Shown: positions 1-64,000, numbered from the stretch's first letter. The stretch is 64,000 nucleotides of DNA from Phyllobates terribilis (GCF_046119375.1 NW_027362771.1:586334001-586398000), one strand, 5' to 3'. The notes: a model not told the origin generated them from the sequence alone. Numbers and translations are program-made.

Positions 1-136
1 CGGCTCCTCTGTCAGCAGTCAGAGGATTACAGTGTGGGACACTTAGGAAAGGTGAGTATATGGATTTTATTACTTTAATCTTATTTATACACAGGGACAC
101 TGCGGGAGCAGACACTACTACCCTCATCATTGTCCC

Positions 137-1590
137 TTGCTCGCACTAATCACAGCGCTGGCAGGGAATCGTGATCACCAGCTCCTCCTCACTATGCTCC
201 GCTCTATAGGCCTCAAGGACACTGTTCTCTCCTGGTTCTCCTCCTATCTCACTGACCGCTCCTTCTCTGTGTCTTTTGCCGGCTCCTCCTCCTCTCTCCT
301 TCCCCTTACTGTCGGGGTTCCTAAAGTATCAGTCCTAGGCCCCCTTCTTTTCTCCTTATACACTGCTCCTATTGGACAAACAATCAGTAGATTTGGTTTT
401 CAGTACCATCTCTAATTATACACCTCTGCTCCGGACATCACCCCTGCATTATTACAAAAGACCAGTGATTGTCTTTCTGCTGTGTCTAACATTATGTCCT
501 CCCTCTGTCTAAAACTGAATCTGTCAAAAACTGAACTACTCGTCTTTCCTCCCTCCACTAACCTACCTGTGCCCGATATTGACATTCCCGTTTGTGGCTC
601 AACCATTACTCCCCAGCAACAAGCCCGCTGTCTTGGGGTCATTTTTGATTCAGATCTTTCCTTCACTCCTCACATCAAATCACTCGCTCGTTCATGTCAT
701 CTACAGCTGAAAAACATCTCAAGAATCAGGACTTTTCTCACCTTTGACTTGGCAAAAACTCTTACTGTAGCTCTTATTCATTCTCGTCTCGATTATTGCA
801 ACTCTCTACTAATTGGTCTTCCTCTTAGTAAACTCTCCCCTCTCCAATCCGTCCTTAACGCAGCAGCCAGGATCATATTCCTCTCCAACCGCTACACCGA
901 TGCCTCTTCCCTGTGCCAGTCATTGCATTGGTTACCCATCCAATATAGAGTTCAATATAAACTCATCACCCTCACCCACAAAGCGCTCCATGCTTCATCA
1001 CCGCCATACATCTCCTCCCTCATCTCAGTCTACCACCCTTTCGGTGCCCTCCGTTCTGCCAATGACTTAAAACTAAAATCCTCCATAATCCGAACTTCCC
1101 ACTCCCGTCTCCAAGATTTCTCGCGTGCTGCGCCAATTCTTTGGAATGCACTACCCAGGACAGTCCGATTAATTACCAATACCCCCAGTTTCAAGCGGAC
1201 CCTAAAAACCCATTTCTTTAGACTGGCGTATCACCTCAACACACTATCTATCCCAGTTTTGGCCCATATTAAAATCTTCTTCAATTTCAGGTTCATACCA
1301 TCCATGTACTTAATAGCCTCAGTCAGGACTGTACACATACTGGCTGGTGACCAGTCCATGTATTATTTATCCTATATAGTATATCAAGGCTGCATTATAC
1401 AGTATATGTACTTTTTACCTTTTGTGTCTCCCCTATTTCCTCATAGACTGTAAGCTTGCGAGCAGGGCCCTCACTCCTTTCGATATGTGATTTGCTTATT
1501 CTGTATTGTCTGTATAAGTCCCCCCCTAAAATTGTAAAGTGCTGCGGAATATGTTGGCAGTATGAAAATAAAAACTATTATTATTATGAA
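137..1590 (+). mobile_element. 5'-truncated L2/CR1-group LINE: C-terminal RT region (frameshifted) plus 3' UTR ending in (TAT)n
   Basis: ORFs 137-415 and 482-1453 carry L2-type RT motifs ([61 protein letters not shown]). Tail ...gtaaagtgctgcggaatatgttggc...aaaactattattatta. Confidence 0.85.
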
Positions 1591-2949
1591 GGCAGTGTTC
1601 GGCACCCGCGCTTGGGAACAGCGCTAACTATACCGCTAATCCTTGGCGCCGGTCCTGATGCAGCAAATGGTTGCCACACGGGACACGGATATATCCGGTA
1701 CCGGTTTTTCCAGTACCGGAAATAGTCGGACGTGTGAAACCAGCCTAATGCTATGTAATCTCACCCGGGTGAGGTGAGTTTATGCGGGTTTACAAGACGC
1801 AGCATGGCTGCATGTGAATTTCTGTAGCGAAGACCAGGGTCTTCAGTGTATGACCAATAGCATGTCATTAGATGCGGTAAATCTGCATGTAACTAAACAC
1901 AAGTGCGGTAATTACAATGCAGCGTTTTGGATGCAGGGAAAATACGCTGCATTCAAAACGCTACCATTCCTGATTGTGGGCATGTACAAGCAGAATTTGC
2001 AGTGGCGCTCTGTATCTAAGGGCAAGGAGCCTTTTATTGTGTAAAAAATGTGGGGGATAGTAGTGCACTGAAACTACATGGGACAAATGCCCCGGCACAC
2101 TATGTGCCCCTCCACCTTGGACATTTTGCTTGCATTGCATCATGTATTTATACAAATAATGAAATACATGATGCAAGCAAAAATTCTAAGATGATGGGGG
2201 GAGAGAGTACACAGTGTGCAGGGGCATTTGTCTTTATGTAGTTTCAGTCCACTCCTCTCCCATCCCCAACTCCCATTCCACTGCCACAGACACTGTCTGA
2301 GACACACGATGATTTAAGCTAATGTTTGTCTGTGGCAAGTGGCAGTGGAACACTTGAAGGCAGCCAGCAAGTACTCTGTATAAAATGGCAGGGGACCATT
2401 ATTGATTGATATACACAAAAAAACATACTTTTTAGACAGAATACACACTTTGAGACTGGAGCTGCAGGGCTCAGCAAGAGACCAGGCAGCAGGCAAGCTC
2501 TGGGTCACGGTGCGTGGGGTGGGAGCAGGCGGCTCCTCTTCATGTTAGACATTTCATCTTTTAAATAAACCCGCGCTGTGGATGCTGGGCCCTCCCTAAC
2601 GTCATGTGGCAGGGCGGTCCCAGCATCATTTAAACTGACCGCGCTAGTGAATATACAGCTGCGGCGGCCGGATGGGAGCGGCTGCGTGATGCAGCGTGCC
2701 TGTGAGTGGCTGCCGTGCCTGACGTCATGTGGCACTGGCAGGGCGGGCACAGCATGATTCAATCCGCCTGAGGCAGCTGGCCCGCAGCTGTGTTGATCTG
2801 AACCTTCGGCCAGCGCGGCGGTGCCAAAAAAAAAGATTGCGCATTATAATGGGAGCAATTCATGGGGCCCCCCCCCGGAGCCTTGGGCCCCGGGCGGTAG
2901 CCCAGATTGCCCTCATTATAATCCGCCTATGTTTATGACTAATGGCTAT

Positions 2950-5560
<2,611 letters not shown>

Positions 5561-5562
5561 TA

Positions 5563-7187
5563 CACGTGGACAGAATCGTTGGTACCTTCCGTTAAAGTAA
5601 GAAAAATCCACAATGGTAACTGAAATAACGTTGAACTGACAAAAGAAATTTTCTATTTAAATTTACTGAATATCAAGTAATGAATATCAGACATTGCTTC
5701 TGAATTGTGGGTCAACAGAAAAATTAAAAAAGCTAATGAAAATGGCCTGGACAAAACTGATGTACGTGTGACATGGTATACTAAGGCGTGCCCCGTAATC
5801 AGCATCACAGGTGTCTCCAAACTTGTAATCAAAGAGTCGCCTATTTAGAAGGTGAAAAGTAGTCATTGTGCTGTTTAGTATCATGGTGTGTTCCACTTGT
5901 AATCAAAGAATTGCCTATTTAGAAGGTGAAAAGTAGTCATTGTGCTGTTTAGTATCATGGTGTGTTCCACACTGAACATGGAGCAATGAAAGCTAAGAAG
6001 AGAGTGGTCTCAGAAGATTAGAAATAAAGTTATAGACAAACATGTTAAAGGTAAAGGCTGTAAGATCATCTCCAAACATCTTGATGCTCCTGTTACTACA
6101 GTAGCACATATTAATCAGTTTAGCGTCTGGAGCCGGCCTCCTTGGACGTGGCCGCAAAACGAAAATTGATGACATATTGAAGAGGCAGATAATACAAATG
6201 GGAGCCAAAGAGCCCAGAACAACCAGAGAGATTAGAGGTGAACTCCAAGGTCAAGGTCCATCAGTGTCAGATTGCACCATCCATCGCTATCTTGGCCAAA
6301 GTGGACTTCATGGAAGACGACCGAGGAGGAAACCACTGTTTAAAGAAAATCATAAAAAAGTGAGACTGGAATTGTCAACATGCATACTGACCAGTCACAA
6401 AGCTTCTGGGAGAATGTGCTTTGGACAGATCAGACAAAACTGGAGCTTTTTGGCAAGTAACATGAGACGCAAAAATGAAGCCTACATAGAAAAGAAGATT
6501 GTACCTACTATGAAACATGGAGGAGGCTTGGGGATGTTTAGGGGCTGCTTTGCTGCATCTGGCACAAGGGGTCTTCTTTGAATCTGTGTAGGATACAGTG
6601 AAATCTCAAGACTATCAAGGCATTGTGGAGCCAAATATGCTGCCGAGTGCCAGAAAGCATGGTCTGAGTCGCAGGTCATGGGTCCTCCAACAGGATAATG
6701 ACCCAAAACACACAGATAAAAACATCCAAGAATGGCTGAGAGCAAAGCATTGGGCTAGTCTGCAGTGGCTTCTATGAGCCCTGATCTAAAGCCTATTGAG
6801 CATCTGTGGAAGGAGCTGAGATCCGCAGTCTGGAGAAGGCTCCATCACACCTGAGACACAAGGAACCGTCTGCTCACGAGAAGCGGCCAAAATACCTGTG
6901 GACGGGGGCAGAAGTCTCAATGAGAGTTACAGAAATCGTGTGTTTTTAGTGATTGCCTCAAAGTTTGTGCCACACAATATTAAGTTAGGAGAACCATTTT
7001 TGCCCACGCCAGTGTCAGTTTTGGGGTTTATTTTTCTGTAGATCATAATTCAGAAGCAATGTTTTACTTTCATTATTGATATTCAGTAAATTTGAAGTGA
7101 AAATAGTTTTTTCCAGTTTCACATCATTTCAGTGACCATTGTGGGGATTTCTTACTTCAACAGAAGGGCACGAATTTTGTCTACGTG
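5563..7187 (+). mobile_element. Second, older Tc1-like element (CACGTGGACA termini), degenerate transposase
   Basis: 5563-5750 is an imperfect inverted repeat of 7000-7187. Internal transposase fragments (GLHGRRPRRKPL, PTMKHGGG, QQDNDPKH). A 74-bp tandem duplication lies at 5821-5968. Confidence 0.85.
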
Positions 7188-7518
7188 TGTACGTGAAGTC
7201 GTGGAAGTTGGGGTACAGCGCTCGGCCATCTCTGGCAGTCCAAGTGAATGCGTGGCCCAGAGATGTGCCGGCTCAATGTCCGCTCCTATCAGACGGAGCT
7301 CTGCCCCGTTCTTGGGATCGTTGAGCGTTCCAGTGGTCGGACCCTGGGCGATCAGTAAAGTGTAAACATGGTACAAACCCTTTAAGCAGAAAAGTACAAA
7401 ATAAACAAAATTTAAAAAGATCGGACAAGCCGATCTGGGTTCAGATACTTATTTTTACAAGCACTTTTCTAATAAATAATATACTAAATGAAAAGTTCAC
7501 ACATTATACAGGGCTCCT

Positions 7519-10500
7519 CAGGGGTGTCAAACTCAAATACACAGAGGGACAAAATTAAAAACTTGGAAAAAGTCACCGGCCAATCTTGATATCTTAAAAA
7601 AAAAATTCTACTTTTGTGATCATGAAATAGAACGATGAACCTGTTCATATGGAAAGAAACAAAGGGGTGGTCCCACGAACAAAGTACATTTTAATTAATA
7701 GATCTTAGTATATTGGAATAATATAATAGGTTATGTTACAGCAGTAAAAATCATAGGGCCCAATGGCCTAATTTAAATATGTAATCACAAAGGATAAAAA
7801 ACCTTGAATAATGCAGATAATAAAGTATGATGCCAACAAAAGTGCGCCCAAATATAGTTTGATACCCCCACAGTGAATTCCTCCACACGCACGGTATGAT
7901 GACCCTACTGTACCCCCCTCCCTCCATCCCCCCGACAAAGAATGGTGACTCCATCATAGTATGATTATCCAACTGTAATCCCCACACAGTCCTCCACACA
8001 GAATAATGTGCCCCACATGGTCCTCCACACAGCGTAATGGGCCCCACATGGTCCTCCACACAGCGTAATGGGCCCCACATGGTCCTCCACACAGAATAAT
8101 GTGCCCCACACAGTCCTCCATAAAGTGTAATGGACCCCACACAGTCCTCCATACAGCATAATGGGCCCCACACAGACCTCCATACAGCATAATGGGCCCC
8201 ACACAGTCCTCCACAGCGTAATGGGCCCCACACAGTCCTCCATACAGCATAATGGGCCCCACATAGTGCTCCATACAGCGTAATGGGCCCCACATAGTCC
8301 TCCATACAGCGTAATGGGCCCCACATAGTCCTCCATACAGAGTAATGGGCCCCACATAGTGCTTCATACAGCGTAATGGGCCCCACATAGTGCTCCATAC
8401 AGCGTAATGGGCCCCACATAGTCCTCCACACAGCGTAATGGGCCCCACATAGTCCTCCACACAGTGTAATGGGCCCCACATAGTCCTCCACACAGCGTAA
8501 TGGGCCCCACATAGTCCTCCACACAGTGTAATGGGCCCCACATAGTCCTCCACACAGCGTAATGGGCCCCACATAGTCCTCCATGCAGTGTAATGAGCCC
8601 CACATAGTCCTCCATAGAGCGTAATGGGCCCCACATAGTCCTCCATACAGCGTAATGGGCCCCACATAGTCCTCCATACAGCGTAATGGGCCCCACATAG
8701 TCCTCCATACAGCGTAATTGGCCCCACATAGTCCTCCATACAGCGTAATGGGCCCCACATAGTCCTCCATACAGAGTAATGGGCCCCACATAGTCCTCCA
8801 TACAGAATAATGGGCCCCACAGAGTCCTTCATACAGAATAATGGGCTCCTCATAGTCCTCCATACAGAATAATGCCCCACATAGTCCTTCATACAGAATA
8901 ATGGGCTCTTCATAGTCCTCCATTTTTGAATAATGGGCCCCACATAGTCCTCCATATAGAATAATGGGCCCCACACAGTCCTCCATACAGCATAATGGGC
9001 CCCACATAGTGCTCCATACAGCGTAATGGGCCCATATAGTCCTCCATACAGCATAATGGGCCCCACATAGTGCTCCATACAGCGTAATGGGCCCCACATG
9101 GTCCTCCACACAGCGTAATGGGCCCCACATGGTCCTCCACACAGCGTAATGGGCCCCACATGGTCCTCCACACAGAATAATGTGCCCCACACAGTCCTCC
9201 ATAAAGTGTAATGGACCCCACACAGTCCTCCATACAGCATAATGGGCCCCACACAGACCTCCATACAGCATAATGGGCCCCACACAGTCCTCCACAGCGT
9301 AATGGGCCCCACACAGTCCTCCATACAGCATAATGGGCCCCACATAGTGCTCCATACAGCGTAATGGGCCCCACATAGTCCTCCATACAGCGTAATGGGC
9401 CCCACATAGTCCTCCATACAGAGTAATGGGCCCCACATAGTGCTTCATACAGCGTAATGGGCCCCACATAGTGCTCCATACAGCGTAATGGGCCCCACAT
9501 AGTCCTCTACACAGCGTAATGGGCCCCACATAGTCCTCCACACAGTGTAATGGGCCCCACATAGTCCTCCACACAGCGTAATGGGCCCCACATAGTCCTC
9601 CACACAGTGTAATGGGCCCCACATAGTCCTCCACACAGCGTAATGGGCCCCACATAGTCCTCCATGCAGTGTAATGAGCCCCACATAGTCCTCCATAGAG
9701 CGTAATGGGCCCCACATAGTCCTCCATACAGCGTAATGGGCCCCACATAGTCCTCCATACAGCGTAATGGGCCCCACATAGTCCTCCATACAGCGTAATT
9801 GGCCCCACATAGTCCTCCATACAGCGTAATGGGCCCCACATAGTCCTCCATACAGAGTAATGGGCCCCACATAGTCCTCCATACAGAATAATGGGCCCCA
9901 CATAGTCCTTCATACAGAATAATGGGCTCCTCATAGTCCTCCATACAGAATAATGCCCCACATAGTCCTTCATACAGAATAATGGGCTCTTCATAGTCCT
10001 CCATTTTTGAATAATGGGCCCCACATAGTCCTCCATATAGAATAATGGGCCCCACACAGTCCTCCATACAGCATAATGGGCCCCACATAGTGCTCCATAC
10101 AGCGTAATGGGCCCATATAGTCCTCCATACAGCATAATGGGCCCCACATAGTGCTCCATACAGCGTAATGGGCCCCACATAGTCCTCCATACAGCGTAAT
10201 GGGCCCCACATAGTCCTCCATACAGAGTAATGGGCCCCACATAGTGCTTCATACAGCGTAATGGGCCCCACATAGTGCTCCATACAGCGTAATGGGCCCC
10301 ACATAGTGCTCCACACAGCGTAATGGGCCCCACATAGTCCTCCACACAGTGTAATGGGCCCCACATAGTCCTCCACACAGAGTAATGGGCCCCACATAGT
10401 CCTCCACACAGTGTAATGGGCCCCACATAGTCCTCCACACAGCGTAATGGGCCCCACATAGTCCTCCATGCAGTGTAATGAGCCCCACATAGTCCTCCAT

Positions 10501-13500
10501 AGAGCGTAATGGGCCCCACATAGTCCTCCATACAGCGTAATGGGCCCCACATAGTCCTCCATACAGCGTAATGGGCCCCACATAGTCCTCCATACAGCGT
10601 AATGGGCCCCACATAGTCCTCCATACAGCGTAATGGGCCCCACATAGTCCTCCATACAGAGTAATGGGCCCCACATAGTCCTCCATACAGAATAATGGGC
10701 CCCACATAGTCCTTCATACAGAATAATGGGCTCCTCATAGTCCTCCATTTTTGAATAATGGGCCTCACATAGTCCTCCATACAGAATAATGGGCCCCACA
10801 TAGTCCTCCTCCATATAGAATAATGGACCCCACATAGACCTCCATACAAAATAATGGGCTCCACATAGTCCTCCATACAGAATAATGGGCCCACATAGTC
10901 CTCCATACAGAATAATGGGCCCACATAGTGCTCCATACAGAATAATGGGCCCACATAGTCCTCCATACAGAATAATGGGCCCACATAGTGCTCCATACAG
11001 AATAATGGGCTCCACATAGACCTCCTTACAAAATAATGGGCTCCACATAGTCCTCCATACAGAATAATGGGCCCCACATAGACCCCCATACAGAATAATG
11101 GGCCCCACATAGACCCCCATACAGAATAATGGGCCCCACATAGTCCTCCATACAGAATAATGGGCCCCACATAGACCTCCATACAGAATAATGGGCCCCA
11201 CATAGTCCTCCATACAGTATAATGGCCCCACATAGTCCTCCATACAGTATAATGGGCTCACATAGTCCTCCATACAGAATAATGGGCCCCACATAGTCCT
11301 CCATACAGTGTAATGGCCCAACATCATTCTCCATACAGTATAATGGGCCCACATAGTCCTCCATACAGAATAATGGGCCCCACATAGTAATCCATACAGA
11401 ATAATGTCCCCACATAGCCCTCCATACAGAATAAAGGCCCCACATAGTCCTCCATACAGTGTAATGGCCCCACATAGTCCTCCATACAGAATAATGGGCC
11501 CCACATAGTCCTCCATACAGTGTAATAGCCCCACATCGTTCTCCATACAGTGTAATAGCCCCACATCGTTCTCCATACAGTATAATGGGCTCCACATAGT
11601 CCTCCATACAGTGTAATGGCCCAACATCATTCTCCATACAGAATAATAGGCTCCACATAGACCTCCTTACAAAATAATGGGCTCCACATAGTCCTCCATA
11701 CAGAATAATGGGCCCCACATAGAACCCCATACAGAATAATAGGCCCCACATAGTCCTCCATACAGAATAATGGGCCCCACATAGACCTCCATACAGAATA
11801 ATGGGCCCAACATAGTCCTCCATACAGTATAATGGCCCCACATAGTCCTCCATACAGTATAATGGGCTCACATAGTCCTCCATACAGAATAATGGGCCCC
11901 ACATAGTCCTCCATACAGTGCAATGGCCCAACATCATTCTCCATACATTATAATGGGCCCACATAGTCCTCCTCCATAGAGAATAATGGGCCCCACATAG
12001 TAATCCATACAGAATAATGACCCCACATAGCCCTCCATATAGAATAATGGCCCCACATAGTGCTCCATACAGAATAATGGGCCCCACATAGTCCTCCATA
12101 CAGTGTAATAGCCCCACATCATTCTCCATACAGTACAATGGGCTCCACATAGTGCTCCATACAGAATAATGACCCCACATAGTAATCCATACAGAATAAT
12201 GGCCCCACATAGTAATCCATACAGAATAATGACCCCACATAGTCCTCTATACAGAATAAAGGCCCCACATAGTCCTCCATACAGTATAATGGGCCCACAT
12301 AGTGCTCCATACAGTATAATGGGCCCACATAGTGTTCCATACAGAATAATGGCTCCACATAATCCTCCATACAGAATAAAGGCCCCACATAGTCCTCCAT
12401 ACAGTATAATGGGCCCACATAGTCCTCCATACAGAATAATGACCCCACATAGTCCTCCATACAGAATAATGGCTCCACATAGTCCTCTATACAGAATAAA
12501 GGCCCCACATAGTGCTCCATACAGTATAATGGCCCCACATAGTCCTCCATACAGAATAATGGCCCCACATAGTCCTCCATACAGAATAATGGCTCCACAT
12601 AGTCCTCTATACAGAATAAAGGCCCCACATAGTTCTATATACAGTATAATGACCCCACATAGTCCTCCATACGGTATAATGGCCCCACATAGTCCTCCAT
12701 ACAGAATAATGGCCCCACATAGTCCTCCATACAGAATAATGACCCCACATAGTCCTCCATACAGAATAATGGTCCCCACATGGTCCTCCACACAGCGTAA
12801 TGGGCCCCACATGGTCCTCCACACAGCGTAATGGGCCCCACATGGTCCTCCACACAGAATAATGTGCCCCACACAGTCCTCCATAAAGTGTAATGGACCC
12901 CACACAGTCCTCCATACAGCATAATGGGCCCCACACAGACCTCCATACAGCATAATGGGCCCCACACAGTCCTCCACAGCGTAATGGGCCCCACACAGTC
13001 CTCCATACAGCATAATGGGCCCCACATAGTGCTCCATACAGCGTAATGGGCCCCACATAGTCCTCCATACAGCGTAATGGGCCCCACATAGTCCTCCATA
13101 CAGAGTAATGGGCCCCACATAGTGCTTCATACAGCGTAATGGGCCCCACATAGTGCTCCATACAGCGTAATGGGCCCCACATAGTCCTCCACACAGCGTA
13201 ATGGGCCCCACATAGTCCTCCACACAGTGTAATGGGCCCCACATAGTCCTCCACACAGCGTAATGGGCCCCACATAGTCCTCCACACAGTGTAATGGGCC
13301 CCACATAGTCCTCCACACAGCGTAATGGGCCCCACATAGTCCTCCATGCAGTGTAATGAGCCCCACATAGTCCTCCATAGAGCGTAATGGGCCCCACATA
13401 GTCCTCCATACAGCGTAATGGGCCCCACATAGTCCTCCATACAGCGTAATGGGCCCCACATAGTCCTCCATACAGCGTAATGGGCCCCACATAGTCCTCC

Positions 13501-16500
13501 ATACAGCGTAATGGGCCCCACATAGTCCTCCATACAGAGTAATGGGCCCCACATAGTCCTCCATACAGAGTAATGGGCCCCACATAGTCCTTCATACAGA
13601 ATAATGGACTCCTCATAGTCCTCCATACAGAATAATGCCCCACATAGTCCTTCATACAGAATAATGGGCTCTTCATAGTCCTCCATTTTTGAATAATGGG
13701 CCCCACATAGTCCTCCATATAGAATAATGGGCCCCACACAGTCCTCCATACAGCATAATGGGCCCCACATAGTGCTCCATACAGCGTAATGGGCCCATAT
13801 AGTCCTCCATACAGCATAATGGGCCCCACATAGTGCTCCATACAGCGTAATGGGCCCCACATAGTCCTCCATACAGCGTAATGGGCCCCACATAGTCCTC
13901 CATACAGAGTAATGGGCCCCACATAGTGCTTCATACAGCGTAATGGGCCCCACATAGTGCTCCATACAGCGTAATGGGCCCCACATAGTGCTCCACACAG
14001 CGTAATGGGCCCCACATAGTCCTCCACACAGTGTAATGGGCCCCGCATAGTCCTCCACACAGCGTAATGGGCCCCACATAGTCCTCCACACAGTGTAATG
14101 GGCCACACATAGTCCTCCACACAGCGTAATGGGCCCCACATAGTCCTCCATGCAGTGTAATGAGCCCCACATAGTCCTCCATAGAGCGTAATGGGCCCCA
14201 CATAGTCCTCCATACAGCGTAATGGGCCCCACATAGTCCTCCATACAGCGTAATGGGCCCCACATAGTCCTCCATACAGCGTAATGGGCCCCACATAGTC
14301 CTCCATACAGAGTAATGGGCCCCACATAGTCCTCCATACAGAATAATGGGCCCCACATAGTCCTTCATACAGAATAATGGGCTCCTCATAGTCCTCCATT
14401 TTTGAATAATGGGCCTCACATAGTCCTCCATACAGAATAATGGGCCCCACATAGTCCTCCTCCATATAGAATAATGGACCCCACATAGACCTCCATACAA
14501 AATAATGGGCTCCACATAGTCCTCCATACAGAATAATGGGCCCACATAGTCCTCCATACAGAATAATGGGCCCACATAGTGCTCCATACAGAATAATGGG
14601 CTCCACATAGACCTCCTTACAAAATAATGGGCTCCACATAGTCCTCCATACAGAATAATGGGCCCCACATAGACCCCCATACAGAATAATGGGCCCCACA
14701 TAGACCCCCATACAGAATAATGGGCCCCACATAGTCCTCCATACAGAATAATGGGCCCCACATAGACCTCCATACAGAATAATGGGCCCCACATAGTCCT
14801 CCATACAGTATAATGGCCCCACATAGTCCTCCATACAGTATAATGGGCTCACATAGTCCTCCATACAGAATAATGGGCCCCACATAGTCCTCCATACAGT
14901 GTAATGGCCCAACATCATTCTCCATACAGTATAATGGGCCCACATAGTCCTCCATACAGAATAATGGGCCCCACATAGTAATCCATACAGAATAATGTCC
15001 CCACATAGCCCTCCATACAGAATAAAGGCCCCACATAGTCCTCCATACAGTGTAATGGCCCCACATAGTCCTCCATACAGAATAATGGGCCCCACATAGT
15101 CCTCCATACAGTGTAATAGCCCCACATCGTTCTCCATACATTGTAATAGCCCCACATCGTTCTCCATACAGTATAATGGGCTCCACATAGTCCTCCATAC
15201 AGTGTAATGGCCCAACATCATTCTCCATACAGAATAATGGGCTCCACGTAGACCTCCTTACAAAATAATGGGCTCCACATAGTCCTCCATACAGAATAAT
15301 GGGCCCCACATAGAACCCCATACAGAATAATGGGCCCCACATAGTCCTCCATACAGAATAATGGGCCCCACATAGACCTCCATACAGAATAATGGGCCCA
15401 ACATAGTCCTCCATACAGTATAATGGCCCCACATAGTCCTCCATACAGTATAATGGGCTCACATAGTCCTCCATACAGAATAATGGGCCCCACATAGTCC
15501 TCCATACAGTGCAATGGCCCAACATCATTCTCCATACATTATAATGGGCCCACATAGTCCTCCTCCATAGAGAATAATGGGCCCCACATAGTAATCCATA
15601 CAGAATAATGACCCCACATAGCCCTCCATATAGAATAATGGCCCCACATAGTGCTCCATACAGAATAATGGGCCCCACATAGTCCTCCATACAGTGTAAT
15701 AGCCCCACATCATTCTCCATACAGTATAATGGGCTCCACATAGTGCTCCATACAGAATAATGACCCCACATAGTAATCCATACAGAATAATGGCCCCACA
15801 TAGTAATCCATACAGAATAATGACCCCACATAGTCCTCTATACAGAATAAAGGCCCCACATAGTCCTCCATACAGTATAATGGGCCCACATAGTGCTCCA
15901 TACAGTATAATGGGCCCACATAGTGCTCCATACAGAATAATGGCTCCACATAATCCTCCATACAGAATAAAGGCCCCACATAGTCCTCCATACAGTATAA
16001 TGGGCCCACATAGTCCTCCATACAGAATAATGACCCCACATAGTCCTCCATACAGAATAATGGCTCCACATAGTCCTCTATACAGAATAAAGGCCCCACA
16101 TAGTGCTCCATACAGTATAATGGCCCCACATAGTCCTCCATACAGAATAATGGCCCCACATAGTCCTCCATACAGAATAATGGCTCCACATAGTCCTCTA
16201 TACAGAATAAAGGCCCCACATAGTTCTATATACAGTATAATGACCCCACATAGTCCTCCATACGGTATAATGGCCCCACATAGTCCTCCATACAGAATAA
16301 TGGCCCCACATAGTCCTCCATACAGAATAATGACCCCACATAGTCCTCCATACAGAATAATGGTCCCACATAGTCCTCCATACAGTATAATGGGCCCCAA
16401 ATAGTCCTCCATACAGAATAATGGCTCCACATAGACCTCCGTACAGTATAATGACCCCACATAGTCCTCCATACGGTATAATGGCCCCACATAGTCCTCC

Positions 16501-17123
16501 ATACAGAATAATGGCCCCACATAGTCCTCCATACAGAATAATGACCCCACATAGTCCTCCATACAGAATAATGGTCCCACATAGTCCTCCATACAGTATA
16601 ATGGGCCCCAAATAGTCCTCCATACAGAATAATGGCCCCACATAGTCCTCCATACAGAATAATGACCCCACATAGTCCTCCATACAGAATAATGGCTCCA
16701 CATAGTCCTCTATACAGTATAATGGCCCCACATAGTCCTCTATACAGAATAAAGGCCCCACATAGTAATCCATACAGAATAAAGGCCCCACATAGGCCTC
16801 CATACAGTATAATGGCCCCATATCATTCTCCATACTGTATAATAGGCACTGCATAATAATGCAAAATAAAAATACTCACCTCTGCCTGTTCTCCCACTGC
16901 TCCGGCGTCTTCAGATCCTCTGGACATCTTGGTACAGCGGACGCGTTGTAATGACATCATCACGTCCGCTACGCTGAAACATCAGACGCAAAGGGGGAAT
17001 GATGGGAGAGGGAGCGTCAGCTGGGTGAGGTGAGATGCCCAGTGAAAGAGTGATGCCAGGCGGGCTAAATATACTCACCCAGCAGGCAAAATTTGTCCCG
17101 CAGGCCAGAGTTTGACATATGTG
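7519..17123. mobile_element. Non-autonomous hAT (Charlie-like) element expanded to 9.6 kb by an internal satellite
   Basis: Left end caggggtgtcaaactcaaatacacagaggg, right end ggccagagtttgacatatgtg (imperfect TIR). Same left end as the 46459 element. The 8-bp flanks do not match (gggctcct vs ctttacat). Confidence 0.7.
7975..16850. repeat. 30/31-bp satellite array (cagaataatgggccccacatagtcctccata), roughly 290 units, with higher-order duplications
   Basis: Direct reading of the sequence. Diagnostic variant catttttgaat recurs at 8921, 10002, 10746, 13684 and 14397. Near-identical 404-aa ORFs are offset by 3591 bp. Confidence 0.98.
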
Positions 17124-17689
17124 CTTTACATTTATGACCTACAAGAGATCTGATTTCATATTTGATTAAATATTAGTAAAAGTACAGAAACATTTTCAAG
17201 GGTTCACTTACTTTTTATAGCACCTCTGCATTTACATCTACATTGCTCTATTGTACTGAATGGATCAAGCTGCGCTACGTAACCTGTCGGCGATACAGCC
17301 TGTCCCTCTGAGGATATGGGAGCTACAATAGGAAGATGGTTGCCCTATCGCCCAGATATATGATGACAGGTGAAGTGCAGGGGAGGAAGACTCTGTCTGA
17401 TCTTTCTACCAGACGTATGGAGGGAGGCGGAGGGGAAAGCTGCGCTATGATTTCGTTACTGTCATGAACACCTAATCCTATATATTTCATTAGGTAAAAG
17501 GTATTCATCTGTCTGTAATCAGCGCAGGAATTCAGTTCCGATCCTTAAAACACCACCACCCCCATTTGCGTTCACATATTTAACCCTTTGCTGCTCTGAG
17601 TAACGCTAAAAAGCAATATGATGGTTTTTAAGTAAAATTCCTGCACAATTTTTTTTAAGATATCCATATATTTTATTATTTATATTTTT

Positions 17690-17717
17690 TTTGTATGAAG
17701 GAATTATATTCATATTT

Positions 17718-17772
<55 letters not shown>

Positions 17773-17924
17773 GCATACATGTGACATATGAATATAATTC
17801 CCTCATAACAAAATATAAATAAATTAGAAAGCCATTAATAATAATATATATTTATTATTATCATTATTAATGGCTTTCTAATTTATTTATTTTTATGAAG
17901 GAATTATATTCATATTTCACACAC

Positions 17925-17976
<52 letters not shown>

Positions 17977-18136
17977 TAGACATACATGTGACATATGAAT
18001 ATAATTCCCTCATAACAAAATATAAATAAATTAGAAAGCCATTAATAATAATAAATATATATATTTATTATTATCATTATTAATGGCTTTCTATATTTTT
18101 TTTTTTATGAAGGAATTATACTCCTATTTCACACAC

Positions 18137-18180
<44 letters not shown>

Positions 18181-18334
18181 CATACATGTGACATATGAAT
18201 ATAATTCCCTCATAACAAAATATAAATAAATTAGAAAGCCATTAATAATAATATATATATTTATTATTATCATTATTAATGGCTTTCTAATTTATTTATT
18301 TTTATGAAGGAATTATATTCATATTTCACACACG

Positions 18335-18373
<39 letters not shown>

Positions 18374-18533
18374 TAGACATACATGTGACATATGAATATA
18401 ATTCCCTCATAACAAAATATAAATAAATTAGAAAGCCATTAATAATAATAAATATATATATTTATTATTATCATTATTAATGGCTTTCTATATTTTTTTT
18501 TTTATGAAGGAATTATACTCCTATTTCACACAC

Positions 18534-18609
<76 letters not shown>

Positions 18610-19100
18610 CATACATGTGACATATGAATATAATTCCCTCATAACAAAATATAAATAAATTAGAAAGCCATTAATAATAATAAATATATATTTATTATTA
18701 TCATTATTATTGGCTTTCTATATTTTTTTTTTTATGAAGGAATTATACTCCTATTTCACACACATATCTTATATATATATATATATATATATATATACGC
18801 ATACATGTGACATATGAATATAATTCCCTCATAACAAAATATAAATAAATTAGAAAGCCATTAAAAATAATAAATATATATATTTATTATTATCATTATT
18901 AATGGCTTTCTAATTTATTTATTTTTTTTACGAAGGAATTATACTCCTATTTCACACACATATATTATATATATATATATATATATTATATATGTGTGTG
19001 TGTGTGTGTGTGTGTGAAATAGGAGTATAATTCCTTCGTAAAAAAATGTTAATAAATTAGAAAGCCATTAATAATGATAATAATAAATATATATATATAT
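17690..19100. repeat. AT-rich array of about 7 units (200-230 bp), each internally palindromic and containing an (AT)n tract, inverted at the right end
   Basis: gaaggaattata recurs at about 17698, 17897, 18107, 18306, 18506, 18736 and 18932. ...ttagaaagccattaata...tattaatggctttctaa... forms a hairpin in every unit. Confidence 0.92.
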
Positions 19101-20015
19101 TACGTACATGCATATCTCTTGAGTAAACATTGATATAGGCCCACACAAAAAAGTAGATAATTCTATACATACATGAACGAGACTGATAGTTATATATAAA
19201 TGACAAGAGGGTATATATTGGAGTGCTTTTTGAAAAATTGGGGATAGATATGATTAGACAGACGGACAGACAGACGGACAGACAGACACGATTGCATTAA
19301 CAAATGCCCCAATCCTCATGTGTATGGTTTTTTCCAGCATATTACACCCCAGCTTTCATAATTTGATGGATTCTGGGCCATAAAATGTTCTATATTCCGA
19401 TGATTTTTCTTCTACTGTGTCAATAATAGGAGACTGAAGCATATAATGCTGCATTAAAAATGAATCTTTCATGCAATCAGCCATATAAGTCCGGAGGTGT
19501 ATAGATAGAGATGAGATAGCAGATGACAGGATACATAGATATAGATAAAAGATAGATGATAGACTGATAGATTACAGATAGATAATGATCTATCAACAAA
19601 TCAGATAAGACAGACACACAATTATGAGACAGATATACAGATAAAGTTTATTCGGTGTATACAAAGTTACCATAAGTCTTCCTATGACAGTATATACATA
19701 TATACAGTGCTATTATAGGTTTATTGAAGTGAGGTTTAAATATCGTTTATTTTCTTTCCACATATTCTAGAACACATACACACATATAGCACGCTACTAC
19801 ATAAAGCACATTCTTTGGTGTGGGTGGGTGACGCAGGTTTGAGAAATCAAAGAAATCCTGCTTTAATTTTTCAGGCACTCCCCCCCTGTAAGCACCATGT
19901 GCTTTATATGGAAAGATCCGGTACATGACAGGTTAAACCATCCCCAGACGCCGCGTATAAATTTTAGGGGGACTGGAGTTTTATCTGGCAGAGACGGTCT
20001 GATACGGTGTAGAAG

Positions 20016-23000
20016 ATGAGGTGCGGGGAACCCCTCTGGGTCACCCTCCTGGTTGGACTGCTTGGATCTGTGGCCCCCGCAGCTTTGGACTCTACTGGGG
20101 GGATACAAGGTAGAGGACCAGCTCAGAAAGGTACATTCATTTATCATGTGTAGGGCATAATGCCCCCTAGTGGCAGACTTATCATAAAAAAAGACTGACA
20201 TACCTTAAAATGATGAGGGTAAGAATGTAATACAACTGTGCAAACCACTGGCCCAGGTATGGGCTGTCCTCCGGGCTCAGGAAAGTTTCCACTTCTAGAG
20301 GAAATGTGCAATTTATTTGTCTGGTGTGTATACAGTGAAGGAAATAAGTATTCGATCCCTTGCTGTTTTTGTACGTTTGCGCACTGACAAAGACATGAAC
20401 AGTCTATAATTTTAAGGGTAGGTTAATTTTAACATTGAGAGATAGAATATCCCCCAAAAAATCAAGAAAATCACATTGTATAAATTAGATAAATTTATTT
20501 GGATTTTGCAGTGAGAAATAAGTATTTGATCCCTTACAAACCATTATGAGTTCTGGCTCCTACAGACCAGTTAGACGCTCCTAATAAACTCATTACCTGC
20601 ATTAAAGACAGCTGTCTTACATAGTGTAAAAGACTCCTGTCCACAGACTCAATTAATCAGTCAGACTCTAACCTCTACAACATGGGCAAGACCAAAGAGC
20701 TTTGTAAGGATGTCAGGGACAAGATCATAGACCTGCACAAAGCTGGAATGGGCTACAAAACCATAAGTAAGACGCTGGGCGAGAAGGAGACAACTGTCGG
20801 TGCAATAGTAAGAAAATGGAAGAAATGCAAAATGACTGTCAATCGATCTGGGGCACCATGCAAAATCTCACCTCGTGGATATTCTATCTCTCAATGTTAA
20901 AATTATAGACTGTTCATGTCTTTGTCAGTGGGCAAGCTTACAAAAACAGCAAGGGATCAAATACTTATTTACTCCACTGTAGATACATAATATATAATAA
21001 TTTATATAATTGCATTAGTAATTCAGGAATTTCTCTCAATTTTGTACCTGAACAAGTAATATTTTTTTTCTATTTATTCAAACACAAAAACTAATACATA
21101 TATTTTTTTTTAATAAATAGAAAAAAATATATATTACCGGTACTTGTTCAGGTACAAAATTAGGAGAAATTTCAGTTCTAATAATATAAATAAAATATAT
21201 TTGATAACGTCTCTTATGTGCAGTATTATATTGGCTTTCATGATGTGATGCTACGTCATGTTTTATAGTCTCTGTGCTACATATTTTATTACATAGGATA
21301 TATGTTATATATTAGATTTTGTTACATTGTGACAATTGTCCTCCCTTGTGATCTAGCTATACATTATGTCATATCGTCTGAGATAATAAATATTATATAT
21401 ATATATTTATTATTATTATTTTTATTTTTTTATTTGTAAATGAATAATCAATCACACCAACGAGTTACCCAAATCACCCCATTCTTGATCCTAAGACGAG
21501 CTTTTATCATGCTCCTTCTGCACTGGTTATTTTCCAGGTCAGGATTATATTATAGTTATAAAAAATGATATAATATATATACACTGCTCAAAAAAATAAA
21601 GGGAACACTCAAATAACACATCCTAGATCTGAATGAATGAAATATTCTCATTGAATACTTTGTTCTGTACAAAGTTGAATGTGCTGACACCAAATCACAC
21701 AAAAATCATCAATGGAAATCAAATTTATTAACCAATGGAGGCCTGGATTTGGAGCCACCCCCAAAATTAAAGTGGAAAAACACACTACAAGCTGATCCAA
21801 CTTTGATGTAATGTCCTTAAAACAAGTCAAAATGAGGCTCAGTATTGTGTGTGGCCTCCACGTGCCTGTATGACCTCCCTACAACGCCTGGGCATGCTCC
21901 TGATGAGGCTGAGTATTGTGTGTGGCCTCCACATGCCTGTATGGCCTCCCTACAACACCTGGGCATGCTCCTGATGAGGCTCAGTATTGTGTGTGACCTC
22001 CACATGCCTGTATGACCTCCCTACGCCTGGGCATGCTCCTGATGAGGCTGAGTATTGTGTGTGACCTCCACGTGCCTGTATGACCTCCCTACAACGCCTG
22101 GGCATGCTCCTGATGAGGCTGAGTATTGTGTGTGACCTCCACGTGCCTGTATGGCCTCCCTACAACGCCTGGGCATGCTCCTGATGAGGCTGAGTATTGT
22201 GTGTGGCCTCCACGTGCCTGTATGACCTCCCTACAACGCCTGGGCATGCTCCTGATGAGGCTCAGTATTGTGTGTGGCCTCCACGTGCCTGTATGACCTC
22301 CCTACAACGCCTGGGCATGCTCCTGATGAGGCTCAGTATTGTGTGTGGCCTCCACGTGCCTGTATGACCTCTCTACAACGCCTGGGCATGCTCCTGATGA
22401 GGCTGAGTATTGTGTGTGACCTCCACGTGCCTGTATGACCTCCCTACAACGCCTGGGCATGCTCCTGATGAGGCTGAGTATTGTGTGTGACCTACACGTG
22501 CCTGTATGACCTCCCTACAACGCCTGGGCATGCTCCTGATGAGGCTGAGTATTGTGTGTGACCTCCACGTGCCTGTATGACCTCCCTACAACGCCTGGGC
22601 ATGCTCCTGATGAGGCTGAGTATTGTGTGTGACCTCCACGTGCCTGTATGACCTCCCTACAACGCCTGGGCATGCTCCTGATGAGGCTGAGTATTGTGTG
22701 TGACCTCCACGTGCCTGTATGGCCTCCCTACAACGCCTGGGCATGCTCCTGATGAGGCTGAGTATTGTGTGTGGCCTCCACGTGCCTGTATGACCTCCCT
22801 ACAACGCCTGGGCATGCTCCTGATGAGGCTCAGTATTGTGTGTGGCCTCCACGTGCCTGTATGACCTCCCTACAACGCCTGGGCATGCTCCTGATGAGGC
22901 TCAGTATTGTGTGTGGCCTCCACGTGCCTGTATGACCTCTCTACAACGCCTGGGCATGCTCCTGATGAGGCTGAGTATTGTGTGTGGCCTCCACGTGCCT

Positions 23001-24492
23001 GTATAACCTCCCTACAATGCCTGGGCATGCTCCTGATGAGGCTGAGTATTGTGTGTGGCCTCCACGTGCCTGTATGACCTCCCTACAACGCCTGGACATG
23101 CTCCTGATGAGGCTCAGTATTGTGTATGGCCTCCACGTGCCTGTATGACCTCCCTACAACACCTGGACATGCTCCTGATGAGGCTCAGTATTGTGTGTGG
23201 CCTCCACGTGCCTGTATGACCTCCCTACAACACCTGGGCATGCTCCTGATGAGGCTGAGTATTGTGTGTGGCCTCCACGTGCCTGTATGACCTCCCTACA
23301 ACACCTGGGCATGCTCCTGATGAGGTTGCGGATGGTCTCCTGTGGGATCTCCTCCCAGACCTGGACTAAAGCATCCGCCAACTCCTGGACAGTCTGTGGT
23401 GCAATGTGACGTTGGTGGATGGAGCGAGACATGATCTCCCAGATGTGCTCAATCGGATTCAGGTCTGGGGAACGGGCGGGCCAGTCCATAGCTTCAATGC
23501 CTTCATCTTGCAGGAACTGCTGACACACTCCAGCCACATGAGGTCTGGCATTGTCCTGCATTAGGAGGAACCCAGGGCCAACCACACCAGCATATGGTCT
23601 CACAAGGGGTCTGAGGATCTCATCTAGGTACCTAATGGCAGTCAGGCTACCTCTGGCGAGCACATGGAGGGCTGTGCGGCCCTCCAAAGAAATGCCACCC
23701 CACACCATTACTGACCCACTGCCAAACCGGTCATGCTGAAGGATGTTGCAGGCAGCAGATCGCTCTCCACGGCGTCTCCAGACTCTGTCACGTCTGTCAC
23801 ATGTGCTCAGTGTGAACCTGCTTTCATCTGTGAAGAGCACAGGGCGCCAGTGGCGACTTTGCCAATCCTGGTGTTCTGTGGCAAATGCCAAGCGTTCTGC
23901 ACGGTGTTGGGCTGTGAGTACAACCCCCATCTGTGGACGTCGGGCCCTCATACCACCCTCATGGAGTCGGTTTCTAACCGTTTGTACAGACACATGCACA
24001 TTTGTGGCCTGCTGGAGGTCATTTTGCAGGGCTCTGGCAGTGCTCCTCCTGTTCCTCCTTGCACAAAAGGAAAGGTAGCCGGCCCCCTCCATGTCTCCTG
24101 GTGTACTGGCCTGTCTCCTGATAGCGCCTCCAGCCTCTGGACACTACCTGACAGACGCAGCAAACCTTCTTGCCACAGCTCGCATTGATGTGCCATCCTG
24201 GATGAGCTGCACTACCTGAGCAACTTCTGTGGGTTGTAGAGTCCGTCTCATGCTACCACGAGTGTGAAAGCACAACTATCATTCAAAAGTGACCAAAACA
24301 TCAGCCAGAAAGCATTGGTACTGAGATGTTGTCTGTGGTCCCCACCTGCAGAACCACTCCTTTATTGAGTATGTCTTGATAATTGCCAATAATTTCCATC
24401 TATTGTCTATTCCATTAGCACAACAGCGTGTGAAATTGATTGTCAATCAATTATATTCTGTTATTTACGTGTTCCATTTATTTTTTTGAGCA

Positions 24493-24557
<65 letters not shown>

Positions 24558-25386
24558 CTTTTTTTATTTTTTTTTTTCGGCTGCCACTTGGTAAATTTGA
24601 CCCGTGGTGTGCACAAAGCTCACAGTGGCAGATTGTGCAGGACTCTTGCGATGGGGCCGATGTCTGTGCAGATATAAGGCTACATGTGTCGCCTGACACT
24701 GAAATTGCTGCAATATTAGATGTATTGATTTAGTATGGCGTTTCGCTATGACCTCCTGTGACGTCGAGTGGCAAATGTTTGCAAATATGTTGGATTTTCT
24801 GCTGCTGGTTGCAAGTCACATGCGACTTTATCTGCAGCGTGGCTCATTTATTTACAGCAAAATCACAAAACAGTCGCATAACAGCGAGTTGCAGCCATTT
24901 TTGTCCTGTGACTTTTCAGAAAACTGCTGTTGCACAACACATGTCGCAGTGTAGTGAGAACTAATACCTACATCCCCCTGTTGTCTCTTCACAGATGCCG
25001 GCGGTTTCTCGCTGTTATCAGGTGGTGCCCCCCGCCCACGAGTTAGGAGAAGACTGCAGTCAGGACGACCTCGTATGGAGGATCGGGAATGCCGTCTGAA
25101 AACACTGCTGCTGAGAGTCGGAGACCTTGGACTCGGCTATGACTCTGAAGAGACCGTCCTATTCAAGTACTGCGGTGGCGGATGTGCCCGATCACGTACA
25201 AACCACGACCTGACTCTTACACGGCTGCTGCAGAAGAGCGACCTCCCTTCTCTTCTGGAGGAGAAAATATACGGCGGGCCCTGCTGCCGCCCCACGCACT
25301 ATGAAGATGTCGCCTTCCTGGATGACAGCCACCGGTGGCACACAGTGGAAAAACTGTCAGCAGCAGCGTGCGGCTGTGTGGGGTAA
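20016..25386 (+). CDS. PSPN: Persephin (GDNF-family ligand), join(20016..20130,24995..25386), 168 aa
   Basis: Exon 1 encodes a signal-peptide-like [22 protein letters not shown] and ends G|gtacat (phase 1). Exon 2 follows ttcacag| in matching phase, with furin-like RVRR and a 7-Cys cystine knot ([46 protein letters not shown]). Convergent with ALKBH7 as in human. Confidence 0.9.
20333..20979 (+). mobile_element. Internally deleted Tc1 derivative in the PSPN intron
   Basis: TA-flanked TIRs (cagtgaaggaaataagtatt...aatacttatttactccactg). Only the N-terminal HTH remains ([30 protein letters not shown]). Confidence 0.92.
21582..24495 (-). mobile_element. Tc1-like element in the PSPN intron, catalytic DD34E domain still open, N-terminus frameshifted
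   Basis: TIRs cactgctcaaaaaaataaagggaacac / gtgttccatttatttttttgagcagt. ORF 23154-24092 has [15 protein letters not shown] and SPDLNPIEH with 34 residues between D and E. Confidence 0.95.
21842..23325. repeat. About 21 tandem copies of a 71-bp unit derived from the transposase C-terminus and stop codon
   Basis: Period 71 (acgtgcctg at 22141 and 22212). The minus strand of the unit reads [22 protein letters not shown] then TGA or TCA. Confidence 0.97.
24494..24556. repeat. (TA)n microsatellite of about 30 units abutting the Tc1 terminus
   Basis: Direct reading. Confidence 0.98.
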
Positions 25387-25677
25387 CAAGCCACCGACAT
25401 AAAATAGAGCCGCTCAGTAGTGAACTTATTTATGAATGTAATCTATTCGGCCAGGCCAAGATGGCGACCAAGCGGTTACCAAGTAAAAAAGGCAAACCCG
25501 ACTACAGAAAAAAAATCAGAGCATAAGGTCACAGCGCCACAGCAACATGGCCCCGAAAGATGGCATCTGGTTTGCTGAAAACTTTGCCCCCTTCTTGTTT
25601 ATATCCAGAAGGTAAAAATTTGTCCTGATCATATCCAGCTGACACTGCAGAAGGCGCTGATAGCTGGACAGCTTGTC

Positions 25678-26015
25678 ACACGGCATCAGGGCTCTCACTG
25701 GCATGGCACGGCGACCGGGCCCTCACTGGCACGGCACGGCGTCAGGGCTCTCACTGGCACGGCACGGCGTCAGGGCTCTCACTGGCACGGCACGGCGTCA
25801 GGGCTCTCACTGGCACGGCACGGCGTCAGGGCTCTCACTGGCACGGCACGGCGTCAGGGCTCTCACTGGCACGGCACGGCGTCCGGGCTCTCACTGGCAC
25901 GGCACGGCGTCAGGGCTCTCACTGGCACGGCACGGCGTCAGGGCTCTCACTGGCACGGCACGGCGTCAGGGCTCTCACTGGCACGGCACGGTGTCAGGGC
26001 TCTCACTGGCATGGC
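25678..26015. repeat. 28-bp GC-rich minisatellite (cacggcacggcgtcagggctctcactgg), about 12 copies, just 3' of PSPN
   Basis: Period 28 (gtcagggc at 25741 and 25769). Confidence 0.95.
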
Positions 26016-27507
26016 ACCGAGCAGGCTTTTAAGTTGGATATGATCAGAACTAGAGTTGGTGGGGATCGATTCGCAGGATCTGGCTCAGCGAACACCTAAG
26101 TATTCTGTGGCTGCCGGACGGGAGTCCTGAGAACTGCCTCCTGCCTGGCGCGACGTCACATGCTCATCAAACTGCAAAGATGACGTCACACCAGATGGGC
26201 TAAGCCAAGGAGTGGATATCGTCAGGTCAGAGATGGCAGTTCTCACGGCACACATCCAGTGATTACAGTTCATCCACATGGCCGCTGGAGCAGCTCCTGC
26301 AAACTGATTCGCACTCTCTCTAATTAGGACAGAAGTGTACAAGTGTTTCAGCACAGTGACAACAAGCAGATCAGGTTTTGGACTCCCGCCATGACAAATC
26401 CCATAGACATGTCACCAATATTATATGCCCAGATGACCCCTTTATATGTATTTTTCAAAATTTCTTCTGATAATGAGGTTGTTTTTTTCCCCAAGTTTTC
26501 CATATGATGATGCCTAGAAAAAAAAAAGAAATCTTGCAATTTTCACACTGGTCACCAAGCCTAATAGTAGACTCATACTTACTGCTCTGCTTGCCACACT
26601 TTTCAGCAGTTTCATTACCATCACAGACGGGATAACAATGACAAATAATTCCTCTATATGCAGAAGATAGCACAGGATCCACCAATCACAGGTCACATTC
26701 CCTTCACTATTGAAAATTTCCTGTATAGGTCAATCAGTCAGTGCCAATCTATTGCAGCCAGTGTCCATGTGGCTGCCGAAAAGAACAGCAAGTATGAGTC
26801 TAAAATTAACCTTCATTGCAAGATTTCCCTTTTTGTTTTTTTATATACTATATTTATTGTGATATGAAAAACTGTTAACAAAAAAAAAAATAATAATAAT
26901 CCTTTTTTACACAATAAGTCATTTTCTAATAACATTCCCTTTATGTGACATATGGCTCTGAACACCTCACCTTCCAGCAGACCTGTGAAGATGATGCGTG
27001 GGGTGAGGACTTTGCCACATACCTCCCTCATGTTTGTTTTTTTTATATATATATAAGTAATCTTGCTTTTAGCAGCCAGTAAGATACAGAAAAAAAACTA
27101 TTTAATGTAAAAATAACTTATTTATTTATTCCATTGTAGATCCAAGACAAATAAAATGCCATTGATAAAAAAAAATAGCACAGATCTTCAGTGTTCTTTT
27201 TTTTGCAACCAAAAATGGCCATCATTTAGGAGGAGAATTTTTATGATCACCATGTACTGATGGTGAAGGCGCTGTGGTGGTGTAGTAATAGTCCTACAAG
27301 AGCCGAATGTAACTCCTGTATTACGTCTCCACTAGATATACAGAATTATATACAGAATATCATCACCATAAATTAAAGCTTAAATTGCCTTTATAATTGT
27401 ATCAACAAGAGGAAAAAACATTTCTCTCCACTGGATTCATCTGATAATAAGTTAGGAAAGGGGGTAAAAGTCGCAACAAACCGTCAGCACCGATAGACGA
27501 GACATCA

Positions 27508-30500
27508 TCAGCTCACCGGAAGATTTCTGCAGATAATTGAGATACGGCGATCTCGGGGCACTGGCACGCCATTGAAGAAGGACTCCTCTCCACGTAGGAT
27601 TTCATGGGTAAACTTGAAGCGAGCGACACCGCTGAGATGAAAAGTGACAAAGTGTGAGTGACGTCCAGATAAAAACATACAATGTAATATAATAGAAGAG
27701 AGGTGAGGGTGGGGTGATGTTCCCCATTGTGGACAATCTGTACAATAAGCAGATCACACAGTCTTCCCCCACCTGGCACTATTACAAAAGTAGAGATAAG
27801 CAAAACGATTGTCACTACCCTGATCTGGCGTCCACTTTAGCAAAACACGGGAGCAGGGCGAACTATCCCGGCTGGCACGCGAATGCCTGTATGCAGAATT
27901 ACCGGGCTCCCACAAAGTAATGGTGTCGTTCAAGGCCTCGGCACTATGAAGTTTGCACTGAAGTGGACATCGGACTAGGGAAGCACGATCTTATATCTCA
28001 TCTCTAATTGTAATCAATGGGAGATCAAAGAGGAGAGAGGGGAAAAGAATAGAGAGGAGAGAGGGGAAAAGAATAGAGAGGAGAGAGGGGAAAAGAATAG
28101 AGAGGAGAGAGGGGAACAGAATAGAGAGGAGAGAGGGGAACAGAATAGAGAGGAGAGAGGTTAACAGAATAGAGAGGAGAGAGGTTAACAGAATAGAGAG
28201 GAGAGAGGGGAACAGAATAGAGAGGAGAGAGGGGAACAGAATAGAGAGGAGAGAGGGGCACAGAATAGAGAGGAGAGAGGGGCACAGAATAGAGAGGAGA
28301 GAGGGGAACAGAATAGAGAGGAGAGAGGGGAACAGAATAGAGAGGAGAGAGGGGCAAAGAATAGAGAGGAGAGAGGGGAAAAGAATAGAGAGGACAGAGG
28401 GGAACAGAATAGAGAGGAGAGAGGGGAGAGGGGCACAGAATAGAGAGGAGAGAGGGGAACAGAATAGAGAGGAGAGAGGGGCACAGAATAGAGAGGAGAG
28501 AGGGGCACAGAATAGAGAGGAGAGAGGGGCACAGAATAGAGAGGAGAGAGGGGCACAGAATAGAGAGGAGAGAGGGGCACAGAATAGAGAGGAGAGGGGC
28601 ACAGAATAGAGAGGAGAGAGGGGCACAGAATAGAGAGGAGAGAGGGGCACAGAATAGAGAGGAGAGAGGGGCACAGAATAGAGAGGAGAGAGGGGAAAAG
28701 AATAGAGAGGACAGAGGGGAACAGAATAGAGAGGAGAGAGGGGAGAGGGGCACAGAATAGAGAGGAGAGAGGGGAGAGGGGCACAGAATAGAGAGGAGAG
28801 AGGGGCACAGAATAGAGAGGAGAGAGGGGCACAGAATAGAGAGGAGAGAGGGGCACAGAATAGAGAGGAGAGAGGGGCACAGAATAGAGAGGAGAGAGGG
28901 GCACAGAATAGAGAGGAGAGAGGGGAAAAGAATAGAGAGGAGAGAGGGGAAAAGAATAGAGAGGAGAGAGGGGAAAAGAATAGAGAGGAGAGAGGGGAAA
29001 AGAATAGAGAGGAGAGAGGGGAAAAGAATAGAGAGGGGAGAGGGGCACAGAATAGAGAGGAGAGAGGGGCACAGAATAGAGAGGAGAGAGGGGCACAGAA
29101 TAGAGAGAGAGGGGCACAGAATAGAGAGGAGAGAGGGGCACAGAATAGAGAGGAGAGAGGGGCACAGAATAGAGAGGAGAGAGGGGCACAGAATAGAGAG
29201 GAGAGAGGGGCACAGAATAGAGAGGAGAGAGGGGCACAGAATAGAGAGGAGAGAGGGGAACAGAATAGAAAGGGGTATAGAATAGAGAGGAGAGAGGGGC
29301 ACAGAATAGAGAGGAGAGAGGGGCACAGAATAGAGAGGAGAGAGGGGCACAGAATAGAGAGGAGAGAGGGGCACAGAATAGAGAGGAGAGAGGGGCACAG
29401 AATAGAGAGGAGAGAGGGGCACAGAATAGAGAGGAGAGAGGGCAACACAATAGAGAGGGCAACACAATAGAGAGGGCAACACAATAGAGAGGGCAACAGA
29501 ATAGAGGAGAGAGAAAAAAAAGTGAGATCGAGATCCTATAAGCTGGCTACAGACATCAGATATTAGATTCCGACAGATCCTGATCTTCTGTTTAGTAATC
29601 TGCTGTGAATCCTACAAGTGTGACCAGCACTGCTATCGGACCTTACGGGAAGGTGATCGCACAATAGAGTGGATTCACTGGACCCGGTCCATCGGCCATG
29701 TCAGTAGTCTGTGACTGTTGCAGCCTTCAGAACCACCTGTTGCCCAACAGCATCTGTGGCTCTTCTCTTGATTAGCCAGCCACCCCATACACTTTGGATA
29801 GACGGCTGGGTTCAGTCAACAGTAGTGCAATGGGTGCGGCCATTTTTACCAGGAGTGGCTAACAATCTGTGAGGTCTTTCTCTAAGACACGGGTAAAGTA
29901 ATGGCGCACACAGGCATGAAGACTACTGACCTCATTATATACAGGCAGCGTCTGGGCAGCAATAGATCCACTCGCTCCTCTCCATTTTCCACAGACACCA
30001 GTCGCATGACGCTGCTGGATAGCAGGCAGATCCCGGCAATGGTGCTGCCACAGAACTGGTAAAGGAGAGGCGGCATGAGCTGAGTGCTAGTGTCCTCCGC
30101 ACACAGTGTCAGGACCCGACCCACCAACCACACAGCCTCACCTTCACGCTGTCCACGTGCGGTTTGATGTATCCATCTTTCTGGAGGTCTAAGACATGGA
30201 CGAGTGACAGCTGGTTCTCTCCGGGGGGGAAGGCCTTGTCTCTCACCCTCTGGATGACAGCGGAGGAGTCTGGGGACCAGTGCAGGCGCTCGACCTCCCG
30301 GAAGCCATGGATCGCCTGCAGGGAGAGAAGATGTACAGAGCTATGGTAAAGTAATGGCAGCTCAGCCAGTTCACCAACTGCTGGATATGGGGGGGGGCAT
30401 GATGCTGGGGGGGGAATGTTTTAGAGCAGTACTGAGGAGTGCAGCTGTGAATCCAGCACTAGGGAGGAGGAAGAAAACACTTACTAGAAAGGCAGCTGCA

Positions 30501-31278
30501 ATCTGATCCCTCAGTGACCTGTCAGTCCATCTTCAGAAAGTAGTATCGTCAGATAAATTTGAGCAATTTTGCAATTTGCTGCTTGTTAAAATTTTCAGCC
30601 GTTCTTGAGATAAACACTTTTTTTCTTCTTTTCTTCGCAGCTCATTGCCATGGAGACCGACCACCGTGGTCTACACATTTGCCGTGCTTACAAGCTGTGA
30701 ACTAGCGATGGTCGGTCTCCATGGCAACAAGCCACGAACAAAAGGAAAAAGTGTTATTATCTCAAGAACGGCTGAACGTTTTAACGAGTAGTAAACTGAA
30801 GACGAGCTGGTATTTACAGGAAAAATCCGACAATGTCCATCTGTGACGCTGGATTTTAGCAGAATAATGATAAATGGCCTAAACATATAACAGGGGATAT
30901 GACACTATTCAGACGTCTGCAGTACAGAGGCGACATTTTGAGGAATAAGTCGCACACAGCAGTAAGGACGGTCCCCGCACTCACGTCATCCCAATGGCCG
31001 CTCTCGTAGCGCTTCTTCCTCAGTACAGGCTCCAGCTCCCGGCACAGTGCGGCCTCCTCCTCGGCAGTAATGAAGTCCGGCTGCAGGGTGAGGCCGGGGG
31101 ACAGCTGGGACAGCACGGCTGCTGAGGACGGAGACACCTGCTTATCCGGCAGCGGAACCGCATGGTGGAACCGGGACCAGATTCCCGATTTTACCGCAGC
31201 AAGACCGCGCGGCCTATTCACAGCGCAGACCCACCGCCGCGAGTTACCAAGGCAACAGCGACCACTGGACGCCGCCAT
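27508..31278 (-). CDS. ALKBH7: AlkB homolog 7, mitochondrial Fe(II)/2-oxoglutarate dioxygenase, complement(join(27508..27631,29931..30055,30142..30315,30985..31278)), 238 aa
   Basis: Four exons with consistent phases (0,0,2), 717 nt. Motifs [46 protein letters not shown] (HxD), RRCLYIM, FTHEIL (distal His), [11 protein letters not shown]. Confidence 0.96.
28020..29510. repeat. 24-bp polypurine minisatellite (cagaatagagaggagagaggggca), about 60 copies, in ALKBH7 intron 3
   Basis: Period 24 (tagagagg at 28441 and 28465). The + strand is almost entirely A/G. Confidence 0.97.
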
Positions 31279-31600
31279 CTTGTGACTGCGCACTGCATTC
31301 TGGGAGGGCAGGGAGCGCTACTCAGGGACGTGCCCAAAGTAACCAATCACATCTCAGCTCTCATTGCAGCAAGGCACATTGAAAAATGAAAGGCGTTACC
31401 CGATTGGTTGCCGTTTTTATCAGCTTCCCCAGCTACACTGTAATCTATTCCTAGTTTATGGGACTTGTAGTCCTCAAGACTCTGCTTTTCTAATCCTCCC
31501 AGTTTCTCATGTAGAAATAATGCTCAGTGCACATATACTCTTAATTATGTTTTATTGATAGGGCTATACAGTGATAGTCTTGTCCACCAATCGCAAATTA
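31270..31600. promoter_or_regulatory. Putative bidirectional promoter of ALKBH7 and the SSX2IP-like gene
   Basis: YY1-type GCCGCCATCTT over the ALKBH7 ATG. CCAAT boxes near 31342, 31403 (reverse) and 31588. ZNF143/THAP11-type ACTACAAGTCCCA on the minus strand at 31459-31471. Confidence 0.6.
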
Positions 31601-31719
31601 TTAGTGTAAATAAACAAAAACCCATCACCCAAACATCAATCTGTAATAATATGAAATATAACATGACCCTGGTGCTCCCACAACATGGTAAAGGTATTTA
31701 TATCTGGTAAAAATAACAT

Positions 31720-33088
31720 CCGCAGTGCCCCCATAATAACAGCGACATCCACAGAGTCCCCATAATAACAGCGACATCCACAGTGCCCCCATAATAACAG
31801 TGATATCCACAGTGCTCCTATAATAACAGTGACATCCACAGTGCCCCCATAATAACAGTGATATCCACAGTGCTCCCATAATAACAGTGATATCCACAGT
31901 GCTCCCATAATAACAGTGATATCCACAGTGCCCCCATAATAACAGTGATATCCACAGTGCTCCCATAATAACAGGGATATCCACAGTGCTCCCATAACAG
32001 TGATATCCACAGTGCTCCCATAACAGTGATATCCACAGTGCTCCCATAATAACAGTGACATCCACAGTGCTCCCATAATAACAGTGACATCCACAGTGCC
32101 CCCATAATAACAGTGATATCCACAGTGCTCCCATAATAACAGTGATATCCACAGTGCTCCCATAATAACAGTGACATCCACAGTGCTCCCATAATAACAG
32201 TGACATCCACAGTGCCCCATAATAACAGTGACATCCACAGTGCCCCATAATAACAGTGATATCCACAGTGCCCCATAATAACAGTGATATCCACAGTGCC
32301 CCTATAATAACAGCGATATACACAGTGCTCCCATAATAACAGTGATATCCACAGTGCTCCCATAATAACAGTGATATCCACAGTGCCCCTATAATAACAG
32401 CGATATACACAATGCCCCCATAATAACAGCGACATCCACAGTGCTCCCATAATAACAGCGACATCCACAGTGCCCCCATAATAACAGCGACATCCACAGT
32501 GCCCCCATAATAACAGCGATATCCACAGTGCTCCCATAATAACAGCGACATCCACAGTGCTCCCATAATAACAGCGACATCCACAGTGTCCCCATAATAA
32601 CAGTGATATCCACAGTGCCCCTATAATAACAGCGATATACACAATGCCCCCATAATAACAGTGACATCTACAGTGCTCCCATAATAACAGTGACATCCAC
32701 AGTGCCCCCATAATAACAGCGACATCCACAGTGCTCCCATAACAGTGACATCCACAGTGCCCCCATAATAACAGCGACATCCACAGTGCCCCCATAATAA
32801 CAGCGACATCCACAGTGCCCCCATAATAACAGCGACATCCACAGTGCCCCCATAATAACAGCGACATCCACAGTGCCCCCATAATAACAATGATATCCAC
32901 AGTGCCCCCATAATAACAGCGACATCCACAGTGCCCCCATAATAACAGCGACATCCACAGTGCCCCCATAATAACAGCGACATCCACAGTGCCCCCATAA
33001 TAACAGTGACATTCACAGTGCCCCCATAATAACAGCGACATCCACAGTGCCCCCATAATAAAAGTGACATCCACAGTGCCCCCATAAC
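31720..33088. repeat. 29-bp minisatellite (ataataacagtgacatccacagtgccccc), about 47 copies
   Basis: Period 29 (cataata at 32764 and 32793). Confidence 0.97.
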
Positions 33089-34019
33089 AGCTGAGTACAT
33101 CACTTGACCATGTTCATGAGTTCCACAGGCAAAAAAAAAAAAAGTGTGATTGCGTCATGTGAACGTCCCTTAATACTGTGTCCACACGTTGCGGCTGCTT
33201 TTTTTTGTCGGATCAAATAAAAAAATATTTTTTGAAATTGCCGTGACTCCACCATGATTCCACCATGATTATGCTAATAACTTACCCCACACCATGGCCG
33301 CACCTTGCTAACGCAGCCTCAGGGCACAGCCACACAGGACTTGCAGCACATCTCACCTCAGCAGGGCAGCTGATCCCCATGGGGCAATTAGAGGGAGTTG
33401 TTAAATATCACCACAGACATTGGAGCCATTTTTCTGTAGTGTTGTGTAGACAGATCTGATCCTTCACAGTAGCTGAGCCTTGTCCCAAGAGCTCACAATC
33501 AACAGACACTGGTAAGGGAAGCTGTATCTAATGGGCAAACTCACTAGGGGGGGGCACATATCAGTGTTACACCATTTTGATTAATAGTTCAGGTCACCAG
33601 CCATGACCCTTTACTAAGTCCGTGTCAAATCTGTCAGTATTGCCCCCCATACTATTCTTCTGTTTGTCTTATTTCTCCTGGTAATAATGGTCCTCAGAGC
33701 TTATAGTCCTATCCGTCTTTCTTCGCCACCTTCTTGTTTTTCCAAAACATGGCAAAAACCTCAATGACCCCAAAGTGTGAATACTCCCCGAGATGCTACA
33801 GAGCACGCGATGGCCTCATTGACTGCTATGGAAATGACTTCTGTTGGCTTTGGTTGTCATTTGTTTTAGTGCATTTGTATATGGAAATATTGTAGCTGGA
33901 TGAAGTTTACTGTGTAGAGTCCGCAGACAATAATTACTAATGTGCTGGCTGCCGAATATAACCGTCCTGTGTATGTGGCCTAGGTGCCAGGGAAACACCA
34001 GCAAGCCTTGTAATAAATG

Positions 34020-34650
34020 GTTACAGGGTAATAAGAGGTTGAGGAGCCGGGTCACTGTAATGAGGCTACAGGGGTAATAAGAGGCTCAGGAGCCGGGTTA
34101 CTGTAATAAGAGGTTACAGGGGTAATAAGAGGATCAGGAGCTGGGTTACTGTAATAAGAGGATCAGGAGCCGGGTTACTGTAATAAGAGGTTACAGGGGT
34201 AATAAGAGGATCAGGAGCTGGGTTACTGTAATAAGAGGTTACAGGGGTAATAAGAGGATCAGGAGCCGGGTTACTGTAATAAGAGGTTACAGGGGTAATA
34301 AGAGGATCAGGAGCCGGGTTACTGTAATAAGAGGTTACAGGTTAATGAGGATCAGGAGCCGGGTTACTGTAATAAGAGGGTACAGGGGTAATAAGAGGAT
34401 CAGGAGCCGGGTTACTGTAATGAGAGGTTACAGGGTAATGAGGATCAGGAGCCGGGTTAATGTAATAAGGTTACAGGGGTAATAAGAGGATCAGGAGCCG
34501 GGTTACTGTAGTAAGAGGTTACAGGGGTAATAAGAGGATCAGGAGCCGGGTTACTGTAATAAGAGGTTACAGGGTAATAAGAGGATCAGGAGCCGGGTTA
34601 CTGTAATAAGAGGTTACAGGGTAATGAGGATTAGGAGCCGGGTTAATGTT
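34020..34650. repeat. About 48-bp minisatellite (gaggatcaggagccgggttactgtaataagaggttacaggggtaataa), about 13 copies
   Basis: Direct reading. Confidence 0.93.
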
Positions 34651-34781
34651 GGAAATTGTCAGGTTTTGGGATACTAGGAGACATTTTATGTATTTAGGTT
34701 AACAATAAACCTGATGTCCATTTGTTGTTTGTTCCCTTTCTGGGTGATGAATTTTTGCCCCTACAACAAGTATTAGGAGCC

Positions 34782-37700
34782 ATGCATCGCTCATCAGGGA
34801 TGTCAGAGAAAAATGTCCGTGAAGTTCTGTCAGAGAATACGGAGCTGAAGAAATTCCATGAGCAGATGAGGATAGAGGTGCGGGCCATCCTCTGCAGACA
34901 TGAAGGCGTCCTCGGCAGGGTGACCACAGATGTACGTCACACCACGGCCTCTTATTCCACCATGATGTCCACCTGTAAGTTTATTTTTACCTATTTGTCT
35001 TTCAGGATTCGACAACCGTAAACAAGCGTATGGGGGGAGGACGTACAAGGCCCACTCGTGTTGGGGAAGTTGGGTTAACGGTAAACCTAAAGAAACAGTG
35101 GAACAGCCTCAAGCAACTGGTGGAGATACTGGAAGCTCGAGGTGAGGAGAATAAACTAATTCTACCCATTCTGTGTAGAAGTGATGGCACAAGCTTGTAC
35201 TGTGGGGCTTGGTAGTAATGTGTTCTTGGCTTGGCATAGCCACCAGTTTGATATTTTCGTCGAGGCTTCACCTTATTTTTATTTTTTTTTTACCTTCTCT
35301 GTAGCGACGCAGTCCAATGTGATTAGCGTGACTGACCATGAGAAGGAACTGACCCAACTCAAGAAGGAGGTAGAGGAGCTTAAAGAAGAGCTAGGACAGA
35401 GCCGGGAGCTGATCAGTCAACAGCAGCAGCTATTACAGGTATTACAGGATGTGAAGGGTGTAGGTTAATGTCGAATTGGCAAATGCTATAGGTTGTGGGA
35501 AGATGGAAGTGTGTATATGCCATTGAGATGGAGGGGGGATACTTTTTTTTTTTATGGGAACAAGGGGTATGGAAGCTTGGTTGATGGTGGAAAAGCAGAG
35601 AAAATGGTGGCAATGGTTGGTAGGAAGGAGGAGCCAATGGTGGCAATGGTTGACTGTGGGAAATTTGATCCAATGGCAGCAGTGGATAATGGTGGAAAAA
35701 CGGAGCCAATGGTGGCAATTGTTGATGGTGGGAAAGTGAAGCCACTGGCTGCAATGGTTGATGGTGGGTAAGTGGAGCCAATGGCGGCAATGGTTGACAG
35801 TGGAAAAACTGAGCCAGTAGCGGTAATGGTTGACGTTCAGAAAGCAGAGCAAGTGGTGGCAATGGTTGATGGTGGTAAAGCAGAGTCAATGGCGGCAGTG
35901 GTTGAAGGTGGGAAAGCGGAGCCAGTTATGGCAATGGTTGACAGTAGGAAAGCTGAGACAATGGTGGCAATGGTTGACGGTGGGAAAGTGGATCCAATTT
36001 CATCAATGGTTGAAAGTGGAGCCAATGGTGGCAATAGGCAGACTTCTGGACCTCCTGAGCTTAGGTTGTAGGACATCAAAATACTTGTTCCAATCTTTTT
36101 CCAGGGCATAAATGCATATGGTGCCAGCCAAGAGGGAGCAATAATCAGTAAAGAAACCATTGTTAGAATATATTTGGTAATTCTGGATGAAGGTTGTCTT
36201 ATCAATGTCTTGCCCAGGACCAGCTGATGCCACTGCCCGGTGAGGGTCAGCAATCTCCTCTCTGGGATGCGTACTTCTTAGAAGAACAGCTGAGATTACA
36301 ACAAGACCGTATGGCCTTTGAGGAGCAGAAGCTGGCCTTTCAGGATGAGCGGGATAAGTTCACGGAGGCGGCTATCCGTCTGGGGAGAGAGGTAACCTCA
36401 GAGTCATTGCTCTTGTAACCTCATTATGATAATGGGACTGAACTTGAGCTCCAAATGTTAGATGCATGTTGTCAGACTAAATTAATCTTCTGGTAAAGCA
36501 GAAGTCAATGGCCCCATAGTTAGGATAAAACCCAGTGTGAGGAAGATCTTCCCCTATCACTGCCATATCCCTCAATTTTTGAGAACTACAGAACATATCC
36601 ATCTTGGGATCTTTCTACTTCTCGGCCAGGCTTTACGTTAACCAGTGAGTAATGTTTTACGCAGCGTCTCCAGTTTAAGGCCGATCAGGCTCTTTTCATG
36701 AAGCAGCAGTTTTTGACCATGACTCCTGGTCTGGGGACGCCTCCGTGGAAGAAGACTCCTCCGTGGTCAACACTTAGTAAGTACGCTTAGTTTCTGAGGC
36801 TGTGTGTAGAGCATGGCAGGTATTTAGGATCAAGTACTTGACACATTGGATTGTAACCTTTGTTTTCCAAGTGCCGCCTGAGACCTCCGCATCTATATAT
36901 TCCAGAATCCATCAATATCAACATGGAATTTTCAACATTATTCTCACCATACACATTAGATAAACATTGGCCAAACCCACCAATTTTGGCAGAAGTGGTC
37001 AACTATGTATTGTGTATAGGGATGTCCTGACAACCATGTGATGGGTTAAAAGAAGGATTGGGTATATTGAATGTCTACATGCCCAATCATTTGTCCTTTA
37101 GACCCCAATAGTGTCTTGCAGCAGATTTTTACCTTCTCACTAGATACAAGCCCAGTGTGTAGGGAGTGTGGAGAAATGGCTGCCAGCTAAATGACCATTC
37201 GGCTGATGTCTGTGGGATGAGGGGGGGTATGACCACCTTTACTGATCAGTATTACAGATTTTTCTCTGTTGTGGGTCTGTTGGCTGGCCTAAATTGGGTT
37301 TTAAAGCATTAATAGTGTATACTCTCTATTCACAGCAGCGGACACCCCGAAAAAACCCTCCAGTAATCCCAAACAGCAGGCCACAGCCGTCCAGTCCTGC
37401 GGCACTAAACCTCGCAGACTGCTCCCTTCTGCAGATCCTGCGACTCCGAGCACGGCGGAGCTGTACAGGGTCCTGAGACTGGAGCCTCCCAGCAGGTGAT
37501 GAGATCACACATTATTTACACAGGCATTATTAACTCATTGCAATATTACGTCTACAGGAAAAGACCAGACTCGAAAATGGTCTTCTACCATATTGTGCAC
37601 AGATTTCCTGCGCTCACCTGTGTGCATCAAAGGTTACAGATTAGAAATAAATCACACGTTGCCTCACCTGTTAGCAATACACACCTAATCCTTCTCCCCA

Positions 37701-40168
37701 CTGAGCAGTTGCTGCATTATTTCCAGTCTACACAATCCTATATAAGACTGCTCTGTAGCGCCCCCCTCAGGACAAGAGGGAGATTTGCACTTCTGCAACT
37801 GTTGTAGCTCATAAGGATCAACTTTTGCAAAGTCATTTTTATTAATACATGCATATATCTGCGTAATGTTTTTCCAGATCCATAAAGTCTCATAGATGTG
37901 AGAGCAGCAGTAACCAAGACACAGAGTCAGAGGAGAGTACCCAGAGATGGAGTGACAGCCTGTCACCAAGTAATGAGTGTAAGAGACTTAAATTCTATTT
38001 TTTTTTTTACTATATACGCTATAATACTGCTCCCTATGTACAAGAATATAACTACTATAATACTGCCCCCTATGTACAAGAATATAACTACTATAATACT
38101 GCCCCTATGTACAAGAATATAACTACTATAATACTGCCCCTATGTACAAGAATATAACTACTATAATACTGCTCCCTATGTACAAGAATATAACTACTAT
38201 AATACTGCCCCCTATGTATAAGAATATAACTACTATAATACTGCTCCTATGTACAAGAATATAACTACTATAATACTGCCCCCTATGTACAAGAATAGAA
38301 GTACTATAATACTGTCCCCTATGTACAATAAAATAACTACTATATTTCTCCCATGTACAAGAATATAACTACTATAATACTGCCCCAACATACAAGAATA
38401 TAACTACTATAATACTGCCCCCTATGTACAAGAATATAACTACTATAATACTGCTCCAATGTACAAGAATATAACTACTATAATACTGCCCCCTATGTAC
38501 AAGAATATAACTACTATAATTCTGCTCCTATGTACAAGAATATATCTACTATAATACTGCTCCCTATGTACAAGAATATATCTACTATAATACTGCTCCT
38601 ATGTACAAGAATATAACTACTATAATACTGCTCCTATGTGCAAGAATATAACTACTAGAATACTGCTCCTATGTACAAGAATATAACTACTATAATACTG
38701 CTCCTATGTACAAGAATATAACTACTATAATACTGCCCCTATGTACAAGAATATATCTACTATAATAATACTGCCCCTATGTACAAGAATATAACTACTA
38801 TAATACCACGGTTTATAACACTAGACTTGTTTGGATTTTTTTTCTTGCTCATAAATCTTACTTTGATTTTATGTCCTCTCCTTCTAGCTCCTGAGCTACA
38901 CCCTCTTCCTCAGTACCTGATTCCCTTTAAGCTGAGCATGACCCCTTATCTTCGCCCCAGGCCCACCCCAGTAAGCTTGCCTCGCAGCCACGCTGAGCCT
39001 CGCACGCCTCCTACTGCAGAGCTCTTTAGAGCCTTGCATCTTACTCCGGCTGAAAGGTGAGGGGTAAAAAAAAAGAAACTGTAGGAAATGTTGGGGTTGT
39101 GTGCACCTCTGGGTGGCAGGGTAAAATTGCAGAATAATGGGTTAACTATTTATTTTGGGAAGGAGGTTTAGTTTTTTAGTTTTTGCACTGACTGCTCTCT
39201 TCTGGGCTTGTAGCATACCTTCAGCAAAGAGGGGGCGTGGAGATGAATTAAGAAGATCTATCCTCAATCATTCCCATCGCAGAGCCAGCATCTCCAAGGG
39301 TGCAGAGTCCCCTTGTTGTAATGATGATGTCAGGAGAAGCGAGGAAGCCCCTCACTGTCCCTATGAGTTGTCCAGAGCGGATTGTGAGTTGGATTCTCTG
39401 TCTTCTGAAGATAGCAGACACATGCACGGAGAAGCGGATACTCCCAATAGTGATGTGCTGTCCTCAACGAAGGAGAACTCTGAATGTTTTGACAATGACT
39501 CTCTGTACAGAGTGACTCCTCTTCATGACACCACCTATATCCACCATGGAGAGAACGTGCCTTATCTTAGGGATGATGACCACTGCTGCCACCAAGATGC
39601 AGACCAAAGCTTGTGGCCATGTCAAGAGCTGGAGAAGAAGTTTTCCAGTAGGGTGTATTCGAATACCATTAATAAAAAGCCAAAAGTGACCCTCCAGGCT
39701 GATGACTGTGGAAATCGTGAGACCCTTCATGCTCAGGATGCTTGCAGAAGCAGGTCACAAGAGAGACCACCCTCTAAAGACCAATGTAGAACTAGGTCCA
39801 AGGAAGACGTTCACCGTAGAAGTCTCCCTTGCCACCAGCCCAAAGTAGTTCTCCATTTCGAAGATGATGGTACCATGGAAAGAAACCAGGCACCTCCTCA
39901 CAGCACATCCAAGAGGAGAAGATCCTTGGACTCTCTTCACCACAAACATGGCTGCAAAGCCCAGTCGAAAGAGAGCCAGTCTCTCCATAAAAGATCATCT
40001 CGTCCCCACAGAGACTCCTTGTACACCTCTGGTCCGGGACGTTCACCCCTCCATTTACTTCACTCGTGCCCATCTGCCCGAAATGCTACACCGCGCACTA
40101 CCAAATATGTGGTGTCATCAGATCTTTATGCTGACCTGCTCACCCAGTTTTTGGATTGCTCTTTCTAA
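34782..40168 (+). CDS. SSX2IP/ADIP (afadin- and alpha-actinin-binding protein)-like paralog, join(34782..34919,35006..35141,35305..35438,36218..36391,36665..36776,37336..37495,37878..37969,38888..39056,39214..40168), 689 aa; true start uncertain
   Basis: Nine GT-AG exons join in one frame (2070 nt). Matches to recalled SSX2IP: SENTELKK, KKQWNSLK, VISVTDHEKE...QQQQLLQ, DAYFLEE, DKFTEAAIRLGRERLQFKADQALFMKQQFL. AATAAA near 40646. Confidence 0.82.
35570..36030. repeat. Degenerate 36-bp intronic repeat (gatggtgggaaagcggagccaatggtggcaatggtt)
   Basis: About 12 imperfect units; translates as repeated MVAMVDGGKAEP. Confidence 0.85.
38020..38810. repeat. About 36-bp minisatellite (tactgccccctatgtacaagaatataactactataa), about 22 copies, intronic
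   Basis: Direct reading. Confidence 0.95.
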
Positions 40169-41391
40169 AGAATCTGAACTTGGGTAATTGGGAGAGACTT
40201 GATTACCTTTTTTTTTTTTTTTTTTTTTTTAGAGGACAAGACCCTCTAAATTATTGAGCCCCTTTATTTATAAAGGCTTGTCACCATTTTTTGGTGGTTC
40301 CTGGGTAATCACTTTGGATTAAGACTCCCTAGTTTGAAAGCACTTAAATGGGTTCCCCAACCTGCGTCTGTGAGATCTTAGTTGTCACCCGTTTTACCCC
40401 CAAAAATGCTCTTATTGGTCTCTTGTACCCCCACTGAAAGTTTTGTGAATGGCTATTTATCTTTGGGTGGAGAAACCCACTGGCTCTTGATCGCCTACCA
40501 CAATTTTTAGGGCAGGACTAAGGGGTTGCACGTCAGACTTTTTTGTAGAGCATGGAGTACCATTTTTGCACGCTTTGGCGCACAATTGGGTTTGCGTTTA
40601 CTTAAATTACTGATGTTTGTTTTTTTTTTATAATGTATGTTTCAATAAATTAAAACTGGCTGCCATAGTGTGCATCACTGTATCTTTGGGCACTACTATG
40701 GAGCAGGAATTGGTGATGTGGCCCCTTTAGTGTGTACGGGGAGGACATGATGAAGGTCATCCCTACATGCGTGATCATATACCAGGTCTAATACCAGTGA
40801 TCTATGGTGATGAGACGGCAGATGACGGATGGGCTGGCGGCCCTGTGCTCACATACCTGCGTTCATTCATTTACTGGACCTCATTCAGTAGTTACGTTCG
40901 CTGCTGGAGGAATCCCAGTTATGCACGGGTCACATTTTTGCTTTTATATCCATAATGAACAAATCCTCTAATTTTTAAGTGTCCACCCATCGCTTACTTA
41001 AAGGCATGCCATAAAGTCTCCAGATGTCAAGACTCAACCACAATAATAAAAAATATTAATATATTTGGAGAAAAAAAATTTCATGTGAAAGGTCTGATAA
41101 TAAAATGATTATAGGGTGTTTTCAAGCAATCGTCTGTAATTTGTCGGGAATTTGACAGCAAGTAATTACACAGCAGCTGTCAGACCAACAAACATGCAGA
41201 GTCAAGCCCCCCCATACACAACCCTCTGATCAGATAATGTATGTGGGGGCCTCCTGATTGCACCCCCCTGACAGTTGAGGACCTGCTCTGTTGAATTTCA
41301 CCTATTGGTCGTTTGGTCTGGAGCAGTGATCGGCTTCTGCTACGAGTCCCGCGGCGGCGGGCGCCTGACCAAGCTGCGCTATCCATTGTAT

Positions 41392-41650
41392 GGTGGCATG
41401 GTGGCGCAGTGGTTAGCACTGCAGCCTTGCAGCGCTGGGGTCCTTGGTTCAAATCCCACCAAGGACAACATCTGCAAGGAGTTTGTATGTTCTCCCTGTG
41501 TTTGTGTGGGTTTCCTCCGGTTTCCTCCCACACTCCAAAGACATACTGCTAGGGAATGTGGATTGTGAGCCCCAATGGGGACAGCCATGATAATGTATGT
41601 AAAGTGCTCCGGAATATGTTGGTGCTATATAAATAAAGATTATAATTATT
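41392..41650 (+). mobile_element. tRNA-derived SINE with an L2-like 3' tail
   Basis: A box tggcgcagtgg, B box ggttcaaatcc, core atgttctccctgtgtttgtgtgggtttcctccgg, tail gtaaagtgctccggaatatgttggtgctatataaataaagattataattatt. Confidence 0.88.
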
Positions 41651-41852
41651 GGGGAGATGGCTGTCACATCAATGATTGCTCATGTGTATGGGGGGCTTGC
41701 TGCCTTCCTTCCTAATGGGGTCCTGGACAGAAGACCACTCTATATTTAAAGGCTTGTCTGAGATTTGATAAAGATTTCTTTTTTTCCAAAAATTGCACGT
41801 GTTTTGTATTGCAATTTAATCACCTCAATGGCGCTGTAATAGCACCTGTGAC

Positions 41853-42112
41853 TAGTGATGAGCGTGTTCTGTTAACCCTTTTGGCGAGCACGAGTATTTG
41901 CGGCATGCTCGTATATTATGTTTAAATCACTCCTGTGTGCATGATTTGTGACTGTTTGACAGGCATTCCTCAAATGTATTAAAGCTGTCAAATAGTCTCA
42001 AATCATGCACATGGAGAGACTCAAACATAACATTTGAGCACACCGATGATACTCGGAAAACACCCGAGCATGCTCTTAAATCTCGAGTAACGAGCATGCT
42101 CACTCATCACTA
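41853..42112. mobile_element. 260-bp hAT-type MITE
   Basis: TIR tagtgatgag / ctcatcacta with a perfect 8-bp TSD cctgtgac (41845-41852 and 42113-42120). Confidence 0.92.
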
Positions 42113-42854
42113 CCTGTGACCCAAGGACAGATATGGTGCTGATTTGGAAGATTTTTCAAATTTAGTACAACCCTTTCATTTAAAGGTATTGTTGTTTTTT
42201 TTTCTCTTTTAATTGTCCAGTATGTTGAACCATTCTTAAGACGTTTTAAACGTCTGGGTGGCCCGACTCGAACTCTACAGTGACGTTCTAAAACATCACT
42301 GCATGGTAGCAAAGCTGCACACCATCATGTAGCTGCAGGAGAGAGGATCCGGCTATCAGTCAGCATCCCCATAGATTAGGCAGAGACTGTTTATTACCGT
42401 CTCTGCCTTCTCCATTGTAAAGAAGTGCTGTGTATGAATTAATAGGGAGAGCTGAAGCTGCGTCCTCTTCCTTACACAGCGGTCATGTGATTGCTATGTA
42501 TAAGGAGGGAGCAGGAGCTTAGCGGAGACCTAGCCAGCTCTGCAATACACTCAGAAGGTGGTATTTCCCCTGTAACTGGGGCTAATATACCCACCTCAGT
42601 TATAAGGGCAATAAGATCAAAATTAGAAATATTTATATTTTAATGCCCCTGCTAAAGGTCTTTATGGCCTTAAGGGGTTGGAGATGTGGGGTGGAGGCTG
42701 ACAATGTGTAAAATAAAATGAATAATAAATGCCATTAACAATCAAAGTTGCTGTTACTAGTCCCTCCCTCGTATCAACAAAATATAATCCACTATATGAA
42801 AGTAGTTACAAAATAGGGAACTCATTCTTAAAAGTATTTTAGTAATTTTTTTTA

Positions 42855-42957
42855 TCTAGATTGTGAGCACCAATGGGGACAGTGCCAATAATGGCTGTAA
42901 ATTATCAGAATTGTAAAGCGCAGCGGAATATGTTGGTGCTATATAAATAAATTATTA
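42855..42957 (+). mobile_element. 3' fragment of the same SINE/L2 family
   Basis: tagattgtgagcaccaatggggacag...gtaaagcgcagcggaatatgttggtgctatataaataaattatta matches the tail of 41392-41650. Confidence 0.75.
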
Positions 42958-43464
42958 TCCTTTTGGTCATAAAACAATCAAATAAAAAAAAAAAGTGGGA
43001 AAAATACCCTTCTTTCCCACACTGATACTCTATTTATTTTTGCTGATGTGCGAGGATAAGACAGTGACATAAAATGACTTAAATGTCTTAAAGAAACATT
43101 TTAGATCTTCATATGTAGGGGGGAAAAAAATGGGGCAGACCGATATGTGACCATTGCAGCAGTTACATATCTATCTACCAAGCAGGACGTACAGAGCCGG
43201 GATGTGCCAGAAATCACAGGGATCCCAGCTGACAGACCACCTCACTGACACAGCAGAACAAACATGGCCCTCCTGGATTTCTCTTTGTAAGTTTCAGCGA
43301 CTTTGCTCAGCTCGGTGCACCATCGGGCCACACAAATGGTTTTCATCACATGACTTGGGCAAGAAATTGCTGTGATTGCAGTAAAGTATCTAAGAAAAAA
43401 AAAAAACTGCATTTACATGGGACCATGTGGTGAAAATATGTAAGCGATTTTGCCGTGATTTTTA

Positions 43465-43655
43465 ATCATCCTGGTATGCATGGCACCCCCTGATCCCCAT
43501 CCTGGTATGCATGGCACCCCCTGATCCCCATCCTGGTATGCATGGCACCCTCTGATCCCCATCCTGGTATGCATGGCACCCCGATCCCCATCCTGGTATG
43601 CATGGCACCCCCTGATCCCCATCCTGGTAAGCATGGCACCCCCTGATCCCCATCA
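43465..43655. repeat. About 31-bp minisatellite (gatccccatcctggtatgcatggcaccccct), about 6 copies
   Basis: Direct reading. Confidence 0.9.
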
Positions 43656-44114
43656 CGCTGCACACACAAAAGTAAAGAATTATATTCACCTCCTCTCTCC
43701 TCCAGCATTGCGACCCGCTCTGCTGCCGACACTCACTGTGTGAGCTGTGCATGGCGTCCCTGCCATGCGCCCTTACACAATGTGAGATGCTGTGCCGGAA
43801 TAGTCACTGCTCCCCACGCCAGAACTGTGTGCGTGGGGGGCAGTGACCATTCATTCACCCTAACAGCGTGCACATTATACCCGCAGCGCGTCTCCTGCTG
43901 CGGCCGGCAGTCTGTGTGCCCACTATTAAAGACCATCACTACAGCCCATGGGCGTGGGAAGCAGTGAATATTCATTTTCTTTAGCGAAGGGCACAGCGTA
44001 GGCTGCAGCAGGCGGCTGCTGCCTCCAGTGCCCCACTGATCCCACGCTGCCACTCCCCCCACATCCCCACCACCCATAGCCATATATATTCGGACACCCA
44101 CAGCAGCCATGTTA

Positions 44115-44200
44115 TAATTGGAGTATAAGACGCACCCTCCCACTTTCCTCCAAAATTTTGGGGAAAAAAAGTGCGTCTTATAGTCTGAAAAATACGGTAT
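44115..44200. mobile_element. One terminus of a Tc1/pogo-group non-autonomous element
   Basis: Internal inverted pair tataagacgcac...gtgcgtcttata ending gtctgaaaaatacggTA. The partner end was not located. Confidence 0.5.
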
Positions 44201-44667
44201 TTGTGATCCTGTGCTGTAATGTTTGTATACTCTTTTGTTTACTCCCCTGCCCAGGAATGTAGTGTGATCAGACCATGTTCTTGCATGGTGAAACACGGCC
44301 ATTATACAGTATATAGCAGGGGCACATTTATAAGATTACCTCAGCACAGGATCATTTTTTTAAACACATCTGTGACAATACAACTTATAGTCTTAATCAG
44401 CCAGACGATTAGATTTGTTAAGCCAAGAGAAATACAATATTGTGTTCATGTTGACTTGTAAATGTATGTGTATTTCTGTGGCTGGTCAAGAAGGACACAC
44501 TATTATGTGTATAAAACTGAATGTTGAATTCTCTTTATTTGCAAACAATGATGTTGTTAATATGCTAATGACATATTTTTACTAAGCGAGCTAGATGTTT
44601 ATGTACAATAGCCCCCTACTATACCAACTATGTAAATAGATTAGCTCAAACAATGATACCTGAGCCC

Positions 44668-45405
44668 TGTGAGTAATGCCCTCCCTAACCCCTTACCTGT
44701 GAATGTGTACTTGAACAGACAACTGTAACTATTTTAAGGACATGTGCCTCTGTAGCAGGCAGACTTGAAACAGAAATTCAGAGAGACTTTACAAGGAGAA
44801 TCAAAGATCAGAGACTCTGTCACACCATCAGCTTGGGAGCATGGCTTTACCCAAAGAGAGAGAGATTTGGATTCTACATGACTCTGGCCTAAGGGTACGA
44901 GGCCCTGACTGGAAAGATAAGGATCTGCTCCACTGACCATCAGAGAACCCATGGAAACGTTTGGGGAGACCAAGTTGGGACAATGAAGTCATCTGGTCCC
45001 ATGGATATGTTGTTTGGGGTTGCCAGGTGGGACCAACCGGTCATCTGGCTCCATGGAAGCTCTCAGAGGCCAGGGTGGGACCCTCGGGTCTCCTGACCTT
45101 GTAACTCCATGGACTGCTAGCTTCCTAAGCTTGCCGCTACCTTCATTCTGTGGGGGCTCGCCAGAAGTGGGGGACCACTGGTTGAGGTAGTCGGCCCTGG
45201 AAGTCCCAAAGTCTCAGCTGTTCAATCCCAGGTGGGCGGAGTGGAAGGGTGAGACAGTGTAATGTTGTACCATCTTGGGTATTTGCTGGGACTGTTCTAT
45301 GTATTTGTCAGTTTTGTAGTTCAATAAAGTATTGCCACGCTGTTTTACCCTCACCCTGTGTTGTCTGAGTGGTATTATGCCCATGGAACACCCCGGGTCT
45401 TCACA
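44668..45405 (+). mobile_element. Possible solo LTR
   Basis: tgtga...tcaca ends with AATAAA about 80 bp before the 3' end. No target-site duplication found and the boundaries are uncertain. Confidence 0.3.
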
Positions 45406-46458
45406 ACATCTAATTGTGGAAATTATTATTTCAAGATCTATTGATTAAAATGAACTTTGTTTGTGGGAAATCTCCTTTAAATCAGTCTAAGCTGCGATAC
45501 GGACATTCATATGGAAGGACAAAAGACATAAAATCTCCAAACTGCTCCTCACCACTCATAAACTTCAGGAGGCACCATCAGCACTGATCATTATTAGATA
45601 CTGTTAGGCTGCTCACCTATGAAAGATTCCCTTCTGGGCATCACTATGGGCTTTTAATTGATGGACCAAGATAGAGAAGCTGTGGATGGCTCCGGTGCTC
45701 CCGAACTCTCTTGTGGTCGGATAGACTGGTTATGATAACATCTCCACTCATGGGGCATCTCCACAAGAAAATCTGTCTCCTGTATGAAAAGGTTTGGGTT
45801 GGATTCTCCTAACTCACCAAATATCTCATTTTTCAGCCTTCAATCTCAAGTAGCTTGGAACCTGCAATGGTTCTCCTGTGGATTTCAGCAGGTGTCTTTA
45901 GATATGCAGATTTGGTTAACAAGGACTCCTTGGAAATTCACTTGGTTGACCTTATTAAAACTAAACTTCCCCATAACCAACCATGAATTTTTCAAATATA
46001 TGCAGATCAAACACTTAGTGTTATCTCTTTCTGGGTCAATGAGGGTATCCCAACCAAAGGAATTTAAAAAACTATGCAAGAAAGGCCAGTCAACTACGGC
46101 AGATCCCCCCCGACAAAACACTGCTATATGACTAAATGGGAGCCCGGTCCGGGAGGAGAGCGGTCATCTCACTGCTGGTACACTATCTGGGATAAAGCAG
46201 TTAAAACCTCATTGTACAAAGAGAATCAATATGAGATCTTGATGTTTTGGTACCCCAGAAATTCTCCATAAATTGAACCCCCTGGTCCCGGATGGCTGCC
46301 GGCACCATGGTACTTTGGTTGGGTCCCAAGCTCACTTCCTTTGGACATGTCCTAGACTGGCAAGATACTGGCAGTCGGTCAAATTCCCCTATAATGGGAT
46401 CTATTTGCAGAAGTACCATTGGACCCCACAGTCCATTTGCTCAATATAACCCCTAAGG

Positions 46459-49400
46459 CAGGGATGTCCAACTCAAACACACAGAGAGCCAAAATGAAAA
46501 ACTTGGACAAAGTCACGGTCCAACCAGTATACAGTATAATGGGCCCCACATAGTCCTCCATATAGAATAACAGGCCCCACATAGTCCTCCATACAGAATA
46601 ATGGGCCCATATAGTCCTCCATACAGAATAACGGGCCCCACATAGTCCTCCATACAGAATAATGGCCCCACATAGTCCTCCATACAGTATAATGGGCCCA
46701 TATAGTCCTCCATACAGAATAATGGGCCCCACATAGTCCTCCATATAGAATAACAGGCCCCACATAGCGCTCCATACAGTATAATGGGCCCATATAGTCC
46801 TCCATACAGAATAACGGGCCCCACATAGTCCTCCATACAGAATAACGGGCCCCACATAGTCCTCCATACAGAATAACGGGCCCCACATAGTCCTCCATAC
46901 AGAATAACGGGCCCCACATAGTCCTCCATACAGAAAAACGGGCCCCACATAGTCCTCCATACAGAAAAACGGGCCCCACATAGTCCTCCATACAGAAAAA
47001 CGGGCCCCACATAGTCCTCCATACAGAATAACGGGCCCCACATAGTCCTCCATACAGAATAACGGGCCCCACATAGTCCTCCATACAGAATAACGGGCCC
47101 CACATAGTCCTCCATACAGAATAACGGGCCCCACATAGTCCTCCATACAGAATAACGGGCCCCACATAGTCCTCCATACAGAATAATGGCCCCACATAGT
47201 CCTCCATACAGTATAATGGGCCCATATAGTCCTCCATACAGAATAATGGGCCCATATAGTCCTCCATACAGAATAATGGGCCCCACATAGTCCTCCATAT
47301 AGAATAACAGGCCCCACATAGCGCTCCATACAGTATAATGGGCCCATATAGTCCTCCATACAGAATAACGGGCCCCACATAGTCCTCCATACAGAATAAC
47401 GGGCCCCACATAGTCCTCCATACAGAATAACGGGCCCCACATAGTACTCCATACAGAATAACGGGCCCCACATAGTCCTCCATACAGAATAACGGGCCCC
47501 ACATAGTCCTCCATACAGAAAAACGGGCCCCACATAGTCCTCCATACAGAAAAACGGGCCCCACATAGTCCTCCATACAGAAAAACGGGCCCCACATAGT
47601 CCTCCATACAGAATAACGGGCCCCACATAGTCCTCCATACAGAATAACGGGCCCCACATAGTCCTCCATACAGAATAACGGGCCCCACATAGTCCTCCAT
47701 ACAGAATAACGGGCCCCACATAGTCCTCCATACAGAATAACGGGCCCCACATAGTCCTCCATACAGAATAACGGCCCCACATAGTCCTCTATACAGAATA
47801 ACGGGCCCCACATATTCTGTATGGAGGACTATGTGGGGCCCGTTATTCTGTATAGAGGACTATGTGGGGCCGTTATTCTGTATGGAGGACTAACGGGCCC
47901 CACATAGTCCTCCATACAGAATAACGGGCCCCACATAGTCCTCCATACAGAATAACGGGCCCCACATAGTCCTCCATACAGAATAACGGGCCCCACATAG
48001 TCCTCCATACAGAATAACGGGCCCCACATAGTCCTCCATACAGAATAACGGGCCCCACATAGTCCTGCATACAGAATAACGGGCCCCACATAGTCCTCCA
48101 TACAGAATAACGGGCCCCACATAGTCCTCCATACAGAATAACGGGCCCCACATAGTCCTCCATACAGAATAACGGGCCCCACATAGTCCTCCATACAGAA
48201 TAACGGGCCCCACATAGTCCTCCATACAGAATAACGGGCTCCACATAGTCCTCCGTACAGAATAAAGAGCCCCACATAGTCCTCCGTACAGAATAACGGG
48301 CCCCACATAGTCCTCCGTACAGAATAACGGGCTCCACATAGTCCTCCGTACAGTATAACGGGCTCCACATAGTCCTCCGTACAGTATAATGGGCCCCACA
48401 GAGTCCTCCATACAGTATAATGGACCCCACATAGTCCTCCATACAGAATAATGGCCCCACATAATCCTCCATACAGAATAATGGGCCCCACATAGTCCTC
48501 CATACAGTATAATGGCCCCACATAGTCCTTCATACAGAATAATGGGCCCCACATAGTACTCCATACAGTATAATGGCCCCACATAGTCCTCCATACAGTA
48601 TAATGGCCCCACATAGTCCTCCATACAGAATAATGGATCCACATAGTCCTCCATACAGAATAATGGCCCTACATAGTCCTCCATACAGTATAATGGCCCC
48701 ACATAGTCCTCCATACAGTATAATGGCCCCACCATAGTCCTCCATACAGAATAATGGCCCCACCATAGTCCTCCATACAGAATAATGGATCCACATAGTC
48801 CTCCATACAGTATAAGGGCCCCATATAGTGCTCCATACAGAATAATGGGCCCCACATAGTCCTCCATACAGTATAATGGGCCCCACATAGTCCTCCATAC
48901 AGTATAATGGGCCCACATAGTCCTCCATACAGTATAATGGCCCCACATAGTCCTCTATACAGAATAATGGGCCCCACATAGTCCTCCATACAGAATAATG
49001 GCCCTACATAGTCCTCCATACAGTATAATGGCCCCACATAGTCCTCCATACAGTATAATGGCCCCACCATAGTCCTCCATACAGAATAATGGCCCCAACA
49101 TAGTCCTCCATACAGAATAATGGATCCACATAGTCCTCCATACAGTATAAGGGCCCCATATAGTGCTCCATACAGAATAATGGGCCCCACATAGTCCTCC
49201 ATACAGTATAATGGGCCCCACATAGTCCTCCATACAGTATAATGGGCCCCACATAGTCCTCCATACAGTATAATGGGCTCCACATAGTCCTCTATACAGA
49301 ATAATGGGCCCCACATAGTCCTTCATACAGTATAATGGCCCCATATAGTGCTCCATACAGAATAATGGGCCCCACAGTCCTCCATACAGTATAATGGCCC

Positions 49401-50007
49401 CATATAGTCCTCCATACAGTATAATGGCCCCACATAGTGCTCTATACAGTATAATGGCCCCACATAGTCCTCCATACAGTATAATGGGCTCCATATAGTC
49501 CTCTATACAGAATAATGGGCCCCACATAGTCCTCCATACAGTATAATGGCCCCATATAGTGCTCCATACAGAATAATGGGCCCCACATAGTCCTCCATAC
49601 AGTATAATGGCCCCATATAGTCCTCCATACAGTATAATGGCCCCACATAGTCCTCCATACAGAATAATGGGCCCCACATAGTCCTCCATACAGTATAATG
49701 GCCCCATATAGTGCTCCATACAGAATAATGGGCCCCACATAGTCCTCCATACAGTATAATGGCCCCATATAGTCCTCCATACAGTATAATGGGCCCCACA
49801 TAGTCCTCCATACAGTATAATGGCCCCATATAGTCCTCCATACAGTATAATGGCCCCACATAGTCCTCCATACAGAATAATGGGCCCCACATAGTCCTCC
49901 ATACAGAATAATGGGCCCACATAGGGGTGGCGGTTCTGGTGTCGAGGGCCAAATATAACCACCCTGCGGGCCAGATTTGGCAAATGGACCAGAGTATGAC
50001 CTGTTTG
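46459..50007. mobile_element. Non-autonomous hAT (Charlie-like) element carrying the 30/31-bp satellite
   Basis: Ends cagggatgtccaactc and gagtatgacctgtttg, flanked by a perfect 8-bp TSD ccctaagg (46451-46458 and 50008-50015). Confidence 0.9.
46530..49922. repeat. Second array of the 30/31-bp satellite, about 110 units, with an aacggg variant block and a short internal inversion
   Basis: Same consensus as 7975-16850. Inverted units at about 47814-47891. Confidence 0.98.
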
Positions 50008-50733
50008 CCCTAAGGGGATGGGAAAGAATTAATCTAACTTACTACTCCAGATGCTGACAGAAGCTCTTGGATATTTCTCCACTGGGAGCAGATCAATCCC
50101 CCTCCTATCAGGACGTATTAAACAGAATCTCCGATATATGGAATATATGACGGCAATATGGAATGCAAGAGTGGACATATTCGATACCATTTGGGGCCCC
50201 ATGGGACTACTTGTGGGCTCAATATAATAATTAAGACCTTCATAAGTCTTAGAACCTCCTTCTGTTTTTTTTCCATGGTTGTTGTTCGTCTTTGGCAATA
50301 ATGAGAAATATATAAAGCGGGTCGGGATATGGAGGTAGTGCCGCACTCCAGCGATCCTGTCTAGCTTTAAAATTGTGCTTACAAGCCCGATATCATACAG
50401 CTTGTAAGCGCTGCACACGATCTGCTGTTTAGCATCAGTGGCCAGAAGATAAAACCGCATCAGGATATGTGAAAATTATTTTATTTTCATTTTTTTTCTT
50501 TGCCCTACAAGCCAGAAGCTACGATCAGAGAGTCAGAGACGTGATAGAGATCCCTCTGCACAGTTCCTACTGGTGGGGAGAAATCCGCCTTGTCTGTGCC
50601 AGCAGGGGGCAGTATAATGTGAATTATACATTAATGTCCAGCAGTCTCGCCACATCCGATGATGGGGTCTCCAGTGGGTGAGGGCACTGCCAGGCCGTGG
50701 TGTGACCTGTAGCTGCACAGTCCTGCCTCTCCG

Positions 50734-54387
<3,654 letters not shown>

Positions 54388-54532
54388 GTTTTTGAAGACC
54401 TTCTGGTTAGAAGAAACATATTCCGGCTCCGGAAAAATGGCTCCAGCAATAGAGACACAAATGTCAAGAAAGACATGAAAAAAAGAGGAAGTGACGTCAG
54501 ACGGAATCTTTGAAGCCTGATTGCGCGCCGCC

Positions 54533-54832
54533 ATGTCAGTTGCTGGCAAGTCATGTGGTGTGAGAGGCGTGTTACTATGGTAACGGGTGCTGTGTACTAA
54601 ACTCCTGTATAGGTACAGAGGAGGTCACTGCACTTGGTTACCGCCATTTTATTGCAGCTGTGTAGGTGACAAAGTGACAATTAGTGCGCGGTTATGGTGA
54701 ACTAGAAGTAGGTTTAGACACTACTATAATATCACTTATGACATGTTTTACTTCTTCAACAGCAAGATGGATGGAGGGGTGGAGACCCACGTCCTGTTTT
54801 GCATGTGGGTGCGAGAAAAAAATCAGAAGCCG
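54533..54832 (+). CDS. Candidate first exons of an unidentified gene: 54533..54579 and 54763..about 54832 (MSVAGKSCGVRGVLLCKMDGGVETHVLFCMWVREKNQKP)
   Basis: Strong Kozak gccgccATG, donor tg|gtaacg, acceptor ttcttcaacag| in matching phase, candidate donor ca|gtatgg. No family recognised. Confidence 0.4.
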
Positions 54833-55094
54833 CAGTATGGCTCCTAATCCTTACAGATACATTGCAAGTCTGTAACCTAGGAAACTGTAAATGATTAATA
54901 ACTGTCATGTGACCCGAGCCTAATATTCAGTAATAATCATCCATAGAGCACCCATACATCGCCACTACATGGACATCACACATACTGTACAAACACATCA
55001 CCAACACTGGCTGCATCCATAGCGTGTCAATACATGACCAATACTACATACATTCTGCATCAATGTATTACCAATATATGCGTGTTGTCCATAC

Positions 55095-55505
55095 ATCACC
55101 CATTCAGAATACATTGCAGCACATCACCCATGCAGGATACATTGCAGCACATCACCCATGCAGGATACATTGCAGCACATCACCCATGCATTTCCATTAC
55201 TCATATATTACGGATACATGCACATAGCCTATAAAGTTGCAATAAAGCGTACATACAGGAAACAGTGACACTGACAATACAGCATCCATACATTACTAAT
55301 ATAGCACCCATACAATACTAATACAGCACCCATACATTACTAATATAGCATATATACAGCACCCATACAATACTAATACAGCACCCATACATTACTAATA
55401 TAGCACCCATACAATACTAATGTAGCACCCATACATTACTAATACAGCACCCATACATTACTAATACAGCACACATACAGCACTCATGCATTACTAATAC
55501 AGCCC
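55095..55505. repeat. Short tandem clusters: 28-bp x3 (cattgcagcacatcacccatgcaggata) and about 22-bp degenerate (cagcacccatacattactaata)
   Basis: Direct reading. Confidence 0.8.
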
Positions 55506-58261
55506 CACACATTGTTGCTGTGACGTGCGGTTTCGGTACGTGGCAGCCTGTATCCCCGGCTGCGTACAAGAATGTCAGCAGTGCGGAGAATGGGAGCAGA
55601 GAGCCGGGCGGAGGGTGCGCCTGCAAACAAAACCCTAAAATATGCCCCAACAAAAACAGGCACCAAGGGAATGACACCACAGACAATACCCACAGGAGGG
55701 CGGGAGCCCAGAGATAACAGCTCATTAGTCATCTGGGCCGGCACATACCTGAGAATATTATTTCTGCTCCCACCTCACATTCTCCGAGTCGCTCTTTATA
55801 GTAACTACTTCCATCACAACTTATTCTCTGATTGCATCCAAAGCTGCGTTCAGAATTACACATAGACCGCAGGTTATCTGCACCCTAAAGCCACTCATTA
55901 CTGATGTAATCACTTTGCTACCAATTTTGCTGTATCCTGTTTAGTGTATAGGGGGCTTCTGCCAAGCTATGTGTTTCCATGGTTACAGACCGTAAGCAAG
56001 CTCTGTTTGTAGTCAGATCTGAGTGCAGCCTTCTTCCATCTGCCTCCTGTGTGTAGATTAGCAGGACGACAGGGCAGAGTAAAGCGCGACAGCAGGGTCT
56101 GACGACACACGGTTTGTTTGTAGTCTGTTACCATGGAGACAGTCGGTAGTTATTTACATCCAATAAAGTTATAGTAATACTCTCAACCTTCTTATATAAT
56201 GATTATAGTCGGAGATTTAAAGTCCTATTAACTTCTCCTCTGCATTTACAGATGTAAGAGTCACAGGTTCAGCCTGCGAGAAAAGACGTCTTCGAAACTT
56301 ACCCCCAGTTACACGATTTAAGGGTATGTCTACATATGTGATTATTTCACTCCAATGTTTAGAACATCAAAAAAAGAGGAAAAATTGCAAGTAGTTTTGC
56401 TAAAAGAAAAAAACAACACTCTTATTACTGTTTTCAGTACACGCAACTCCAATGTGTTTCTATGGGTACAGACTACAAATAAAGTAGTCAGAGCTCCGCT
56501 CCTGTTATTCAGTTTACAGGATTCTGTACTTTTCTCTACTCGTTATGAATATAGAAGCATGAAATTTATTATGCTTGATTTCGGCGTTCTCTTGGTTCCC
56601 TACATGTAGCCTTAGATTGACATTGTCATAAAGGGGTTTATAGTTGTATAGATCAAAGGCCGGGGGCACGGGATCACTGCCCGCGCCCCCTCCCTATGCT
56701 GTTAATAGATAATTGAAGCAGGTTATCTGATGGAGAGCAGACATGGAGTGTTTACAGAGAGTAATTAACAAGTACCTGACAGTTATGGAAGGGCAAACTG
56801 CGACTGTATACATCCTAATTACCAAAGAAGTACTAATCAAGCAAGATGAGGACACCAGCCTCTATTATTCCATCTTTTATTACCTTTTTGAGCACTGTAC
56901 TTCTTTTTATATATTAAATCTAAAATGTAATAACTTTGTTCCTTGCTGCTCCAAACATCCCTACAAACCCTGAGGAGGGCAAGTGTAGCGTGGTTGTGTT
57001 ACCCTGTGTATGCCAGAGTGCAAGAAGAAGAATACCTGTCAAGTGCTCTGGAAAGCTGGGTGTCGTGTGTGCTGGTGTGTGACCCAGTGCAGGCATCTCC
57101 TGGCCTATCAAAATGGTGGGTTCCCTACATGTAGCCTTAGAATGACATTGTCATAAAGGGAATTATAGTTATACGGATCAAAGGCAGGGGGTACGGGATC
57201 GGATCACTGCCCCCATCCCCAGCGCTGTTTACACATAAAACAAGCAGGTTATCTGATGGAGAGCAGACATGGAGTGTGCGCACAGAACTAGGTGTAGGTG
57301 TGAGAACTGGTTGTGTCGTGCACTTATCTCATTGCCAGACTACTATGATAGGTGAGTTGACGAGTGAGTGGGACGCGGGGTCCCCCTTTACAGTAGCATC
57401 CGAGGCTCGGGTGTCGAGTGAATGGGATGTTCCTGACAAATTGTTGATCCTGCCAGACATAAAATCTCTTTTTTTTATCACCCAGCCCATGTCAGTGTCA
57501 ATCTGTACTGCAGTTCTGTGCCAGGCTCTGCTGGGATTTGTAGTTTCCCTGCGTATGGCATTACAGCTTGGATTCCCAGTATCTGACAACGCCTCTCCCT
57601 CTGTAAACAGTGACATGTAATGGGCAGCGAGCAGCAGCTAATTCTTCTGATGGCAAAGGTCGTATTTACACCAGCCTGGAAATCTCTTATCCCGTCATCT
57701 GCTATCAATCCTGTGCTGGGAGCAAGTGGCGGATTATCAGATTTTCTTCAGGCCGGATTAGCAGCGTTCTCCTGCGCCATACATTTTTATTGGGCTGCAT
57801 TCAAACGTGGTGATGCTTCCCATTATTTGGGCCTCCCGGATCTAGACACCTTCTAGTTGGGGAGTAACCTGTGACATTTTAAAGCTTATTGAAACTATTG
57901 AGCAACAATTTCCTCAAAAAAGACAGAAGTAAAACAAAAGAGGGGAAAAATGCATCTTTGAGTTTATTGCACAGTTGCGAAATATCCTGCACAATTTTAC
58001 TGAATTTAGCGCCAAGTCCGGCGGTGCAAAAAAAAGAAGAAAGACTAGACAAAAAAAAAAGGCTTTAAAATAACCCCCCTCATCCCCGCAAATGATGAAC
58101 CGGAGTCTAGCCTAGATTCACATTATCCAAAATTAGGCAGTTCCCAAAAAAAGAAGAGTTTCTAAAATAATCTTCCCCTCCAAGTCAAATCAGTAAAAAC
58201 AGACCCTGGCGGTAACATGGGATCCTTTTCGGAAAAGCTGGCAAATCGTGCAGGTTAACTC

Positions 58262-59152
58262 TAGAGTTGGTGGGAGTCGATTTCATCGGCCACGACAGTA
58301 ATCTGTTCCCCAGTACGGGAGCCGTTAGAGTCGCCTGTTATCTGACGGTACCCGTGACTCTTCTTATGGTGCAACGTCACATGTGGTCACCACACAACAA
58401 TGACGTCACGCCACAACAATGACATCACCCCACAACAATGACATCATGCCACAACATTGACATCACCCTACAACAATGACATCACCCCACAACAATGACA
58501 TCACGCCACAACAATGACATCACGCCACAAGAATGACATCACGCCACAACAATGACATCACCCCACAACAATGACATCACGCCACAACAATGACATCACG
58601 CCACAACAATGACATCATGCCACAACAATGACATCACGTCACAACAATGACATCACCCCACAACAATGACATCACCCCACAACAATGACATCACGCCACA
58701 ACAATGACATCACGCCACAACAATGACATCACCCCACAACAATGACATCACGCCACAACAATGACATCACCCCACAACAATGACATCACGCCACAACAAT
58801 GACGTCACGCCACAACAATGACATCACCCCACAACATTGACATCACCCTACAACAATGACATCACCCCACAACAATGACGTCACGCCACAACAATGACAT
58901 CACCCCACAACAATGACATCACGCCAAAACATTGACATCACCCTACAACAATGACATCACCCCACAACAATGACATCACACCACAACAATGACATCACGC
59001 CACAACAATGACATCACGCCAGGCCGGCTAATTAAAAGAAGATTCGCGGATGTCGTCAGGTAACAGGCGGTTCTCTCGCTCCCTTCCAGCAGCCAAGGAT
59101 TCCTTTTGTGGCCGATGGACCTGCTATGGCGAATTGATTCTCACCAACTTAA
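58262..59152. mobile_element. hAT-type MITE (tagagttggtggg termini) with an internal 19-bp array
   Basis: Ends tagagttggtggg and ctcaccaacttaa. Left flank gttaactc; right flank reconstructs to gttaactt after removing the T2 insertion. A related left end is at about 26051. Confidence 0.7.
58390..59020. repeat. 19-bp tandem array (tcacgccacaacaatgaca), about 33 copies
   Basis: Period 19 (58501 and 58520). Confidence 0.96.
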
Positions 59153-59157
59153 GTTAA

Positions 59158-59596
59158 AGGGGTTATCCAGGACTAAATTATTTTTTTAATATGAGCCAAA
59201 ACACTAACCAGCTGGTAGTTGCTATCTATGTGCCTGTTTTATCCGGCACAGAATGGTCACTGACCGCTCCTGCCGGCAACTCAGCTGCTCCATGTCAGCA
59301 GAGCTGCTCTTCTTCTTCTGGGCTGCTCTGTCGACAGGGTGTGACTGCCGACATCATGCTGATTGACAGCGAGCTCCCTGCAGTTAGGCAGCGGGGAGCT
59401 GGCGTTCAATCAGCATGACATTGGCAATCACACCCGATCAACAGAGCAGAGCGGGAGCTGCAGAATCACCGGCAGGAGCGGGCTGTGACCATTCTGAGCC
59501 GGCAGAGATCGGCACCGGGCACAACAGACCGGTAGGTAGCAAATACCTGCCTGTTAGCCCCGTAGTAAAAAAAGAAAATAGTGCTGGATAACCCCT
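59158..59596. mobile_element. T2/Kolobok-type MITE
   Basis: TTAA-aggggttatccag at the left end and ctggataacccct-aa at the right end. Confidence 0.8.
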
Positions 59597-59604
59597 AACT
59601 TTTG

Positions 59605-61074
59605 TGTTTTCATTGGCTGTAAGCCATAATCACCAACATTAACAGAAATAAACACTTGGAATAGATCACTCTGTGTGTAATGACTCTATATAATAGATCA
59701 CTCTGTGTGTAATGACTCTATATAATAGATCCCTCTGCGTGTAATGACTCTATATAATAGATCCCTCTGTGTGTAATGACTCTATATAATAGATCCATCT
59801 GTGTGTAATGACTCTATATAATAGATCCCTGTGTGTAATGACTCTATATAATAGATCCCTCTGTGTGTAATGACTCTATATAATAGATCCCTCTGTGTGT
59901 AATGACTCTATATAATAGATCACTCTGTGTGTAATGACTCTATATAATAGATCCCTCTGTGTGTAATGACTCTATATAATAGATCCCTCTGTGTGTAATG
60001 ACTCTATATAATAGATCCCTCTGTGTAATGACTCTATATAATACATCCCTCTGTGTGTAATGACTCTATATAATAGATCCCTCTGTGTGTAATGACTCTA
60101 TATAATAGATCACTCTGTGTGTAATTACTCTATATAATAGATCCCTCTGTGTGTAATGACTCTATATAATAGATCACTGTGTGTAATGACTCTATATAAT
60201 AGATCACTCTGTGTGTAATGACTCTATATAATAGATCCCTCTGTGTGTAATGACTCTATATAATAGATCCCTCTGCGTGTAATGACTCTATATAATAGAT
60301 CCCTCTGTGTGTAATGACTCTATATAATAGATCCCTCTGTGTGTAATGACTCTATATAATAGATCCATCTGTGTGTAATGACTCTATATAATAGATCCCT
60401 GTGTGTAATGACTCTATATAATAGATCCCTCTGTGTGTAATGACTCTATATAATAGATCCCTCTGTGTGTAATGACTCTATATAATAGATCACTCTGTGT
60501 GTAATGACTCTATATAATAGATCCCTCTGTGTGTAATGACTCTATATAATAGATCCCTCTGTGTGTAATGACTCTATATAATAGATCCCTCTGTGTAATG
60601 ACTCTATATAATACATCCCTCTGTGTGTAATGACTCTATATAATAGATCCCTCTGTGTGTAATGACTCTATATAATAGATCACTCTGTGTGTAATTACTC
60701 TATATAATAGATCCCTCTGTGTGTAATGACTCTATATAATAGATCACTGTGTGTAATGACTCTATATAATAGATCACTCTGTGTGTAATGACTCTATATA
60801 ATAGATCCCTCTGTGTGTAATGACTCTATATAATAGATCCCTCTGCGTGTAATGACTCTATATAATAGATCCCTCTGTGTGTAATGACTCTATATAATAG
60901 ATCCCTCTGTGTGTAATGACTCTATATAATAGATCCCTCTGTGTGTAATGACTCTATATAATAGATCCCTCTGTGTGTAATGACTCTATATAATATAGGA
61001 GTTTCACTTTTTGTATTGAAGAACTGAAATAAATGAACTTTTTGATGATATTCTAATTTAGTGAGATGCACCTG
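59605..61074. mobile_element. Single Tc1 terminal segment (caggtgcatctca-type TIR) containing a 32-bp array
   Basis: Ends ...gatattctaatttagtgagatgcacctg-TA. The other terminus was not found. Confidence 0.75.
59655..60995. repeat. 32-bp tandem array (atagatccctctgtgtgtaatgactctatata), about 41 copies, with a 570-bp higher-order duplication
   Basis: Period 32. Variants atacatccct (60041 and 60611) and gtaattactc (60121 and 60691) are both offset by 570. Confidence 0.97.
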
Positions 61075-62169
61075 TATGTATCTGGACAGATGAAAGTAAT
61101 TAAAGCACAACCTAATATTTTCCTGCCCCACATACAGCCAAAGCCCTGACTTGGACTCGGGCAACCTATTTCAAATATGCTATCAAACCGGATCTACTGC
61201 TGACGTCTCCGAGAATCATTCATCACTCCTTACTTATTATCAAAAAAAGTACATCTTCCCCTCTGTCCTCCTTCTAAGACGTCACTGGCCTCTTAGCCAA
61301 TTTTCATCCCCCCCCCCCCCCTTTCACAAGATTTTAATTTTTACGTTTTTCTACATTTTTCCATTTTCCTATATTTTTCAGTTTTGAACGACACCGTTCA
61401 TTTTACCATATCATGTACCGAAAACTTAGAAAAATAAAACAAATGCAGTGAAATGGCAAAAAAAAAAGAAGCACATTCGTTGTCCAGTACGATTACGGCG
61501 ACACCAAACTTGTAAAAATTGAAAAAAAATTACCGTAAAAAAAAAAAAATTGGTGTCTGTCGCCATTTTCTGACACCCGTAGATTTTGTTTTTGTCTATC
61601 GATGAGGCTGTGTGAGGGCTTGTTTTTTGTGTTGTTAGTTGATGTTTTTATTGATACCATTTTTGGGTACACACAATGTTTTGATCGCTTTTTATTGCAA
61701 TTTTGAGGGGAGAACCAGTGACCAAAAATGGCAATTTTGGACTTTTCTTTCTTTACTTGCATACTCATTGCATGTACAATATGGGTTAAATAATTTTATG
61801 TTTTAATGGATAGGACTTTTATGGATGTGGCAAAGCCGAATATATATAATTTTTTTTTAATGAATTTATTTTTAATGGGGGAAAAGGAGTGATTAAATTT
61901 TTTATTTTTTTTTTACTTTATTTTTTAGTTTAATTCAGGGGCTTGAACCTGCGTTCATATGATCACTTGTTCTATCACTGTTGCATTACAGTTGTATTTA
62001 GGGGAAATCAGTGTCTCCTATAAAGCCTGACCCATGGGTGGGCTTAACAGGAATACCATCAACGGCCACGGCGGTCTAGAGCAGGAGCGACCCCGCCTGT
62101 CCCTGCAACCCGTCGGCACCCTGCCATGCTGTAAGTGATGGAGCTGAGGTGGTACATGCAGGTCCGGCT

Positions 62170-63715
62170 GACCTGGAGTCTGAATTAATGAATGGGACTG
62201 GTCTTGGACTGAATATAATTTGAGGTCTGGTCTGGGGTCTGTACTAATTTTTGGGTATGGTCTGGGGATTTGAAGGTATTAAGGGTTCTGGAGCAGGGCC
62301 TGGATTTATTTAGCGTTCAGGTCCCCGGAATGAATTTAATTGAGGTTTTCTGTGGGATCTGAACATATTTAATGATCTGGGGTCTTAATTTATTTACAGG
62401 TCCGTTAAAGGGTGAGTTTTAATTTTGGGGTTTGGTTTGGGCTCTGAATTAATATAGGGTTTGGGTGTCTGAATTTATGTAGGGGGTCTGGTGTGGTGTC
62501 AGAATTTATTAGGGGCCTGGTGTGGTGTCAGAATTTATTAGGGGCCTGGTGTGGGGTCATAATGTATTGAGAAGGTCCAGTCTAGAGTCTAAACACCTTT
62601 AAGGGTCTAGTATTGGGAATGAATTTATTGAGGGGTCTGGTCTGCGGTCTGAACTTTTTTAATGTTTTAGTCTGTGGTCTGAATTTATTTTGAGGTTTTG
62701 TGGTCTGAATTTCTGTACAGGTCTACTCAAGGTTTAATAATTTTTGGATCTGAGCTTATTTTTGGTTCTAATCTGGAGGTGAAATGTATTTTGTGATCTG
62801 GTCTGAATTTATTTAGGGTCCTGATATGGGGACTTAGTATATTTAGGAGTCTGGTTTGGGGTCTGAACTTGTTTATGTTCTGCTCTCGGAACTGAGTATA
62901 TATAGAGTCTGGGGTCTAAGTTTATTTAGATGTCTACTACTCTTGGATCTGAGTTTATTTAGGGGTCTGGTCTGGGGTCTGAGTTTATTTAGGGGTCTGG
63001 TCTGGGGTCCGAACTTATTTAAGGTTCTAGTCAGGGCTTCTAAATTTATTTTAAGATCTGGGAGCTGAATTTATTTGGCGTTTTGTGGTCTGGATTATGT
63101 ACAGGTCTGGTCAAAGTTCAGTATTAATTCTGGGATCTGAACTTAGTTATGGGTGTAGTCTGTGGTCAACATTTATTTTAGGGTCTGGTATTAGGTCTGA
63201 ATTTATTTATGGTCCCGGTCTGGGGAGGGAGTATGTTAAGGGGCCTGGTCTGGTGTCTAAGTTTGTTTAGGGGTCTAGTCTGGGGTCTGAGTTTATTTAG
63301 GGGTCTGGTCTGGGGTTTGAATCTCTTAGAGGTGTACTCTCAGGTCTGAGCTTATTTAGGGGTCTGATCTGGATTATCAGAATTTATTTAGAGGTCTGAT
63401 CTAGGGATTGAGTTTATTTAGGGGTCTGGTCTGGGATCTGAGTTTAGTTAGGGGTCTGATCTGGGGTCTGAGTTTAGTTAGAGGTCTGGTCGGGGTCTAA
63501 ATCTCTTAGAGGTGTACTCTCAGGTCTGAGCTTATTTAAGGGTCTGACCTGGGTGGCGATAATTTATTTAGAGGTCTGATCTAGGGATTGAGTTTATTTA
63601 GGGCTCTGATCTGGAGTTTGAGTTTATTTAGGGATCTGATCTGGGGTCAGAGTTTACTTAGGGCTCTGGGGTTTGAGTTTATTTAGGGATCTGATCTGTG
63701 GTCTGAGTTTATACA
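62170..63715. repeat. Degenerate 30-bp GT-rich satellite (ggggtctggtctggggtctgaatttattta)
   Basis: Direct reading; units become more homogeneous toward the 3' end. Confidence 0.88.
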
Positions 63716-63789
63716 TATTAATAACATTTTATACTACGCCATGGGTACCTTTATCAGCGGGCGCCATTGATGCCCAGTTAGACTCTTTG

Positions 63790-63990
63790 AGTGCTGTACG
63801 CCAGCCTGACCTGTCTGTCCACCTCGGAGAAGATCAAAGAGAAAGGGGAGGTGGAGGAGGCAGGTACTAAAAGCAAAAACAGGGAGTATCCCACAAAACA
63901 CATACAGAAGCATTGGCATGGAGAAAGGGACAATCACTCTTTGCTTTCCAGCCTGTATCAGCTGTCAGACAGGGTGGAGGCGGCCATGCT
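63790..63990 (+). CDS. Candidate internal coding exon of an unidentified gene (...KGEVEEAGTKSKNREYPTKHIQKHWHGERDNHSLLSSLYQLSDRVEAAML)
   Basis: Open frame of protein-like composition ending at a consensus donor ct|gtgagt. The acceptor is ambiguous. Confidence 0.35.
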
Positions 63991-64000
63991 GTGAGTAATG

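Follow-up and report, generated by a model that had tools for sequence, protein, structure and literature searches.

Organization of the Locus

The DNA analyzed here is a 64-kb window from the frog Phyllobates terribilis, to which all positions refer. Its genes are arranged in the order PSPN (plus strand), ALKBH7 (minus strand), the gene under study (plus strand), and CLPP (minus strand). A PSPN (persephin) exon (25045-25386, plus strand) was recognized by tblastx with the turtle TGF_beta gene, and the CLPP exons (50776-53946, minus strand), lying tail to tail with the gene, by tblastx with those of turtle CLPP. ALKBH7 (27514-31293, minus strand, ATG at 31278) stands head to head with the gene and was delineated by tblastx with the turtle locus, a gene call carrying a 2OG-FeII_Oxy_2 domain, and its open reading frame.

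Repeat search identified two minisatellites. One, with a 29-bp unit repeated 47.7 times (31716-33087), lies on the stretch from the ALKBH7 start to the 5' exon of the gene; the other, with a 48-bp unit (34009-34649), lies within the intron of the 5' UTR. Together they occupy 58% of the 3.5 kb separating the ALKBH7 start from the ATG of the gene, a gap that the initial annotation had rightly described as mostly minisatellite. The window showed no mismatch to locus L002 of assembly GCA_046119375.1 over 25,387 bases.

Gene Structure and Transcripts

Nine plus-strand exons located between ALKBH7 and CLPP and bounded by AG/GT sites are joined into a single open frame. When 34931 (GTACGT) and 37978 serve as donors, the encoded protein has 696 aa and is identical to P0016, an "uncharacterized protein" annotated by NCBI in P. 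terribilis, whereas the nearby alternative donors at 34919 and 37969 reproduce the uninterrupted 689-codon frame first reported. Coding exon 1 (34782-34931) is given from the start codon (MHRSSG...) and matches P0016 exactly; its true 5' boundary lies a few bases before the ATG, the acceptor being probably 34770 or 34776. Exon 2 (35006-35141), another exact match to P0016, is joined by an X5 contig to exon 3 (35305-35438), which carries the ISVTDHEKEL block, is also supported by BLASTP and P0016, and in alignment falls at the beginning of the half of human SSX2IP to which gamma-tubulin binds. Exon 4 (36218-36391) encodes the most conserved coiled coil, includes the FTEAAIRLG block, and matches SSX2IP-family proteins by tblastn with E-values of 1e-9 to 1e-16. 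An X5 contig connects it to exon 5 (36665-36776), which bears the KQQFL block and is likewise retrieved by tblastn and matched by P0016. A first copy of the TPSTAELYRVLRL motif is encoded by exon 6 (37336-37495; X5 contig and tblastn), followed by exon 7 (37878-37978; L001 and P0016), initially ended at 37969, and by exon 8 (38888-39056), which encodes the second motif copy (TPPTAELFRALHL) and is joined by an X5 contig to exon 9 (39214-40168), encoding a 317-aa tail and the stop codon.

The spliced X5 contigs, from a related frog, cover three junctions, linking 35006-35139 to 35303-35439, 36215-36389 to 36663-76, and 38888-39053 to 39212-39630. L001, a Logan transcript from another frog, matches all nine exons by alignment. 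It also reveals a non-coding 5' exon (33464-33511, plus strand, as limited by the observed alignment), onto which L001 positions 52-99 align with 85% identity. This 5' UTR exon, which lies some 2.2 kb away from the start of ALKBH7, is followed by a GTAAGG donor at 33512, and the next L001 block begins in coding exon 1. When both exons are joined, a TGA within the 5' exon is in frame, and L001 itself displays an in-frame TAG 18 nt 5' of the ATG. In the single read search made, no run covered exon 1, so that the 5' structure in P. terribilis is taken from the other-frog transcript and from gene models. Runs X1 and X2, near-identical to the window, gave short contigs only, one of them entering an intron, and were excluded as RNA evidence. 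A genuine gene, expressed and conserved, is thus present between ALKBH7 and CLPP.

An Ancient SSX2IP Paralog

The alignment with the central and C-terminal coiled coil of SSX2IP noticed in the initial annotation is real, as BLASTP matched residues 268-483 of guinea-pig SSX2IP (1e-19) and residues 278-590 of a turtle paralog (1e-33). The guinea-pig sequences ISRQDHEQ (residue 374) and FTEAAIRLG (residue 452) both align to frog exons 3-4, and phmmer retrieved teleost and turtle proteins containing PF11559 with E-values of 1e-27 to 1e-34.

In a quick tree, the gene is placed in a paralog clade (SH-aLRT 100), apart from the canonical SSX2IP clade that includes the frog SSX2IP proteins P0202, P0211, and P0219. 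The tree and an approximately unbiased (AU) test thus uphold the view that the SSX2IP family has an additional member here, separate from the canonical SSX2IP of frogs. A duplicate or retrocopy of canonical SSX2IP that arose in frogs or amphibians and was inserted between ALKBH7 and CLPP would fit the first impression of a lineage-restricted paralog, and the human interval, which is not known to contain such a gene. It is nevertheless extremely improbable, because the AU test rejected the monophyly with frog SSX2IP that an amphibian-specific duplication implies (delta lnL 155.7, p 4e-39), eight introns interrupt the coding sequence, and an ADIP-domain gene occupies the same slot in turtle, alligator, and platypus. 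Two other assignments were rejected. The turtle proteins are not canonical SSX2IP, according to both synteny and tree, and teleost ssx2ipa is not the ortholog, the teleost a and b copies both falling in the canonical clade. Fused teleost models bear mucolipin or G-gamma domains, in agreement with the canonical SSX2IP locus.

Gene order supports the same placement. In turtle and platypus, CLPP, the ADIP-domain gene, and ALKBH7 all lie on the plus strand and are followed by PSPN on the minus strand; in a caecilian, the gene and ALKBH7 (both plus) are followed by PSPN (minus), and a fused alligator model combines ADIP with 2OG-FeII_Oxy_2. In the window, in Discoglossus and Rana, and in the salamander Pleurodeles, the gene stands in inverted orientation to the genes flanking it. 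The CLPP-ALKBH7 interval is the ancestral home of the paralog, and the gene represents, in amphibians, an ancient SSX2IP (ADIP/Msd1) paralog of jawed vertebrates. The idea of a lineage-restricted paralog had to be abandoned, since the clade is old, extending from sharks to platypus, with the ADIP domain kept in the same slot in turtle and platypus. In human, no such gene is known to occupy this slot; the presence of the ADIP-containing paralog there in turtle and platypus places the loss only within mammals, after the monotreme split.

Conservation and Selective Constraint

Orthologs are annotated in more than 30 frog species spanning crown Anura, including Discoglossus, Bombina, and pipids, all as unnamed "uncharacterized protein"; the Xenopus copies of the ADIP-less paralog are LOC100036665 and LOC108711716. 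Three caecilians and three salamanders also possess orthologs, and none carries PF11559. A literature search found no paper mentioning this SSX2IP paralog. The gene is already annotated, although unnamed, here and in those other frogs. For the same reason, the well-annotated conserved paralog that the initial annotation had set against its own reading is half realized.

That annotation had also proposed dN/dS and RNA as checks. The dN/dS ratio is about 0.22 overall, not near 1; the coiled coil gives 0.19 and the tail 0.24, and 78 columns are invariant among 26 frog proteins. The frog gene is functional rather than decaying and under purifying selection, tail included. A truncated copy still transcribed and devoid of function might be suspected from the loss of the family's signature domain, from the predicted disorder of about two thirds of the protein, and from the minisatellites in and around the gene. 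Such a relic is very improbable in view of the open nine-exon frame with canonical splice sites, the spliced contigs, the retention across crown Anura, and the constraint described above, none of which fits a pseudogene.

Loss of the N-Terminal ADIP Domain

The absence of exons for the N-terminal ADIP region, first noticed by eye, was borne out in the window by tblastn and by a profile search. The latter, run over all six frames of the 64 kb, found no ADIP relic (best E-value 0.49), whereas the same profile recovers every ADIP exon of the turtle gene with E-values of 1e-9 to 1e-21. The Pfam ADIP domain PF11559 was not found on the window exons, nor did four frog orthologs show it; all amphibian orthologs retrieved have an empty precomputed Pfam field, and Pfam searches with single exons gave only sub-threshold coiled-coil noise. 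The annotated genes of all three amphibian orders are without exons for this domain.

The missing half could have been displaced. A split gene, whose ADIP half would be a separate annotation in amphibians, was rejected, the search for a short ADIP-only amphibian protein having found none. A partial inversion leaving minus-strand ADIP exons between the gene and CLPP was also rejected, nothing being found there by tblastn, tblastx, or profile search. No full-length amphibian paralog was retrieved with the turtle protein as query. In a caecilian, the 10 kb upstream of the gene, including a 500-N gap, were examined.

The start Met is invariant in the 26 frog orthologs compared and is the internal Met corresponding to Met255 of guinea-pig SSX2IP. 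Short models of coelacanth (389 aa) and lungfish (355 aa) begin at this same Met, and the coelacanth displays both a 501-aa ADIP form and the 389-aa form of the same gene; these short models could be incomplete and not reflect genuine short isoforms. The coelacanth pair is one argument for far-upstream ADIP exons, beyond the window or unassembled, that would be spliced to the 34782 exon in some tissues, making the short form an isoform or an annotation artefact. Very long introns are possible in frogs, the gene spanning 26-33 kb in Rana and Discoglossus and 68 kb in Pleurodeles, and the first coding exon combines its lack of read coverage with candidate acceptors directly 5' of the ATG. We nevertheless regard such hidden exons as improbable, because ALKBH7 lies on the opposite strand only 3.5 kb upstream, no ADIP-like sequence occurs in the 34.8 kb upstream or 23.8 kb downstream, and the L001 non-coding 5' exon maps inside the ALKBH7 gap and carries an in-frame stop. 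In addition, more than 30 independent frog gene models share the start Met, and no amphibian paralog protein retrieved contains PF11559. The amphibian versions found have lost the N-terminal ADIP domain and retained the half that corresponds to the gamma-tubulin-binding one of human SSX2IP.

Remodelling of the C-Terminal Region

The length and composition reported for the last exon were reproduced, its 317-aa tract being rich in Ser (13.6%), Arg (9.8%), Asp (8.8%), and His (6.9%). Within it stand the islands CFDNDSLYRVTPL, RDSLYTSGPGRSPLH, and DLLTQFLDCSF, the last two ending the protein. The predicted fold consists of four long helices followed by disorder and a terminal helix, the exon 9 tail being predicted disordered apart from that helix.

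An ending of the DLLxxFLDxSF type is present in frogs, caecilians, salamanders, lungfish, turtles, and alligator, with a variant in squamates, bichir, and sturgeon, and was not found in the canonical SSX2IP proteins examined. The tail is thus novel only in part: the internal expansion is new, but the end motifs are common to the caecilian, salamander, lungfish, turtle, and alligator proteins. Sequence comparison indicates that the linker preceding these ancestral motifs expanded to about 270 aa in anurans and that the extreme C-terminus is ancestral. Upstream of the tail, exons 6 and 8 match the same turtle residues by tblastn, and the caecilian and turtle proteins have a single motif copy matching both exons; by this comparison, the duplication of the motif exon is specific to anurans.

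Comparison with SSX2IP and Putative Function

In human SSX2IP, residues 1-373 bind PCM1 and residues 373-614 bind the gamma-tubulin complex (Hori et al. 2014, PMC3989863). The first half targets the protein to centriolar satellites, and the second, made as the engineered N-terminal deletion hMsd1-C, binds gamma-tubulin in human cells and is delocalised unless targeted to the centrosome (PMC3989863). The frog paralog shares with canonical SSX2IP/ADIP/hMsd1 the coiled coils homologous to residues ~255-485, in which the ISxxDHE and FTEAAIRLG-KQQFL blocks are found together with the TAELYRxLRL motif. It differs in being a separate ancient gene at another locus, without the ADIP domain and roughly the first 250 residues, and in having a duplicated motif exon, the ~270-aa expansion, and a C-terminal DLLxxFLDxSF. 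Non-amphibian paralogs belong to the same clade, occupy the same position between CLPP and ALKBH7-PSPN (turtle, platypus) or next to ALKBH7 (alligator fused model), and mostly have the C-terminal motif in common with it. However, they are 500-610 aa long, contain a full ADIP domain, and are in the ancestral orientation, whereas the frog gene has a truncated N-terminus, an inverted orientation, and an expanded tail.

From its sequence, the frog protein may be viewed as a natural counterpart of hMsd1-C, devoid of most of the PCM1-binding part and keeping the gamma-tubulin-binding part. Unlike hMsd1-C, it is a product of the paralog, retains in addition the counterpart of residues 255-372, and has its own tail and terminal helix, which could supply targeting.

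In our reading, which we hold to be probable, this ADIP-less, inverted, tail-expanded amphibian ortholog of an ancient SSX2IP paralog most likely acts as a gamma-tubulin-complex or microtubule-minus-end adaptor. The coiled coils ~255-485, including the conserved part of the gamma-tubulin-binding half (373-614), would be kept, and the PCM1-binding, satellite-targeting half (1-373) would be largely missing. The protein would then serve the gamma-tubulin complex or microtubule minus ends uncoupled from satellite targeting, and the disordered tail, together with the conserved C-terminal helix, might provide its localisation or regulation. The putative link to gamma-tubulin is drawn from ~34-36% identity to a human region that is itself coarsely mapped.

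A different role, at cell junctions or the actomyosin cortex, as has been suggested for ADIP, or as a competitor titrating partners of canonical SSX2IP such as WDR8, is less probable. In Xenopus, canonical ADIP also functions at junctions and in planar polarity (PMC12919953), the coiled coils could heterodimerise with canonical SSX2IP, and the frog-specific tail suggests new partners. Returning to the adaptor reading, a bolder version is rather doubtful. Out of the old second SSX2IP gene, amphibians would have made a gamma-tubulin-complex adaptor that is dedicated to an existence without ADIP and released from PCM1 and centriolar satellites. They may thereby have fixed a short isoform already present in lobe-finned fish, as the short models of coelacanth and lungfish begin at the shared Met. 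The frog-specific disordered tail and the conserved terminal helix would guide the protein to a site away from the centrosome or regulate it, for instance in the large eggs and early embryos of amphibians.

Significance for the SSX2IP Family

SSX2IP is usually treated as one vertebrate gene, and much of its biochemistry comes from Xenopus egg extracts and embryos. A second SSX2IP gene, ancestral to vertebrates and located in the CLPP-ALKBH7 slot, persists from sharks to platypus. Xenopus ADIP C-terminal reagents include those raised with GST-ADIP(295-554) as immunogen (PMC12919953). They cover the region homologous to the paralog (~36% identity), so that cross-reaction and redundancy are possible concerns. 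Frogs, Xenopus included, retain a constrained ADIP-less protein, which may offer a natural deletion experiment separating the gamma-tubulin-binding half from the PCM1-binding half.

Gene model and transcript evidence

The SSX2IP-family gene between ALKBH7 and CLPP consists of nine plus-strand exons with AG/GT boundaries that form one open frame. The 689-codon frame of the initial annotation is recovered with donors 34919 and 37969; using donors 34931 (GTACGT) and 37978 instead yields 696 aa identical to NCBI P0016, labelled "uncharacterized protein [Phyllobates terribilis]". The coding exons are then 34782-34931, 35006-35141, 35305-35438, 36218-36391, 36665-36776, 37336-37495, 37878-37978, 38888-39056, and 39214-40168 (all +). 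L002, the locus of assembly GCA_046119375.1, shows 0 mismatches to the window across 25,387 bases, which makes this genome the source of the window. The gene is already in the Phyllobates terribilis annotation, unnamed, and because this model is public, the locus itself is not new. No paper naming the paralog or its Xenopus LOC numbers was found in the literature. What appears undescribed is that the gene is an ancient second SSX2IP, that the CLPP-ALKBH7 slot is its ancestral home, that amphibians kept it without the ADIP domain (Pfam PF11559), and that it was inverted in frogs and salamanders, with the tail also remodelled in frogs.

Every coding exon is matched by L001, a Logan transcript contig of another frog (SRR12112769, protein P0015). 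Run X5 is from a relative, its contigs departing from the window at a few to ~12 letters per 100. Its spliced contigs join 35006-35139 to 35303-35439, 36215-36389 to 36663-36776, and 38888-39053 to 39212-39630, and one additional contig covers 37336-37496. The first coding exon is without coverage in any run of reads. Contigs from runs X1 and X2, near-identical to the window, short, and in one case entering an intron, were left out of the RNA evidence.

Positions 52-99 of L001 correspond to 33464-33511 (85% identity), a stretch terminating at a consensus donor (ACTG/GTAAGG), and the next L001 block aligns from 34753, shortly upstream of the ATG at 34782. With this 5' exon at 33464-33511, the gene begins ~2.2 kb away from the ALKBH7 ATG (31278, minus strand), the two genes being arranged head to head. 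L001 carries an in-frame TAG 18 nt 5' of the ATG. Whichever candidate acceptor (34770 or 34776) the window 5' exon is spliced to, the result contains an in-frame TGA and lacks an upstream ATG, and unspliced read-through likewise meets a stop at 34695-34697.

Repeats populate the region. A 29-bp minisatellite lies between the ALKBH7 start codon and the gene start, and the 5' UTR intron holds a 48-bp one. The strong GC and AT skew at 28-30 kb is explained by a 24-bp purine-rich minisatellite within an ALKBH7 intron (28029-29458, 59 copies). A 36-bp tandem array in the intron separating exons 3 and 4 (35578-36020; 12 copies, 71-75% matches) is open for ~100 codons in each of two plus-strand frames, without coverage in any run and outside the annotated protein. 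The intron upstream of exon 8 contains a 35-bp minisatellite (38019-38806) with huge word depth (1e4 to 5e5) in each of the four runs, which come from different organisms; related units must be scattered through these frog genomes in very many copies.

Orthologs and paralogy

A tail-only query retrieves frog proteins of Engystomops, Rana, Discoglossus, and Hymenochirus, and the conserved first 340 residues retrieve orthologs in >30 anurans, including X. tropicalis LOC100036665 and X. laevis LOC108711716, nearly all labelled "uncharacterized protein". PF11559 occurs in none of the orthologs of these >30 species, the full-length ones beginning with MHRS (MYRP in Discoglossus). Shorter PF11559-less relatives are found in three caecilians (~405 aa), three salamanders (~625 aa), and coelacanth (389 aa). 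A turtle-protein query adds squamates, alligator, platypus, sloth, sharks and rays, bichir, sturgeon, and lungfish, and also retrieves canonical SSX2IP (ADIP/hMsd1) from three frogs, a bird, and a rodent. Between their ISVTDHE and QQQLLQ blocks, salamander P0087, P0118, and P0058 contain ~115 inserted aa composed of ELEELRQE-type coiled-coil repeats, a remodelling different from the tail expansion of the frog orthologs.

In a Lingula-rooted tree of 65 proteins, obtained by a quick search, supported by SH-aLRT values alone, and with sloth and lungfish among the long rows, vertebrate sequences fall into two starred clades. The canonical clade comprises mammal, bird, and frog SSX2IP, coelacanth ssx2ipa, and teleost a and b copies; the second includes cartilaginous fishes, bichir, sturgeon, coelacanth, lungfish, turtles, squamates, alligator, platypus, sloth, and all amphibian genes. 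A grouping of the amphibian genes with frog SSX2IP is rejected by the AU test (delta lnL 155.7, p 4e-39), so that the extra paralog initially proposed stands as separate from canonical SSX2IP. Its suggested lineage restriction fails, as the second clade reaches cartilaginous fishes; its remodelling holds for the frog tail, which bears a frog-only ~270-residue insertion.

In platypus, an ADIP-domain paralog still sits between CLPP and ALKBH7-PSPN-GTF2F1 (L005, 10001-19883); therefore, the mammalian ancestor had it. Human is not known to have this paralog. The sloth "B-like" P0235 is another member of the paralog clade; its branch is very long, a hint of gene retention or decay in Xenarthra. Teleost P0042, P0084, and P0192 are fused models of ssx2ipa with mucolipin or G-gamma domains. 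Human SSX2IP at 1p22 is flanked by MCOLN2/3 and GNG5, and 19p13 has MCOLN1 and GNG7 together with CLPP and ALKBH7; because MCOLN and GNG relatives accompany both neighbourhoods, the two SSX2IP genes may be whole-genome-duplication ohnologs.

Loss of the ADIP domain and inversion

The N-terminal ADIP exons reported missing are indeed found neither by Pfam, tblastn, nor six-frame profile search of the window. Pfam detects no ADIP domain in the gene's exons or in four frog orthologs, and tblastn matches of turtle, teleost, salamander, caecilian, and coelacanth queries begin only at ~residue 245-268 of full-length proteins. A profile of 20 N-terminal regions, searched against every stop-free stretch in the six frames of the 64 kb, reaches at best E 0.49. 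As a positive control, it recovers each turtle ADIP exon (E 1e-9 to 1e-21), a favourable case because the turtle sequence belonged to the profile.

The order is CLPP(+), a 605-aa ADIP-domain gene(+), ALKBH7(+), PSPN(-) in green turtle and CLPP(+), ADIP-domain gene(+), ALKBH7(+), PSPN(-), then GTF2F1 in platypus; alligator has a single fused model with ADIP and ALKBH7 domains. Caecilian Rhinatrema shows gene(+), ALKBH7(+), PSPN(-). The window reads PSPN(+), ALKBH7(-), gene(+), CLPP(-), as does Discoglossus, with ALKBH7(-), gene(+) in Rana and gene(+), CLPP(-) in Pleurodeles. Compared with turtle, only the paralog itself is flipped in the window, its neighbours not. Most simply, a single inversion would have taken place in the shared ancestor of frogs and salamanders once caecilians had split off. 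The caecilian protein is N-truncated, its first residue equivalent to turtle residue ~192, and the 10 kb upstream of its gene, which include a 500-N gap, yielded no ADIP relic. As this protein is already truncated in an uninverted gene, ADIP exon loss may have preceded the inversion.

Protein ends, constraint, and fold

In the alignment, frog translation begins opposite a conserved internal Met, the one in EEMYK of canonical SSX2IP and coelacanth (residue 255 of guinea-pig SSX2IP). Short coelacanth and lungfish models start at the same Met; an ancient internal promoter may explain them, or they may be incomplete. The TAELYRxLRL motif is ancestral; frogs carry two copies (exons 6 and 8), caecilians and turtles one. 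The terminal DLLxQFLDCSF is common to frogs, caecilians, salamanders, lungfish, turtles, and alligator, and a DSLY motif is reminiscent of shark protein C-termini. In frogs, ~270 Ser/Arg/Asp/His-rich residues are inserted between these motifs. The tail is thus not novel as a whole, its ancestral terminal motifs being shared, and only the insertion merits that term; the frog tail is more than an added-on end.

Pairwise Nei-Gojobori dN/dS between the Phyllobates gene and L001 is 0.22 for the whole gene, not near 1; by region it is 0.19 in the coiled-coil exons, 0.23 in the middle ones, and 0.24 in the last. An alignment of 26 frog proteins has 78 invariant columns, M1, the ISVTDHEKEL block, and FTEAAIRLG among them. 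AlphaFold2, run with this 26-protein alignment, predicts helices at 9-41, 74-98, 104-142, and 154-217 (pLDDT ~90 for the last two), short helices over both TAELYRVL motifs, and a terminal helix at 677-692; the remaining chain, of low confidence, is probably disordered.

Proposed function

Human SSX2IP 1-373 binds PCM1 and localises to centriolar satellites, whereas 373-614 binds gamma-tubulin but is delocalised and, when forced to the centrosome, rescues microtubule anchoring (Hori et al. 2014, PMC3989863). In guinea-pig SSX2IP (612 aa), whose numbering is assumed equal to the human one, ISRQDHEQ (374), FTEAAIRLG (452), and KQQFL (475) align with frog exons 3-5. Because of this alignment, the frog protein is predicted to retain the conserved core of the gamma-tubulin-binding half, together with the equivalent of 255-372, and to lack ~250 residues of the PCM1-binding half. 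With that core kept and most of the PCM1-binding half gone, it could tentatively, at rather less than even chance, be a gamma-tubulin-complex adaptor no longer coupled to satellite targeting, its tail and terminal helix supplying localisation or regulation. A competitor, or a junctional role, is a live alternative to this adaptor. A Xenopus ADIP antibody was raised against GST-ADIP(295-554) (PMC12919953). This immunogen covers the paralog-homologous region (~36% identity between paralog and canonical protein in Engystomops), and the antibody may cross-react with the paralog.
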